Source: Candidatus Entotheonellaceae bacterium
GTDB lineage: Bacteria > Tectomicrobia > Entotheonellia > Entotheonellales > Entotheonellaceae
Reading direction: 5' to 3'
Length of the DNA stretch: 64,000 bases
Assembly (NCBI GenBank): GCA_965238075.1
Contig: OZ250173.1
Span: 1,152,001-1,216,000 of the forward strand
The position numbers were made by a program, and so were the translations under genes. Shown piece after piece: positions 1 through 64,000 of the stretch. The notes beneath the pieces are model-generated. The model did no database searches and had not been told where the DNA came from. It saw only the letters and a list, made by a program, of their open reading frames with translations. How positions within the stretch are numbered: position 1 is the stretch's first letter; each line of letters starts with the position of its first letter.

Positions 1-91
1 CCGCGATGAGGTGGCGTATTGGCGTGATTCCCGCAACCACGTCCTGGCGCGCGCGTTGCGTGAGGGCAAGATCCTCTATAAGCGACCCTAA
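1..91 (+). CDS. 3' end of MNT-type nucleotidyltransferase (antitoxin), partial at window edge
   Basis: Frame from nt 2 reads RDEVAYWRDSRNHVLARALREGKILYKRP-TAA, a typical MNT C-terminus, and overlaps the start of a HEPN gene. Confidence 0.7.
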   Translation, partial: RDEVAYWRDSRNHVLARALREGKILYKRP

Positions 92-275
92 GCCGGGCCG
101 CCTACTGTTGGCAGCAGCGGAACGGGACCTTACCGCTCTTCGCGGCATGGAGGATGCTATCGTTTTCGCGGATGAGATTTTCGGCCTTCATGTGCAACAG
201 GCGGTCGAAAAACTGTTCAAGGCGTGGCTTGCGTTGCTCGGCGAGACCTACCCGACGACTCACAATCTGGCGAGA
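78..275 (+). pseudogene. HEPN-domain toxin, truncated; start codon position is ATA
   Basis: (I)SDPKPGRLLLAAAERDL...FGLHVQQAVEKLFKAWLALLGETYPTTHNLAR; similarity stops after THNL at a junction with an unrelated gene. Confidence 0.75.
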
Positions 276-1248
276 CGGCGAGAACACCTTCACGTGGACG
301 CACTCCGGTATCACCGAGTACCTGGCGAACCAGTGGTCCAAGGTCGCGGCAGGCAGCCAGTGAGAAAACACCAAGATCTGGCCACAATGACTGGCCGGAA
401 CCGGCCTCGGTCTGAGGCTGCACGACATGCTTTACGGAAGCGACCTGCACCGGGTGTTCCACAATTGGTGGGAGCACGCCAAGGAGTTGTACGGGCTGGG
501 AGCAATCCAGGGCAAGGCCACCGACCGCTCGACGTTGTACTACGACCCGCTGGTGGCCTATCATCACATGACCAAGGCGGGTGGGCATCTGCTGTTGTCG
601 CACGAGCTGATCAGGCAGAAGCCCGCCGAGGCGCGGCGGCTGTTCGACGGGGCCGCCGAGTTCCTGGGCTGGCGCAGTCTTGAGCCGCTCCGGGAAGCAT
701 CGGTGGATTACACCACCCTGAAGGGCGAGCCCTCCGGCACCATTCGCGGCCTGACGTTGTAGCGGGAGTTCGGCGAGGACGCCATCTACCCCAAGCTGAA
801 AGCCTATGCCGAGGCCAACTACGAGCCCGCTTGGGACCGCGAAAGCGGCGAATTTACCGGGGGCTTCGGTTTGAACGAGTGGTATCCTCGCGGGCAGTAT
901 AACGGCAGCATCGCGGTGCACGAGGCCGGCGGCCCGGGGGCGTTTTGGCGTTTGTACCATGAACCGAATCTGAGGAAGTTCATCGAGCCGACGGTTTATG
1001 GGGTGGATTTTCCAGACGTCTGCCTGTCGCAGGCGTGGTACGATGCCGGTCGGCGTACGCTCGTCGTATCCACGGACGCTGGGCTGTCGCGCGCGGCGGG
1101 CAGCGCGACGTCGTTCCGGGTTCAGAACATTGGGCGTAACGTGCGGGTTCTGATCGACGACCGGCCCTCAGAGCAATGGGCGATCGTCGATGGGGAATTG
1201 GAAATCACCACGACGATCGGGGAGCACACGATTCTCATTTCGCACTAA
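271..1248 (+). pseudogene. Linalool dehydratase/isomerase-like protein, 5'-truncated; in-frame TGA at 361 and 388 (candidate Sec), TAG at 760
   Basis: ORFs 154..363, 427..762 and 871..1248 share one frame: RDGENTFTWTHSGITEYLANQW...GSQ*ENTKIWPQ*LAGTGLGLRLHD...GLNEWYPRGQYN...EPTVYGVDFPDVCLSQAWYD. Confidence 0.65.
402..420 (+). promoter_or_regulatory. Candidate bacterial SECIS hairpin after TGA 388-390
   Basis: Stem cggcctc/gaggctg (7 bp, one G-U); loop GGTCT begins 18 nt after the UGA. Confidence 0.55.
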
Positions 1249-1301
1249 ATCCCCGCGCGGCCAAGGACGGCGGGACTCATCACTTAAAGGAGGCAACATA
1301 G

Positions 1302-2330
1302 ATGGCACGGCAAACACGTCGTCACTTTCTGCAGTTGATGGCATGGATCGGGCTTGGAAGTCAGGCTTGGCGGTCGGGCGTGGCACACGCCATGCACCAC
1401 GGGGCGGCGACAACTCCGACCGCGGCGACGCCGGTAGCACCGGCGATGACTTATCGAACGCTCGGCGCCACCGGTTTCAAGGCCAGCCGGCTGGTATTCG
1501 GCTGCGGTTCGGCGCTCTCGCGCGGACAGGCGGTCGGTCTCTTGGAGCCGGCGTTCGAGGCCGGCATCAACGTTTTCGACGTAGGTTTCCGCGGGTTCTA
1601 CAAGGACGCCGAGAAGAATATGGCGCCCTTCTTGAAGAGGCGTCGGCAGGATATTTTTCTGATCTCCAAGGCCAAGGTCGGTGGGAACCTGAAGCCGTCC
1701 GATACCTTGACCGTGGCTCAGGCGCGAGAGGCTGCCCAGGCTTGGTCCGCCTACCTCGACAATAGCCTGTCGGAATTGCAGGTCGATCACGTGGACGCCT
1801 ACTATCTCATGGGCGTGAACAATGCCTCCCTGGTTGGCAGCGAGGAAGTGTATAGCGCATTCGAGACGGCGCGGCAGGCGGGCAAGGTGTCGTATTTCGG
1901 TATCAGCACGCACGAGAACGCTGCCGCGCTTCTGGAGGTGGCAATCGAAACCGGCTGGTACACCTTGGCGCAAATCGCCATTACGCCGGCGGGTTGGTAC
2001 GACAATCCGAGCCGGCGCATCGTGGCAGGCACGCCGCTGATGCGCGACTTGCAGCCGATGCTGGCCCGGGCGCGGGCCGCCGGCATTGGATTGATCGGCA
2101 TGAAGGCGGGTCGTCACTTGGCCGGTAGGAGACTCACGCGCGCCAAGCCGAGAGCCTATGACCATTTGTACAACGATAAGCTCATGGCAGCGAACCTGAC
2201 GATCTTCCAGCGCAGTTACGCCTACGTGCTGGCGCACGGGCTTGATGTGGTTAACGCCGATATGCAAAGCGCTGGGCATTTTCAGGAAAATTTCTTTGCG
2301 GCGGCCACGTCGGATACGTATTTCACCTAA
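1302..2330 (+). CDS. Aldo/keto reductase with Tat-like signal peptide
   Basis: RRHFL twin-arginine motif; MTYRTLGATGFKASRLVFG, GINVFD, FGISTH; RBS aaggagg. Confidence 0.85.
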   Translation: MARQTRRHFLQLMAWIGLGSQAWRSGVAHAMHHGAATTPTAATPVAPAMTYRTLGATGFKASRLVFGCGSALSRGQAVGLLEPAFEAGINVFDVGFRGFYKDAEKNMAPFLKRRRQDIFLISKAKVGGNLKPSDTLTVAQAREAAQAWSAYLDNSLSELQVDHVDAYYLMGVNNASLVGSEEVYSAFETARQAGKVSYFGISTHENAAALLEVAIETGWYTLAQIAITPAGWYDNPSRRIVAGTPLMRDLQPMLARARAAGIGLIGMKAGRHLAGRRLTRAKPRAYDHLYNDKLMAANLTIFQRSYAYVLAHGLDVVNADMQSAGHFQENFFAAATSDTYFT

Positions 2331-2358
2331 AACGACGTAACGCCCAAGGCGTGAAGGC

Positions 2359-2413
2359 AAAAGAGCCGTATGCAGCGGGAACCACTCCCAAGGCTGCCTA
2401 CGGCTCTTTTTTT
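2359..2413. terminator. Bidirectional intrinsic terminator-like inverted repeat
   Basis: aaaagagccgtatgcagc...gctgcctacggctctttt (18 bp, 1 mismatch) plus T-run, between convergent genes. Confidence 0.7.
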
Positions 2414-2425
2414 GGCGGGCTTCGG

Positions 2426-4123
2426 TTACTCCCGACAGGTAACTGCCACGGTGAAGCCGTGCGCCAGCGCCGCCAGACCCTCCGGTGTGAGCGCCTCGTC
2501 GGACGGCTGGCGGCTGTATTCGATGCCATGGATTTCGAGGAAGCTGCGTACGATGGCGCCTTTGAGGGCAAAGTTGACGTTCTGAGGAACGTCGCCGGTC
2601 TCCTGTGCCGTGCGGACGGCGTTCAGCTTCGCCGTCACCACGCCGATAACGTTCCCGGCGTTATCCAATACCGGACCGCCGCTGTTGCCGTGTTGCACCG
2701 GTGCGCTGATTTGCAGCCACTTCGCCTCGTTGCCGAGACCAGTCAGAGAGCTGACGTTTCCCCGCGTGACGTTGAGGGTTGGCGCCAGCAATCCCTTCAG
2801 CGGATATCCCGCCACCGCGACCTCCGCGCCCAAGCTGGCGCGGGGCAACTCGCTAAATGACGCCGGCTTGTCGAACACAGCCGAGCACGTCGGGCTCCAC
2901 CACGCACAGGACTCTTCGGAATCCACTACAAGCAGGGCCAAATCATTCTCGGTGTCCTGCGCCTGAACCACCGCGTGACGGGAGATGTCCCCATACGTAA
3001 TCGTCGCACCGGCGGCGCACCTTTCGACGGCGTGGTGGCTGGTCAAAATCTCACCGGTACGGCTGACCACAAAACCACTGCCGGAGCCGGTTGTTTCGGG
3101 CTTGGCCGGCACCTCGGCAGCCTGTCTCGCCTGTCCCCCCGTGACCGCCGCCTGAAGCAGCCGCAGAAGCTCTTCCGTTATCTGTCCGGTCGGCGCAAGG
3201 CCGGCGTAGCGCTGAAAATGCTGCACTGCAATCCGGGTACGCTTGCCAATCAGGCCGTCCGCCGGACCCGGGTCATAGCCCAATGCCGCAAGATATATTT
3301 GTGATTCGCGCACGGTGTCCTGCGACGGGCCGACGATGGGCCTAGGGACACTGGGCGCTTGAATCTGTCCGTCATTCGGCTGTACCGGGTTGGTAGACGG
3401 GACTGGCTGGAGACGGTCAATCTCCGTAGCACGGTCGATACGGTCTGCGACCACGCCGCTTAGAAGTTGAGCCTCGATAATCTGGGTGGAGGTCATCTCT
3501 TCGCGGAGCATTGTCTTCCGTCTTTTGGCCAGTTGTTGGACCCGCTCATCGCCTCTCGCAGCGGCGAGATTGAACCACGCATAGGCCTGGACGTTGTCCC
3601 GGGGAATTCCGGAACCGTCCGCGTACATCAGTCCCAGGCCGAACTGCGCCCGCCCGTGTCCTTGCTCGGCTGCCCACCGGTACCAGTTCGCGGCTTGGCG
3701 GTCGTCCTCGGGAACCCCCTCGCCGAATTCGTACATCACCCCCAGGTTAAACTGCGCCCGGGCGTCCCCCTGCTTGGCCGATTTCCGAAACCAGTAGACG
3801 GCTTGCGGGTCGTCCTCGGGCACCCCTTCGCCGCTGGCGTACATGATACCCAGGTGATACTGTGACTGGGAATTCCCTTGCCGGGCCGATTTCTGGAACC
3901 AGTACGCGGCTTGGCGGTCGTTCTCGGGCACCCCTTCGCCGTTGGCGTGCATGATGCCCAGGTAATATTGCGCTCGGGCATCCCCTTCCTCGGCCAGTGG
4001 ACGCCACTCACGCAGGGCAGCCGTAAAGTCGCCCCTCAAGTAGTACGCAGAACCAACCCAGAAATCCACCGCACTCGCTGATTGAACGGCCAGCAGCAAC
4101 ACAATCGCGATGATTCGGTACAT
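2426..4123 (-). CDS. Secreted Sel1-repeat / peptidoglycan-binding / trypsin-like serine protease
   Basis: Signal peptide MYRIIAIVLLLAVQSASA; Sel1 repeats (AQYYLGIMHANGEGVP); LGYDPGPADGLIG; LTSHH and GNSGGP protease motifs. Confidence 0.9.
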   Translation of the reverse strand: MYRIIAIVLLLAVQSASAVDFWVGSAYYLRGDFTAALREWRPLAEEGDARAQYYLGIMHANGEGVPENDRQAAYWFQKSARQGNSQSQYHLGIMYASGEGVPEDDPQAVYWFRKSAKQGDARAQFNLGVMYEFGEGVPEDDRQAANWYRWAAEQGHGRAQFGLGLMYADGSGIPRDNVQAYAWFNLAAARGDERVQQLAKRRKTMLREEMTSTQIIEAQLLSGVVADRIDRATEIDRLQPVPSTNPVQPNDGQIQAPSVPRPIVGPSQDTVRESQIYLAALGYDPGPADGLIGKRTRIAVQHFQRYAGLAPTGQITEELLRLLQAAVTGGQARQAAEVPAKPETTGSGSGFVVSRTGEILTSHHAVERCAAGATITYGDISRHAVVQAQDTENDLALLVVDSEESCAWWSPTCSAVFDKPASFSELPRASLGAEVAVAGYPLKGLLAPTLNVTRGNVSSLTGLGNEAKWLQISAPVQHGNSGGPVLDNAGNVIGVVTAKLNAVRTAQETGDVPQNVNFALKGAIVRSFLEIHGIEYSRQPSDEALTPEGLAALAHGFTVAVTCRE

Positions 4124-4210
4124 GACTCCTCTCCTATGATGTCCAACAAGGACTTGGCCGCACCGCGGCCCGTCGGATGAATCGGAGTGATGTGGGTTAT
4201 GGTCTATCAT

Positions 4211-6475
4211 TCAGATCATCAACGCAATGGGTTCCAGGTGATCGGAACGTTGCTCAACCGTGCCGATGACCGCCGCGTACTCGTATCCTAGAGCCTGCAA
4301 CTCGGCAAGACACGCGGTGGCTTGGTCTGAAGGGACGCTGGCCAACAGACCGCCGGCGGTCTGGGGATCGAAAAGCAACGGGTAACGGGGCGCCTGCGCG
4401 ACGGAATCGAGGTCGCGAATGGCGCGGCGCAGACGCACGTTCTGCGGCTGCAGGGTGCTGAAAATCCCCGCTGCGACGGTTTCCTCAGCGCCGTCGAGGA
4501 CGGGCAACTGACTCAGGTCAAGGCACGCACCGACTTGCGACGCGCGGGTCATTTCAACCAAGTGACCGAGGAGGCCAAAGCCGGTCACGTCAGTACAGGC
4601 CGTAACACCGTGCCGCCGCAGGCACGCCGCCGCCGTACGGTTCGATAGCAGCATTGAAGCCAGGGCGGCGCTGACCCAGCGGCCCTTGGCCTTGAGCCGC
4701 ATTTCGGCGGCGAAGAGCGTGCCGGTTCCCAAAGGCTTGGTGAGGATGAGGCGGTCGCCGGGCTGCATGCCGCCCTTGCGTAGCAGGCTGGCTCGTTCGG
4801 CAAGTCCGTTGATGGCGAAGCCCAATGACAGTTCGGCGCCTTCACTGGTGTGCCCGCCGACCAGCGCCACCCCGGCGTCGTGCAGTACTTCCTCCGCGCC
4901 TTGCAGCATCTGCGACAGGGTGTCCTCAGTTTTTTGCTCCAGGCCATAGGGGACGGTGGCGATGGCGAGGGCCGTCTGGCCTTCGGCGCCCATGGCGAAG
5001 ATGTCCCCCAGGCTGTGCTGGGCAGCGATCTTGCCGAAGATATAGGGGTCGTCGACGAGAGCGCGGAAGAAATCAACAGTGTGCACCATCACTTTCTGGG
5101 ACGGCACCTCGACCACTGCGGCGTCATCGGGGTGGTCCAGGCCGACGAGGACATCGGTGCGCTGCACCGGCTGCAATTTCGCCAGGGCACGGTCGAGAGT
5201 GGTCGCGCCAACCTTGGCTCCGCAGCCACCGCAGCGCATCGCCATGGCGGAGATTTCCCGCATCGCGTCGGCGTCCGCCAGCCCCGGCGCCAGATCGACG
5301 GCAGGTGTTTCTCGCATCTCCGGCAGCACGTTGAACCTGTCCATGAAGCGGCGGTCGATCCAGTCCTTCCAGCGCCAGATCAAGCGGCCCTTCAAGAACC
5401 ACTTGCCGCGCGATGCTACGGCGTATTTGTCCCCCGTGCTGATGAGGCTGAGCCACTGCTTCTGAGGCGTAAAGGGCTGGGGCGGTTGTCCCAGCAGGAC
5501 GAGGCGCAGATTGCGGGCGAGCGGCGGGCCCTGGCGCACCGCAAACACCCCGGCCTTCTCGCGTGGGTGGGTCTCAACTGCGGCCACGTCGCCGGCGGCA
5601 AAGATGTCGGCGTGCGACACCGATTGCAAAGCGTCATTGAGGCGGATGAAGCCGTGCGCATCCACCGCAAGCCCGGCATCTGCCGGCCAGCAGGGCGCCG
5701 CGGCGTTGGTGACCCAGAGTATTTCTTCGAGCTCATGCGTGCTGCCGTCCTCGCAACCGAGGCCATTTTCCCACAGTCGGGTCACGCGGCACGGCGCATG
5801 GACGTGCACGCCGCGGGCCACCAGAAGCTGCTGAAATGTTGCTTGTACTCGTTTGTTGTGGGTTGGCAGGACGGTTTCGGTGCGGCTGAAGAGGTGAAAG
5901 GTCAGTTGTGCTTGGTACCCGGCTTCCTGGCACAATTGCCCCAGACGGCACTGCATCGCCAGCGTCAGCTCGACGCCGCCGGCACCGGCGCCGACAACGC
6001 CGATGCGCGCCACGCCGCGGGTCGCCAATACGCGGGGCACCAAACGCTCCCAGCGGGACAGGAAATTATTAATGGGCTTCACTGGTAGCACGAACTTGTC
6101 CGCGCCCGGCACCTGCGAGAAGTCGGGCGTGGAGCCGGTATTGATGGACAACACGTCGTAGGACACGTCCGGCCGATTGCCGCATCGAATACGCCGGTTG
6201 ACCGGGTCAAGGCCAATCACCTCGTCATGGTACAACCGAGCGCCGGCAAAGCGCGCCAGCGGTCCCAGGTCGATGTGAATGTCGTCGTAATCGTAGTGGC
6301 CGGCGACAAAACCCGGCAGCATGCCGGAATAAGGCGTGTGGACATCGCGGCAGATGAGTGTGAGGCGAACGCCGGTCAGCGGCCGCATGCCGAACTGTTT
6401 GAGAACCGTGACGTGGCTGTGACCGCCCCCGAGCAGGACCAAGTCTTTGACGACGGGCGTTGAACCATTCTGCAT
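4211..6475 (-). CDS. selD: Selenide,water dikinase fused to an N-terminal FAD/NAD oxidoreductase domain
   Basis: LVLLGGGHSH and VVGAGAGG Rossmann motifs; MRCGGCGAKV, DDAAV, TVDFF, GGHT, TDVTGFGLLGH, DPQTAGGLL. Confidence 0.95.
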   Translation of the reverse strand: MQNGSTPVVKDLVLLGGGHSHVTVLKQFGMRPLTGVRLTLICRDVHTPYSGMLPGFVAGHYDYDDIHIDLGPLARFAGARLYHDEVIGLDPVNRRIRCGNRPDVSYDVLSINTGSTPDFSQVPGADKFVLPVKPINNFLSRWERLVPRVLATRGVARIGVVGAGAGGVELTLAMQCRLGQLCQEAGYQAQLTFHLFSRTETVLPTHNKRVQATFQQLLVARGVHVHAPCRVTRLWENGLGCEDGSTHELEEILWVTNAAAPCWPADAGLAVDAHGFIRLNDALQSVSHADIFAAGDVAAVETHPREKAGVFAVRQGPPLARNLRLVLLGQPPQPFTPQKQWLSLISTGDKYAVASRGKWFLKGRLIWRWKDWIDRRFMDRFNVLPEMRETPAVDLAPGLADADAMREISAMAMRCGGCGAKVGATTLDRALAKLQPVQRTDVLVGLDHPDDAAVVEVPSQKVMVHTVDFFRALVDDPYIFGKIAAQHSLGDIFAMGAEGQTALAIATVPYGLEQKTEDTLSQMLQGAEEVLHDAGVALVGGHTSEGAELSLGFAINGLAERASLLRKGGMQPGDRLILTKPLGTGTLFAAEMRLKAKGRWVSAALASMLLSNRTAAACLRRHGVTACTDVTGFGLLGHLVEMTRASQVGACLDLSQLPVLDGAEETVAAGIFSTLQPQNVRLRRAIRDLDSVAQAPRYPLLFDPQTAGGLLASVPSDQATACLAELQALGYEYAAVIGTVEQRSDHLEPIALMI

Positions 6476-6708
6476 GCATGCATCCTGCTGGGAACCATCG
6501 CATCGGGGCTTCCGGCCACGCGGCGGCGGTTTGCTTGTTCATCGGGTGTCAGTGCCCGGCTGTTCGGGCGTCCGGCAAGTATAGGTCGGCGTAGGGTTGG
6601 CAACAAGGGGAGGGGGCGGCGTGGAGTCGGTGGGGGCTTTCGTTTATGCTGTGCGCGGGCATCGCATGACGCGCACCCCCCATTATTCAACTCGATTGGG
6701 AGAACGCC

Positions 6709-7026
6709 GTGGCACTGTATGAATTGCGTACGTACACCTTTCACGTTGGCAAGTTGGGCGAAGCCGTGTCGCTGTATGACTCGGAGGGATGGCCGGCGCT
6801 TCAGAAGTATGAAGACAAGCTTGTCGGGTATTTCACCGGCGACATCGGCGCGATGAATCAGCTGGTTCACCTGTGGAAGTTCGAGGACGACGCCGACCGG
6901 CGCCAGCACTGGGCCGCGGTGTTCGCGGATGCGGATTTCATGGCCTTCGCCGGCAAGCTGCGCCCCATGATCCTGACGCAGGGAAACAAGCTCATGTTTG
7001 CCTCGCCCTGGGGGCCGCATCCCTAA
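6709..7026 (+). CDS. NIPSNAP family protein
   Basis: YELRTY...GYFTGDIGAMNQLVHLW. Confidence 0.9.
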   Translation: MALYELRTYTFHVGKLGEAVSLYDSEGWPALQKYEDKLVGYFTGDIGAMNQLVHLWKFEDDADRRQHWAAVFADADFMAFAGKLRPMILTQGNKLMFASPWGPHP

Positions 7027-7091
7027 GTTCACGGGTGTCGAGGCAGAAGCCCGGTGGGACGCAAAAGAACCTTCATGAACGGGTGAAGATC

Positions 7092-7448
7092 ATGTGTGAC
7101 CAACTCGCGGCCTGCGGAAATCGTCCCAACTGCGTCTGCAGTCGCGCAGATGCGGAGGCTCGTCATCGCGTCGAGCCGTTCGCCGTGTCAGGGGATGCCG
7201 CGGCCACCTTTGCCCGTTTGAAGAGTCTGTTGGCCGGTATGCCGCGCACCGCCGTTGTCACCGCAACCGACGAGTTCCTTCATGCGGTCTGCCGGAGCCG
7301 GCTCGGGTTCGCCGATGACGTCGAGTGCCGTCTCTGCCGCGCCGATGCCGTCATCCACGTGCGTTCTGCGTCACGAATCGGTTACTACGATTTCGGCGTC
7401 AATCGGGCGCGCGTCGAGGCGCTCCGGCGGCGGCTTCAAAGCGGATAG
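7092..7448 (+). CDS. DUF1499 family protein
   Basis: LAACGNRPNCVCS...GFADDVE...IHVRSASRIGYYDFGVNRARVE. Confidence 0.85.
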   Translation: MCDQLAACGNRPNCVCSRADAEARHRVEPFAVSGDAAATFARLKSLLAGMPRTAVVTATDEFLHAVCRSRLGFADDVECRLCRADAVIHVRSASRIGYYDFGVNRARVEALRRRLQSG

Positions 7449-8482
7449 CCGAGGCGCTCAAGCCCCGGGCTGCACACCTCGGTAAGCGCGTCGCGCTCGG
7501 CGGCATCAAGCCGTTCAAACTTCGAGGGTGTCGGGCGTGGAATGGCGCATACCTCACGCATCCAGGCTTCGTCTTCCAGTGCCGGGTCAATGAAGCGAAT
7601 GAGCCGCCGGATTTGAACCTCCGGCTCCGCTTGTACGTCCTCGAACTTCAGGTTCAGCAGGCGCTCGGAAGGGAGACGGTCGAGCATGCGCTCCCCCCGC
7701 TCGATCAGGGCACTCCATAGCGTCCCGAAATACGGAAGCGTCAGCTTGTCGTAGGGCAACCGTTCGGGCTTGAGCAGCACCATCGCCAATGGCTCCAACC
7801 GAAAGCTGAGCTGCTCCCAATGTTTCCCCCGCGCCAGCGACTTCATGGCATCGAATCCATACGACCGCATCGCCAGCATGTTCGCCGCAACCAAGCGAAA
7901 GAGGTAATGACGGCTCATGGAAGTGGCCGTTTCCCGTCCGTCGCGGTACACGTGGATCACCCGCGCCTCGGGAAACTCAAGCAACAATCTGGAAGCGAAC
8001 AGGAGAGACCCTCCGGAGCGTTCGGCCCAGGTGCAGCAACCGAACTGCTCGCACAGCCACGCGAAGAGATGACGGAAATGGTCGGCAGGCGGCTGCTTTG
8101 GCTGTGACCGCACGACTGGCCCGAGTTCGTCGTACAACTCCTCGTATCGTTCGGTGAGGTGCGGGAGCGTGGCGCACAGAATGGGCGGCACGTCGTCCTG
8201 CGTGTAGCGGGCGTTCGGGTTGTCAAGCGGGTAAAGCAATTCCTCGTATCGTCCCCGTAGCATGAGACGGGTTCGAGGCTGTTGCCGGCTGTAACGATCC
8301 CACATCCAAGCCCCGGCGGGCCGACGGCGGCTGAGCGAGCGGATTCCGATATAGCTGATGAACTCGGAGAGGCTGAGCACCTGCGGGTGGCGGTTCAGGA
8401 TGTTCGACACCATCGTCGACCCGCACCGTCCGGTGTTCAGGATGAAGACAGGGGGAATGGTCGAGGCAGGGGGACTTACCAC
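7436..8482 (-). CDS. Sulfotransferase family protein
   Basis: VFILNTGRCGST 5'-PSB loop; IHVYRDGRETATS; LKFED. Confidence 0.85.
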   Translation of the reverse strand: MVSPPASTIPPVFILNTGRCGSTMVSNILNRHPQVLSLSEFISYIGIRSLSRRRPAGAWMWDRYSRQQPRTRLMLRGRYEELLYPLDNPNARYTQDDVPPILCATLPHLTERYEELYDELGPVVRSQPKQPPADHFRHLFAWLCEQFGCCTWAERSGGSLLFASRLLLEFPEARVIHVYRDGRETATSMSRHYLFRLVAANMLAMRSYGFDAMKSLARGKHWEQLSFRLEPLAMVLLKPERLPYDKLTLPYFGTLWSALIERGERMLDRLPSERLLNLKFEDVQAEPEVQIRRLIRFIDPALEDEAWMREVCAIPRPTPSKFERLDAAERDALTEVCSPGLERLGYPL

Positions 8483-9646
8483 GGGCTCGCCTTCTCCGTC
8501 TCCAGGTGATCGGGTAACTGGTAGCTGAAGTCTCCGATCATCGAGGCGTCGAGCAGAAAGACAAAGTTATTGCCCCGCCATTTCTCGGCCATTTGCGGCG
8601 CCAATCGGTTGAAGACGATGAGGAGCCGGCGTTTCCATCGCATCCACGTTAGCAGCCCTGCCGTTTGTTGCCGGGGGAACTGAAGCTGATCGGCGAGCTG
8701 GTGGCCAAGGAGGGCGCGGCAGACCCGGTACGTATGGGCCACCATGGCCTGTTGGGCGGCCGGCTCGGCAAGGCCGGCAACGTGAGGCAAGGCGGTGACC
8801 ATGGCATTGGCGATGGCGGTCGCCTCTTCTCCGGGCGGCGGCTCGCAGACCCCGGCGATCCGGTACAGTTCATTGGTCTCGGCCTCGTCGCCCTCGAACA
8901 GAAGCGCCTCGGGGGTACCGATCAGCCGCGACGCATAGCGCCAGATCTGCATGAAGCTGGCCCGCGCTTCGGCGTCCAGCCGCGCCCCGAGCCGTTGTGC
9001 CTGATGCAGCATCGTGGCGGAGAAGTTCGCCGCCGCAAGGCCCATGTGCGCGGCGCTGAGCGGCACGCCATAAACCGCCTCGTCCCAATTACCCGAGGTG
9101 CGAACCAACCGCCTGACCCGCGCGTGCACCAGCCGGATGCGCACGGACAGCTTCCAGCCATCGCCCTGACGCTCAAGAGCGCCCGGCAGCAGGATCTCGA
9201 TAAAATGCCGGGTGTTCTGCCGGATGCGTCGCAGGCCGTGCTCCGTCAGCACCCGCCCCGTCGTGTAGAACGCCTTGCTGATCAGCGAGGCCGCGTTTTG
9301 CACGGTAACCACGAAAAAAGCCGGGATGAACAGGTCGGAGTATTCGTGGAAGGCGCGGCAGCCGGGATAGACCGACTCCGGGTCGAACCACGCGGGTGTC
9401 GCTTCGACCTGCTCGAAGAAATTCCGTAACTCCTGCGGCCCGGCCGCGAGGGTCACGGCGTCTTGCTCCATGCCGGTGTGGATGAACCGATGGTCGTCTT
9501 TCTGGCGCAAGGCCGCCAACGCCTCAATGGCCGCATCGGCGGCCGGATCGTCAATGACCGTGTGCTCGACATAGCCTGGCAGCGAGTTGCGGATTGAGGG
9601 CTCGCGCCTTCTCGTATCCGATCTGATATGCGGAAGGTATATTCAT
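8476..9646 (-). pseudogene. DUF2236/MpaB-like oxygenase family protein with +1 frameshift near 9574
   Basis: RBS gggagg plus ATG at 9646 gives MNIPSAYQIGYEKARALNPQLAAR, then the frame changes to YVEHTVIDDPAADA...; VRIRLVHARVR, WDEAVYGVPLS, WRYASRLIG. Confidence 0.75.
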
Positions 9647-9721
9647 TGTCGATACCTCCCCATTTGGCCCGCTCACCTGTTTGAACCGATAGGGGATTTT
9701 AGTCCAGGGATCCGACTTGCC

Positions 9722-10721
9722 TCAAGGCTCTTGGCTCTCTCCGGCCAGCCACGACTCGCTCAAGCCGTTGAACATGCCCCAAAAGGACCCGCGGCTGCCG
9801 TCGGCTTCCTCAAACCCGGCAGCACTGAAGCCTGCCACCAGACGGGGATTGCCCGCCGGGTCGGGGACGTTGGAAAACTGTCCGCCCCAGAAACCCTCCG
9901 ATTGCGTGATAGCGCGCTCGGGATGCATAACCGTCACCTCCGTGTGTTCGAACGTGCCGTCGTCCGGGTTGAAGGACACGGCGCCGAGATGCATCTCGTA
10001 GTCAGTAGGCAGGGCCTCGAGCTGCTGCACCTCCTCGCCCAGAAGGTCATGCAGATGGGAACGCCGGATGGCGATGTCTCCCTGGCAGCCGATGCAGCCG
10101 CGCAGGGTGTTGTCGGAAAAGTCCGCCGTCAGTGTGACAATCGCTTCATACTCCTCGACCCCGCGAGTTCCCGCCAGTTCCCCCCAATTGTCGCCGTATT
10201 GATACCGATAGATACCCCCGGCGGGGCCGCCATAGGTGGCCTGTCCCTGTACCGGCATCTGGGGTGGATTCGATACGTCGATCTCCGGGCCGTCGATGAA
10301 CCCGGCGGCCTCGACCGCCGAGAGGTCAGGGGGATGCCCGGGGAAATGGAGCCAATACCCGGCGGCCAGGTAATCGGTCGGGTCGTCATTGGTCCAACTG
10401 ATCGCAGCATAGGCATACGTGGTGCTGTCCTGAGCGGTGTTGACGAATGTCCATGACCAGCCCGAGTGATCGGGCATGGCCGGACGAAACGGCTTGCCGT
10501 TGTCTACGGCAATTCCTGGCCGTCGTGAGTGTGGTCGTGCTCTCGTCTTCGTGTACCACCTTGACGCTCAGAACTTGTCCGTCGAACGTCGTGTTGCGTA
10601 TGAACCGTATCTCGCCTTCGTCCTGAGCGTCGTCAGACAGAGGGAGTCTACCGCCGCCGCCTGTGCAGGCAACTGTTGCCAGGGCCAGGAGGATGCTGAA
10701 AAGGAACGCAGTTAGTTTCAT
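9722..10721 (-). pseudogene. Lipoprotein with TbpB-like beta-barrel region, +1 frameshift near 10511
   Basis: Lipobox ATVAC; ORF 10386..10721 joins 9722..10477 if one T is removed (…ARN[t]AVDNGKPFRPAMP); MPVQGQATYGG and LTADFS motifs. Confidence 0.6.
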
Positions 10722-10785
10722 GGCACGTGTTCTCCGAAGCTCTGGTATCGGACGCGGGACGTGCGAGGGAGCCTCGAACGGGCAT

Positions 10786-11226
10786 TTACTCGTCTACGGG
10801 TTGTTGACGCCGCCGTTCCTGTTTGAGGATGCCGACACGGCGTTTTCCCTGCAGGCGGCGTTCGGCGGCGGCTCGGCCGGGGCGCGTGGGGCGGCGGGGT
10901 TTGGGAACGTGCAGCGCCTGTCGCAACAGGTGCTGAAACCGCTCGGTGACCTCGGCGCGGTTGCGAAACTGGCTGCGAGTGGCCTGGCAAGTCAGGTGCA
11001 GGACGCCGCGGCTGTCGATGGCCGATTTCAGCTTGCCGAGGACGCGAACGCGCTGCGATTCGTCTAGGCTGGCCGACTGCTGCACGTCGAACGTCAACTC
11101 CACCTGCGTCGCCGTGCGGTTGACGTGCTGACCGCCCGGGCCGCCGCTGCGGCTGAAGTGAAATTGCAACTCCGCCATCGGGATCGTCACCGTGTCGGTG
11201 ATATGCAGGTCAGGTTGATCGGCCAT
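10786..11226 (-). CDS. arfB: Alternative ribosome rescue peptidyl-tRNA hydrolase
   Basis: RSGGPGGQHVN, RSQFRNR, basic C-terminal tail. Confidence 0.93.
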   Translation of the reverse strand: MADQPDLHITDTVTIPMAELQFHFSRSGGPGGQHVNRTATQVELTFDVQQSASLDESQRVRVLGKLKSAIDSRGVLHLTCQATRSQFRNRAEVTERFQHLLRQALHVPKPRRPTRPGRAAAERRLQGKRRVGILKQERRRQQPVDE

Positions 11227-11250
11227 GATCTTCACATGCGGCGCAGAGCC

Positions 11251-12450
11251 TCAGGGCGCCGGCACCTTGCTCAGGGCCGCGTCGAGAATGCCGATGGCCT
11301 CATCGATTTCCGCCCGGCTGGTGGTCAGCGGCGGCATGAACCGCAGGGTGTTGGGTCGCACCGCGTTGAGCAGCAGACCGTTGGCGACGGTTTCGGCGAT
11401 CACCGCCCCGGCGCGATTATCAGCCAACTCAAGCGCCAGCAGCATGCCCATGCCGCGCACGTCGGTGACCACGTCGTGCTTCGCCTGCAACTCCTCCAGT
11501 CTGGCTTTGAGATACGCGCCGGCCTCCGCGCCCTTGGCCGACCAGTTCTCGTCAACGACGACCTTGGCGCCAGCCGCACCGGCCGCCGTGGTCAGGGCAT
11601 TGCCGCCGAAGGTGGAGCCGTGGTCGCCGGGCTCCAACACGGCAACTTCCTGCTTGCACAGGAAGGCGCCCAGGGGTGCACCGGCGCCGAGTCCCTTGGC
11701 CATGGTCAGGGCGTCCGGCTCGAAGCCGAACTGCTCATATCCGAACAGGGTGCCGAGCCGCCCCATACCGGTCTGCACCTCGTCCGAGATGAGCAGCAGG
11801 CGCTTCTCATCGCACCAGGCGCGGACCTGCGTGAAATAGTCGGAGTCCGGAACGTTCACGCCGCCCTCACCCTGCACGGGCTCCAGCAGCACCGCACACG
11901 TCTGATCCGTGGTGGCTTCCTTGATCGCGTCCACGTCGTTGTACGGGACATTGACAAACCCCGGCATCAGCGGCCGCCAGTTGTCCTGGTAGTGGGCCTG
12001 TCCGGTCGCCGCCATCATGGCCATGGTGCGCCCGTGAAACGAGTTGTTCGCCGTGATAATCTCATGCGCGCCGTTCAGATGCAGCTTGCCGTACTTGCGG
12101 GCGAGCTTGCATACCCCCTCGTTGGCCTCCGCCCCGGAGTTGCAGAAAAACACCCTGTCCATGCAGGAATTGTCGACCAGAATCTTCGCCAGCTTGAGCT
12201 GCGGGATGGTGTAGAACAGGTTGCTCATCTGCAAGATCATACCGGCCTGTTCCTGGATGGCTGCTGTAACCTCGGGGTGTGAATGCCCGACATTGAGCAC
12301 CGCCCAGCCGGCGGTGAAATCCAGGTAGCCCTTGCCCTCCGTGTCGTACACATACGTGCCTTGCGCGCGTTCGAGGACCATTGGCATGCGGCGTACCACC
12401 TGCATATAGTAGTCGGCCTCGACCTGCTTCCACTGCTCACCGGTTGTCAT
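11251..12450 (-). CDS. argD: Acetylornithine aminotransferase (class III PLP)
   Basis: NSGAEANE, SFHGRT, EPVQGEGG, DEVQTG, AKGLG, HGSTFGGN. Confidence 0.9.
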   Translation of the reverse strand: MTTGEQWKQVEADYYMQVVRRMPMVLERAQGTYVYDTEGKGYLDFTAGWAVLNVGHSHPEVTAAIQEQAGMILQMSNLFYTIPQLKLAKILVDNSCMDRVFFCNSGAEANEGVCKLARKYGKLHLNGAHEIITANNSFHGRTMAMMAATGQAHYQDNWRPLMPGFVNVPYNDVDAIKEATTDQTCAVLLEPVQGEGGVNVPDSDYFTQVRAWCDEKRLLLISDEVQTGMGRLGTLFGYEQFGFEPDALTMAKGLGAGAPLGAFLCKQEVAVLEPGDHGSTFGGNALTTAAGAAGAKVVVDENWSAKGAEAGAYLKARLEELQAKHDVVTDVRGMGMLLALELADNRAGAVIAETVANGLLLNAVRPNTLRFMPPLTTSRAEIDEAIGILDAALSKVPAP

Positions 12451-12667
12451 GTGATCTCTCCTGTTGGCTTATCGCCGGGTAGGTGTGACGAGACACGGCC
12501 TCGCTGCGTCTGACCGACACCGTGCCTGGACTGCAATGCTGCGCAGGACGCGCCGTGAGGCTCTCCGAACGGGGGGGAATCATGCGCACGACGATTTGCA
12601 GGTGTAGGCGCATAGGGTACATGCGGGTGTGCACCGTTGCAAGGCGGTCGCGGGGCGAGCGGAGGCG

Positions 12668-13339
12668 TTACGATCCGGCATCGAGCGGTTGACCGTTCCA
12701 GCCTTCATGCCGGGCAAAATCCGACACCGGCTTGCGGCGCAGCCGGGTAAGCCGTCTGACCGGCTGACCCAATGGGACGACGGCGCTGACGGCAACGTGC
12801 GGCGGGATATTCAGCAACTCCTGCACCTTGGCTTCTTGGGCGACGGCCAACGTCGTAATCGTGCCGCCGTATCCCTCGTGCCGGGCCGCCAACAGGATGT
12901 TCCAGACGAAGGGATAGATCGACGCCCCGCTGATCACCCCCACCCGGTCGAGATACTGGTCCGTGGACGCCACCACCCGGAGGTCCACGCACACCACCAG
13001 CACCACGGGCGCCTGTATGAACGACTCCCGCAGCCGCGCCGGAGCGGAGGTGCCCTCGATGGTTGCCGCATCGACGCTCGTGGGCGACACCGAATTCCAC
13101 GGACTCTCGCCGGCAAGCTGCTGGGCGGCGTACCGCTTGGCCGCCGGTTCGCCCAATGCCGCCAGCGCTTCACGGGTTTGCTGCTGGCGCACGATCAGCA
13201 CGTGCCATCCCTGGCGGTTGCCGCCGCTGGAAGCAAAACGGGCGTTGTCGAGAATCGTGTAAAGCGTCTCGTCCGACACCGGCGCGTCGGTAAATTCCCG
13301 AGCGGAAAACGTCGTGCGCATCACCTCATACAATTCCAT
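12668..13339 (-). CDS. Nitroreductase family protein
   Basis: ARFASSGGNRQGW; NILLAARHEGYG. Confidence 0.88.
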   Translation of the reverse strand: MELYEVMRTTFSAREFTDAPVSDETLYTILDNARFASSGGNRQGWHVLIVRQQQTREALAALGEPAAKRYAAQQLAGESPWNSVSPTSVDAATIEGTSAPARLRESFIQAPVVLVVCVDLRVVASTDQYLDRVGVISGASIYPFVWNILLAARHEGYGGTITTLAVAQEAKVQELLNIPPHVAVSAVVPLGQPVRRLTRLRRKPVSDFARHEGWNGQPLDAGS

Positions 13340-13379
13340 GCCATCTCCTTCCCAGCCGCTGCCGACCGTGTTGAGGGTC

Positions 13380-15074
<1,695 letters not shown>

Positions 15075-15487
15075 CCACTCTCCTTAGTCGGCGTGCACCG
15101 CCGCGCACGCCATCTGCTTCGGCCCCTGGATGGCGTCGCCCGCTGAGAACTCGTTTTCGGCCATGTCGAGAACGTGCGGCGCGGTGTGGATATACTCTTG
15201 TGTCAACGTGATCCGCTCTCCTGACGGCGTTATCTTTACCTCAGGCATACCTGAGAAGCCACGGAAGCGGGCCACACCATACCACAAAGACCGCCTCGGC
15301 GGGCCTGCCCGGTGCGGTGCATCGCAGGCCGTGCTGCGGTTGATATCGGCCCCCCTGCTTTGTATCATCGGCTTCGCTGCCGCCCCGACCGTGCTCCACT
15401 GCGGCGGCGTTCCGGCACGGCACGTGCCGTGCACGTAATTGCAGCGGCTCGGTTGCACATCCCCTGATCCCGATGAGGAAGACGATA

Positions 15488-15973
15488 ATGGCCGTGGAAC
15501 GATTTCCCGTTGAGGCGGGTCACATCATGCTGTTCGCCCGTGCGATTGGCGATACCAACCAGCTCTATCACGACGCGGACTACGCCCGCGGTACGGAGCC
15601 CGGTTCCGTCATCGCGCCACCGACGTTCGTGCAGGCCAGCGCACAGTTTAATCCCGACTACTACCTGCGGCCCAAGCCGGGCCAGCCCTGGTTCGGCTCC
15701 GGCAAAGAGCCCACCGGTGTGACGCGCAGCGAAGGCGGTGCGGGCGGCGGTCTGCACGCCGAGCAGCACTACATCTATCACCGCCATCCCAAGCCGGGCG
15801 ACATGCTCACCGCCACCGCGAAACCCGGCAAGACCTGGGAAAAACAAGGCCGCCGCTCGGGCAAGTTGATCTTTACCGAATCCATCACCGAATACCGCGA
15901 TCAACACGGCGAGCTGGTTGTCACCTCGCGCGGCGTCGGCGTCACCACCGAGCGACCCGTCGATCAGAGCTAG
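15488..15973 (+). CDS. MaoC/FAS1-like hot-dog dehydratase subunit
   Basis: FARAIGD, APPTF, LHAEQHY. Confidence 0.85.
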   Translation: MAVERFPVEAGHIMLFARAIGDTNQLYHDADYARGTEPGSVIAPPTFVQASAQFNPDYYLRPKPGQPWFGSGKEPTGVTRSEGGAGGGLHAEQHYIYHRHPKPGDMLTATAKPGKTWEKQGRRSGKLIFTESITEYRDQHGELVVTSRGVGVTTERPVDQS

Positions 15974-15983
15974 GAGAATCCCC

Positions 15984-16406
15984 ATGGCATTGTCAGCAAA
16001 AACGCTCAAGGTCGGCGACACACACCAGGAGATCGTCGTCGACAACCTGACCCGCACCCAACTGGTGCAATACGCCGGCGCCTCCGGCGATTACAACCCC
16101 ATCCACACCGATGAGGTGTACACCACGCAGGTCGCCGGCTACCCCTCCGTGTTTGCCCACGGCATGCTTTCCATGGGCATGACCGGCAAGATGCTGACCA
16201 ATTACGTCGGCGACGGCCGCCTCGCCACCTTCGGCGTCCGCTTCACCCGCCAGGTCTGGCCCGGCGACACCCTGACCGCCACCGCCACCGTGCAGGCCGT
16301 CCGCGAAGAGGACGGTACTCATTTCGTCGATCTCACCGTTTCCACCGTCAACCAGGATGGCACGGAAGTGGCCAGCGGTTACGCCTCCGCCCGCGTTGAT
16401 GCGTAA
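15984..16406 (+). CDS. MaoC family dehydratase
   Basis: YAGASGDYNPIH, AHGM, VWPGD. Confidence 0.9.
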   Translation: MALSAKTLKVGDTHQEIVVDNLTRTQLVQYAGASGDYNPIHTDEVYTTQVAGYPSVFAHGMLSMGMTGKMLTNYVGDGRLATFGVRFTRQVWPGDTLTATATVQAVREEDGTHFVDLTVSTVNQDGTEVASGYASARVDA

Positions 16407-16470
16407 ACACGGCATAGGCAAGGGGAGCCGTCTCATCCCGAACCTTGCCGAATAAGCGAACGCCGCGACG

Positions 16471-17361
16471 ATGCGCAACCAAGCGAAAGCGCATGCGTAC
16501 GGGCTGACCACCGTGCTGCTGTGGTCCACCGTGGCGACGGCGTTCAAGCTGTCTTTGCGGCACGTGGACCACTTCCAGCTTCTGCTGGTTGCGTGTGTCG
16601 TTTCGATTCTGGTGTTCAGCGTCATCCTCGTCGTACAGGGCCGGTGGCGTCTGGTGCTGTCGTACTCGGGCAGGCAATATGGGCAATCGCTGGCGCTGGG
16701 GGTGCTGAACCCGTTCCTGTATTACCTGGTTCTCTTCAAAGCCTACGATCTGTTGCCGGCGCAGGAGGCGCAGCCGCTGAATTATACCTGGGCGCTGACG
16801 CTGGCCGTTTTGTCCGTTCCGCTGCTGGGGCAACGCATCGGTGTCCGGGAACTACTGGCCGGGATGATCAGCTACAGCGGCGTGGTGGTCATTGCAACCC
16901 GCGGCGACGTGTTCGGCCTGCGCTTCTCGGACCCCGTCGGCGTTGCCTTGGCACTGGGGAGCACCGTCATCTGGGCGCTGTACTGGATTTACAACACCAA
17001 GGACGAACGCGACCCGGTGGCCGGGCTGTGGCTCAACTTCGCGTTCGGATTTCCATTTGTGCTCGCCGCCTGCTGGTTGTTTTCCGACCTGCACGTCGCC
17101 AGCCTGCCGGGCCTGCTGGGCGCCGCCTACGTGGGGCTGTTCGAGATGGGCATCGCCTTCGTGTGTTGGCTGATGGCGCTCAGGCTGGCGACCAACACCG
17201 CGCAAGTCGGCTACCTCATCTTTATCTCGCCATTTCTTTCCCTGCTGTTTATCAACCTGTTGGTCGGCGAGGTCATTCGCGGCGCCACGCTTGCGGGCTT
17301 AGGGCTGATCGTCGTTGGGCTCGTCCTGCAGCATGCGGCAAGGCGCCGGCGCTTGACGTAA
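16471..17361 (+). CDS. DMT/EamA family transporter
   Basis: About 10 hydrophobic segments; LWSTVATAFKL, AQPLNYTW. Confidence 0.88.
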   Translation: MRNQAKAHAYGLTTVLLWSTVATAFKLSLRHVDHFQLLLVACVVSILVFSVILVVQGRWRLVLSYSGRQYGQSLALGVLNPFLYYLVLFKAYDLLPAQEAQPLNYTWALTLAVLSVPLLGQRIGVRELLAGMISYSGVVVIATRGDVFGLRFSDPVGVALALGSTVIWALYWIYNTKDERDPVAGLWLNFAFGFPFVLAACWLFSDLHVASLPGLLGAAYVGLFEMGIAFVCWLMALRLATNTAQVGYLIFISPFLSLLFINLLVGEVIRGATLAGLGLIVVGLVLQHAARRRRLT

Positions 17362-17448
17362 GGCAAGCAGGTTGGTTAGAGTGCTTGGCTACCACTCAAT
17401 GAGGGCATCGCGCCGCTTCCAGTGCCTGACTTTAAGGAGCCTCATAAC

Positions 17449-18696
17449 ATGTCCCTGCCTTTGCAAACGCAACCGGCCCTCGACGTCGAGGCCCTGCGGG
17501 GCGATTTTCCGATTCTCAGCCGCACCATCCACGACCACCCGCTGGTCTATCTCGATAGCGCCTCATCGTCCCAGAAACCGAACGCTGTCATCGACGCCGT
17601 CAGTCGTTACTACCAGGAATCCCACGCCAACATCCACCGCGGCGTCTATGTCTTGAGCGAAGAGGCCACCATCGCCTACGAACAGGCGCACGTGCGCGTC
17701 GCCGACTTCATCAATGCCGACTTCGAAGAAATGATCTTCACCAAAAACACCACTGAGGCGCTCAACCTCGTGGCCTACGCTTGGGGGCTGTCCAACCTGC
17801 AAGCCGGCGACGAAGTGGTCCTTACGCCCCTGGAACATCACAGCAACCTGGTGCCCTGGCAACAGGTTGCCAAACGCACTGGCGCCGCCATTCGGTACAT
17901 TCGGCTGACCACCGATGGCCGTCTGGACATGGAGCACGCCGCCGAGATCATCGGGCCGCGCACCAAGCTGGTCTCCGTCGCCCAGGTATCGAACGTGCTA
18001 GGCACCGTCAACCCCGTCGCCGAGCTCGGCCGCATGGCGCACGCCCACGGCGCCCTGATCTGCGTCGACGGCGCCCAGAGTATCCCCCACATGGCCATCG
18101 ACGTGCGCGTCATGGACTGCGACTTCTTTGCCTTTTCAGGTCACAAGATGCTGGGCCCCACCGGCATCGGCGGCCTCTACGGCAGGCGCCGCATCCTGGA
18201 ACAAATGGAGCCCTTCCTGTTCGGCGGCGACATGATCAGCGAGGTCACCCTGGAGGACGCAAGCTGGAACGAATTGCCCTGGAAATTCGAGGCCGGCACG
18301 CCACCCATCGCACAAGGCATCGGCCTGGCGGCGGCGGTCGAGTATCTGCAAGGCGTCGGCATGGAGGCGGTGCGGGCACACGAGCATACCCTGGTTCGTT
18401 ACGCCCTGGAGCAGATGCGGGAGGTGCGCGACCTGGACATCTACGGCCCTGAGGCCGATGACCGCGGTGGCGTTATTTCCTTTAACCTCGACAGCCTGCA
18501 CCCGCATGACATCGCCTCGATTCTGGACCAGCACGGCGTCGCCATTCGCGGCGGCCACCACTGCGCCATGCCGCTCATGCGCACCCTCGGGCTCAACAGC
18601 ACCTGTCGGGCGAGCTTTTACGTCTACAACACTATCGAGGAGATCAACGTCCTCGTCGAAGCCATTGGCGCAGCCAGGAGGTTGTTAAGGCGATGA
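17449..18696 (+). CDS. sufS: Cysteine desulfurase / selenocysteine lyase family, SufS type
   Basis: YLDSASSSQKP, EHHSN, SGHKM, RGGHHCA. Confidence 0.93.
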   Translation: MSLPLQTQPALDVEALRGDFPILSRTIHDHPLVYLDSASSSQKPNAVIDAVSRYYQESHANIHRGVYVLSEEATIAYEQAHVRVADFINADFEEMIFTKNTTEALNLVAYAWGLSNLQAGDEVVLTPLEHHSNLVPWQQVAKRTGAAIRYIRLTTDGRLDMEHAAEIIGPRTKLVSVAQVSNVLGTVNPVAELGRMAHAHGALICVDGAQSIPHMAIDVRVMDCDFFAFSGHKMLGPTGIGGLYGRRRILEQMEPFLFGGDMISEVTLEDASWNELPWKFEAGTPPIAQGIGLAAAVEYLQGVGMEAVRAHEHTLVRYALEQMREVRDLDIYGPEADDRGGVISFNLDSLHPHDIASILDQHGVAIRGGHHCAMPLMRTLGLNSTCRASFYVYNTIEEINVLVEAIGAARRLLRR

Positions 18697-19085
18697 GTTT
18701 CAACATGTACCAGGAAAACATCCTGGATCATTACGAGAACCCCTACAACCGCGGCACGCTGCCGCAACCCACCCTGGAATTCCGCGACCTCAACCCGTTG
18801 TGCGGCGACGAGGTATGCGTTGAGGCCAGCCTCGACCCGCAAGGCCGCCTGGCCGAAGTGTGCTTCGAGGGCGAAGGCTGCGTCATCAGCCTGGCCGCCG
18901 CTTCCATGCTGATGGAGGCCGTGGAGGGCAAGACGCTGGCGGAAGTCAAGGAGATGGACCGGCAGGACATGCTGGATCTGGTCGGTATTTCGCTCACCAC
19001 CATGCGCATCAAGTGCGCCATGCTGCCGCTGCGCGCGCTCGGCAAAGCCATTCACCAATACGAGGCGCAGGCCGAAGGCAGCTGA
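18693..19085 (+). CDS. sufU: SufU/NifU-N type Fe-S assembly sulfur-transfer protein
   Basis: ILDHY, NPLCGD, GCVIS, RIKCA; ATGA overlap with sufS. Confidence 0.85.
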   Translation: MSFNMYQENILDHYENPYNRGTLPQPTLEFRDLNPLCGDEVCVEASLDPQGRLAEVCFEGEGCVISLAAASMLMEAVEGKTLAEVKEMDRQDMLDLVGISLTTMRIKCAMLPLRALGKAIHQYEAQAEGS

Positions 19086-19140
19086 ATCGATCCCCTCACC
19101 CCGCTTTGACGGCCTCACATCTGAGGCGTCCCACCGCCGG

Positions 19141-20733
19141 TTACGCGACCGCTTCCGCCTGGGTGCGGTCGAGCCGCCGCGCCATGAGCCACATCATCGG
19201 CAGCGCCGAGAGCAGAAAACACGCACACACAAAGAGAAAACTGTCCCGGAAGCCGGCCGCAATCGCCTCGACGTCGATTTGGCGCTGGATCGTGCGCAAC
19301 GCCATGCTGTTCGCCGCCGAGCCCTCGATACCCTCCTGCGTCAGGGTTTGTTCAAGCTGGCCCAGGGTTTCGTGGTGGTCCGACGCGCCGGCGTCGTACG
19401 TGTCGTACCCCAAAAGCTGATGCCGCACCCGGCGCTGCTCGAAAAACACACTGGTCACGGTCACGCCCAGCGAGGCGCCGATGTTGCGAACCACCCCCAG
19501 CAGACCCTGTCCCATGCGCACTTGACGCGTGCCGAGAATGCGGATATTGAGGGCAGTAATCGGCATGGAGATGCACAGCATGCAGATGCGGTAGAGCATG
19601 ATGTAAATGACCAGTACGCCTACCGTGGTCAGCGCCGTCACCGAGGAAAATACATAGAAGACACTGGTGATCACCACCAGTCCACCGATCACCAGAAGCG
19701 ACGGCGGTAACATGTCGGTGAGACGCCCGATGAGGACCCCTGTCATGGCCGACACGATGAGGGCCGGCACGATGGCCAGCCCGGCGTGCAGCGGCGTCAG
19801 GCCGATCACCTGCTGCAGAAAGATCGGCACCATGAACTGGGCGCCGAACAGCCCCAGGCTGTTGAAGAACGCCGTGGCACAGATGAGGCCGAACGCGGGC
19901 CGCGTGAACAGCCGCAGGTTGACCGCCGGAAAGGCCGCCAGCAACTCGCGCAGGACGAAACAGCCGCCGCCCAGCAGCGCGCCCAACCCCAGCAACACAA
20001 GCATCGACGTCTCCGCGTCCGCCCGGCGCCCCAGGCTGATGAGCAGCAGCAGGGGAACCAGAAAGCCGCCCAGGCTCAGCAGACCGGGGTAATCGACCGG
20101 CTCGCCCCGGTACTCCTCCCGGTGCTGCGGAAGCATCAGCCAGCCCAGTACCGCCGCCAGTACGCCGGTCGGGATGCCCAGCAGAAACAGCACCCGCCAC
20201 GACAGCCGTTCCATCAGGTAGCCGCCCGCCGTAAACGAGACGATCTGCCCCGCCGACCCGCCAATCGAGCGCAGCCCGAGCGCCGTCCCCCTTTGTCGCG
20301 CCGGAAACGTCTGCACCAGGATGACGGCGGTCAGCCCCTCCATCGGTCCGGTGGCGCAGCCCTGTATCAGCCGGCAGAGGATCAGGATCGGCAAATTCGG
20401 CGCCAAGCTGCAACCCAGGCTGGCGATGACGAACGTCACCAGCATGGCGACGAACAGGTTGCGGTTGCCCATCACGCTGCCAAGCCAACCGAGGATCGGC
20501 GTGACCAGGGTTCGGGTAATCAGGAAGCTGGTGATGACCCATTGGGCGGTGGCGAGGTCAGTGCCGAAGGCGGCCATGAGGCGGGGGATGGCGAGGTTGA
20601 CGCTGTTTCCGGCAAACGTTTGCGTGACGCCGGCCAGCAAAATGATGCCGGCCACCAACCACTTGTAGGAAGGCGCCCGCGTGTCGAGCCCCATGACCGT
20701 ATATTGCGGCGCGGGTTGGGCACTCTCAGCCAT
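19141..20733 (-). CDS. DHA2-type MFS transporter
   Basis: Many TM segments; VNLAIPRL, CRLIQG, SWRVLFL. Confidence 0.88.
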   Translation of the reverse strand: MAESAQPAPQYTVMGLDTRAPSYKWLVAGIILLAGVTQTFAGNSVNLAIPRLMAAFGTDLATAQWVITSFLITRTLVTPILGWLGSVMGNRNLFVAMLVTFVIASLGCSLAPNLPILILCRLIQGCATGPMEGLTAVILVQTFPARQRGTALGLRSIGGSAGQIVSFTAGGYLMERLSWRVLFLLGIPTGVLAAVLGWLMLPQHREEYRGEPVDYPGLLSLGGFLVPLLLLISLGRRADAETSMLVLLGLGALLGGGCFVLRELLAAFPAVNLRLFTRPAFGLICATAFFNSLGLFGAQFMVPIFLQQVIGLTPLHAGLAIVPALIVSAMTGVLIGRLTDMLPPSLLVIGGLVVITSVFYVFSSVTALTTVGVLVIYIMLYRICMLCISMPITALNIRILGTRQVRMGQGLLGVVRNIGASLGVTVTSVFFEQRRVRHQLLGYDTYDAGASDHHETLGQLEQTLTQEGIEGSAANSMALRTIQRQIDVEAIAAGFRDSFLFVCACFLLSALPMMWLMARRLDRTQAEAVA

Positions 20734-20763
20734 CGGGCTCCTTGGTTGCGGTCCGGGCGGCGG

Positions 20764-21540
20764 TTACGCTCCCAGGATGTGGTAGCCGCCGTCGACGAAA
20801 TGCACCGTGCCGGTCACGCCGCTGGCGAGATCGCTGCACAGGTAGAGGGCTGCCTTGCCCACTTCCTCGGCGGTGACGTTGCGGCGCAGGGGGGATTTTT
20901 CGGCGTGTTGCTTGAGCATGCCGGTAAAGCCGCTGATGGCTCGCGCCGAGGCGGTGCGCACCGGCCCTGCGGAAATGGCGTTGACGCGGATGCCCAGCGG
21001 CCCCAGGTCGCTCGCCAGGTAGCGCACGCTGTTCTCCAGGGCGGCCTTGGCCAGCGCCATGACGTTGTAGTTGGGCACCACCCGCTCGCTGGCCATGTAG
21101 GTGAGGGTGAGGATGCTGCTGTCGCCGGCCGGCATCAGCGGCGTCGCTCGCTGCGCCACACCGATCAGCGAGTAGGCGCTGATGTCCAGCGCGGTATGGA
21201 AGCCGCCACGCGAGATGTTGCGAAACGGCCCTTGCAACTCACTGCGGTCGGCGAAGGCAATGCAGTGAATCAGGTAGTTGAGGCTGCCGAACTCGTTCTT
21301 GAGGCGTTCGAACACCGCCTCGACCTGCGCGTCGTCGGTCAACTCGCATGCCAGCGGCAGCACGCCCGGCCAGTCGCCGGTAAGTTTCAGCACCTGGTCG
21401 GCAACCCGCTCGTTCTGGTACGTGACCGCCAGTCGCGCGCCATGCGCCTGCAGCAGCGATCCAATGGCATAGGCAATAGACCAGCGATTGGCAATGCCCA
21501 GCACCAGGGCTGTCTTGCCGCTCAGGTCGAGAACATTCAT
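20764..21540 (-). CDS. fabI: Enoyl-ACP reductase
   Basis: GIANRWSIA, YNVMALAKAALE, NAISAGP. Confidence 0.93.
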   Translation of the reverse strand: MNVLDLSGKTALVLGIANRWSIAYAIGSLLQAHGARLAVTYQNERVADQVLKLTGDWPGVLPLACELTDDAQVEAVFERLKNEFGSLNYLIHCIAFADRSELQGPFRNISRGGFHTALDISAYSLIGVAQRATPLMPAGDSSILTLTYMASERVVPNYNVMALAKAALENSVRYLASDLGPLGIRVNAISAGPVRTASARAISGFTGMLKQHAEKSPLRRNVTAEEVGKAALYLCSDLASGVTGTVHFVDGGYHILGA

Positions 21541-21724
21541 CGGGATTTTCCTTGCATGATGGATGGCGGAAAGCAGGTTATTGAAGTGACTATAGAGAGG
21601 AAGCCGCCGCGGGTCAACCGCCGCCGCGCCGCCGTGTATTTGGCCGGGATATCTGGTACACTGCAAGCGTCATTCGCCGGCAACAGCCGGCCCTTTCCGC
21701 CTGACAACAACCGGTAACGGACCC

Positions 21725-22450
21725 ATGCCAGCAAATCCGTACAACCAACCGATCAAGGACTGGCCGGAGGACGAACGCCCCCGCGAGCGCTTGCTGCAGT
21801 TCGGCGAGGCCAGCCTCTCCGAAGCCCAACTGCTGGCCATTGTGCTGCGCACCGGCGATCCTGCCAGCAAGGCCAACGCCGTTGACGTGGCACGCGGCCT
21901 GCTCGATTCGTTCAACAACGACCTCTCGGCCATCAGCAACGCCACGGTCGCCGAGTTGAGCCAGGCGCGGGGCATTGGGCCTGCCAAGGCGTGCGAGATC
22001 AAGGCCGCCTTCGAGCTCGGCCTGCGCCGGCTGCAAAAGCAAGGCGGCCCCTTTCAGCAGCAACAATTCCGCTGCAGCGAGGACGTGGCCAATTTCTACA
22101 TGCCCCGATTCGCCGACAAGAAGCGCGAGCAGTTTCAAGTCCTCATGCTCGACCGCAAGAACCGTTTCATGCGGGATGTGATGATCTCGCAGGGGTCGCT
22201 CGACGCCAGTGTGGTACACCCGCGCGAGGTGTTCAATACCGCCATCCGGGATTCCGCCGCCGCCATCATCTGCGTACATAACCATCCCAGCGGCGACCCG
22301 CAGCCCAGCCCGGAGGACCGCGCCCTGACTCGCCGCCTGCTCGACGCCGGCGAGACGATCGGCATTCCCGTGCTGGACCATATTATTGTCGGACGCAATT
22401 GTTACGTGAGTTTCAAAGATGAGGGGTGGCTGACGAGTGGATGCGGATAA
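21725..22450 (+). CDS. radC: RadC/JAB-domain protein
   Basis: ERPRERL, VHPREVF, HNHPSGD, LDHII. Confidence 0.93.
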
Positions 22451-23849
22451 GCTTCACGACGAATGTGCCATCGTCGGCGTATACGGCCCGACCGAGGCCG
22501 CCAAGCTGACCTATCTGGGGCTTTACGCGCTGCAGCATCGCGGGCAGGAAAGCACCGGCATCGTATCTTCGGACGGCGAGACCATGCATGCCGAAGTGGG
22601 CATGGGGCGCGTCAACGACGTGTTTACCGAAGACCGCTTGACGCGGCTGCCGGGACGCTTGGCGATTGGCCACAACCGGTACGCCACCACCGGCGTATCC
22701 AACCTGCGTAACGCCCAGCCGCTGTTCGTCGATTACGCCCGCGGCTCAGTGGCCATCGCCCACAACGGCAACCTCGTCAACGCCGCCCGCATGCGCACCA
22801 GCCTGGAGGCCGACGGTTCCATCTTCCGATCCACCAGCGACACCGAGGTCATCCTGCACCTCATGGCGCGCTCGCAGGCCGGGCACCTGTTGGATAGCGT
22901 CGTCGAGGCGCTGCAACAGGTCCAGGGCGCCTATTCGCTGCTGATCATGAACCCCCACGAAATCATCGCGGTGCGCGACCCGTACGGCTTCCGGCCTCTG
23001 TGCCTCGGACGGCTGCAGAGCGGCCATGTGGTGGCGTCGGAGACCTGCGCCCTCGACCTCATCGAGGCGACGTACGTACGCGACGTGCAGCCGGGCGAAC
23101 TGGTGCGTATCTCGCAGGACGGCGTGCAGTCCTACTTCCCCTTTCCCACCCGGCCGCCCCAGCATTGCGTGTTCGAGCTTATCTACTTTGCCCGCCCCGA
23201 CAGCCAGGTGTTCGGGCACAACGTCTACCTCACCCGCAAGGCGTTTGGCCGTCAACTGGCCCGCGAGGCGCCGGTCGACGCCGACGTGGTGATCCCGGTG
23301 CCCGATTCCGGCTTGCCCGCGGCGCTCGGTTACGCCGAGGAGGCGGGCCTCCCGTTCGATACCGGCCTCATCCGCAACCACTACGTGGGCCGCACGTTCA
23401 TCGAGCCGCAACAGGCCATCCGGAACTTTGGCGTCAAGATCAAGCTCAACACCATTCACGGCTTGCTGGAAGGCAAGCGCGTCGTCATTGTCGACGATTC
23501 GATCGTGCGCGGCACCACCAGCAAGAAGCTCGTGAGCATGCTCCGGCAGGCGGGCGCGAAGGAGGTGCACATGCGCATCAGCTCGCCGCCCATCACGCAT
23601 CCGTGTCTCTACGGCATCGACACGCCGACGCATGAGGAGTTGATCGCCTCAAGCTACTCGGTCGAGAATATCTGCAGCTATTTCCAGGCCGACAGCCTGG
23701 CCTATCTCAGTCATGAAGGCATGATGGAGGTGGCGCGCCAGCAGGAGAAGGGCTATTGCAGTGCCTGCTTCACGGGCCAGTATCCCGTGCACGTGCCGTG
23801 GCGGGACGACCTGCACCAGCTAGCTCTTTTCGACAAGCAGGGCTTCTGA
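22437..23849 (+). CDS. purF: Amidophosphoribosyltransferase
   Basis: [29 protein letters not shown]. Confidence 0.96.
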
Positions 23850-24227
23850 CGTTGCCTGTGGGTTGGAGGAGGCGGGAAGTTCCGGGACGGCAAGCTGGTC
23901 GGCGTGTCCCCACAAGCGTTCGAGGCCGTAAAATTCTCGCGTTTCGGGATCGAACACGTGTACGACCAGATCCACGTAATCGATCAAAATCCACGAGCCG
24001 GTTTGATACCCCTCCATGGCCCGCGGCACCTCTCCACTCTTGCGCAGTTGTTCATCCACCGCATCCGCGATGGCCTTGACCTGACGGTCGGACCGCCCTT
24101 GGCAGATGACAAAGCGGTCGGCGATGGACGAGTGCGGCGTCATGTCGAGCACCACGATATCGTCGGCCTGCCGGCTGTCGGCAGCCAAGGCGCAAATGCG
24201 GGTTCGTTCGTCCAACGATAGGTCCAT
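23820..24227 (-). CDS. rsfS: Ribosome silencing factor
   Basis: [24 protein letters not shown]. Confidence 0.92.
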
Positions 24228-24236
24228 GCCGTCTCC

Positions 24237-25343
24237 TTATAGCAGCACCAGATTGTCCCGGTGAATCACTTCGTCATACGCCTTGGTGCCCAGGATGGGC
24301 TCGATGCGCGAGGTATGCTGGCCGCGAATCGCCTGTAGCTCGGCGGCGCTGTAATTCACCAGCCCCTGGGCGAACCGGTGCGCGTTAGTGTCAATGCAAT
24401 AAACGGCGTCGCCGAAGAAGAAAGTCCCGGAAATGGCGACAATGCCCGACGGCAGCAGGCTACGGCCCTGGGTGGTGAGTGCCCGCTTGGCACCGTTGTC
24501 CACGCAAATCTCGCCGCGCGCCTTCAACGCGTAACCGATCCAGCGCTTACGGCTCGATAGGCGCGGCGTCTCCGGTGGCGTGATGTGGGTGCCGACGGCC
24601 TCCCCGGCCAGCACGCGCAGCACGCTGTCGGGCTCAAACCCGTTAGCGATGTGGGTATGAACGCCGGTGGCCCCGACCATCCTGGCGGCGCGGATCTTGG
24701 TGGCCATGCCGCCCTTGCCAGTGGCGTGCGTGGCGGGGCTGGCCAGAGCCTCAATGCTGTCGATGTCCTCGACACGCGGGATGAGCTTGGCCTCGGGGTG
24801 CAGCGAGGGGTCGGCGGTGTACAAGCCGTCGACGCTCGTCAGGATAATCAGGCGGTCGGCATCTACGAGGTTGCACACCATGGCGGCCAGCACGTCGTTG
24901 TCGCCGAAGCGGATTTCGTCCACCGACACGGTGTCGTTTTCGTTGATCACCGGCACAACGCCATACTGCAGCAACACGAGTAGCGTGTTACGGGCGTTGA
25001 GATAGCGCTTGCGCACGCGCAGGTCGTCGTGCGTCAGGAGCACCTGCGCAACCTTCTTGCCGAAATCGGCGAACAAGTCCTCGTATATGCGGATCAAATG
25101 GCCCTGGCCGATCGCCGCGGCTGCCTGCTGGTGGGTGATCGCTTTGGGAATACTCGCCTGACCCAGCACCTGGATGCCGAGCGCAATGGCCCCCGAGGAC
25201 ACCAGGATGACCTCGCGGCCTGCGTCGCGCAGGCTGACGATCTGCCTGACGATGTGCCGAGCCACGTCGTCCCGTAGCCCGCCGCCGGGGTCGCGCAGCA
25301 GGCCGCTGCCCACCTTCACCACCAGGCGCTCGCCGTTTGCCAT
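24237..25343 (-). CDS. proB: Glutamate 5-kinase with PUA domain
   Basis: VVKVGS, VSSGAI, NENDTV, FGDND, SLLPSG. Confidence 0.95.
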   Translation of the reverse strand: MANGERLVVKVGSGLLRDPGGGLRDDVARHIVRQIVSLRDAGREVILVSSGAIALGIQVLGQASIPKAITHQQAAAAIGQGHLIRIYEDLFADFGKKVAQVLLTHDDLRVRKRYLNARNTLLVLLQYGVVPVINENDTVSVDEIRFGDNDVLAAMVCNLVDADRLIILTSVDGLYTADPSLHPEAKLIPRVEDIDSIEALASPATHATGKGGMATKIRAARMVGATGVHTHIANGFEPDSVLRVLAGEAVGTHITPPETPRLSSRKRWIGYALKARGEICVDNGAKRALTTQGRSLLPSGIVAISGTFFFGDAVYCIDTNAHRFAQGLVNYSAAELQAIRGQHTSRIEPILGTKAYDEVIHRDNLVLL

Positions 25344-25369
25344 GGGGTGTTTTTCTCCTCAGCCTTGTT

Positions 25370-26371
25370 TCACGCCGCCTTCAGTTGGAGCGCCAGCCGC
25401 TGCACCAGCGTGTCCAGGCCGGCGCCGGTGACCGCCGAAATCGGCACCACCTCCAGACCCTGGGCGGCGAACAGACATTGCATCTCCGGCAGGCGCTGCT
25501 GCGCCTCCGGCAGGTCCATCTTTGATGCCACCACGATCTGCGGGCGCTGTGCCAAGTCCGGTCTGAAGCAGGCCAGTTCGTGATTGATCGCCGTGAAATC
25601 CTCCCACGGCGTTCTGCCGTCCTCCTGAGCGCCCAGGTCCAGCAGGTGCACCAGCACGCGGGTGCGGTCGATGTGTCTGAGAAATTCGAGGCCCAGCCCC
25701 TTGCCCTTGTGGGCGTCGGGCACCAGGCCGGGGATGTCCGCCATCACGCACGACGCATAGTCGGGCAGGGCCACCACGCCGAGATTAGGCGTCAGGGTGG
25801 TAAACGGGTAGGGGGCGATTTTGGGGGTGGCGGCCGACAGGCGGGAGATCAGGGTGGATTTGCCGGCGTTGGGAAAGCCGAGCAGCCCGACGTCGGCCAG
25901 CAATTTCAGCTCGAGAAGCAGCCAGCGCTCCTCGCCCAAGGCGCCGTCGGTGACTTGCCGCGGCGCCCGGTTCTTTGAGCTGGCAAAAGTGGCGTTGCCG
26001 CGTCCGCCTCTGCCGCCGCGCGCCGCGATGAAGCGCTCGCCCTGCGACTGGAAGTCCCACAGCACTGCCTCACTTTCCGCATCGCGGCAGATCGTGCCGA
26101 GGGGGACCCGTATGACGCAGTCGTCGCCACGCCGGCCGTGCATGTCCTTGCCCTTGCCGTGCCGGCCCCGTTCCGCAATGTTGTAGGTTCGGTATCGCAA
26201 ATCCAGGAGGGTGTGCAGCGCCGCGTCGCCCTGCATGATGACGTGACCGCCGTTGCCGCCGCTGCCGCCGTCCGGCCCGCCGCGCGGCACGAACTTCTCG
26301 CGGCGGAAGCTCATGCAGCCGTTCCCACCCTTGCCGCCGCGCGCGAATATTTTGGCTTCGTCAACGAACAT
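25370..26371 (-). CDS. obgE: GTPase Obg
   Basis: MFVDEAKI, GPDGG, GFPNAGKST, YPFTT, DIPG. Confidence 0.96.
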   Translation of the reverse strand: MFVDEAKIFARGGKGGNGCMSFRREKFVPRGGPDGGSGGNGGHVIMQGDAALHTLLDLRYRTYNIAERGRHGKGKDMHGRRGDDCVIRVPLGTICRDAESEAVLWDFQSQGERFIAARGGRGGRGNATFASSKNRAPRQVTDGALGEERWLLLELKLLADVGLLGFPNAGKSTLISRLSAATPKIAPYPFTTLTPNLGVVALPDYASCVMADIPGLVPDAHKGKGLGLEFLRHIDRTRVLVHLLDLGAQEDGRTPWEDFTAINHELACFRPDLAQRPQIVVASKMDLPEAQQRLPEMQCLFAAQGLEVVPISAVTGAGLDTLVQRLALQLKAA

Positions 26372-26475
26372 GAACCGTCGGCATCCTCATCTTGCAAGAG
26401 GCTTGCAGAAGGGCACCTGCCGGGCCGGGAGGCGCCAGCCGGAGCGACTGGCTGCTGAGGGGGTTGAAGGGGAAG

Positions 26476-26733
26476 CTAAGATGCCGCCTGCACGTGGATG
26501 CGGCGGTTTTTCTTGCCTTGGTTGGTGAACTCGACGACGCCGTTGATCTTGGCGAAAAGGGTGTAATCGCTACCCTCGCCGACGTTGACACCGGGCTTGA
26601 AGGTGCTGCCGCGCTGTCTCACCAGGATGCTGCCGGCCGTCACCGTCTGGCCGGCGAAACGCTTGACGCCCAGCCGTTTGCCGATGCTGTCGCGCCCGTT
26701 CGTCGTACTGCCCTGCCCTTTCTTGTGTGCCAT
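26476..26733 (-). CDS. rpmA: 50S ribosomal protein L27
   Basis: [16 protein letters not shown]. Confidence 0.97.
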
Positions 26734-26756
26734 GATTGCGGCTCCTCTGTCAGCGC

Positions 26757-27197
26757 CTACTCCGCCGGGGTTTCGGATGGTGTTTCCTCGGCGGTTGCGG
26801 CAGCTTCTGCCACCACAGGGGGTTCGCTCTGCGACGGCTCCGGAGCAGCGACCGCCTCAGCCTGCGCCTCGTCTTGCGCCGCCGTGGGATGAATGCCGGT
26901 AATCTTCAGGGCGGTCAGGCTCTGCCGGTGGCCCTGTTTGCGACGGTAACCTTTGCGGCGCTTATGCTTGAAGATGATGATTTTCTTGCCTCGCTTCTGG
27001 GCAACGATCTGCGCCTCGACCCACGCGTCGTCCAGCCTCGGGGTGCCGATCGACACGGCCTGCTCCTCGCCGCCAATCATCATGACGTGGTCCAAAGCAA
27101 TCGTCTGACCAACCTCGCCGGCGAGCTTTTCCACCTCGATCCTGTCGCCCGGGCTAACCCGATATTGCTTGCCACCTGTTGCGACGACTGCGTACAT
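26757..27197 (-). CDS. rplU: 50S ribosomal protein L21 with acidic Ala/Pro-rich tail
   Basis: [20 protein letters not shown]. Confidence 0.96.
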
Positions 27198-27396
27198 AAC
27201 GTCCATCCTCATGCTCAAAATGCTCAAAATGCCCTGCCAAACTCGTTTTGGTCTACTTTTCCCATGACAACATGAGGCCCGAACGGGTCTGTTACGTCAC
27301 CAACGCGCCGTCCCCAGGCTGTCAAAGGCCCCGAATGATATCGGAGGGTCATGCCCATGTCAATTCAGCCACATGAAGTCTACAGGCGGCGCCAGT

Positions 27397-27846
27397 CTAT
27401 TCAACAATGAAGTAAATACTGCACAGTACCCGGTCGGCGTCCCCTATTTCCACGACGTCGACCTTCCACATCCCTTGGTGCATGGACGCCCAGGGCGAGA
27501 TGGACTTGGCGCTCCACGTCCGATAGCCGTCAGCCGGGTCAACCGACAGCACCACATTGGCTGCCACTGTGAATCCTTCTTCCGTCTCCGTGTAATAGCG
27601 GTGATGGATTTCGCGGGCTTGAGAGGCGGCGATCTTAGTCCACACGTAAACAGCGTGGTATGCCTGGGAATCGACGACGGGGACACCGTAAGCCGGCGGC
27701 GTGCTCGTCCGACACTGCGCTGCCGGTGTAAACGCCCCGACAGGTTCCCGCTCGCTGACACTGGCCGCCAACGCCACATCGACCACTTCCGCCGCACCCG
27801 CGACGTTGATCCACAACAAAGCCCCCAGCAGTATGAGAATTGTCAT
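27397..27846 (-). CDS. Secreted protein, DUF2914-like
   Basis: RBS aaggag; signal peptide; EREPVG, YRTWSAK, GMWKVDV. Confidence 0.7.
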   Translation of the reverse strand: MTILILLGALLWINVAGAAEVVDVALAASVSEREPVGAFTPAAQCRTSTPPAYGVPVVDSQAYHAVYVWTKIAASQAREIHHRYYTETEEGFTVAANVVLSVDPADGYRTWSAKSISPWASMHQGMWKVDVVEIGDADRVLCSIYFIVE

Positions 27847-28152
27847 CTCGTGTTCTCCTTTGGAGACATCCCGGTTAAATACCTTGTTCGTCACGTCAAG
27901 ATTCCGCATAGCCAGGCGACTCGTGTGATAGTATGAACCACCTGATGCAAAAATTGCGCAAGAATAGCACGAGCAGCCGGAGTTGACCGCCCAAACACAA
28001 CCTGACGATGCCGAGCGCTCGCCGGAAGCTATGTTAAGACACGCGGCTGACAGTGTTTCCCCCGTTGTTCCGGGAAGCGGCAAACGATAAGGTTCCGACG
28101 CCGGTCCGCCCCTCGGCAGACCGGTCGGCCCCTCGACAGAAAGGTAGTCAGG

Positions 28153-28785
28153 ATGCGGCATTTTGGATGGCTGATCGCCGCGTTGCTCGCATGCCATCCG
28201 GCCGCCGACGCGTTGCACGCCGCCATCCTGGCGGTAGACGGACCGCCGAGCTCGCGGGGCGAAGCCGCGGCAATCATTGCGGCACCCGCATCGGTGCACG
28301 ACGATGCGTTTTTTGCCGATGCCATGCGGGGCTTCGACGAGCGGCAGGGCGTGGTGCTGCGGAAGCGTCTACTGGTGGACGGCGGCGCCATCACGGTGGG
28401 CACGGCGGTGGACAGCCATCTGATATTTCTGAGCCCGTATCCAGATCACCCCACGCGCCACGTGGCGGTGTCGTGGCGTTTCAGCGGGCCGGTGCTGGGC
28501 GTCATGTCCGACACCCACTGCGAGCTGCAAATGCAGTCAGACGCGCTACTGGGCAATCCCGGCACGCGCTATCCGGGCCGCTCGGCCTTCCGAGGCATGG
28601 AGCGCCGTCTGGGGGATTATTACCGCATCGTTGCCGAGACCATCACGGTCACCATGACCGTACCCCAGCTTGGCGACTGGATTCGCGTTATCACGGCGGC
28701 CGGCTACCCCGCCGCATACTCGGGAAAGGATGACTATGGACTTTACGGTACGGAAGCTGACACCCAACGTCGGCGCGGAAATTAG
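28153..28785 (+). CDS. Hypothetical secreted protein
   Basis: 210-aa ORF with signal-peptide-like start; no recognised motif; overlaps next gene by about 50 nt. Confidence 0.45.
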   Translation: MRHFGWLIAALLACHPAADALHAAILAVDGPPSSRGEAAAIIAAPASVHDDAFFADAMRGFDERQGVVLRKRLLVDGGAITVGTAVDSHLIFLSPYPDHPTRHVAVSWRFSGPVLGVMSDTHCELQMQSDALLGNPGTRYPGRSAFRGMERRLGDYYRIVAETITVTMTVPQLGDWIRVITAAGYPAAYSGKDDYGLYGTEADTQRRRGN

Positions 28786-29596
28786 CGGCCTCGATCTTCG
28801 GCAGACGCTTGAACCGGCCACCATGGCCGAGGTGCGCAAGGTATGGCTCGACAACGTGGTGGTGGTGTTTCCCGAGCAGCCGATCGACGACGATCAGCAG
28901 ATTGCCTTCAGTCGCCAAGTGGGGGAACTGGAGCTCATCAACATGTCCGCCCTGCAAATGCCCGGCAAGCCGGAGATTTACACGGCCACCAACCTGGACG
29001 AGAATGACGAGTTCATGCCTGCTGATCACCCCGTCATGCAGGTGAACCACGACAACCGCAATTGGCACTCCGACAGCTCGTTCAAGCCCGTTCCCGCCAT
29101 GGCCTCGCTGTTGCACGCCCGCATTGTGCCGCCGGTAGGCGGCGACACGGCGTACGCCAACATGGCCGCCGCCTACGAGGCGCTGTCGGACGACATGAAG
29201 GCGAAGCTCGAAGGTCTGGTGGCGCTGCACAACTTCTACTGGTCACGGCGCAACGTGAAGGTGACGGCGTTCACGCGGAAGGAAACCAACGCGCTGCCGC
29301 CGGTGCGGCATCCGGTGGTGCGGCGGCACCCGGAAACCGGGCGCCGAGCCCTGTACGTGGGCTCGCATACCGAATCCATCGAGGGGATGGAGTGGGACGA
29401 GGGGCGGGCTTTGATCGACAGCCTCATCGAACACGCGACGCAGCCCGAATTTGTGTATCAGCACGCCTGGCGGGTCGGCGACCTGGTGTGGTGGGACAAC
29501 CGCGCCGCCTTGCATTGCGGCATGGCGTTCGACATCGCCCGGCACAAACGGCGGCTGCATCGCACAACAGTCGCCGGTACCGGGCCGACTCTGTAG
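28736..29596 (+). CDS. TauD/TfdA family Fe(II)/2-oxoglutarate dioxygenase
   Basis: GAEISGLDL, WHSDSSF, HPVVRRHP, WDNRAALH. Confidence 0.93.
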   Translation: MDFTVRKLTPNVGAEISGLDLRQTLEPATMAEVRKVWLDNVVVVFPEQPIDDDQQIAFSRQVGELELINMSALQMPGKPEIYTATNLDENDEFMPADHPVMQVNHDNRNWHSDSSFKPVPAMASLLHARIVPPVGGDTAYANMAAAYEALSDDMKAKLEGLVALHNFYWSRRNVKVTAFTRKETNALPPVRHPVVRRHPETGRRALYVGSHTESIEGMEWDEGRALIDSLIEHATQPEFVYQHAWRVGDLVWWDNRAALHCGMAFDIARHKRRLHRTTVAGTGPTL

Positions 29597-30331
29597 CTAC
29601 GCCGGTGTGTGTTGCCCGAGGAAGCCCTCGACGGCCTGCATGGCCGCGGCGTGGTGCTCGGGCTCCTTCCACTTCTCCACGTAGATGGAGTTGGGCGCCA
29701 GCGCGTGCACGTCTTTGGACGAAATCTGGGGGTGATGCAGATCGCTCCCCGGCATCACCAGGAGCGGCGTCTGGCAGGCGCTCACGAAATCCCGCGAGGC
29801 GTTGAAGAGGAAATCCCCGCTGTACATGGACGTCTTGAACGATTCCCAGGCCGCCTCGCTCACCTCCGGACGACTCGGCTTCAGGTCGTTCGCCCAGCTA
29901 TCGAACATGTCGAAGAAGGCTTGGCGGTTGTTGTCCAGACCAATGGTCTGAAACAGCACGGCCGACGCCACCCGCTGCGGTGCTTCCCGGATCAATCCCA
30001 TGATGTAGGGCCCGCCGATGCACATGCCGATGACGTGAAAACGCTCGGCGCCCAGGTGGTCGAGCAGGGCGAGTTGGTCCTGCGTATACACGTGCCAGCT
30101 ATCGTCGGCACTGACCGGGGCCACCGAGTTGCCGGCGTTGCGCTGGTCCATGGCAATGACCCGGTAATTCGGCGACAGATGCGTGATCGGGTTCCACGGC
30201 GTCGTTTCCCAATACGACACCGCCGACCGCATACCGCCGGGGGCAATCAGCAGCACCGGGAAGCCGGCGCCATGGATTTCGTAATAAAGCTTGATAGCGT
30301 CACGTTCAAATATCGGCATTTCCATCTCCAT
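29597..30331 (-). CDS. Alpha/beta hydrolase fold protein
   Basis: MDQRNAG; nucleophile elbow GMCIGG. Confidence 0.85.
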   Translation of the reverse strand: MEMEMPIFERDAIKLYYEIHGAGFPVLLIAPGGMRSAVSYWETTPWNPITHLSPNYRVIAMDQRNAGNSVAPVSADDSWHVYTQDQLALLDHLGAERFHVIGMCIGGPYIMGLIREAPQRVASAVLFQTIGLDNNRQAFFDMFDSWANDLKPSRPEVSEAAWESFKTSMYSGDFLFNASRDFVSACQTPLLVMPGSDLHHPQISSKDVHALAPNSIYVEKWKEPEHHAAAMQAVEGFLGQHTPA

Positions 30332-30410
30332 AAATGGCGATAACGTAAGCGCGGGCCGTCAGTCAGTAGGTCGGATTGGGCAGCGTCATCCCACATTTCC
30401 GCTCGCGCTG

Positions 30411-30842
30411 TCAAGCGCGCTCCAGAACGACGACCGGAATCTCCCGCTCGGTTTTGGTCTGATACTCATTGTAAGGCGGCCAGATTTCAGCCATTTGGTC
30501 CCACAGGGCGGCGCGTTCGTCACCTGAAGCGGTTCGGGCACGAGCCGCGAAGCGCTCGGCGCCTACCTGCACTTGCACGGTCGGCTCGGCGACGAGGTTG
30601 ACGTACCAGCCGGGATGCTGCGGGTTACCGCCCTTCGAGGCCACGACCACATAATGACCGTCGTGGGTGCCGTATATCAGCGGCAGCATCAGCGACCTGC
30701 CGGATCGGCGCCCGGTGGTGGTCAGCAGCAGTGTCGGCACGCCCCGCCACACGTGCCCTTCTTCGCCATCGGTGGCGAGATACGTCTGCATGTGTTCGAC
30801 CATCCAGTCAGCAAGTTGTCGCGGCTGGTTCTCTTCGCTCAT
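30411..30842 (-). CDS. Deazaflavin (F420)-dependent nitroreductase family protein
   Basis: LLTTTGRRSG, VASKGG, HPGWYVNL, REIPVVVL. Confidence 0.92.
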   Translation of the reverse strand: MSEENQPRQLADWMVEHMQTYLATDGEEGHVWRGVPTLLLTTTGRRSGRSLMLPLIYGTHDGHYVVVASKGGNPQHPGWYVNLVAEPTVQVQVGAERFAARARTASGDERAALWDQMAEIWPPYNEYQTKTEREIPVVVLERA

Positions 30843-31059
30843 AACCCATTTCCCCCTTTCACGTCGGATGAATGGCGGCCGTGCACCGCCGCTGAATGAA
30901 GGGCACAGCATATGCACATCAGGGGGCCATTTCAAGCGCCCCGGGGCTGGTTGACCGGCTCGCGGGACAAACGGTAGCATGCGGCGACATTCGGAGCCGT
31001 GCGACCACGGAAGGGACAGAGCAAGCAGGAGTCAAAACATCGGGAAAGGGGGTCGCAAG

Positions 31060-32184
31060 TTGCATGTCGTCGTTGTTGGAGCGGGAATTCTGGGCGCCTC
31101 GATCGCTTATCACCTCACCCTGCACGGCGCGCAGGTGACCATTGTTGACGCCGGCCAGCCCGGCGGGGGGGCGACGCGCGTGGCGTTCGCGTGGCTGAAC
31201 GCGTACGGCAAGACGCCGTTTTCGTACCACGATCTCAACCGCCGGTCGATCGACATGTGGGCCGGTTTCGCGCGCCGTTTGGGCATCGACGTGACCTGGG
31301 GCGGCGAGTTGCGCTGGGCGGTGACGGATATCGGTGCGGCGGCGTTGGCCACACAGGCGGAGGCGCTGCAAGCGTGGGGCTATCCGACGCGCATTCTGGA
31401 CGCCGACGAGGTGCGGCAATTGGAACCGGATTTGCAATTCGATGCGTTCACCGCGGCCTCGTACACCTACAGCGACGGGCACGTCGATACCGCCGCGGTG
31501 ATGCGGGCGTGCCTCGCGGCGGCGCGCGAGCGAGGCGCCGTGTTGCGGGCAGGGTCGGCGGTGACGGGTGTGGAGATCGGCCGTAGCCGGGCGGGCGCGT
31601 CTCGGGCCGAAGCGGTGCGGATCGGCGACGACGTGGTGCCCTGCGACGTCGTCGCGCTGGTCGGCGGGGCGGACATGCCGGCGCTGGCGGAAATGGCCGG
31701 GATACAGGTGCCGCACTACCACACGTTCGGGGCCACGCTGCTGACGCAGCCCCTGCCGCCGCTGTTCAAGACCATCGCCCTGCTGCACTCGCCACGCGAA
31801 CGGCAGCCCCTGATCAACGTGCGCCAGTTGCCCAACGGGGCGGTCATGATACAAAGCGGCGCGCCGGACAATACCCAGGAGGGCGACCGCGGCGCCACGG
31901 ACGCGGAGGCGGCGCAGATCGCCGTGGATGCAGGGACCGTGCTGCCGATGCTGCGGGACATCGAGATCGCCGAGGTTCGGCGGGGCCGACGCCCGATTCC
32001 GCAGGACGGCAGGTCCATCGTCGGATTCGCGCCGGAGGTGGCCAACGTGTACGTGGCCACCACCCACAGCGGGGTGACGCTAACGCCGTTGATCGGCGCC
32101 TTCGCAGCGATTGAAATCGTGCACGGGGCGCGGGTGGAGGTGCTGGCGCCGTTTCGGCCGGAGCGATTCGGAAGCCCGGTGTGA
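31060..32184 (+). CDS. FAD-dependent oxidoreductase (DAO/DadA family)
   Basis: VVGAGILGASIA, RPIPQDG, THSGVTL; TTG start inferred. Confidence 0.88.
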   Translation: MHVVVVGAGILGASIAYHLTLHGAQVTIVDAGQPGGGATRVAFAWLNAYGKTPFSYHDLNRRSIDMWAGFARRLGIDVTWGGELRWAVTDIGAAALATQAEALQAWGYPTRILDADEVRQLEPDLQFDAFTAASYTYSDGHVDTAAVMRACLAAARERGAVLRAGSAVTGVEIGRSRAGASRAEAVRIGDDVVPCDVVALVGGADMPALAEMAGIQVPHYHTFGATLLTQPLPPLFKTIALLHSPRERQPLINVRQLPNGAVMIQSGAPDNTQEGDRGATDAEAAQIAVDAGTVLPMLRDIEIAEVRRGRRPIPQDGRSIVGFAPEVANVYVATTHSGVTLTPLIGAFAAIEIVHGARVEVLAPFRPERFGSPV

Positions 32185-32275
32185 CGGGCCGTCTGGACCT
32201 GATAGCCTGAGACGCTTATACTGGCGTCCCTTTTTTGCAGCCTCCCCCCACGCCCCAAACGGAGAACCCGACCCC

Positions 32276-35875
<3,600 letters not shown>

Positions 35876-35960
35876 TCCGAGGCGTGGGGGCTGGCAACCA
35901 GGAATCTCCCCCGGCACCGTTGGGGAAGCGGATTGAAACATTCACACCGGAGGTAAGAAA

Positions 35961-36812
35961 ATGACCACAGAAGGCTACGCCCACCCCGAGCTTCTTTGCG
36001 ACACGGAGTGGCTGGGGGACCATCTGGACGACCCCAACGTGCGCGTCGTGGACTGCGACCAGTTCATGGAGTATCGCCGCGGGCATATCCGCAACGCCGC
36101 GGCCATCATGGCCCCGCATCACTACGTCAAAGAACTCGGCTATGAGCGGGCTCCGAAGACGCACCCGCTGGTCATGCCGCAGGAGCCCTTCACCGACCTG
36201 ATGATGCGCATGGGCATCGACGACAACACGACCGTCGTCACCTACGACCAGTCGGCCAGCCTGTACGCCACGCGCTTCTGGTGGGTACTGGGCCTCTACG
36301 GCCACACCAACGTCAAGGTGCTCAACGGCGGCTGGCGCAAGTGGTTCGACGAAGGGCGGCCGCTATCCATCGATTCGCCGCCGGCCCGCGACACCAAGTG
36401 GGCACCACAGCGCCAGCGGGACTGGGTCTGCACCCTTGAGGACGGGCTGGCCGCGGTTGGCGACCCAGACACCATCTTCCTGGACGTGCGCTCGCCGGCA
36501 GAATGGGACGGCAGCAACGACCGCGGCAACAGCCGGGCCGGACGTATCCCCGGCGCCGTTCACCTGGAGTGGACGGACCTGATGGACACCGACCGCGCCC
36601 GCAACTTCCTGCCCGCCGACAAGATGCGGGTCATCCTGGCGGAGCGTGGCGTGACGCCGGACAAGAGAATCATTACGTATTGACAAGGTGGCATCCGTGC
36701 GGCGCACGGAATGTTTGTGTTGAGGCTTCTCGGCTACCCGCATGTTCGCAATTACGACGGCTCCATGAACGAATGGGCCAACCGCGACGACACGCCGCTG
36801 GTGCTCGATTAA
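35961..36812 (+). CDS. Tandem-domain rhodanese/sulfurtransferase, predicted selenoprotein (UGA at 36681)
   Basis: GHIRNA, GRIPGA, IITY*QGGIRAA; frame continues to YDGSMNEW and TAA at 36810-36812. Confidence 0.88.
36694..36710 (+). promoter_or_regulatory. Candidate bacterial SECIS hairpin
   Basis: Perfect 7-bp stem tccgtgc/gcacgga; loop GGC begins 17 nt after the UGA. Confidence 0.7.
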
Positions 36813-36887
36813 CGGACGTGTTTCGGAATCTTCTATGCGGATTATGTGGGTCGGATTAGCCGCAGGCGTAATCCGACATTGCGCTGA

Positions 36888-37487
36888 CTACACCCCACCG
36901 TCGAGGCAGCGTTGCCGCTCGGCGGCGGCGAAGGCTTGCAGCTTGGGAAAATAGTCGTGAAAGTCCTCGACAAAGTCGGGGAGTTGCGCGTCGAGGAGCG
37001 AAGCGAGCTTGGGGCTGAGATGGGTGATCCGCAAGCGGCTCAGGACGTACTGCAGCGCGCGGTCGCGCACGGCTGGCTCGGCATATCGCACTAGCAGGTC
37101 GGTGTCGATCATGCGCTCGATGAACGGCCTGCCTCTGTCGGGCACGTACGCATCGAACCGGCGCAGAGCAGTATAGACCTCGGCGGTGAAGTCGGTGAGG
37201 GCGACGCTGGCGTAGCGCGGCCACGTCAGCGCGAGGCAATGATCAGCCACGATGTCGAGCAGCACGGGCGCGGCCCGTCGCAACTCGACGTCGAAGCGCG
37301 CGATGCTGGGTTTCATGTCAGCCAAGCGGTTGGAAAACGCGTCGATGCGCCGGTGCAGGCGAATGCCGGCGCGCAGCTCGGTCGGCAGCGACTCGGGCAC
37401 CCTCCCCTTCACGAAATCGCCGAGCACCCCGCCGGCGATCCAACCCTGGCCGGGCCAGGCCAACAGGCAATGGGCGAGAAAGTTCAT
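36888..37487 (-). CDS. acpH: ACP phosphodiesterase
   Basis: MNFLAH, GDFVKG, GIRLHRRID, DHCLA. Confidence 0.88.
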   Translation of the reverse strand: MNFLAHCLLAWPGQGWIAGGVLGDFVKGRVPESLPTELRAGIRLHRRIDAFSNRLADMKPSIARFDVELRRAAPVLLDIVADHCLALTWPRYASVALTDFTAEVYTALRRFDAYVPDRGRPFIERMIDTDLLVRYAEPAVRDRALQYVLSRLRITHLSPKLASLLDAQLPDFVEDFHDYFPKLQAFAAAERQRCLDGGV

Positions 37488-37529
37488 ACGGTTAACGCCT
37501 GGGATTTGATTATCTTACCGGCGACTCCA

Positions 37530-38666
37530 CTACAAAGCCGGCCGGCTGGAAGTGCCGTAGCCGGTGAGTTCCACATAGCCCTTGCCCACCGGTAGGCCGT
37601 CCTGTAACAGCTTCACGGCCCCTTCCCAGTAATGTAGCGTGCCGATCAGGCTGCTGCGGTTCTCCTGGTCGGCCATCTCGACCACTATTTCCAGATCAAG
37701 CTGCTCCCGTGGAATGGTCAGGCGCCAGCGCGACGGGTAAACGCCTTCGGTGTGCGGGCTTTTCCAGCGTGCCTGACTGGTGACGGTGAAGGTTCCCCTG
37801 TCAAGGTACGTGGCGCTGCCGTCCGGGTACACGACCGTGCCGCTGGCGAAGTCGGTGGTGCCGTCCTCGCGCCGCAGGAGGAAGAGCATGACCTCTCGCC
37901 GGTCGTCGAGTTGCAGGCTGAACCAGTCCCAGCCGAGCTGGTGCGGCGCCAGAACGCTGGTGAAGAATTCCTTGTCCATCCAGCTTTCGCCGCTGACCTG
38001 CCACGTCTGGCCATCGAGGCTCAGGTGGCCGCTGGTTTGCAGCCGGGTGAAGCTGTAGTACAGGCTGGCGCCGCTGCCGGATTGCGTTTTGCGGCTGTAG
38101 CCGTTGGGGCCTTGGAAGACGAGAGGTTTGCCGGGCTGCGTGGACAGTGAGAAGGCCATACCCTGCGCGTCGTCGCGCATGTCGAAATCGAAGCCGCTGC
38201 CGTTCCACGATAGCCGCCATTGGCCGGGGGTGCCGGCCGGCGCTTGGCTCCAGGCGATCAGCGGCAAACTCGCTTCGCTCGCTCGCTGTGGCCAGTCCCC
38301 GAAGCCGCCCAACAGCGGGACGGCGCGGTAGATCACCTCGCTGAAGCGGTGCTCGTTGCGGTCCAAGTCGCTGACCGCGGCGTGGCCCATGATCAGGCCG
38401 CGGGCCGCCCAGGCGGAATCCGCATCGGGTGCCGTTGGCAGCACGCCGACGCGGAAGAACGTGAACTGGTAGCCGAAGCGCCGCCCGTCGTCGGCCTGCA
38501 AATGGCCGGTGAAGTACCACCATTCCGTTTTGTAACCCTCGTGCGCCCAGTGGTCGCGGGGGAACGACCAAACATAGTCCGGTTGCGCCGTTTTCCAGTC
38601 GTTGGCTGCCACCGGGTTCAAAACGCCGAGGATCAGCAGCGCGATGAGTACCCGTTTCATCGTCAA
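37530..38666 (-). CDS. AttH-like lipocalin-fold secreted protein
   Basis: FPRDH, EWWYFTG, WMDKEF, GWDWFSL, YWEG, GYVELTGY. Confidence 0.9.
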   Translation of the reverse strand: MTMKRVLIALLILGVLNPVAANDWKTAQPDYVWSFPRDHWAHEGYKTEWWYFTGHLQADDGRRFGYQFTFFRVGVLPTAPDADSAWAARGLIMGHAAVSDLDRNEHRFSEVIYRAVPLLGGFGDWPQRASEASLPLIAWSQAPAGTPGQWRLSWNGSGFDFDMRDDAQGMAFSLSTQPGKPLVFQGPNGYSRKTQSGSGASLYYSFTRLQTSGHLSLDGQTWQVSGESWMDKEFFTSVLAPHQLGWDWFSLQLDDRREVMLFLLRREDGTTDFASGTVVYPDGSATYLDRGTFTVTSQARWKSPHTEGVYPSRWRLTIPREQLDLEIVVEMADQENRSSLIGTLHYWEGAVKLLQDGLPVGKGYVELTGYGTSSRPAL

Positions 38667-38675
38667 TCCTCCTCG

Positions 38676-41243
38676 CTACAAATCGTCCCGGCTCAACGCC
38701 GCCGCGCCTCGGGCTACCAAGCTTTGTCCCGCCCACCCTACGCGGAACGCCGGATACAGGCTCGCCAGCACGGCAGCGCCGAGAATGGTCGCCGCCTGCT
38801 GAGCGATCAGGCCCCAATCCACGTACGGCTGAATCGTCCAGCCAAAATAGGCGCGGTTGATGACGTAGATCAGCAATCCGGCCAGCAGCACCCCGCCGAT
38901 GCTGCCCAGCGCCAGGCCCATGACGCCCATGCTCAGGCCCTTGCCCACGAAGACGCCGAAGAGTTGCCGCCCCCTGGCGCCGAGCGAGCGGCACAGCGCC
39001 AGTTCCGAGACCTGCTCGCGCGCCAGCACCAGCAGCATGAGGGCGATACCGCAGACGGCGATGAGCAGGCTCATGAACTGCAGCAGGCGTGTAATCGCGA
39101 ACGTCTGGTCGAAGATGGCCAGCACCTCCTCGCGCAGGCGGCGATTGCTCCGCACCTCGAGCGGCGCATTCGCTAGCGCGGCCTGCAGTTCCGCTACCAC
39201 AGCGGCCACGTCGGCGCCGGGGCGCAGGTACAGGGCGGTGCTGCTGACAGGACCCGGGCCGAACGCCTGCGCCATGGTGCGCAGGTCCATGGCCGCGGCG
39301 CCGTCGCCAGCGCTGTAATCGTAATACACGGCCGCGACGGGAAAGCGCTGCACGCCGGTGGGCGTGTGAATGGGCAGGACGTCGCCGACCCACACGCCGG
39401 CCTTGCGGGCCAGCGTCTCGCCGACGAAAACGCCGCGGCGCTCGCGCACCGCCTCGTACGGATTGGGCAGCGCGCCGGGAAGAAAGGGAAAGCGGCTGAG
39501 CCCTTGCGCCAAGCCCATCTCGACGCCGGAAATGGTGATGCGCCGGACGGTGGCCGTCTGCCAGTCGCCCGTGTAGCCGTGAAATCGCCGCAGGCGGTCG
39601 ACGGCCTGCACCGCTGGATGGCCCGTGACGCTGGCCATGACGTGCGGCTCCAGGCCGCCGTCGCTTCCGGTGCCACGCCACGAAGCCGGGGCGATGTACA
39701 CGTCTGCCTGGATCGAGGTGCCGATCCACACGCTGAGGGTCTGGCGAAAGCTGCCGATCATCAGGGTGATGCCGATCAGCATGCTGACCGCCACCGCCAG
39801 CGACGCCACCGCCACCGAGGTCGTCTGCAGCCGCACGCCGAGCCCCTTCAGGCTGTAGCCGAGACCGAAGCCCCGCACCCGAATACGGGCGCACAACTCG
39901 CGCACCAGCAGCGGGGTCAGCAGCGGCAGGGTGAGCAGCAGCACCACGGCGAGCACGAACCCGGCGTGCTGCCAATGGCGGCCGTGCAGACCGTACCAGG
40001 CGGCGGCCGTCAGCGGCAGCGCCACGCCGAGGGCGAACAGGCGCGGCGCCAGGCTGCCGACGGTTTCGTGCAGCGTGAAGGCCGACAGCAGCGCTCGGGT
40101 ATCGCGGCGCGCCATGTCGAGGGCGGGCAGCAGCGCCCCGACCACGGCGCCGCCGATGCCGATGCCGATGCCGAGGACGTACAGCCACGTCGTCATCTCC
40201 AGGCGGGCGATTTCTTCCAGCAAATAGAGATTGCTGAGCGTGGCGCTGACCACGCGCACGTTGGCCTGCGCCACGCCGTAGCCCAGCGGTAGGCCGAGGG
40301 CGGCGCCGAGGCCGCCCAGCAGGCCGACCTCGGTGATGATGAGTGCAAACACCTGGCGGCGCGTGGCCCCCAGCGAGCGCAGCAAGCCGAATTCCTCGCG
40401 CCGCCGCACCAGGGCCGCCTGGGTGCTACTGTAGACGAGAAACACGCCGACAAACAGGCTGATAAGGCTGAGTGCGGTGAGATTGAGCTGAAACGCCGAC
40501 AGCAAGCCCTTGGCCTGCGCTTCCCGCTGTTCCGGCGTCACCACCCGCACGGCCGGGCCGAGGCGCTCTTGCAGGCGCGCCCGCATGGCGGCGGTGTCGG
40601 CGCCGTCGATGAGTTTGACGTCGATCTGATGGATGGCGCCGGCATCGCCGAACAGACTCTGTGCCTGGGCGATGTCCATGACCGCCAGTTTGGGACTGGC
40701 CAGCGGATTGAGGGCGTGAAAATCGACCAACGCGCCGACCGTCAGATGCACCAGCCGGGAACCCCACGACACCGTGAAGGCGTCGCCGACGCGCCAGCCC
40801 ATTTGCTCGGCCAGGAGCGGTGTCAGGGCCACCCAACCCGGTTGGCTGAGGGCCGCCGCCGGGTCTCCCGGCTCGCCTTGCCAGGGGATGTCGACCGGCG
40901 TGAAGAAATCGACGCCGATGAGGTCGAGCATGCCGTCATCACGGCCGGATAAGGCCACGGCGGCACGCCACAGCGGCCAGGCCGCCTGCACGCCGGGCGT
41001 GGGCAGGACGCGCGGGTAGAGGTCTTCGGGGAAGCTCGGTGTGTAGCCGAGCACGCTGAGGTCGGCCTCGCCGCTGACCGCCTTGACGCTGCCCGCGAAG
41101 GCGGCGATGGCGTTGCGGTTGATGATCTGGATCGACAGCACCGCGGCCACGCCGAGGGCCACACCGAGAATGGTGAGCAGGTACAGGCTGCCGCCGGCTC
41201 GCAGGTGGGCCGCCATGGCGGTGACGAAATAGCGCCGCATCAT
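38676..41243 (-). CDS. ABC permease, double FtsX domain (AttF/G-like)
   Basis: GVALGVA, FQLNLTALS, LRSLGA, IFDQTFAIT. Confidence 0.88.
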   Translation of the reverse strand: MMRRYFVTAMAAHLRAGGSLYLLTILGVALGVAAVLSIQIINRNAIAAFAGSVKAVSGEADLSVLGYTPSFPEDLYPRVLPTPGVQAAWPLWRAAVALSGRDDGMLDLIGVDFFTPVDIPWQGEPGDPAAALSQPGWVALTPLLAEQMGWRVGDAFTVSWGSRLVHLTVGALVDFHALNPLASPKLAVMDIAQAQSLFGDAGAIHQIDVKLIDGADTAAMRARLQERLGPAVRVVTPEQREAQAKGLLSAFQLNLTALSLISLFVGVFLVYSSTQAALVRRREEFGLLRSLGATRRQVFALIITEVGLLGGLGAALGLPLGYGVAQANVRVVSATLSNLYLLEEIARLEMTTWLYVLGIGIGIGGAVVGALLPALDMARRDTRALLSAFTLHETVGSLAPRLFALGVALPLTAAAWYGLHGRHWQHAGFVLAVVLLLTLPLLTPLLVRELCARIRVRGFGLGYSLKGLGVRLQTTSVAVASLAVAVSMLIGITLMIGSFRQTLSVWIGTSIQADVYIAPASWRGTGSDGGLEPHVMASVTGHPAVQAVDRLRRFHGYTGDWQTATVRRITISGVEMGLAQGLSRFPFLPGALPNPYEAVRERRGVFVGETLARKAGVWVGDVLPIHTPTGVQRFPVAAVYYDYSAGDGAAAMDLRTMAQAFGPGPVSSTALYLRPGADVAAVVAELQAALANAPLEVRSNRRLREEVLAIFDQTFAITRLLQFMSLLIAVCGIALMLLVLAREQVSELALCRSLGARGRQLFGVFVGKGLSMGVMGLALGSIGGVLLAGLLIYVINRAYFGWTIQPYVDWGLIAQQAATILGAAVLASLYPAFRVGWAGQSLVARGAAALSRDDL

Positions 41244-41983
41244 GACGGGTGAGGGGCGGCGGGCGCCTCGGCCTCGGCGTGCGGACTCAGGACACCGCTG
41301 TGCAGACGCCAGACCTCGTCCGCCAGGGCAGACACCTCGCGGCTGTGGGTTACGAAGATGAGCGTGCCGCCTTCCTCGGCGACCAGCGACAGCATCAACT
41401 CCATGACGCGCCAGCCGTTCTCGTCGTCGAGGTTGCCGGTGGGCTCGTCGGCGAGCAGCAGGTGGGGTCGGCGCATCAGGGCGCGGCAGATGGCGACGCG
41501 CTGCATCTCGCCGCCGGAGAGCTTTTGCACCCGTTCGTGGGTGCGGTCACTCAGGCCGACACGGTCCAGAAGCTGCGCCACGCGGGGCTCGAACCGTCGC
41601 GGTTTGTCCCCGGCGATGAGGGAAGGCAGGGCGACGTTGTCATGCACCGACAAGTGAGGCATGAGGTAGAAGAATTGGAAGACGAGGCCGACGTGATCGC
41701 GCCGCAGGGTGGTGCGGGCGGTTTCGGACATTTCAGCTAGGGAGCGGCCCATGACCCGGACGTCGCCGCGGGTGGGGACGTCGATGCCGGCGGCGAGGTG
41801 CAGCAGGGTGGACTTGCCGCTGCCGCTGCGGCCCACGATGGCGATGCGGCGGCCCTCCGGCACCGCGAACGACAGGTTGTGCAGAACGTGCCGCTGCTCG
41901 CCGCTTGGGGCCGCGTAAGCCTTGCTCACAGCGTCGAACGCGAGGACTGCTGTCGAGTTGTCGGCCACGGGCTGGCTTTCCAT
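41240..41983 (-). CDS. ABC ATP-binding protein (LolD/AttE-like)
   Basis: GRSGSGKST, LSGGEMQR, DEPTGNLD. Confidence 0.92.
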   Translation of the reverse strand: MESQPVADNSTAVLAFDAVSKAYAAPSGEQRHVLHNLSFAVPEGRRIAIVGRSGSGKSTLLHLAAGIDVPTRGDVRVMGRSLAEMSETARTTLRRDHVGLVFQFFYLMPHLSVHDNVALPSLIAGDKPRRFEPRVAQLLDRVGLSDRTHERVQKLSGGEMQRVAICRALMRRPHLLLADEPTGNLDDENGWRVMELMLSLVAEEGGTLIFVTHSREVSALADEVWRLHSGVLSPHAEAEAPAAPHPS

Positions 41984-42001
41984 GCGAGGCGGGCGCTTGG
42001 G

Positions 42002-43057
42002 CTACGGGTAGCAGGCGTAGACAGTGTTCATCTGGTCGTGCGGATCGGCCACCTCAACGCGGGTGAATCCCGTCTCAGCCAGCATGCGGCGGGCCAACTG
42101 CTCGCCCCACACGGTGCCGAGCCCGGCGCCGTCGTGGGCCAGCGACACGGTCATGCAGTGCATCACGCTGACGGAGTAGAGCGCCGGCGCGACGGACATG
42201 CCGATGTTGTCGGCGAGATCGCTGGAGGCTTTGATGTCGAGCATCAGAAACGTGCCGTCGGGGGCCAGGGCGTCACGAATCTGGTTCAGCACGCCCCGGG
42301 GATCGACCTGATCGTGGATGGCGTCGAAGGCGGTAATCAGATCGAACTTCGGTTCCGTGGGGAAGTGGCGCACGTCCTGCACGTCGAAGCTGGCGTTGTT
42401 CAGGCCGCATGCCTGGGCCTCGTCGCGGGCGCTTTCGATGGCGTCCTGGCCGATGTCATAGCCGACGAAGGTGGAGGCCGGGAAGGCTTGCGCCATCAGG
42501 TTGGCGGCGTGGCCGGTGCCGCAACCGACGTCGCAGGCGCGCAGGCCGCGGCTGAGGCGCTCCGTGAGGCCGGGCACCGCCGGCAGGTAGTTGCTGAGCA
42601 GAAAGCGGTCGTGCCGGCGACGGCTACCGAGGTTCTGGAAGGTGGTGAAATCAGGCCGAAAGGCGGTATACGGCACGCCGCCGCCGTTCTTGAAGGCTTC
42701 GGTGACGCCTTGCACGTGTTTGGTGAACAGCACGGTGCGGTGCGCGAAGGCGGTCACGTTGTCGATGCCGGTGAGCAGGCCGGCGTGTTCAGGTGGCAGG
42801 GTGTAGGTGAGGGTGTCGGCATCGTATTCGAAGATGCCGCCGGTGACCATGGCGCCGAGCCATTCGCGCACGTAGCGTTCCTGCAGGCCGGCGCGCTCGG
42901 CGAGCTGCTGGCTGCTGGCCGAGCCCTGGGCGGCGGCGTCGAAGAGGCCGAGATCGTCGCCGATCTTCAGCATCAGGTTGAGCATGCCGCCGTTGTTAAT
43001 GCCCGCCAAGGTGTGCCGAAAGGTGCGTAGCTTTTGTTGATCGAGGTTCGCCGCCAT
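42002..43057 (-). CDS. Class I SAM methyltransferase with N-terminal winged helix
   Basis: ERYVREWL, DVGCGTG, FDAIHD. Confidence 0.9.
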   Translation of the reverse strand: MAANLDQQKLRTFRHTLAGINNGGMLNLMLKIGDDLGLFDAAAQGSASSQQLAERAGLQERYVREWLGAMVTGGIFEYDADTLTYTLPPEHAGLLTGIDNVTAFAHRTVLFTKHVQGVTEAFKNGGGVPYTAFRPDFTTFQNLGSRRRHDRFLLSNYLPAVPGLTERLSRGLRACDVGCGTGHAANLMAQAFPASTFVGYDIGQDAIESARDEAQACGLNNASFDVQDVRHFPTEPKFDLITAFDAIHDQVDPRGVLNQIRDALAPDGTFLMLDIKASSDLADNIGMSVAPALYSVSVMHCMTVSLAHDGAGLGTVWGEQLARRMLAETGFTRVEVADPHDQMNTVYACYP

Positions 43058-43265
43058 TGCCTGTCTCCCCTGGTTGTCGTGCCGCTCAAAGCCCCCTGGT
43101 CAAAGGGCGAGTATCGACGATTGCCGGGCGGAAGACAAGGCATAGTCACGCGCCTGGACCGTTGCACGGGGCGTCGGGTGCGGTGATAATGTCTTGCTGC
43201 TTGGCATGCCGGATTACGCTGCGCGAATCTGACCTGTTTTCATATCCATACTAAGGAATTAAAAA

Positions 43266-44018
43266 ATGAGTGGTGGCTACGATATCGAGTTTTTCTGGGA
43301 TCCGGTGTGCCCCTTTGCGTGGATCACCTCGCGGTGGGTGGAGAAGGTGGCGGCGCAGACGGGTTACCGGGTGGATTGGCGTTTCATCTCGCTGCGGCTG
43401 CTGAACAAGCACAAGGACTATGCAACCGAGTTCCCACCCGATTATGAGCATTTCCACGGCGCCGGGCTGCGCATGCTGCGGGTCGCCGCCAAGGTACGGG
43501 CCGAGTTGGGCCGCGAGCACATGGGGCCGCTGTACGCGGCGTACGGCCAAGCCTATTGGGAGCAGGAGAAGGGCTCCGGCATGCGCCAGCGGCTGGGCAC
43601 CGCGGCGCACATCAGCGACACCCTGATCGCGGCCGGGCTGCCCACGACGTTCGCCGCCGCGGCTGACGACACCGGCTGGGACGCGGAGCTTGAGGCCGAG
43701 ACCGACCTGGCGCTCAGCCGCACCGGGCGCGACGTCGGCACCCCCATCATCACCTTCGAGCCGCCCGATGGGCTGTCGTTCTTCGGCCCGGTGATCTCGC
43801 GCGTGCCTAGCGATGCAGACGCCGTGACGCTGTGGAACGCCGTCATCACCCTGGCGCGGTTTCCCGGCTTTGCCGAACTCAAGCGCAGCCTGCGCGAAGT
43901 GCCGCAACTACGCCTGCTGGGCGCCCTCAGCGATGCCCCGGAACAGGAGGACTGGCAAGGCGGCCATCGTGCCGACGCGCTGCCGGGCGCGCAGGATGAG
44001 GGTAAAGACAAGGAGTGA
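43266..44018 (+). CDS. DsbA-like thioredoxin-fold protein (Rv2466c-like)
   Basis: FFWDPVCPFAWITSRW, DVGTP, FFGPVI. Confidence 0.85.
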   Translation: MSGGYDIEFFWDPVCPFAWITSRWVEKVAAQTGYRVDWRFISLRLLNKHKDYATEFPPDYEHFHGAGLRMLRVAAKVRAELGREHMGPLYAAYGQAYWEQEKGSGMRQRLGTAAHISDTLIAAGLPTTFAAAADDTGWDAELEAETDLALSRTGRDVGTPIITFEPPDGLSFFGPVISRVPSDADAVTLWNAVITLARFPGFAELKRSLREVPQLRLLGALSDAPEQEDWQGGHRADALPGAQDEGKDKE

Positions 44019-44022
44019 CGCC

Positions 44023-44661
44023 ATGGCCCTGTCGACGAGCGACATGACGGTTGCTGATCTGCTGGAGCGCTTCGGCCCGATCCCTGCCGCGCGCATTCGC
44101 ACCGATCCGCCGCCGGGCACCGCCACCGAGCAGGACGTGATCGACATCGAGAACCGGGAGTCCCGTCTCTGCGAGCTGGTGGACGGCGTGTTGGTGGAGA
44201 AAACTGTGGGTTATTACGAATCGTATCTGACTGTGCGGCTTATCTTGTTGATCGGTGCGTTCGTGGAACAACACAATCTCGGTTGCGTAACTGGCGCAGA
44301 CGGTATGATGCGCCTTGCGCCGGGCCTGGTGCGTATCCCCGACGTTTCGTTCGTCTCGTGGAATCAGTTGCCTGGGCGTCGTGTTCCACGAGTGCCGATC
44401 GCCGAACTGGCGCCGGATTTGGCAGTGGAGGTGATCAGTCCAAGTAACACAGCCCGGGAAATGGAACGAAAACTCCAGGACTTCTTGACCGCTCGCGTAC
44501 GGCTGGTGTGGTATGTGCTGCCGGTGCCTCAGGAGGTCCACGTGTACACCGCTGAGCGGCATGACGTTTTGACCATTGACCAGGAGCTTTCCGGCGGCGA
44601 CGTGCTGCCGGGGTTTGCGCTGCCGCTGCGGCGGCTGTTTGAAGAATCGGAGGATAGGTAA
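44023..44661 (+). CDS. Uma2 family endonuclease
   Basis: ELVDG, PDVSFV, PDLAVEVISPS, VLPGF. Confidence 0.9.
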   Translation: MALSTSDMTVADLLERFGPIPAARIRTDPPPGTATEQDVIDIENRESRLCELVDGVLVEKTVGYYESYLTVRLILLIGAFVEQHNLGCVTGADGMMRLAPGLVRIPDVSFVSWNQLPGRRVPRVPIAELAPDLAVEVISPSNTAREMERKLQDFLTARVRLVWYVLPVPQEVHVYTAERHDVLTIDQELSGGDVLPGFALPLRRLFEESEDR

Positions 44662-45518
44662 TGCAGGCCGAAACGCTGGGTGTTTGGTACGGCGCCGACA
44701 AGCTGGAACCGGCGCAGTGGATCGACTTCGTGACGACGGTGGAGCGGCTGGGCTACGATACGCAGTGGTATTCCGAGGCGATGGGGTTCGAATCCATGGC
44801 GTTCGGGAGCTTTCTGCTGGCTAACACGCAGCGGCTGAAAATTGGCAGCTCGATTGCCAACATCTATGCCCGCGACGTTGTGGCCTCGCGCAACGGGCTG
44901 AAAACGCTGGGGCGCATTTCGAATGACCGCTACGTGCTGGGTCTGGGCGTCTCGCACGTGCCGCTGGTGGAGCGCTTTCGCGGCCACACGTATGGCAAAC
45001 CGGTGGCGGCCATGCGCCATTACCTCGAACAGATGCGCGCCGAGCAGCCCGACGCCGATACCTGGCCGGTGGTTATCGCGGCTCTGGGGCCTCGCATGCT
45101 GGAACTGGCTGCCGAACTGACCCAGGGCGCCATTCCCTACAACGTGACGCCCGAGCATACCGCGCAGGCACGCTCGATCCTCGGCCCGGACAAATGGCTG
45201 GCCGTGGAACAGAAATTCTGCCTGGAGAGCGACCCCGCCAAGGCGCTGGAACTGGCACGTACCGAATTGTCGCGCTACATGGTGCTGCCCAACTATACCA
45301 ACAACTGGCGGCGCCTCGGCTTCAGCGGATCCGACCTGCAGGACGGCAGCAACGCCCGCTTTCTGAACGCCATGGTCGTGTGGGGTGACGAGGCCGCCGT
45401 CCGCGCCCGTATCCGGGAGCACTTCGACGCCGGCGCCACGCAGGTCTGCCTCCAACCCGTCCATCCCCAGGGCGACCTTGCCGGCGCCAAGGCGATGCTC
45501 ACCGCGCTGGCGCCGTAA
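44661..45518 (+). CDS. LLM class F420-dependent oxidoreductase
   Basis: IANIYARD, LGLGVSH, AALGPRML. Confidence 0.88.
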   Translation: MQAETLGVWYGADKLEPAQWIDFVTTVERLGYDTQWYSEAMGFESMAFGSFLLANTQRLKIGSSIANIYARDVVASRNGLKTLGRISNDRYVLGLGVSHVPLVERFRGHTYGKPVAAMRHYLEQMRAEQPDADTWPVVIAALGPRMLELAAELTQGAIPYNVTPEHTAQARSILGPDKWLAVEQKFCLESDPAKALELARTELSRYMVLPNYTNNWRRLGFSGSDLQDGSNARFLNAMVVWGDEAAVRARIREHFDAGATQVCLQPVHPQGDLAGAKAMLTALAP

Positions 45519-46050
45519 TAGTCATTATCCGATACGCTTAAAAATGCTGTGCGATCTGTTGGCCGTGTGTGGCCGAATCTTCGTCGGCCACTCGCCCTTT
45601 TCCGACTCCGCCAGCCAGGCGTCGCTGCTCGGCGTTTCCGGCGAGTCGATGTGATACACGGCGGCATACCTGGCCATGCCCTCGGCATTGCTCGACTCCA
45701 GCCGATACCGGTCGCAGCCGTGCACCCCCGGCGCTTTCAGGATATTGGGCACGTGCTCGGTGTCGTATACCCGGTTGAACTCGTCCTCCATCTCCGCCGG
45801 AATGTCCATCTGCACGAGATAAACGTAGTCCGCCATAGCGCCTCCATGATCTGACCTGAAAGGTTTGATTTGCTGGGAGTAAACGGGCACTGAGGTCGGT
45901 ATGGTAGCACCCGCCCGACATGGCAACAACAGCGCGAGGGGCAAGGTTCAGCGTCAATGTCCAGGAGCGTAACTGTCAGAATTGCCGCCAGGCGTTGATC
46001 CGTTCTCCCAGTGGGACGAGGAACTCGGCAAGCTCGGGCTGGCTGTCCTG
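45333..46050 (+). repeat. Direct repeat copy 1 (LLM 3' end + small gene + spacer + ATPase 3' end)
   Basis: Homologous to 50970-51720; 45567-45783 appears identical to 51207-51423. Confidence 0.9.
45525..45836 (-). CDS. EthD-like/dimeric alpha-beta barrel protein, copy 1
   Basis: 103 aa; EFNRVYDTEHVPNILKAPG; RBS ggagg. Confidence 0.75.
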   Translation of the reverse strand: MADYVYLVQMDIPAEMEDEFNRVYDTEHVPNILKAPGVHGCDRYRLESSNAEGMARYAAVYHIDSPETPSSDAWLAESEKGEWPTKIRPHTANRSHSIFKRIG

Positions 46051-47198
46051 GGTTTCCCGACGCCCGGCGATTCTGGCAATTCCAGGGCCGGTTTGACTCA
46101 ACTCTGCGGCGAATGCCTCGAGCGCGGCCTTTGAGTGATCGCCTTGCCGAACCATGCCTGTCATCATCTGATCAATGTCGCGCATTTTCCGGTCCATGTC
46201 CTGTGGCGACAGGCCTAGCAGCGGCGCGTACACGTCTCTCCGACGCCTCAGCGTTTGCCAGATCCAGCCTTCTGGCGGCTCGTTACCCAGCAGGAACAAC
46301 GGTTGCACGCTGCGATCGTCGCGGTCGAGGAAGATTCTCGCCTCCGGTGGCACGCTGTCCAGCACCACAGGACTGTGCGAAGCAACGATGATCTGCAGTT
46401 GTTGCCGCAGTGCGATGCGCTGCAACTCCAGCATGACTTGCTGTTGCGTGTAAGGGTGCAGACCCGTATCCACCTCATCAATCAGGATCAGAGCGTCATG
46501 GAGGCCTGAAACATCCTTTGAGATACGCAGAATCGCCCGTTCCCCGGAGGACATGTGGAACTCCGAGTAGCGCGTGTCCTGGTTTGTCTCCACCTCGGCA
46601 AACAGCAGGTCACGGCTCTGGGCGCTGATGAAGGAGAGGTTGCGGTACCGCTGGCGTAGGATATGGCGGGCGAAGACCAAAAGGTTGGGGGTCAGCGTAT
46701 CCGCCTGGTACTGCTTACGACCAAGCTGCAGGATGCCTCGAACCTCGGACGGATTGGCGAGATTGGCCAGGGTGCGCAGGTATACGTTGCGTTCCGGTTG
46801 CGTGCCGCCCTTGCGGCCCATGAAGCTGCGATTCCATGATTTGTTGCGCTTCCAGGCCAATGGACAGGCGCTCGTTATTGTGCAGGTAGTAAAAGGCCAG
46901 TTCCGTTTGCGCTGCGGTATCGGAGAGCGAGCCTCCTTGCCGATCTGTGAAATTGGGAAACAGGCTGCTCCCGCGATCCCCTGCCCGGTACGCGCAGGCA
47001 CAAGCGAACAGCACCGTGGATTTGCCGCAGCCGTTTGGCCCCGCCAGCACGGATACCGGATAGCCGAACGGCACACGCAAGTACCCTGATGCCCCGGAAA
47101 TTCCGAATGTGGACTTCCTGTAGCATGTCGCGACGCTGCGGCATGCTGGCACGCATGGCCTCCCATACCTTCTGCAGTTCTCTGACGATCAGTGACAT
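45976..47198 (-). pseudogene. AAA_21/OLD-like ATPase with two +1 frameshifts (about 47083 and 46859) and probable internal deletion
   Basis: IRNFRGI / GPNGCGKST / MSSGE, LIDEVDTGLHP and SHS are spread over three frames. Confidence 0.8.
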
Positions 47199-47385
47199 GC
47201 TTGGCATCCTCCCCTACCGGGCCGGCGTGCGTAAGCCTCGTCCCCGTAAGCAGCATGCGACCCGCGCTTATGGCCTGATTCAAGGATTGGGAAGGCGTTC
47301 GCTTGATGGTGAGGATCCTAAACCGAAATTCTCCTGACTTGGACTTGGGAGAGCATCCGCCGAGACGAATTGAGGAAGACCGCCT

Positions 47386-47475
47386 GACTTCATCCCCGCC
47401 TGTGCGGGGAACACGCATCGAAGACTGGGAAAAGGCATTGGGAACGCGGTTCATCCCCGCCTGTGCGGGGAACAC
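47386..47475 (-). CRISPR. Type I-E CRISPR remnant: 2 repeats, one 32-nt spacer
   Basis: GTGTTCCCCGCACAGGCGGGGATGAACCG at 47447-47475; degenerate terminal copy ending GAAGTC at 47386-47414; spacer 47415-47446. Confidence 0.92.
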
Positions 47476-47535
47476 TCGGCGACGGACGGGCAGCCAAGCG
47501 GCGTTGATCAGATTGAAGACGTCGGGCTCACACAT
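47476..47535 (-). pseudogene. cse1: N-terminal 20 codons of Cse1/CasA (Cas8e)
   Basis: MCEPDVFNLINAAWLPVRRR matches the FNL-x4-WLPV Cse1 start; downstream of cas3 on the same strand. Confidence 0.75.
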
Positions 47536-47673
47536 GACGCGTCTCGGTGGACACAGTACGCTGGACAGGTGGCAAGGCCGTCCGTCGATCTTGCCTCAAC
47601 AGGGAAAATCCGACAAACTCCCGAACGAGTCAAGCCCTATATACTGCACTAGACGATTCGTTGGGGGGATGAC

Positions 47674-47937
47674 ATGAATCTGTACCGGTTACGATCCGTT
47701 CTGCGGGAACCGTCGGACGAAACTGAGGGCAAGTACCTGGCCGAGATACCCGATTTGCCCGGTTGCCGGGCGTGGGGCGACACCGCTGCACAGGCTTTGG
47801 AAAGCCTGCAATGCGTTGCGGCAGCGTTCATCGAATCATACCGCGATCGCGGCGATCCTCTTCCGCCTCAAGTGGCCGCCGCTGTCGTTGACGCCAGCGA
47901 GCATCAAGGTTTCAGTGAAGTCATGGTCGCGGTTTGA
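47674..47937 (+). CDS. hicB: HicB-like antitoxin (short, no DNA-binding domain)
   Basis: YLAEIPDLPGCRAWGDTAAQAL. Confidence 0.9.
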   Translation: MNLYRLRSVLREPSDETEGKYLAEIPDLPGCRAWGDTAAQALESLQCVAAAFIESYRDRGDPLPPQVAAAVVDASEHQGFSEVMVAV

Positions 47938-48143
47938 GATACAGCGAACTCACACGCAAGCTGCATCGACTCGGATGCGTCCTGGACAGACGCGCTCGTG
48001 GCGATCACGAGATCTGGATTCGTCCATCGACGGGCGGCAGAACGACCATTCCAAATTGGGGCGGCCGTGAACTGAAAACAGGAACCGTCAGAGCGATCCT
48101 ACGGGACTTGGGTGTCACCCGCCAGGAATTCGACCGTGCATGA
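47934..48143 (+). CDS. hicA: HicA family mRNA interferase toxin
   Basis: ARGDHEIW, LKTGTVRAILRDLG; TTGA overlap with hicB. Confidence 0.88.
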   Translation: MRYSELTRKLHRLGCVLDRRARGDHEIWIRPSTGGRTTIPNWGGRELKTGTVRAILRDLGVTRQEFDRA

Positions 48144-48201
48144 ACGGCTCCTTGAAGCTGCCGACGGGAAGTAGTCTTCCGGGCATGGCTTGCCTTACCC
48201 C

Positions 48202-50925
48202 TCATCGTTCTTTCTTGTCGGTCGTCAAACCGCGCTGCGGACTATAGCTGAGCCGGACGTCCGTCGGCGTCTCGCCGCCCGACATTGCCGTTCCAGACCA
48301 GGTTTGATCCCCGGCCTCGGACTCCTCAAGCACCACCAGAATCTTGTCCGCATCGAACCGCGTCCAGTCCATCTTTGCCGCGCGGACAGCATCGGCATGT
48401 TCAGACGGCACGGCTTCGCCACCGACACGTCGCGCAGAAATGTTCACCTCGCTGAGCCGCCATGCCCGCCACGGCTCGCTCGGTTCGACATGGGGCGCGT
48501 AAGGCTCGATACGGTCACCGCGGACCCGTGCGAGCCGTAGCGTGACTTGCAGGTCGTCAACGAGCCGGGTTGGCGTGCGTACGTCGCTGTCCCAGGCACC
48601 GCCGTCTCTCACATAGCCCTTGGTAAGATCAAGTACGTTGGTGTTGGCCACCCCACGCTCGGCGCCCGCTCTGCCCTCTGCATCGAAGAAGCTGCCTTGC
48701 AATGCCTCTGGGACGGCCAGTTCGGCATCATCGCCGTATACGGCCTCAATGAGCGCCCGCAAACCGCCAGGGCTTTCGATGCTGCCGGCGTCAGCCAACG
48801 TTTTAGCCGTCAGCCAGAGGCGGGCGTGATCCTTGTAAACATACGCGGCGCGTGGAAAAGCCCGGCTGAACCACTTTTCGTCCGCGTCGGCGATGGGTTC
48901 CGGTCCCACCACGAGCAATTCCGGCTGCCCTTCACGTTCGGGGCGGTGGTGTCGCCACAGCCTGCCCGCACGTTGGATCAGCAGGTCAATCGGCGCGAGA
49001 TCAGTGATCAGGGCATCAAAGTCCAGATCCAGCGATTGCTCGACCACCTGCGTGGCGATCAGCACCTTGCCGGCTCGCTGCGTGGAGGTGCTGAGCTTAC
49101 CGAACGTCGCAACCACCCATTTCTCGATTCGCAGGCGGTCGACAAGCGCGAAGCGAGCGTGGAAGACCTCCGCAGCGAACCCTCTGGCCGTCAACGCGGC
49201 ATGGGCTTCGAGAGTGTCATCGACCGTGTTGCGAATGTAGAGCACGGCTTGGCCGCTGTGAGTTGCCTGTTCGACTGCGGTCAGCGCCTCCTCCGGGGTG
49301 CCGAGGAATCGCATCGGAAGCCTGCGCGCCCGCCCGGACTGTCCAAGAACCTTCATGGATGTGCGGACGTTGGCTCCACAGACCGTGGCCAATGGGTAGT
49401 CCATGTCGCTGATGACCGATCTGTGTGTTATCTCTTCGTTTCCCAACCCTTTCGAGAAAGCGCTGGCCAGCCGTTTACGGACCGAAAGGGGAAGAGTGGC
49501 CGACAGCAGGATCGCACAGCCACCCAGCCCTGCCTGGAATTCGAGCAGCCGCTCGATCTCGCGCTGCATATAGGCATCGTAAGCATGCACCTCATCGAGA
49601 ATGAGAACACGGCGCATGAGGCCCAACAGCCGCAGCGATTGGTGCCGACTGGGCAGAATCGACAACAATGCCTGATCCACCGTGCCGGCGCCCGCATCGG
49701 CCAGAAAGGCGCGCCGCCTGTCGTCGGCAATCCAGGCCGCGCAGGCTGCCGAGGCAGTCGTTTCAGAACCCTCCCCCCGACTCCCGGTTTGTGAATAGGG
49801 AGTCTCGTTGCGCCCGGCCGGCAGCACCGCCGACCGGAAACCGTCGTGCATGTCGCGCCCGCCGTGAGCCAGGGCAATCGAGGGGAAGGCGCCTGCTGAG
49901 AACAACTGCCGATACGCGGCGGCGAGCCGATCGAACATGGCGTTGGCCGTGGCCATGGTGGGCAGTGCCACATACAGACCGTCTGCCTGGCCGGACGCCA
50001 TCAGTCTGTGGGCGAGCATCAGGGCCGCCTCGGTCTTGCCGCTGCCCGTTTCGTCTTCGATCATGAACAGCGCCGCACCGTCCGGCAGTTCGACGCATTT
50101 AGCCCAGTCCTGCATCGGAGTTGGGGTCGCATCCGCCCCAATCAAGGCGCCGTAATCGAGGTGGTTGTTACTTTCGGCCGGCAGGACGCCCGACGCTTCA
50201 ACGGCGCTCTTCGCTTGTTCGCGGGCATGGTTCCAGTATGCCTGGAGGTCTTGAATCGGTTCGCAGTACGGAAACCATTCCTGCCTGGAGCCGATCCAGT
50301 CCGCCAGCACAGCAAAGCCGGCGAGGGCGAAAGACGCGCGCCGTACGCCTTCGCGTTCGAGCGGCGGCAACGCCTGCGGCAAGGCGAGCAGGTCGCGAGT
50401 CTGTTGGACGAACATATCGGCAGCCTCAATGCCTGCCTTGCCGAAGTCGGGCCGTAAGGTGACACGGTTCTCGCCGATAACCGGCTGCGGTGGGGCACCG
50501 TGATGCCCGACGACCGCCGAGACCAAGAGTCGCCAGACACGGTGGCTCGGTCCGCTAGGCAAATGGAAGAGGCCGTCATCTGCATCGAATAGGCGCAGCC
50601 CGCCAGCGCCGTGGTCGTAGCGGTCTGGAACAGAGGCGGGATCGTCACCGAGACAGCCGGGGTACAGTGCCGGCTCCTTTGCCTGAAATTTCTTGGCGAA
50701 CTTGCCGATGTCGTGCAGGCACAGAAGGAAGCAAAGGACGGGAATGAAGTCTTCACTGGGTAGGCCCAGTAAGTCGAGCAGGCTTTGTCGCAGGCCACGA
50801 TGCCGGGTCATCAGTGCCTCGCCGACCGCGGCGACATCGAGGCAATGGTACGGCAATGGGTGCCATTGGGGGCGGCGGTCGGGGTCGAGAGGCCGCGCCT
50901 TGCCCCAGAACGAGAGCTCATTCAT
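48202..50925 (-). CDS. cas3: Cas3 HD nuclease-helicase (type I-E)
   Basis: HCLDVA, LHDIGK, GHHG, ADWIGS, TGSGKTE, DEVH, SAT, QRAGRLWRH; uninterrupted 907 aa. Confidence 0.95.
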   Translation of the reverse strand: MNELSFWGKARPLDPDRRPQWHPLPYHCLDVAAVGEALMTRHRGLRQSLLDLLGLPSEDFIPVLCFLLCLHDIGKFAKKFQAKEPALYPGCLGDDPASVPDRYDHGAGGLRLFDADDGLFHLPSGPSHRVWRLLVSAVVGHHGAPPQPVIGENRVTLRPDFGKAGIEAADMFVQQTRDLLALPQALPPLEREGVRRASFALAGFAVLADWIGSRQEWFPYCEPIQDLQAYWNHAREQAKSAVEASGVLPAESNNHLDYGALIGADATPTPMQDWAKCVELPDGAALFMIEDETGSGKTEAALMLAHRLMASGQADGLYVALPTMATANAMFDRLAAAYRQLFSAGAFPSIALAHGGRDMHDGFRSAVLPAGRNETPYSQTGSRGEGSETTASAACAAWIADDRRRAFLADAGAGTVDQALLSILPSRHQSLRLLGLMRRVLILDEVHAYDAYMQREIERLLEFQAGLGGCAILLSATLPLSVRKRLASAFSKGLGNEEITHRSVISDMDYPLATVCGANVRTSMKVLGQSGRARRLPMRFLGTPEEALTAVEQATHSGQAVLYIRNTVDDTLEAHAALTARGFAAEVFHARFALVDRLRIEKWVVATFGKLSTSTQRAGKVLIATQVVEQSLDLDFDALITDLAPIDLLIQRAGRLWRHHRPEREGQPELLVVGPEPIADADEKWFSRAFPRAAYVYKDHARLWLTAKTLADAGSIESPGGLRALIEAVYGDDAELAVPEALQGSFFDAEGRAGAERGVANTNVLDLTKGYVRDGGAWDSDVRTPTRLVDDLQVTLRLARVRGDRIEPYAPHVEPSEPWRAWRLSEVNISARRVGGEAVPSEHADAVRAAKMDWTRFDADKILVVLEESEAGDQTWSGTAMSGGETPTDVRLSYSPQRGLTTDKKER

Positions 50926-50969
50926 GGCCGTGTCACCCCTCAATTCGGCGCTTGCAGCGGAAATTGGAC

Positions 50970-51720
50970 ACCTCCAGGACGGCGGCAATGCCCGCTTCCT
51001 GAACGCCATGGTCGTGTGGGGCGACGAGGCCGCCGTTCGTTCGCGCCCGCGTCCGGGAGCACTTTGACGCCGGCGCCACCCAGGTCTGCCTCCAACCCGT
51101 CCATCCCCAAGGCGACCTTGCCGGCGCCAAGACGATGCTCACCGCCCTGGCGCCGTAGCAAGCCTTACCCGATGCGCTTGAAAATACTGTGTGACCGGTT
51201 GGTCGCGTGTGGCCGAATCTTCGTCGGCCACTCGCCCTTTTCCGACTCCGCCAGCCAGGCGTCGCTGCTCGGCGTTTCCGGCGAGTCGATGTGATACACG
51301 GCGGCATACCTGGCCATGCCCTCGGCATTGCTCGACTCCAGCCGATACCGGTCGCAGCCGTGCACCCCCGGCGCTTTCAGGATATTGGGCACGTGCTCGG
51401 TGTCGTATACCCGGTTGAACTCGGCCTCCATCTCCGCCGGAATATCCATCTGCACGAGATAAACGTAGTCCGCCATAGCGCCTCCATGATCTGACCTGAA
51501 AGGTTTGATTTACTTGCAATAAACGGGGATGTCCTCGAACGCAGTCCAGCCCTGCGCGCCCGAGGGTCGGCATGGTAACACCCGTCCGGTACGGCAACAA
51601 ACAGGATAAGGCGCGTCATCAGCGCCAATATGCAGAAATGTAATCGTCAGGGTTGCCGCCAAGCGTTGATCTGCTCTTCCATCGGAACGAGGAACCCGGC
51701 AAGTACGAAGAGGAAATCCT
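50970..51720 (+). repeat. Direct repeat copy 2 (includes frameshifted LLM 3' fragment)
   Basis: LQDGGNARFLNAMVVWGDEAAV fragment, duplicate small gene and INAWRQ terminus. Confidence 0.9.
51165..51476 (-). CDS. EthD-like protein, copy 2
   Basis: 100 of 103 aa identical to 45525..45836. Confidence 0.75.
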   Translation of the reverse strand: MADYVYLVQMDIPAEMEAEFNRVYDTEHVPNILKAPGVHGCDRYRLESSNAEGMARYAAVYHIDSPETPSSDAWLAESEKGEWPTKIRPHATNRSHSIFKRIG

Positions 51721-51860
51721 GCAGCGTGCCGAACCTGCCAAGCATCCGAATGTGGGCCGGAAACTCTGCCTGCCCGGTGTTCCTGCCGATGACGAAGTAT
51801 TCATGCCAAAGGTCCAAGTGGGCGTTCAACACGTCCAGGACGCCGAGGATTACCCCGCCG
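51647..51860 (-). pseudogene. C-terminal remnant of a paralogue of the 45976-47198 ATPase
   Basis: LAGFLVPMEEQINAWRQP versus LAEFLVPLGERINAWRQF. Confidence 0.65.
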
Positions 51861-51899
51861 GCGCAGCGGTCGGGCGTATGTCGGGCCAACAGGTCCCCT

Positions 51900-52200
51900 G
51901 GATCCCCGCGATGGGGTTGGGGTGCTGAGCCGCTGTTCCTACGTGGCGGACAATGGTTTCTTTAGGCCGTGGTGGCAGTCGCATTGGCAAAGGCCCTGCG
52001 ACGCCTGCGTCCTGACGCCCAAGAACTATCCGGGAGATGGCGGTTGTGCAGCGCGCCGCCGACACGCCGGCTGGCGGCAACTTGTGGAGACCATCAACGG
52101 GCATCTGGAACAGAGCCTTTGGTTTGCACTTTACTTTCCTGGCGCCCGCAGCTTGTGGGGTCTGCAAAGCCGGATAGCCGCCAAATTGACGGCCTTGAGC
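51900..52200 (+). mobile_element. IS982-like transposase remnant
   Basis: YVADNGF...VLTP...RQLVETINGHL...ARSLWGLQSRIAAKL. Confidence 0.65.
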
Positions 52201-52249
52201 CCTGAATCAAGTAGCGCAGGCTCTGGGCTGCTTTGGAAACGGGGAACGG

Positions 52250-52534
52250 CTACTGCCGGTAGACGGTGTGAACGGGCCGGTCGCTCAGAATTTGCTCCGC
52301 ACCCCAGTTGACCACTTTCTTGAACTGATCCGACTGGATAAATGACTGGAAGGCGTCTTCCGAAGACCACTCGGAGACGATGAGGTAGGATTGGCCGTCC
52401 TGGACGTCTTTGTAGAGGGCCGACTTCGCGTGTCCTTCCATCGTTTGCAAGCTTTCCAGAACATTCGCGAAGACCTTTTCAAACTGAACCTCTTTGCCCT
52501 GCAAAACCCTGTAATTCATACCCACGGTAATCAT
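52250..52534 (-). CDS. Antibiotic biosynthesis monooxygenase (ABM) family protein
   Basis: YLIVSEWSSEDAF. Confidence 0.85.
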   Translation of the reverse strand: MITVGMNYRVLQGKEVQFEKVFANVLESLQTMEGHAKSALYKDVQDGQSYLIVSEWSSEDAFQSFIQSDQFKKVVNWGAEQILSDRPVHTVYRQ

Positions 52535-52656
52535 CTATCCCGATCCCCTTCACGGGTCCTGTTCGGTGCTTCGTTGCCCAGCGGCTATTCTTTGGCCAGC
52601 CTACCATGAAGTCGCCGGGCATGTCACTGGCGTCGTCCACGGGCAGGGAGCAGCCA

Positions 52657-52697
52657 TTCCCTCCCCCCGCCGATGGGGAGGGCCAGGGAGGGGGGCA
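52657..52697. repeat. REP-like palindromic element
   Basis: ccctcccc...ggggaggg-ccagggagggggg in an intergenic region. Confidence 0.5.
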
Positions 52698-52816
52698 TGA
52701 CCCGCTCCGGCGCCTCACCTTGTACCCTGCCGGGGCGCGTGCTAAGGTTTTATGCCCTACCGCGCCGCTGATTCACAGGCGGTATACGAAGCAATCCCAT
52801 ACATGAGGAAGTTGTC

Positions 52817-53995
52817 ATGGCGCTCGTGGAGCGGTTGACGTTCGGAATCTTCCTGGCTCCCTTCCACCGGCTTGGCGAGAATCCCACCCTGGCTCTGGAA
52901 CGCAATCTCGAATTGCTTCAATGGCTCGACCGCCTCGGCTACGACGAAGCCTGGATCGGCGAGCACCACAGCGCCGGATGGGAAACCATCGCCTCGCCCG
53001 AGGTGTTTATGGCCACGGCGGCCGAACGCACCCGCCACATCCGCCTCGGCACCGGCGTCGTCAGCTTGCCGTACCACCACCCGCTGATGGTCGCCAACCG
53101 CCTCGTCCTGCTCGACCACCTGACGCGCGGCCGCGTGATGCTCGGCGTCGGCCCCGGCGCCCTGATTACCGACGCCCACATGCTAGGCCTCAATCCCGCC
53201 CGGCAACGCGACATGATGGACGAATCGCTGACCGTCATTAAACGCCTTCTGACCGAGCCCGAACCCATTACCTACAAGAGCGACTGGTTTGAGTTGCGTG
53301 ACGCGCTCCTGCACCTGCGGCCTTACACCCAGCCGCACTTCCCCATCGCCGTCGCCAGCGTCCAGTCGCCCGCCGGCGTCGAATTAGCCGGCAAGCACGG
53401 CGCCGGCGTCCTTTCCCTGAGCGCCTATGCAGGCGTGCGGGGCGTCGTGGCGCTGCCCGAGCAGTGGAAGATCGCCGAGGAAAGCGCGGCGCTGCACGGC
53501 AACACCATGGACCGCCGGGGCTGGCGGCTGGTGATGCCGATTCACATAGCCGAAACGCGCCAGCAAGCCTTCGACGAGGCGCGGCACGGGGCCGCCGCGT
53601 GGCTGCAGGAGTATTTTCGCGACACATTGGGGCAGCCCTTGCCGCCGGATACCGCGCCGGACGACCTCATCGAGGTGATGAGCGAAAATGGCGCCTGGCT
53701 GGTCGGCACACCGGACGACGCCATCGCCACCATCGAACGGCTCGCTAACATCAGCGGCGGCTTTGGCGGCCTGCTGGGCCTGGCGCACGAGTGGGCGCCG
53801 CGTGAAAAGATTCTCCACAGCTACGAATTGCTGGCGCGCTACGTCATACCGCGCTACAACGGCTCCCTGGCCGGTATGGTCGGTTCCAATGCCTGGGCCC
53901 GCAGCGCGCGTGAGGAGTTGGGCGTCCAGCGCCAGCAAGCCATCGAAACGGCCCACGCCGAGTACGAGGCGCGTCAAGCCGCATCCACCAGGTAA
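52817..53995 (+). CDS. LLM class flavin-dependent monooxygenase
   Basis: FGIFLAPFH, WIGEHHS, LDHLTRGR. Confidence 0.9.
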   Translation: MALVERLTFGIFLAPFHRLGENPTLALERNLELLQWLDRLGYDEAWIGEHHSAGWETIASPEVFMATAAERTRHIRLGTGVVSLPYHHPLMVANRLVLLDHLTRGRVMLGVGPGALITDAHMLGLNPARQRDMMDESLTVIKRLLTEPEPITYKSDWFELRDALLHLRPYTQPHFPIAVASVQSPAGVELAGKHGAGVLSLSAYAGVRGVVALPEQWKIAEESAALHGNTMDRRGWRLVMPIHIAETRQQAFDEARHGAAAWLQEYFRDTLGQPLPPDTAPDDLIEVMSENGAWLVGTPDDAIATIERLANISGGFGGLLGLAHEWAPREKILHSYELLARYVIPRYNGSLAGMVGSNAWARSAREELGVQRQQAIETAHAEYEARQAASTR

Positions 53996-54055
53996 TGGCG
54001 GCTGAGTCTGAGCCCGCCAACCGGTCCTTCCAGGCACCAGGAGAAGGTCTACTAC

Positions 54056-55989
54056 ATGCCTGAATCCTATGACGCCGCAGCCATTGAGGTCCTCAGCGGC
54101 CTTGACCCCATCCGCAAACGCCCCAGCATGTTCACCGACACCACCCGTCCCAATCACCTGGCCCACGAAGTCATCGACAACAGCGTCGACGAAGCCATCG
54201 CCGGCCACGCCAGGCGCATCGACGTGACCCTGCACGAGGACAACTCCCTGGAGGTGCGCGACGACGGGCGCGGTATGCCCGTGGACTTGCACCCCGAGGA
54301 GCAGGTGCCGGGCGTGGAAGTCATCCTGACGCGCCTGCACGCCGGCGGTAAATTCTCCAACAAGAACTACCGCTTCTCGGGCGGCCTGCACGGCGTCGGC
54401 GTGTCGGTGGTCAATGCCCTTTCTCTACGCCTGGAAGTCGGAGTGCGGCGCGACGGTCAGGAATACCGCATGACGTTCGCCAATGGGGAAAAGACGTCGG
54501 AACTGGAAGGGGTGGGACCTTGCGGCCGCCGCACCGGCACCACCGTGCGCTTCTGGCCCAACGCCACGTACTTCGAAACCGTCAACTTCTCCCTGCCGCA
54601 CCTGCTGCACATCCTGCGCGCCAAGGCCGTCCTGTGCCCCGGCCTGCAGGTAAAATTTCGCAACGCCAAGACCGGCGAGCAGATGGCGTGGCATTACCAG
54701 GACGGCCTCCGGGCGTACCTGCTCGACACCCTGGACGGCTCGCCCTGCCTGCCGGAGAATGCCTTCGTGGGCCGCATGGCAGACGCGCAGGAGACGGCCG
54801 ATTGGGCTGTCGCGTGGCTGCCGGAGGGCGGCGTCCCACAGCGAGCGCCGGCGAGCGTATTAGATGAGTCAGGGCAAGCGCAGCAAGCGGTGACGGAGAG
54901 CTACGTCAACCTGATTCCCACCCCGCAAGGCGGCACGCACGTCAACGGTCTGCGCACCGGGCTCACCGAAGCCATCCGCGAGTTTTGCGAGTTTCGCAAC
55001 CTGCTGCCGCGCGGCGTGCGCCTGGCCCCCGAGGACGTGTGGGAATCGTGCAGCTACCTGCTGTCGGTCAAGCTGCACGATCCGCAGTTCACCGGCCAGA
55101 CCAAGGAACGCCTCGCTTCGCGCCAGTGCGCCGCCTTCGTTTCCGGCGCCGTCAAGGACGCCCTCAGCCTGTGGCTGCACCAGCACACCGAGGTCGGCGA
55201 GCAGGTGGCGCTGCTGGTCATCCGCAACGCCCAGAAACGCCTGCAAAGCAGCAAGAAAGTGGTGCGCAAGCGCATCACCACCGGCCCCACTCTGCCCGGC
55301 AAGCTGACCGACTGCACGGCGCAGGACCTGGCGCGCACCGAGTTGTTCCTGGTCGAGGGCGATTCCGCCGGCGGCTCCACCAAGCAGGCGCGCAACAAGG
55401 AATTCCAGGCCGTCATGCCCCTGCGCGGCAAAATCCTCAACACCTGGGAGGTCGATCCCGCCCAGGTGCTAGGCTCGCAGGAGGTGCATGACATCTCCCT
55501 GGCCATCGGCGTCGAGCCGGGTTCGCACAACCTCGACGATCTGCGCTACGGCAAGATCTGCATCCTCGCCGACGCCGACTCCGACGGCGCCCACATCGCC
55601 ACCCTGCTGTGCGCCCTGTTCGTGCGTCATTTCCGGCCGCTGGTCAGTGCCGGCCACGTCTACGTCGCCATGCCGCCGCTGTACCGTGTCGACGTGGGAC
55701 AGGATGTCTTCTACGCCCTCGACGCCGCCGAGCGTGACGGCATTCTCAACCGCATCGCCGCCGAACGCCCCAAGGGCAAGCCAACCGTGCTGCGCTTCAA
55801 GGGCCTCGGCGAGATGAACCCCCTGCAATTGCGCCACACCACCCTGAACCCCGACACCCGCCGCCTGGTGCAGCTCACCATCGAGCCGGGCGACGACACC
55901 TCTTCCCTCATGGACATGCTCCTGGCCAAGAAACGCGCCGCCGACCGCAAGGCGTGGCTGGAGCACAACGGCAACCTGGCGGAGGTGTA

Positions 55990-55990
<1 letters not shown>
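54056..55990 (+). CDS. parE: DNA topoisomerase IV subunit B
   Basis: [44 protein letters not shown]. Confidence 0.95.
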
Positions 55991-58308
<2,318 letters not shown>

Positions 58309-58404
58309 CCGAACTTTGTGATACCATGCCCCGCCTAGTCGATGCTTGGGTATGGGAAACGCTGTGGCGGTCGCGGAGAATCTTTTGACCAGGGGAGAGA
58401 TGGA

Positions 58405-59604
58405 ATGATGCGATGGTTGCTCGTGGTGCTCGGCATCCTGGCGATGCTGCCAACGTGGACGGCGGCCGAGGAGCCGACGCTGACCGTGACGATGCGGTTG
58501 GCGGAGGCCGAGTGGGAGGTGATGCGGCGGGACATCCTGCCGACGTTCGAAATCCTTTGCGCTTGCAAGGTGCGCGCCATCGACGTGCCGCCGGAGGCCC
58601 TGGTGCAGCGGCTGAAGGCCATGCAACAGGCCGGACGCATGGACATTGACCTCTTCGCCCAGGACAACATGCGGCTGCAGGAACTGGTAGACGCCGGGTT
58701 GGTCTCCCCCCTGACGGATGAGGAATCTGAGATGTCTGAGGCGGTGTACCCGGCCTTGAAGGCCGCCGGCGTCATCGACGAGCAGCGCTACTTCGTTCCC
58801 TTCCGGCCCAACGTGCAGATCGCTTACTACAACGCCGACAAGTTCGCCGAGTACGATCTGCAGCCGCCGCGCACCTGGCCGGAGCTCCTCGCCGTGGCGC
58901 GTGCCTTCGCGGAGCGGGACGGCATCGGCAGGGTGCTGTTCAAAGGCGCGGGTGGGGCGCCGACGACCACCCAGCTCTACGAATGGATCGTTGCCGGTGG
59001 CGGTGACCCGTTTGACTTTGCCCATCCCGGCACCGTCGCCACGTTCGAGTTTCTGGCGTCCTTGCGCCCCTACCTTTCTCCTGAATCGCGCCGCGCCAAG
59101 TGGGACACGACCAACGACGCCCTGGCCCAGGACGCCGCCTTTCTGGCCCAGAATTGGCCGTTCGGCGTGCCGCTGCTGGTGAAGGATTACGGCAAGACGG
59201 CCATTCGCACCTATAGCGGTTGGGCCGGCCCGGCGCGGCAGGCGCACGTCATCGGCGGCGACGTGCTGGGCATTCCGGTCGGCGCTGGTAATCGGCGGCT
59301 GGCCCTGGCGATGATCCAATTCCTGCAAAGCCACATGGTGCAGGAAGCGCTAAGCGAGCGGCTTGGCTGGCCCAGCCTGCGTTCGGACGTTCGCACCGCC
59401 ACCGAGGCGTGGATGCGCCCGCACGCCGAGTCCGTCCAGGAAGCCCTGAGCCACGGCGTTTTTCGCGCCAACGTTGGCTACTGGGCCGATTACGAACGCC
59501 TCGCTAATGAGGCCGTACAGCGCATCCTGTGGCGCGCCGAGGCCCCTGCAACGGTGCTGCCGCCCCTCGCCGCACGCCTTGACGCTCTGAGGAAGCGTGA
59601 GTGA
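58405..59604 (+). CDS. Carbohydrate ABC transporter substrate-binding protein
   Basis: Signal peptide; YYNADKF, PPRTWPEL, NWPF, GGDVLGI. Confidence 0.85.
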   Translation: MMRWLLVVLGILAMLPTWTAAEEPTLTVTMRLAEAEWEVMRRDILPTFEILCACKVRAIDVPPEALVQRLKAMQQAGRMDIDLFAQDNMRLQELVDAGLVSPLTDEESEMSEAVYPALKAAGVIDEQRYFVPFRPNVQIAYYNADKFAEYDLQPPRTWPELLAVARAFAERDGIGRVLFKGAGGAPTTTQLYEWIVAGGGDPFDFAHPGTVATFEFLASLRPYLSPESRRAKWDTTNDALAQDAAFLAQNWPFGVPLLVKDYGKTAIRTYSGWAGPARQAHVIGGDVLGIPVGAGNRRLALAMIQFLQSHMVQEALSERLGWPSLRSDVRTATEAWMRPHAESVQEALSHGVFRANVGYWADYERLANEAVQRILWRAEAPATVLPPLAARLDALRKRE

Positions 59605-60503
59605 AATGGCGTCATCACTCGCTGACGCTCGTGCCGGCATTCAATACGCCCCGCCGACGCTCGTTGACTCGCTACGCGGGGCTGTGCCTCGGCTTGGCGC
59701 CCCTCACCCTGTACCTCGCTGCTCTGACCCTCGTTCCCGTTATCTCCACCCTGCTGCTCAGCCTGCAAACGCCGCAAGGCGACTGGGGGCTGGCGGCCTA
59801 CCGCGCTATCATCTCGCACTACCAGTTCGGCGAGGCCGTTGCCAACACGCTGCTGGTGACGGCCCTCGGGCTCAGCCTGGAATTGGCCCTCGGCTTGGCC
59901 GCGGCGCTGGCCTTGGCGGAACGCCGGCGCGCCCAGGGATGGGTGCGCGTCGCCTTGCTGGTACCGCTGGGGGTGCCGACGATCGTCGCCGCCTCGGCAA
60001 TGCGATACATTTTTGGCACCGTCGGCTATCTGAATGAGGTACTGTACCGCCTGGGGGTGATCGACCTGCCCATCGACTGGACCGGCAGCCGCTGGCTGGC
60101 CGTGGCCACGGTGGCCGTAGCCGACGCCTGGAAGGTCACGCCCCTGGTCATGCTCATCCTGCTCGCCGGCCTGCAAGCCATCCCCCGCCAGTTCTACGAA
60201 GCCGCCCGCACCGACGGCGCCACGCCGTGGCAGCAATTCCGCCGCATCACCCTGCCCCTGCTACGGCCTGCCATCACCATGGCGCTGATCGTACGCGGCG
60301 TGGACGCGTTCCGCATCTTCGCCCTGCCGCTGGCGCTGACCGGGCGCAGCCTGCCGGTCCTGTCCACCTATGCCTACGTCGAATACCTGGAGTACGGCAA
60401 CCCGCACACCGCGGCGGCGAGCAGTACCCTGCTATTGCTGATGATTCTGGTGGCCGTGGCCGCTTACCTGAAGCTCGCCGGACGCGAGGACGTGCTGCGG
60501 TGA
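59601..60503 (+). CDS. Carbohydrate ABC permease
   Basis: DAWKVTP, YEAARTDGA, ITLPLL. Confidence 0.9.
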   Translation: MKWRHHSLTLVPAFNTPRRRSLTRYAGLCLGLAPLTLYLAALTLVPVISTLLLSLQTPQGDWGLAAYRAIISHYQFGEAVANTLLVTALGLSLELALGLAAALALAERRRAQGWVRVALLVPLGVPTIVAASAMRYIFGTVGYLNEVLYRLGVIDLPIDWTGSRWLAVATVAVADAWKVTPLVMLILLAGLQAIPRQFYEAARTDGATPWQQFRRITLPLLRPAITMALIVRGVDAFRIFALPLALTGRSLPVLSTYAYVEYLEYGNPHTAAASSTLLLLMILVAVAAYLKLAGREDVLR

Positions 60504-61297
60504 GGCGTTTGCGGTTGCCGTTCCTGCTGGTGCTGGTGCTGTTCGCCGCCGCGCCGCTCTACGGGCTGCTGAAAATTTCGCTGAGCCCGCCGGCCGAGGT
60601 GATGACCGCGCACCCGACGCTGGTGCCGCACGATCTCACGTGGCGCCACTGGCAGCGCGTGCTCGAGGGCGGCCAGATTGGTGCGCCGCTGCGCAAAAGC
60701 CTACTGGTAGCCACCGTTACTACCGCGCTGGCGCTGCTTCTGGCCGGTCCGGCGGCGTACACTCTGGTGCAGTTGCCGCTGCGCTGGCGCTACGGGGTTC
60801 TGACTGGCCTGTTTCTCTGCCGCATGCTGCCGGAGGTCAGCGTGGCCATGCCCATCGCCGTGGTGTTCTTGCGCTGGGGTCTGATGGACACCGCCCTCGG
60901 CCTCACGCTGGCCCACCTGCCGATGGCACTGCCGGTCGCCGCCTGGGTTCTCACCACCGCCTTCGGGAACATCCCGCGCGACGTGGAAGAGGCCGCCGCC
61001 TTGGACGGCTGCAACCTGTGGCGCACCCTGGCGTACGTCATCATCCCCCTCGCCCTGCCCGGTGTCATCGTCGCCGCCCTGCTCGTCTGGCTGCTGTCGT
61101 GGGAGGAGTTCGTGCTGGCCACCTACCTTACCCTCGGCGATAAAACCATGTCGCTGCAGGTCTACTACTACCTATACCAGGGCAACGCCTTCGTCACCGC
61201 TGTCGCCGCCGTGATCATGACAGTCCCGGTGCTGCTGCTCAGCGCGCTGCTGCAGCGCTTCGTCCGGGAAACGAGTCTGGCGGGCGTGGTACGGTGA
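60500..61297 (+). CDS. Carbohydrate ABC permease
   Basis: EEAAALDGC, SWEEF; GTG start overlapping the upstream stop. Confidence 0.88.
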   Translation: MRRLRLPFLLVLVLFAAAPLYGLLKISLSPPAEVMTAHPTLVPHDLTWRHWQRVLEGGQIGAPLRKSLLVATVTTALALLLAGPAAYTLVQLPLRWRYGVLTGLFLCRMLPEVSVAMPIAVVFLRWGLMDTALGLTLAHLPMALPVAAWVLTTAFGNIPRDVEEAAALDGCNLWRTLAYVIIPLALPGVIVAALLVWLLSWEEFVLATYLTLGDKTMSLQVYYYLYQGNAFVTAVAAVIMTVPVLLLSALLQRFVRETSLAGVVR

Positions 61298-61386
61298 GTC
61301 AGCCACATTTCCTGACCTCTCTGTGTGTCCTGTTCAGGGGCACGATTTGTTTTGCAGCAATGGGGCCTTGATCGTACACTGCGGGC

Positions 61387-61548
61387 GTGACACAGACCCT
61401 CATCGGCAACACCCGCTGCTCCGCCGACAAGCAAGACCTCAGTGCCCAGCGGCGGGCCCTGTGGGACCTCGGCGTTTCTCCCAATCACATCGCTACCGAC
61501 CACGGTCTGACCGTGACCAGCCGCGCTCGCCCGCGCCCCCGGCGTTAA
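61387..61548 (+). pseudogene. Serine resolvase/invertase N-terminal remnant
   Basis: TLIGNTRCSADKQDLSAQRRALWDLGV...TDHGLT...RARP, a degenerate GYARxST motif. Confidence 0.7.
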
Positions 61549-61699
61549 CCGGGTTCAGATCGTAGAAATCGAGGCAGGCCGCAACAGCAGCTCGGTTCAC
61601 ATTCTTCGTAAGCTGGCCGATGCTCTCGGGATCACTGTGGACGACGTGATTCCGGTGGCAGACGGCGAGGCTTGCCAAAACAAGGACGTAACACGCTGA
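61541..61699 (+). pseudogene. XRE-family HTH C-terminal remnant
   Basis: GVNRVQIVEIEAGRNSSSVHILRKLADALGITVDDVI; no start codon. Confidence 0.65.
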
Positions 61700-61709
61700 G
61701 GTGATCGTC

Positions 61710-61907
61710 ATGACCAACAAGGAAACCCTGCGGTACCTGGTAACGGAAATGGCCGGCGCGACACTGTCGGAAGCGGAATGGGCGCAGGTGGAGACGCAGG
61801 CGGAAGTGTTGCAAACCGGGTTGAGGGCATTGGATGCGCTCGACCTAAGCGCGGCCGAGCCTGCGGTCGAGTTTGACTGTTCTGAGGAAAACGGCCATGG
61901 CGAATGA
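61710..61907 (+). CDS. Small GatC/AtzG-like protein preceding amidase
   Basis: 65 aa; LDALDLSAAEP; overlaps amidase start. Confidence 0.55.
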   Translation: MTNKETLRYLVTEMAGATLSEAEWAQVETQAEVLQTGLRALDALDLSAAEPAVEFDCSEENGHGE

Positions 61908-63315
61908 AGAATTGACCAGCGGGACGATTGCGGACATGGCGGCGCGCCTGCGCCAGGGCGAGGTGTCGCCGGTGGAAGTGACCGTCGCGCATCTGGCGCG
62001 CATCGAACGGCTGAACGAGACGCTGAAGGCGTATCTGACGGTGTTGCCGGAGCGCGCCATGGCCGCGGCGCGCCGGGCCGAAGCGGAAATACGGGGCGGC
62101 CAGTACCGGGGGCCATTGCACGGTGTGCCGGTGGCGGTGAAGGACCTATACGCCATCAAGGGCGAGCGCATGACCTGCGGCTCGACCATCATGGCGGAGC
62201 ACGTCGCCGAGCAGCAAGCAACCGTGAATCAGCGGCTGGAGGACGCCGGCGCTATTTTGCTGGGCACGCTGAACATGCACGAATTCGCCTGGGGCGGCAC
62301 CTCCATCAATCCGCACTACGGCACGCCGCGCAACCCGTGGGACGGCGAGCGCATTCCGGGCGGCTCCAGCGGCGGCTCAGGAGTGGCCACGGGGGCAGGA
62401 TTGGCCATGGCCACGCTGGGTTCGGACACCGGCGGCTCGATACGCATTCCGGCCTCGCTGAGCGGCGTGGTGGGCCTGAAACCGACTTACGGACGGGTGA
62501 GCCGCCACGGCGTTTACCCGCTGTGCTGGTCGCTGGATCACCCCGGCCCGCTGACCCGCAGTGTCGCCGACGCCGCGCTCATGCTGCAGGCCATCGCCGG
62601 ACACGATGCCAACGACCCTACCACCAGCCGCCTGCCCGTGCCGGATTATGCGCAGCAACTCACGGGCGACGTGCGCGGTTTGCGCGTCGGCGTGCCGCGC
62701 GCGCTGTTCTTTGATCAGATCGACCCGCAGGTGGCCGCGGCGGTGGAAGCCGCGGTGGCCGCATTGGACGGCCTCGGCGCCGCCTGCGTGGACGTGGACC
62801 TGCCGCTCATGCGCCACGTTCCGACCGCCTCGCTGACGTTAATGGTCGTGGAAGCATACGCGGTGCACGAAACCCTGCTGCGCAACCACTCGCAGGCATA
62901 CGGCTCCGATGTCCGCGTCCGCCTGGCGCTCGGCGCCACGGTCACCGGCGCGCAATACCTCAAGGCGCAGCGCTTCCGCTCGCTCCTGACCCAGGAGGTC
63001 TCGGAAGTCTTGCAGTCGGTGGACGCCCTCGTTACCCCCACAACCCTGATGACCGCCGCCCGCGTCGATGAGCCCGTGGTGCGCATCGCCGGGGAGGATG
63101 TCGTGGTGGCCGCCAACCTGGCGCGCTTCACCCGCGCCTTCAACATGACCGGCTCGCCGGCGCTGTCGCTGCCCTGTGGATTTGACGACAGGGGCCTTCC
63201 CATCGGCCTGCAGATCGTCGGGCGGCCGTTCGACGAGGGCACCGTGCTGCGCCTGGCGCACGCCTATGAGCAGCACACCCCATGGCACCAGCGGGCGCCG
63301 GTTCTGCCGGGGTGA
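61897..63315 (+). CDS. Amidase signature family enzyme
   Basis: GVPVAVKD, GGSSGGS, GSDTGGSIRIPA, GLKPTYGRV. Confidence 0.93.
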   Translation: MANEELTSGTIADMAARLRQGEVSPVEVTVAHLARIERLNETLKAYLTVLPERAMAAARRAEAEIRGGQYRGPLHGVPVAVKDLYAIKGERMTCGSTIMAEHVAEQQATVNQRLEDAGAILLGTLNMHEFAWGGTSINPHYGTPRNPWDGERIPGGSSGGSGVATGAGLAMATLGSDTGGSIRIPASLSGVVGLKPTYGRVSRHGVYPLCWSLDHPGPLTRSVADAALMLQAIAGHDANDPTTSRLPVPDYAQQLTGDVRGLRVGVPRALFFDQIDPQVAAAVEAAVAALDGLGAACVDVDLPLMRHVPTASLTLMVVEAYAVHETLLRNHSQAYGSDVRVRLALGATVTGAQYLKAQRFRSLLTQEVSEVLQSVDALVTPTTLMTAARVDEPVVRIAGEDVVVAANLARFTRAFNMTGSPALSLPCGFDDRGLPIGLQIVGRPFDEGTVLRLAHAYEQHTPWHQRAPVLPG

Positions 63316-63332
63316 CCGGGGAGGGAGGCGTC

Positions 63333-64000
63333 ATGAAAGCCGTCTACGTCGAGCAAACGGGCCCGCCGGAGGTGCTGATTTACGGCGACTTGCCGGCGCC
63401 GAGGCCGGGGCCGAACGACGTGCTGATCGGTGTGGCCGCCACATCGCTGAACCGCCTGGACATTTTCATGCGGGAAGGGTCGCACGGCACCCGCATCAGC
63501 CCGCCGCATATCCTGGGACGGGACATCGCCGGCGAGGTGGCGGGGCTCGGCTCCGAGGTGCAGGGCTTCCAGATCGGCGACCGCGTCGTCGCCAGCGGCA
63601 CCGGCAGTTACGCGGAATACGCCGTGGCCCCCGCCGAGCGCACCTTTCATCTCACGCAGAACTGTTCGTACGACGAGGCCGGGGCGCTGCCCACGGCGGG
63701 GCTGACGGCGTATCAGATGCTGATCAACCGCGCCCGCGTCCGGCCTGGGGAAAGGGTGCTGGTGATGGCCGCCGGCAGCGGCGTCAGCAGCTTCGCCGTG
63801 CAGATCGCCAAGGCCGTTGGCGCGCGCGTCATCGCCACCGCAGGGAGCGGCGACAAGCTGAGCCAGGCGCGTCTGATCGGTGCCGAGGCGGTGATCAACC
63901 ACTACACGGAGGACGTGAGCGCACGGGTACGGGAACTGACCGACGGCGAGGGGGTGGACGTGATCATCGAGCACGTCGGCGCCGCGGTGTGGCCGGCCTG
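63333..64000 (+). CDS. MDR/quinone oxidoreductase-like dehydrogenase, runs off window
   Basis: MKAVYVEQTGPPEVL...SLNRLD...AAGSGV. Confidence 0.85.
   Translation, partial: MKAVYVEQTGPPEVLIYGDLPAPRPGPNDVLIGVAATSLNRLDIFMREGSHGTRISPPHILGRDIAGEVAGLGSEVQGFQIGDRVVASGTGSYAEYAVAPAERTFHLTQNCSYDEAGALPTAGLTAYQMLINRARVRPGERVLVMAAGSGVSSFAVQIAKAVGARVIATAGSGDKLSQARLIGAEAVINHYTEDVSARVRELTDGEGVDVIIEHVGAAVWPA

Follow-up and report, generated by a model that had tools for sequence, protein, structure and literature searches.

How a CRISPR repeat came to lie directly against the twentieth codon of a cas gene is the question raised by a type I-E locus of a Candidatus Entotheonellaceae bacterium. The window, which here means the whole 64,000-nucleotide stretch of DNA that was analysed, carries an intact cas3, the first codons of cse1 and a single repeat-spacer-repeat unit. 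Decayed CRISPR-Cas loci are common, and this object is itself an ordinary decayed type I-E locus. Its junction is unusually clean.

Layout and surroundings of the remnant

Read along the minus strand, cas3 is followed by a hicBA pair on the opposite strand, a 138-bp intergenic region, the cse1 stub, a full repeat, one spacer and a terminal repeat that is degenerate at its last three bases (Table 1). An earlier note on this DNA had described cse1 codons 1-20 as running into base 1 of an intact repeat, followed by a 32-nt spacer and a degenerate terminal repeat, and this arrangement can be read directly in the sequence. The final 42 nt of the stub are identical to cse1 of the congener G003. The 29-nt partly palindromic repeats, their 61-nt spacing and the 32-nt spacer have the form of a type I-E array. 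An Rfam scan of positions 44000-53000 returned no match at E values up to 1, so the typing of the repeat rests on the complete I-E operons of relatives. The window contains two copies of the 27-nt repeat core, which appears in none of 100 shuffles, and only two copies exist across the whole one-contig genome of 3,352,321 bp.

The same note had observed that the frame entered by the stub remains open through the array, and a 519-aa ORF is indeed found at 45976-47535. The tail of this ORF shares the C-terminal frame of an AAA_21 ATPase. Hence, it is a chimera of cse1 stub, array and ATPase pseudogene, and not a gene.

Table 1. Features of the type I-E remnant and of the islet around it, in window positions.
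Feature	Position	Strand	Remarks
Direct repeat, copy A	45334-45697 (by blastn to ~46032)	+	3' end of an LLM oxidoreductase gene and a DUF4286 gene
AAA_21/AAA_15 ATPase pseudogene (PADLOC HEC-04-like)	45976-47207	-	Three frames, ~318 nt missing; downstream of the trailer
Degenerate terminal repeat, GTGTTCCCCGCACAGGCGGGGATGAAGTC	47386-47414	-	Ends ...GATGAAGTC; same as the G005 terminal repeat; trailer beyond it conserved
Single 32-nt spacer	47415-47446	-	Between full and terminal repeat; target searches empty
Full 29-nt type I-E repeat, GTGTTCCCCGCACAGGCGGGGATGAACCG	47447-47475	-	Base 1 (first G, 47475) abuts cse1 codon 20
cse1 (casA) stub, codons 1-20	47476-47535	-	Reads ATG...CGTCGCCGA; translation MCEPDVFNLINAAWLPVRRR
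hicB-cse1 intergenic region	47536-47673		Between divergent starts; position only; presumed cse1-operon promoter site (inferred)
hicB antitoxin gene	47674-47937	+	4-nt overlap with hicA; Pfam HicB_lk_antitox 1e-07, 32.6 bits against a cut-off of 27
hicA toxin gene	47934-48143	+	Between cas3 and cse1; Pfam HicA_toxin 9.7e-18, 64.5 bits against a cut-off of 27
cas3 (type I-E Cas3e), intact	48202-51009	-	ORF of 935 aa; conserved start MNELSFWGK at ~50925 gives 907 aa
Direct repeat, copy B	50970-51337 (by blastn to ~51701)	+	91-93% identical to copy A, 5,640 bp away

The two hic genes encode adjacent domains above their cut-offs and form a predicted HicAB pair. Among congeners, G005 and G001 have hicBA, G002 aligns to it only in part, and G004 lacks it. 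This patchy distribution points to a lineage-specific insert inside the CRISPR-Cas locus. The ATPase that is broken in the window is intact in G002, where a 523-aa homologue is encoded (L019:2988-4556; PADLOC HEC-04 3e-38, ATPase-Toprim 2e-23), and blastn places the gap of the pseudogene at G002 1092 to 1410. In the pseudogene region, one base, at 47083, is missing from relatives in the sequencing runs X17, X1 and X18. Upstream of cas3, an 80-aa ORF on the minus strand (51647-51889) resembles an internal/C-terminal part of the ATPase (...VIGRNTGQAEFPAHIRMLG...INAWRQP). As this is the part absent from the downstream pseudogene, the ORF reads as a second, fragmentary ATPase copy.

Direct repeats of 0.4-0.7 kb bracket the whole islet from cas3 to the ATPase. 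The same bracket is common to G005, G001 and G004 and is therefore old. Recombination between its two copies would delete the islet cleanly. Taken as a whole, the surroundings of the locus are those of a defence islet in decay.

Extent of the deletion

Orthologues of cas3 were found in 15 of the 41 related genomes searched, including all five congeners; at the level of the phylum, the collection holds 17 genomes, 10 of them with Cas3e. For comparison of the loci, 20 kb around cas3 was retrieved from four congeners. All four have a repeat identical to that of the window, in arrays of 35, 4, 73 and 58 repeats. Their locus occupies the same chromosomal site as in the window and has the order cas3-hicBA-cse1-cse2-cas7-cas5-cas6e-cas1-cas2-leader-array. 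In G005, the closest congener, the genes between cas3 and the array encode Cse1, Cse2, Cas7, Cas5, Cas6e, Cas1 and Cas2, each above its Pfam cut-off.

By blastn, the window aligns to the G005 locus in two blocks. Positions 51731-47476 correspond to L015 2406-6658 at 92.6% identity, positions 47475-46910 correspond to L015 15120-15701 at 90.5%, and synteny with G005 holds at 90-95% on both flanks. Relative to G005, 8,461 bp are missing, or 6,050 bp (L015 6659-12708) if the kept repeat was the leader-proximal one. After cse1 codon 20, all five congeners read AG(C/T)GGTGCC at the point where the window has the repeat. The earlier note had allowed that the stub might fail to align to Cse1. A tblastn search with G005 Cse1 settles this point, since it matches only window positions 47476-47556 (70% over 27 aa, E 5e-5); in G005, the stretch equivalent to the stub takes up the opening positions of the Pfam Cse1 model, and the upstream DNA aligns to G005 unbroken until 47476.

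Because cse1 passes codon 20 in all five congeners, the form in the window is a derived, lineage-specific deletion that runs from cse1 codon 21 through cse2, cas7, cas5, cas6e, cas1 and cas2 and includes the leader. The DNA in front of the repeat is cse1 coding sequence, and the AT-rich leader of the relatives (...TTTATTTTTTAG...GAAGA) is absent. If the array was longer in the ancestor, everything except its last repeat-spacer-repeat unit was lost as well. At the join, cse1 ...CCGA is followed directly by GTGTTCC, with no filler bases and no trace of a mobile element. The two central claims of the earlier note, namely the loss of Cascade, cas1-cas2 and leader and a breakpoint exactly at a repeat edge, are borne out by this comparison: a full operon or array is present in all four fetched loci, cse1 extends further in 5/5 congeners, and the join falls at repeat base 1 with zero inserted bases.

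The window is thus like the type I-E locus of G005 (L015 3027-15209; the E. coli K-12/Thermus kind) in its cas3 (91% at the amino acid level), hicBA insert, cse1 start, 29-nt repeat, 32-nt spacers, terminal repeat and trailer, and in its site with flanking repeats. Unlike that complete locus, it is devoid of cse1 from codon 21, cse2, cas7, cas5, cas6e, cas1, cas2 and leader, and it has one spacer against 3-72 in relatives. CRISPR arrays that are orphaned or degenerate, and remnants without cas genes, occur elsewhere, for example in E. coli lineages. The window resembles such orphan arrays in having an array, presumably inert, without effector or adaptation genes. It departs from them in that cas3 is intact, a cas-gene stub is fused in frame to a repeat, and the ancestral structure can be read from sister species.

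Routes to the join

An ordinary low-homology deletion is the best-supported mechanism on the sequence evidence, and we lean towards it with modest confidence. The join would have formed by illegitimate recombination with 0-2 nt of homology, through slippage during replication or through alternative end-joining. Most economically, a 6.05-kb deletion would have run from the GA of cse1 codon 20 to the GA that ends the leader, and the kept repeat would be the old first repeat. The loss may have been tolerated, or even favoured, if keeping the system was costly or led to autoimmunity; decay has also reached the ATPase defence gene next to it. Short arrays do occur in the genus, as the four repeats of G001 illustrate.

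Several details of the sequence bear on such a route. The leaders of all four relatives end in ...AAGA before GTGTTCC, and the stub ends in ...CCGA before GTGTTCC, so a join on 2 nt of microhomology is possible. Imperfect homology extends beyond the GA in a by-eye alignment (cse1 GA-A-GTG-G-T-G-CC against leader/repeat GA-GTG-T-T-C-CC). The accessible text of PMC6990116 describes alternative end-joining on 1-9 bp in bacteria. Against microhomology, two nucleotides are weak and apply only if the kept repeat was leader-proximal; for an internal repeat, 11 of the 165 spacers of relatives end in GA and 36 of 165 in A. A GTG microhomology with a G003-like parent was tried and rejected, as it predicts CCGAAGTG, with an extra A, where the window has CCGAGTG. 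Of the ordinary microhomology that the earlier note had named as a competing explanation, the 2-nt GA shared by the stub and 4/4 leaders stands and the GTG version falls. It also counts against an ordinary deletion that a random breakpoint would, by our own arithmetic, have a chance of about 1 in 61 of meeting a given repeat edge. Known routes of array loss, in the part of PMC8047081 that is accessible, are recombination or slippage between repeats. Such routes cannot join a repeat to cse1.

The same geometry can also be read as the work of the Cas1-Cas2 integrase, which would have made the break or the join and so led the adaptation machinery to delete its own operon. We regard this as possible and rather unlikely. 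In one version, a chromosomal 3'-OH end in cse1 would have been strand-transferred in cis to the leader-side border of a repeat as a half-site product. In the other, a Cas1-Cas2 nick at a repeat border would have turned into a break at replication and then been end-joined. In E. coli, integration in vivo is limited to prespacers of about 33 bp, which speaks against the proposal. Nivala et al. reportedly described ectopic or off-target spacer integration in 2018.

Biochemical work on enzymes from other systems bears on the integrase proposal. In the accessible portions of PMC8390005, a type II-A enzyme in vitro transfers 3'-OH ends to two places, the leader-repeat junction in the top strand and the repeat-spacer junction in the bottom one, and its water-mediated disintegration keeps a nick between L/R or R/S. 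For the type I-E system of E. coli, the available text of PMC5389526 places about 70% of half-site integrations in vitro at the borders of all repeats; in vivo, it confines integration to the leader-repeat boundary, which counts against the proposal. The join in the window lies at repeat base 1 on the crRNA-sense strand, with the upstream DNA ending 3' at the border, and its polarity is that of the first strand transfer. It is like half-site integration or disintegration, as far as the accessible parts of these two papers describe them, in having 3'-ended DNA at the first base of the repeat, on the top strand, without filler. It is unlike the Cas1-Cas2 product described there in that the incoming DNA is chromosome and not a prespacer of ~33 bp, and in that the result is a deletion. 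Of the features expected of an integration product, DNA joined exactly at a repeat border is present, whereas a spacer-length insert and a repeat duplication are missing, the event being a deletion of 6-8.5 kb.

Breaks in further arrays of the genus extend this comparison. In G001 (L016 12712-12740), the fourth and last repeat reads ...GATGAACCG (repeat end ...AACCG) and is followed by TCCCGAGACC from the middle of a HEC-04-like ATPase gene, the junction region spanning 12712-12800. The parental sequence in G002 reads ...GGACAG and then TCCCGAGACC; homology continues for more than 400 nt at 94.8%, and one G is shared. The truncation in G001 is an independent deletion ending at a repeat-spacer border. 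It is like the event in the window in starting exactly at a repeat border with at most 1 nt of perfect homology, in the same locus family. It is unlike it in using the repeat-spacer border on the other side of the array, with the cas operon intact. The polarities correspond to the two strand transfers, the window join being of the top-strand type and the G001 join of the bottom-strand type, and use of the other border by an independent deletion speaks for the integrase.

A further irregularity occurs in G005, where a 430-bp stretch (L015 14690-15119) lies exactly between two full repeats and is found nowhere else in the five genomes. It contains a 128-aa ORF with a signal-peptide-like start, for which no relative was found in Pfam, PHROG or viral contigs. 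It could represent a 'spacer' of excessive size, or else a gene that has settled within the array. Its resemblance to an oversized spacer would fit integrase activity.

The evidence from G002 points the other way. A displaced trailer-end piece of its array lies ~86 kb from the main locus (L019, C1:421734-421821) and consists of a 12-nt partial repeat, spacer, repeat, spacer and terminal repeat, followed by a window-like trailer and the intact ATPase gene. The piece lies directly against the end of a transposase-like ORF, and a solitary repeat lies on the other strand (L020, C1:322853-322879). This displacement looks like an IS-mediated rearrangement. Since the array break falls inside a repeat, not every break in the genus is at a border.

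The array ends of G004 and of the main array of G002 did not resolve against parental sequence and were left out of the count. The count then stands at 2/2 non-IS deletions at exact repeat borders, together with one insert that has two exact borders. The probability of such coincidences by chance is, on our estimate, well under 1 in 100, a suggestive figure that comes from a small sample and from definitions set partly after the first case. The search of other array breaks for a border-specific process followed the hypothesis, and its outcome was favourable (window, G001 and G005). A shared cause for the window junction, the G001 deletion and the G005 insert, by which Cas1-Cas2 in this genus would act in vivo on non-prespacer DNA at repeat borders and here excise its own operon, is less likely again than an integrase origin of the window join. 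Counting against the integrase in general are the small number of events (one in the window and one in a congener only), the derivation of the reading from the sequence geometry of the system and the simpler route offered by the GA microhomology. A search of the literature, supplements aside, returned no report of a natural cas deletion at a repeat border.

A third explanation, which we consider quite improbable, sees the junction as an autoimmunity scar. Cas3 would have been brought in by a self-targeting spacer, or by a crRNA directed at the array it came from, and would have broken down DNA in the direction of the cas genes; a survivor would have rejoined the ends and lost Cascade. Type I-E Cas3 is said to travel from its target in the leader/cas direction relative to the kept repeat, and the deleted segment does lie on that side. 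Self-derived spacers arise in the genus as well. The assembly of G003 (290 contigs, 6% contamination) contains a 3-repeat array (L021, C18:61676-61824) with the repeat variant ...GCACGGGCGG... and two spacers from core genes. The first matches G003 itself perfectly (C231:8772-8803), has at most three mismatches in 5/5 congeners, and matches an ABC-F ATPase gene at 31/32 positions in the window's genome (C1:2071803-2071834; 5' flank AAC). The second matches an LLM oxidoreductase gene, at 29/32 positions in the window's genome (~3081483-3081514; 5' flank AAG).

Loss of the cas operon is a documented escape from self-targeting, according to the accessible parts of PMC3630108 and PMC6990116, and the window is like these cases in its outcome, interference genes being removed and a target-free cell surviving. 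Unlike it, the laboratory cases are of type I-F, and their junctions are not compared with repeat borders in the portions of those papers that were available; the surviving spacer of the window shows no self-match. It also speaks against autoimmunity that cas3, encoding the damaging nuclease, is the sole gene kept intact and that the breakpoints are tied to no protospacer. Autoimmunity would in any case concern the cause of the break, and it is compatible with joining either by low-homology deletion, the preferred reading, or by the integrase.

Fate of the remnant and meaning of the junction

The earlier note had proposed that the mini-array could be used by a Cascade encoded elsewhere, a suggestion that finds no support in the rest of the genome. 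Pfam profile searches of the genome for Cse1, Cas7 and Cas1 gave zero matches; the Cse1 model, which matches only one of 14 control genomes, was not relied on alone. Searches of the whole genome by tblastn with eight G005 Cas proteins recovered only cas3 and the stub. All other matches were at E 0.07 or worse, with nothing below E 0.07 for Cse2, Cas7, Cas5 and Cas6e and nothing below E 0.6 for Cas1 and Cas2. Of the Cascade set (cse1, cse2, cas7, cas5, cas6e), only 20 cse1 codons are left, and cas1 and cas2 are absent from the genome, whose completeness is 93% though it is a single contig. Other I-E loci, for which the note had suggested a search, are equally missing from the genome, as is a second array. 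A k-mer scan of the whole genome for spaced repeats gave 12 clusters; the mini-array aside, those resolved by TRF are tandem coding repeats, and no other CRISPR-like array was found in the 3.35 Mb. With no Cas6e, Cascade or Cas1-Cas2 in the genome, the mini-array cannot be processed, guide interference or grow, and the locus is, judged from its gene content, a dead remnant of a chromosomal CRISPR-Cas system of type I-E.

The spacer adds nothing that would point to use. It has no second copy in its own genome, its best match among phages has E 0.9 and its best among plasmids E 0.2 (27/30 nt), so that host, phage and plasmid searches offer no usable target. Exact and sixth-position-degenerate patterns of it gave zero matches in viral, metagenome and genome contigs. 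It is also absent from the 165 spacers of four relatives, whose arrays share no spacer mutually. The description of it as the oldest spacer is apt in the trailer-proximal sense only, and it does not extend to a spacer held in common with any relative.

It is very improbable that stub and mini-array nonetheless form a working unit whose transcript starts at the cse1 promoter and serves either in trans or, together with the orphan Cas3, as a regulatory RNA. The cse1 start and its upstream region are retained, both repeats are intact enough for folding, and cas3 is under purifying selection. Yet there is no Cas6e to cut the repeats and no Cascade to hold a crRNA, a scan of 47200-47800 for the sigma-70 consensus found zero promoter-like sites, the spacer has no target in the data searched, and zero runs recorded as RNA contain the stretch. 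A single terminator-like candidate from the scan of 47200-47800 was discarded, being merely the repeat hairpin plus spacer. When the mini-array is folded, the two repeats pair with each other only, at a z-score of -2.0 that is not informative.

The state of cas3 bears on the timing of the loss. The protein has the HD nuclease and helicase domains of a type I-E Cas3 (Pfam Cas3_HD 2.1e-40, Cas3-like_C_2 2.5e-31; PADLOC Cas3e 1e-196). The gene has no internal stop, is 82-92% identical to its counterparts in five congeners and keeps the HD, Walker A and DEVH motifs. In a crude three-point NG86 estimate, dN/dS on its branch is ~0.17-0.18, against 0.20-0.31 on sister branches. The loss looks recent because cas3 is intact and its dN/dS is not raised. 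Either the deletion is recent or cas3 was retained for another reason, and a recent deletion is favoured.

Sequencing runs offer a view of the junction beyond the assembly. Four of 22 runs were examined as Logan contigs. In X15, which contains 1.00 of the sampled words, a 63-nt contig spans 47450-47512 and a 90-nt contig spans 47385-47474, both with zero differences; X15 may be the source sample, so its support is not independent. The 63-nt contig has 26 letters on the repeat side, fewer than the bridge rule of 31, and the stub-repeat join is still visible in it. Confirmation of the junction in reads, as the earlier note had proposed, is therefore partial: the join is there, but no contig carries 31 letters on both sides of it. 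The number of spacers, one, rests on the one-contig assembly, as short contigs cannot count units. A junction pattern with wobble positions left open gave zero matches in metagenome and genome contigs, from which the window's own record was possibly excluded. The search likewise yielded neither a second assembly with the join nor an intact allele whose last spacer matches that of the window.

X15, X17 and X1 each contain a contig or contigs whose sequence continues from 47476 into an intact cse1. The one in X15 (record 14) is 1,123 nt long and has one difference in 37 nt over window positions 47476-47512. In X18, an 11.4-kb contig separates a repeat from cse1 codon 20 by ~6,047 nt, about as long as a complete operon and its leader. 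In at least one sample, relatives with an intact locus are found alongside the deleted form. The intact-cse1 contig of X15 could be a co-occurring relative or an operon-bearing sister allele. Depths in X15 are ~108-110 for the junction contigs, 50.9 for the intact-cse1 contig and 148.6 and 154.4 for the flanks. They hint at flanks common to a deleted and an intact form within one sample, but depth gives no share of cells, and no conclusion is drawn from them. An assembly artefact, that is, a collapse or chimera at the repeat, is hardly credible even with arrays that are difficult to assemble, the intact-cse1 contig in the same run and the short overhang at the join, for the repeat is absent from cse1, so that a collapse cannot make a stub-repeat join, the 63-nt sequence is a de Bruijn contig holding both partners, the single-contig genome contains none of the seven missing genes, and the intact-cse1 contig, with its one differing letter, may stem from a co-occurring relative.

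The value of this locus lies in the sister species, which keep the parental sequence and so make the junction readable to the base, something that is rarely possible. For annotation, the 519-aa ORF is not to be called a gene, and the genome is to be scored as CRISPR-inactive despite its intact cas3. If breakpoints of cas-array deletions do cluster at repeat borders, the adaptation integrase would, in nature, give rise to genome rearrangements and to the loss of CRISPR. Were this true, it would provide a sequence signature with which other genomes could be searched, and the window would represent a natural footprint of integrase-driven CRISPR-Cas self-destruction.
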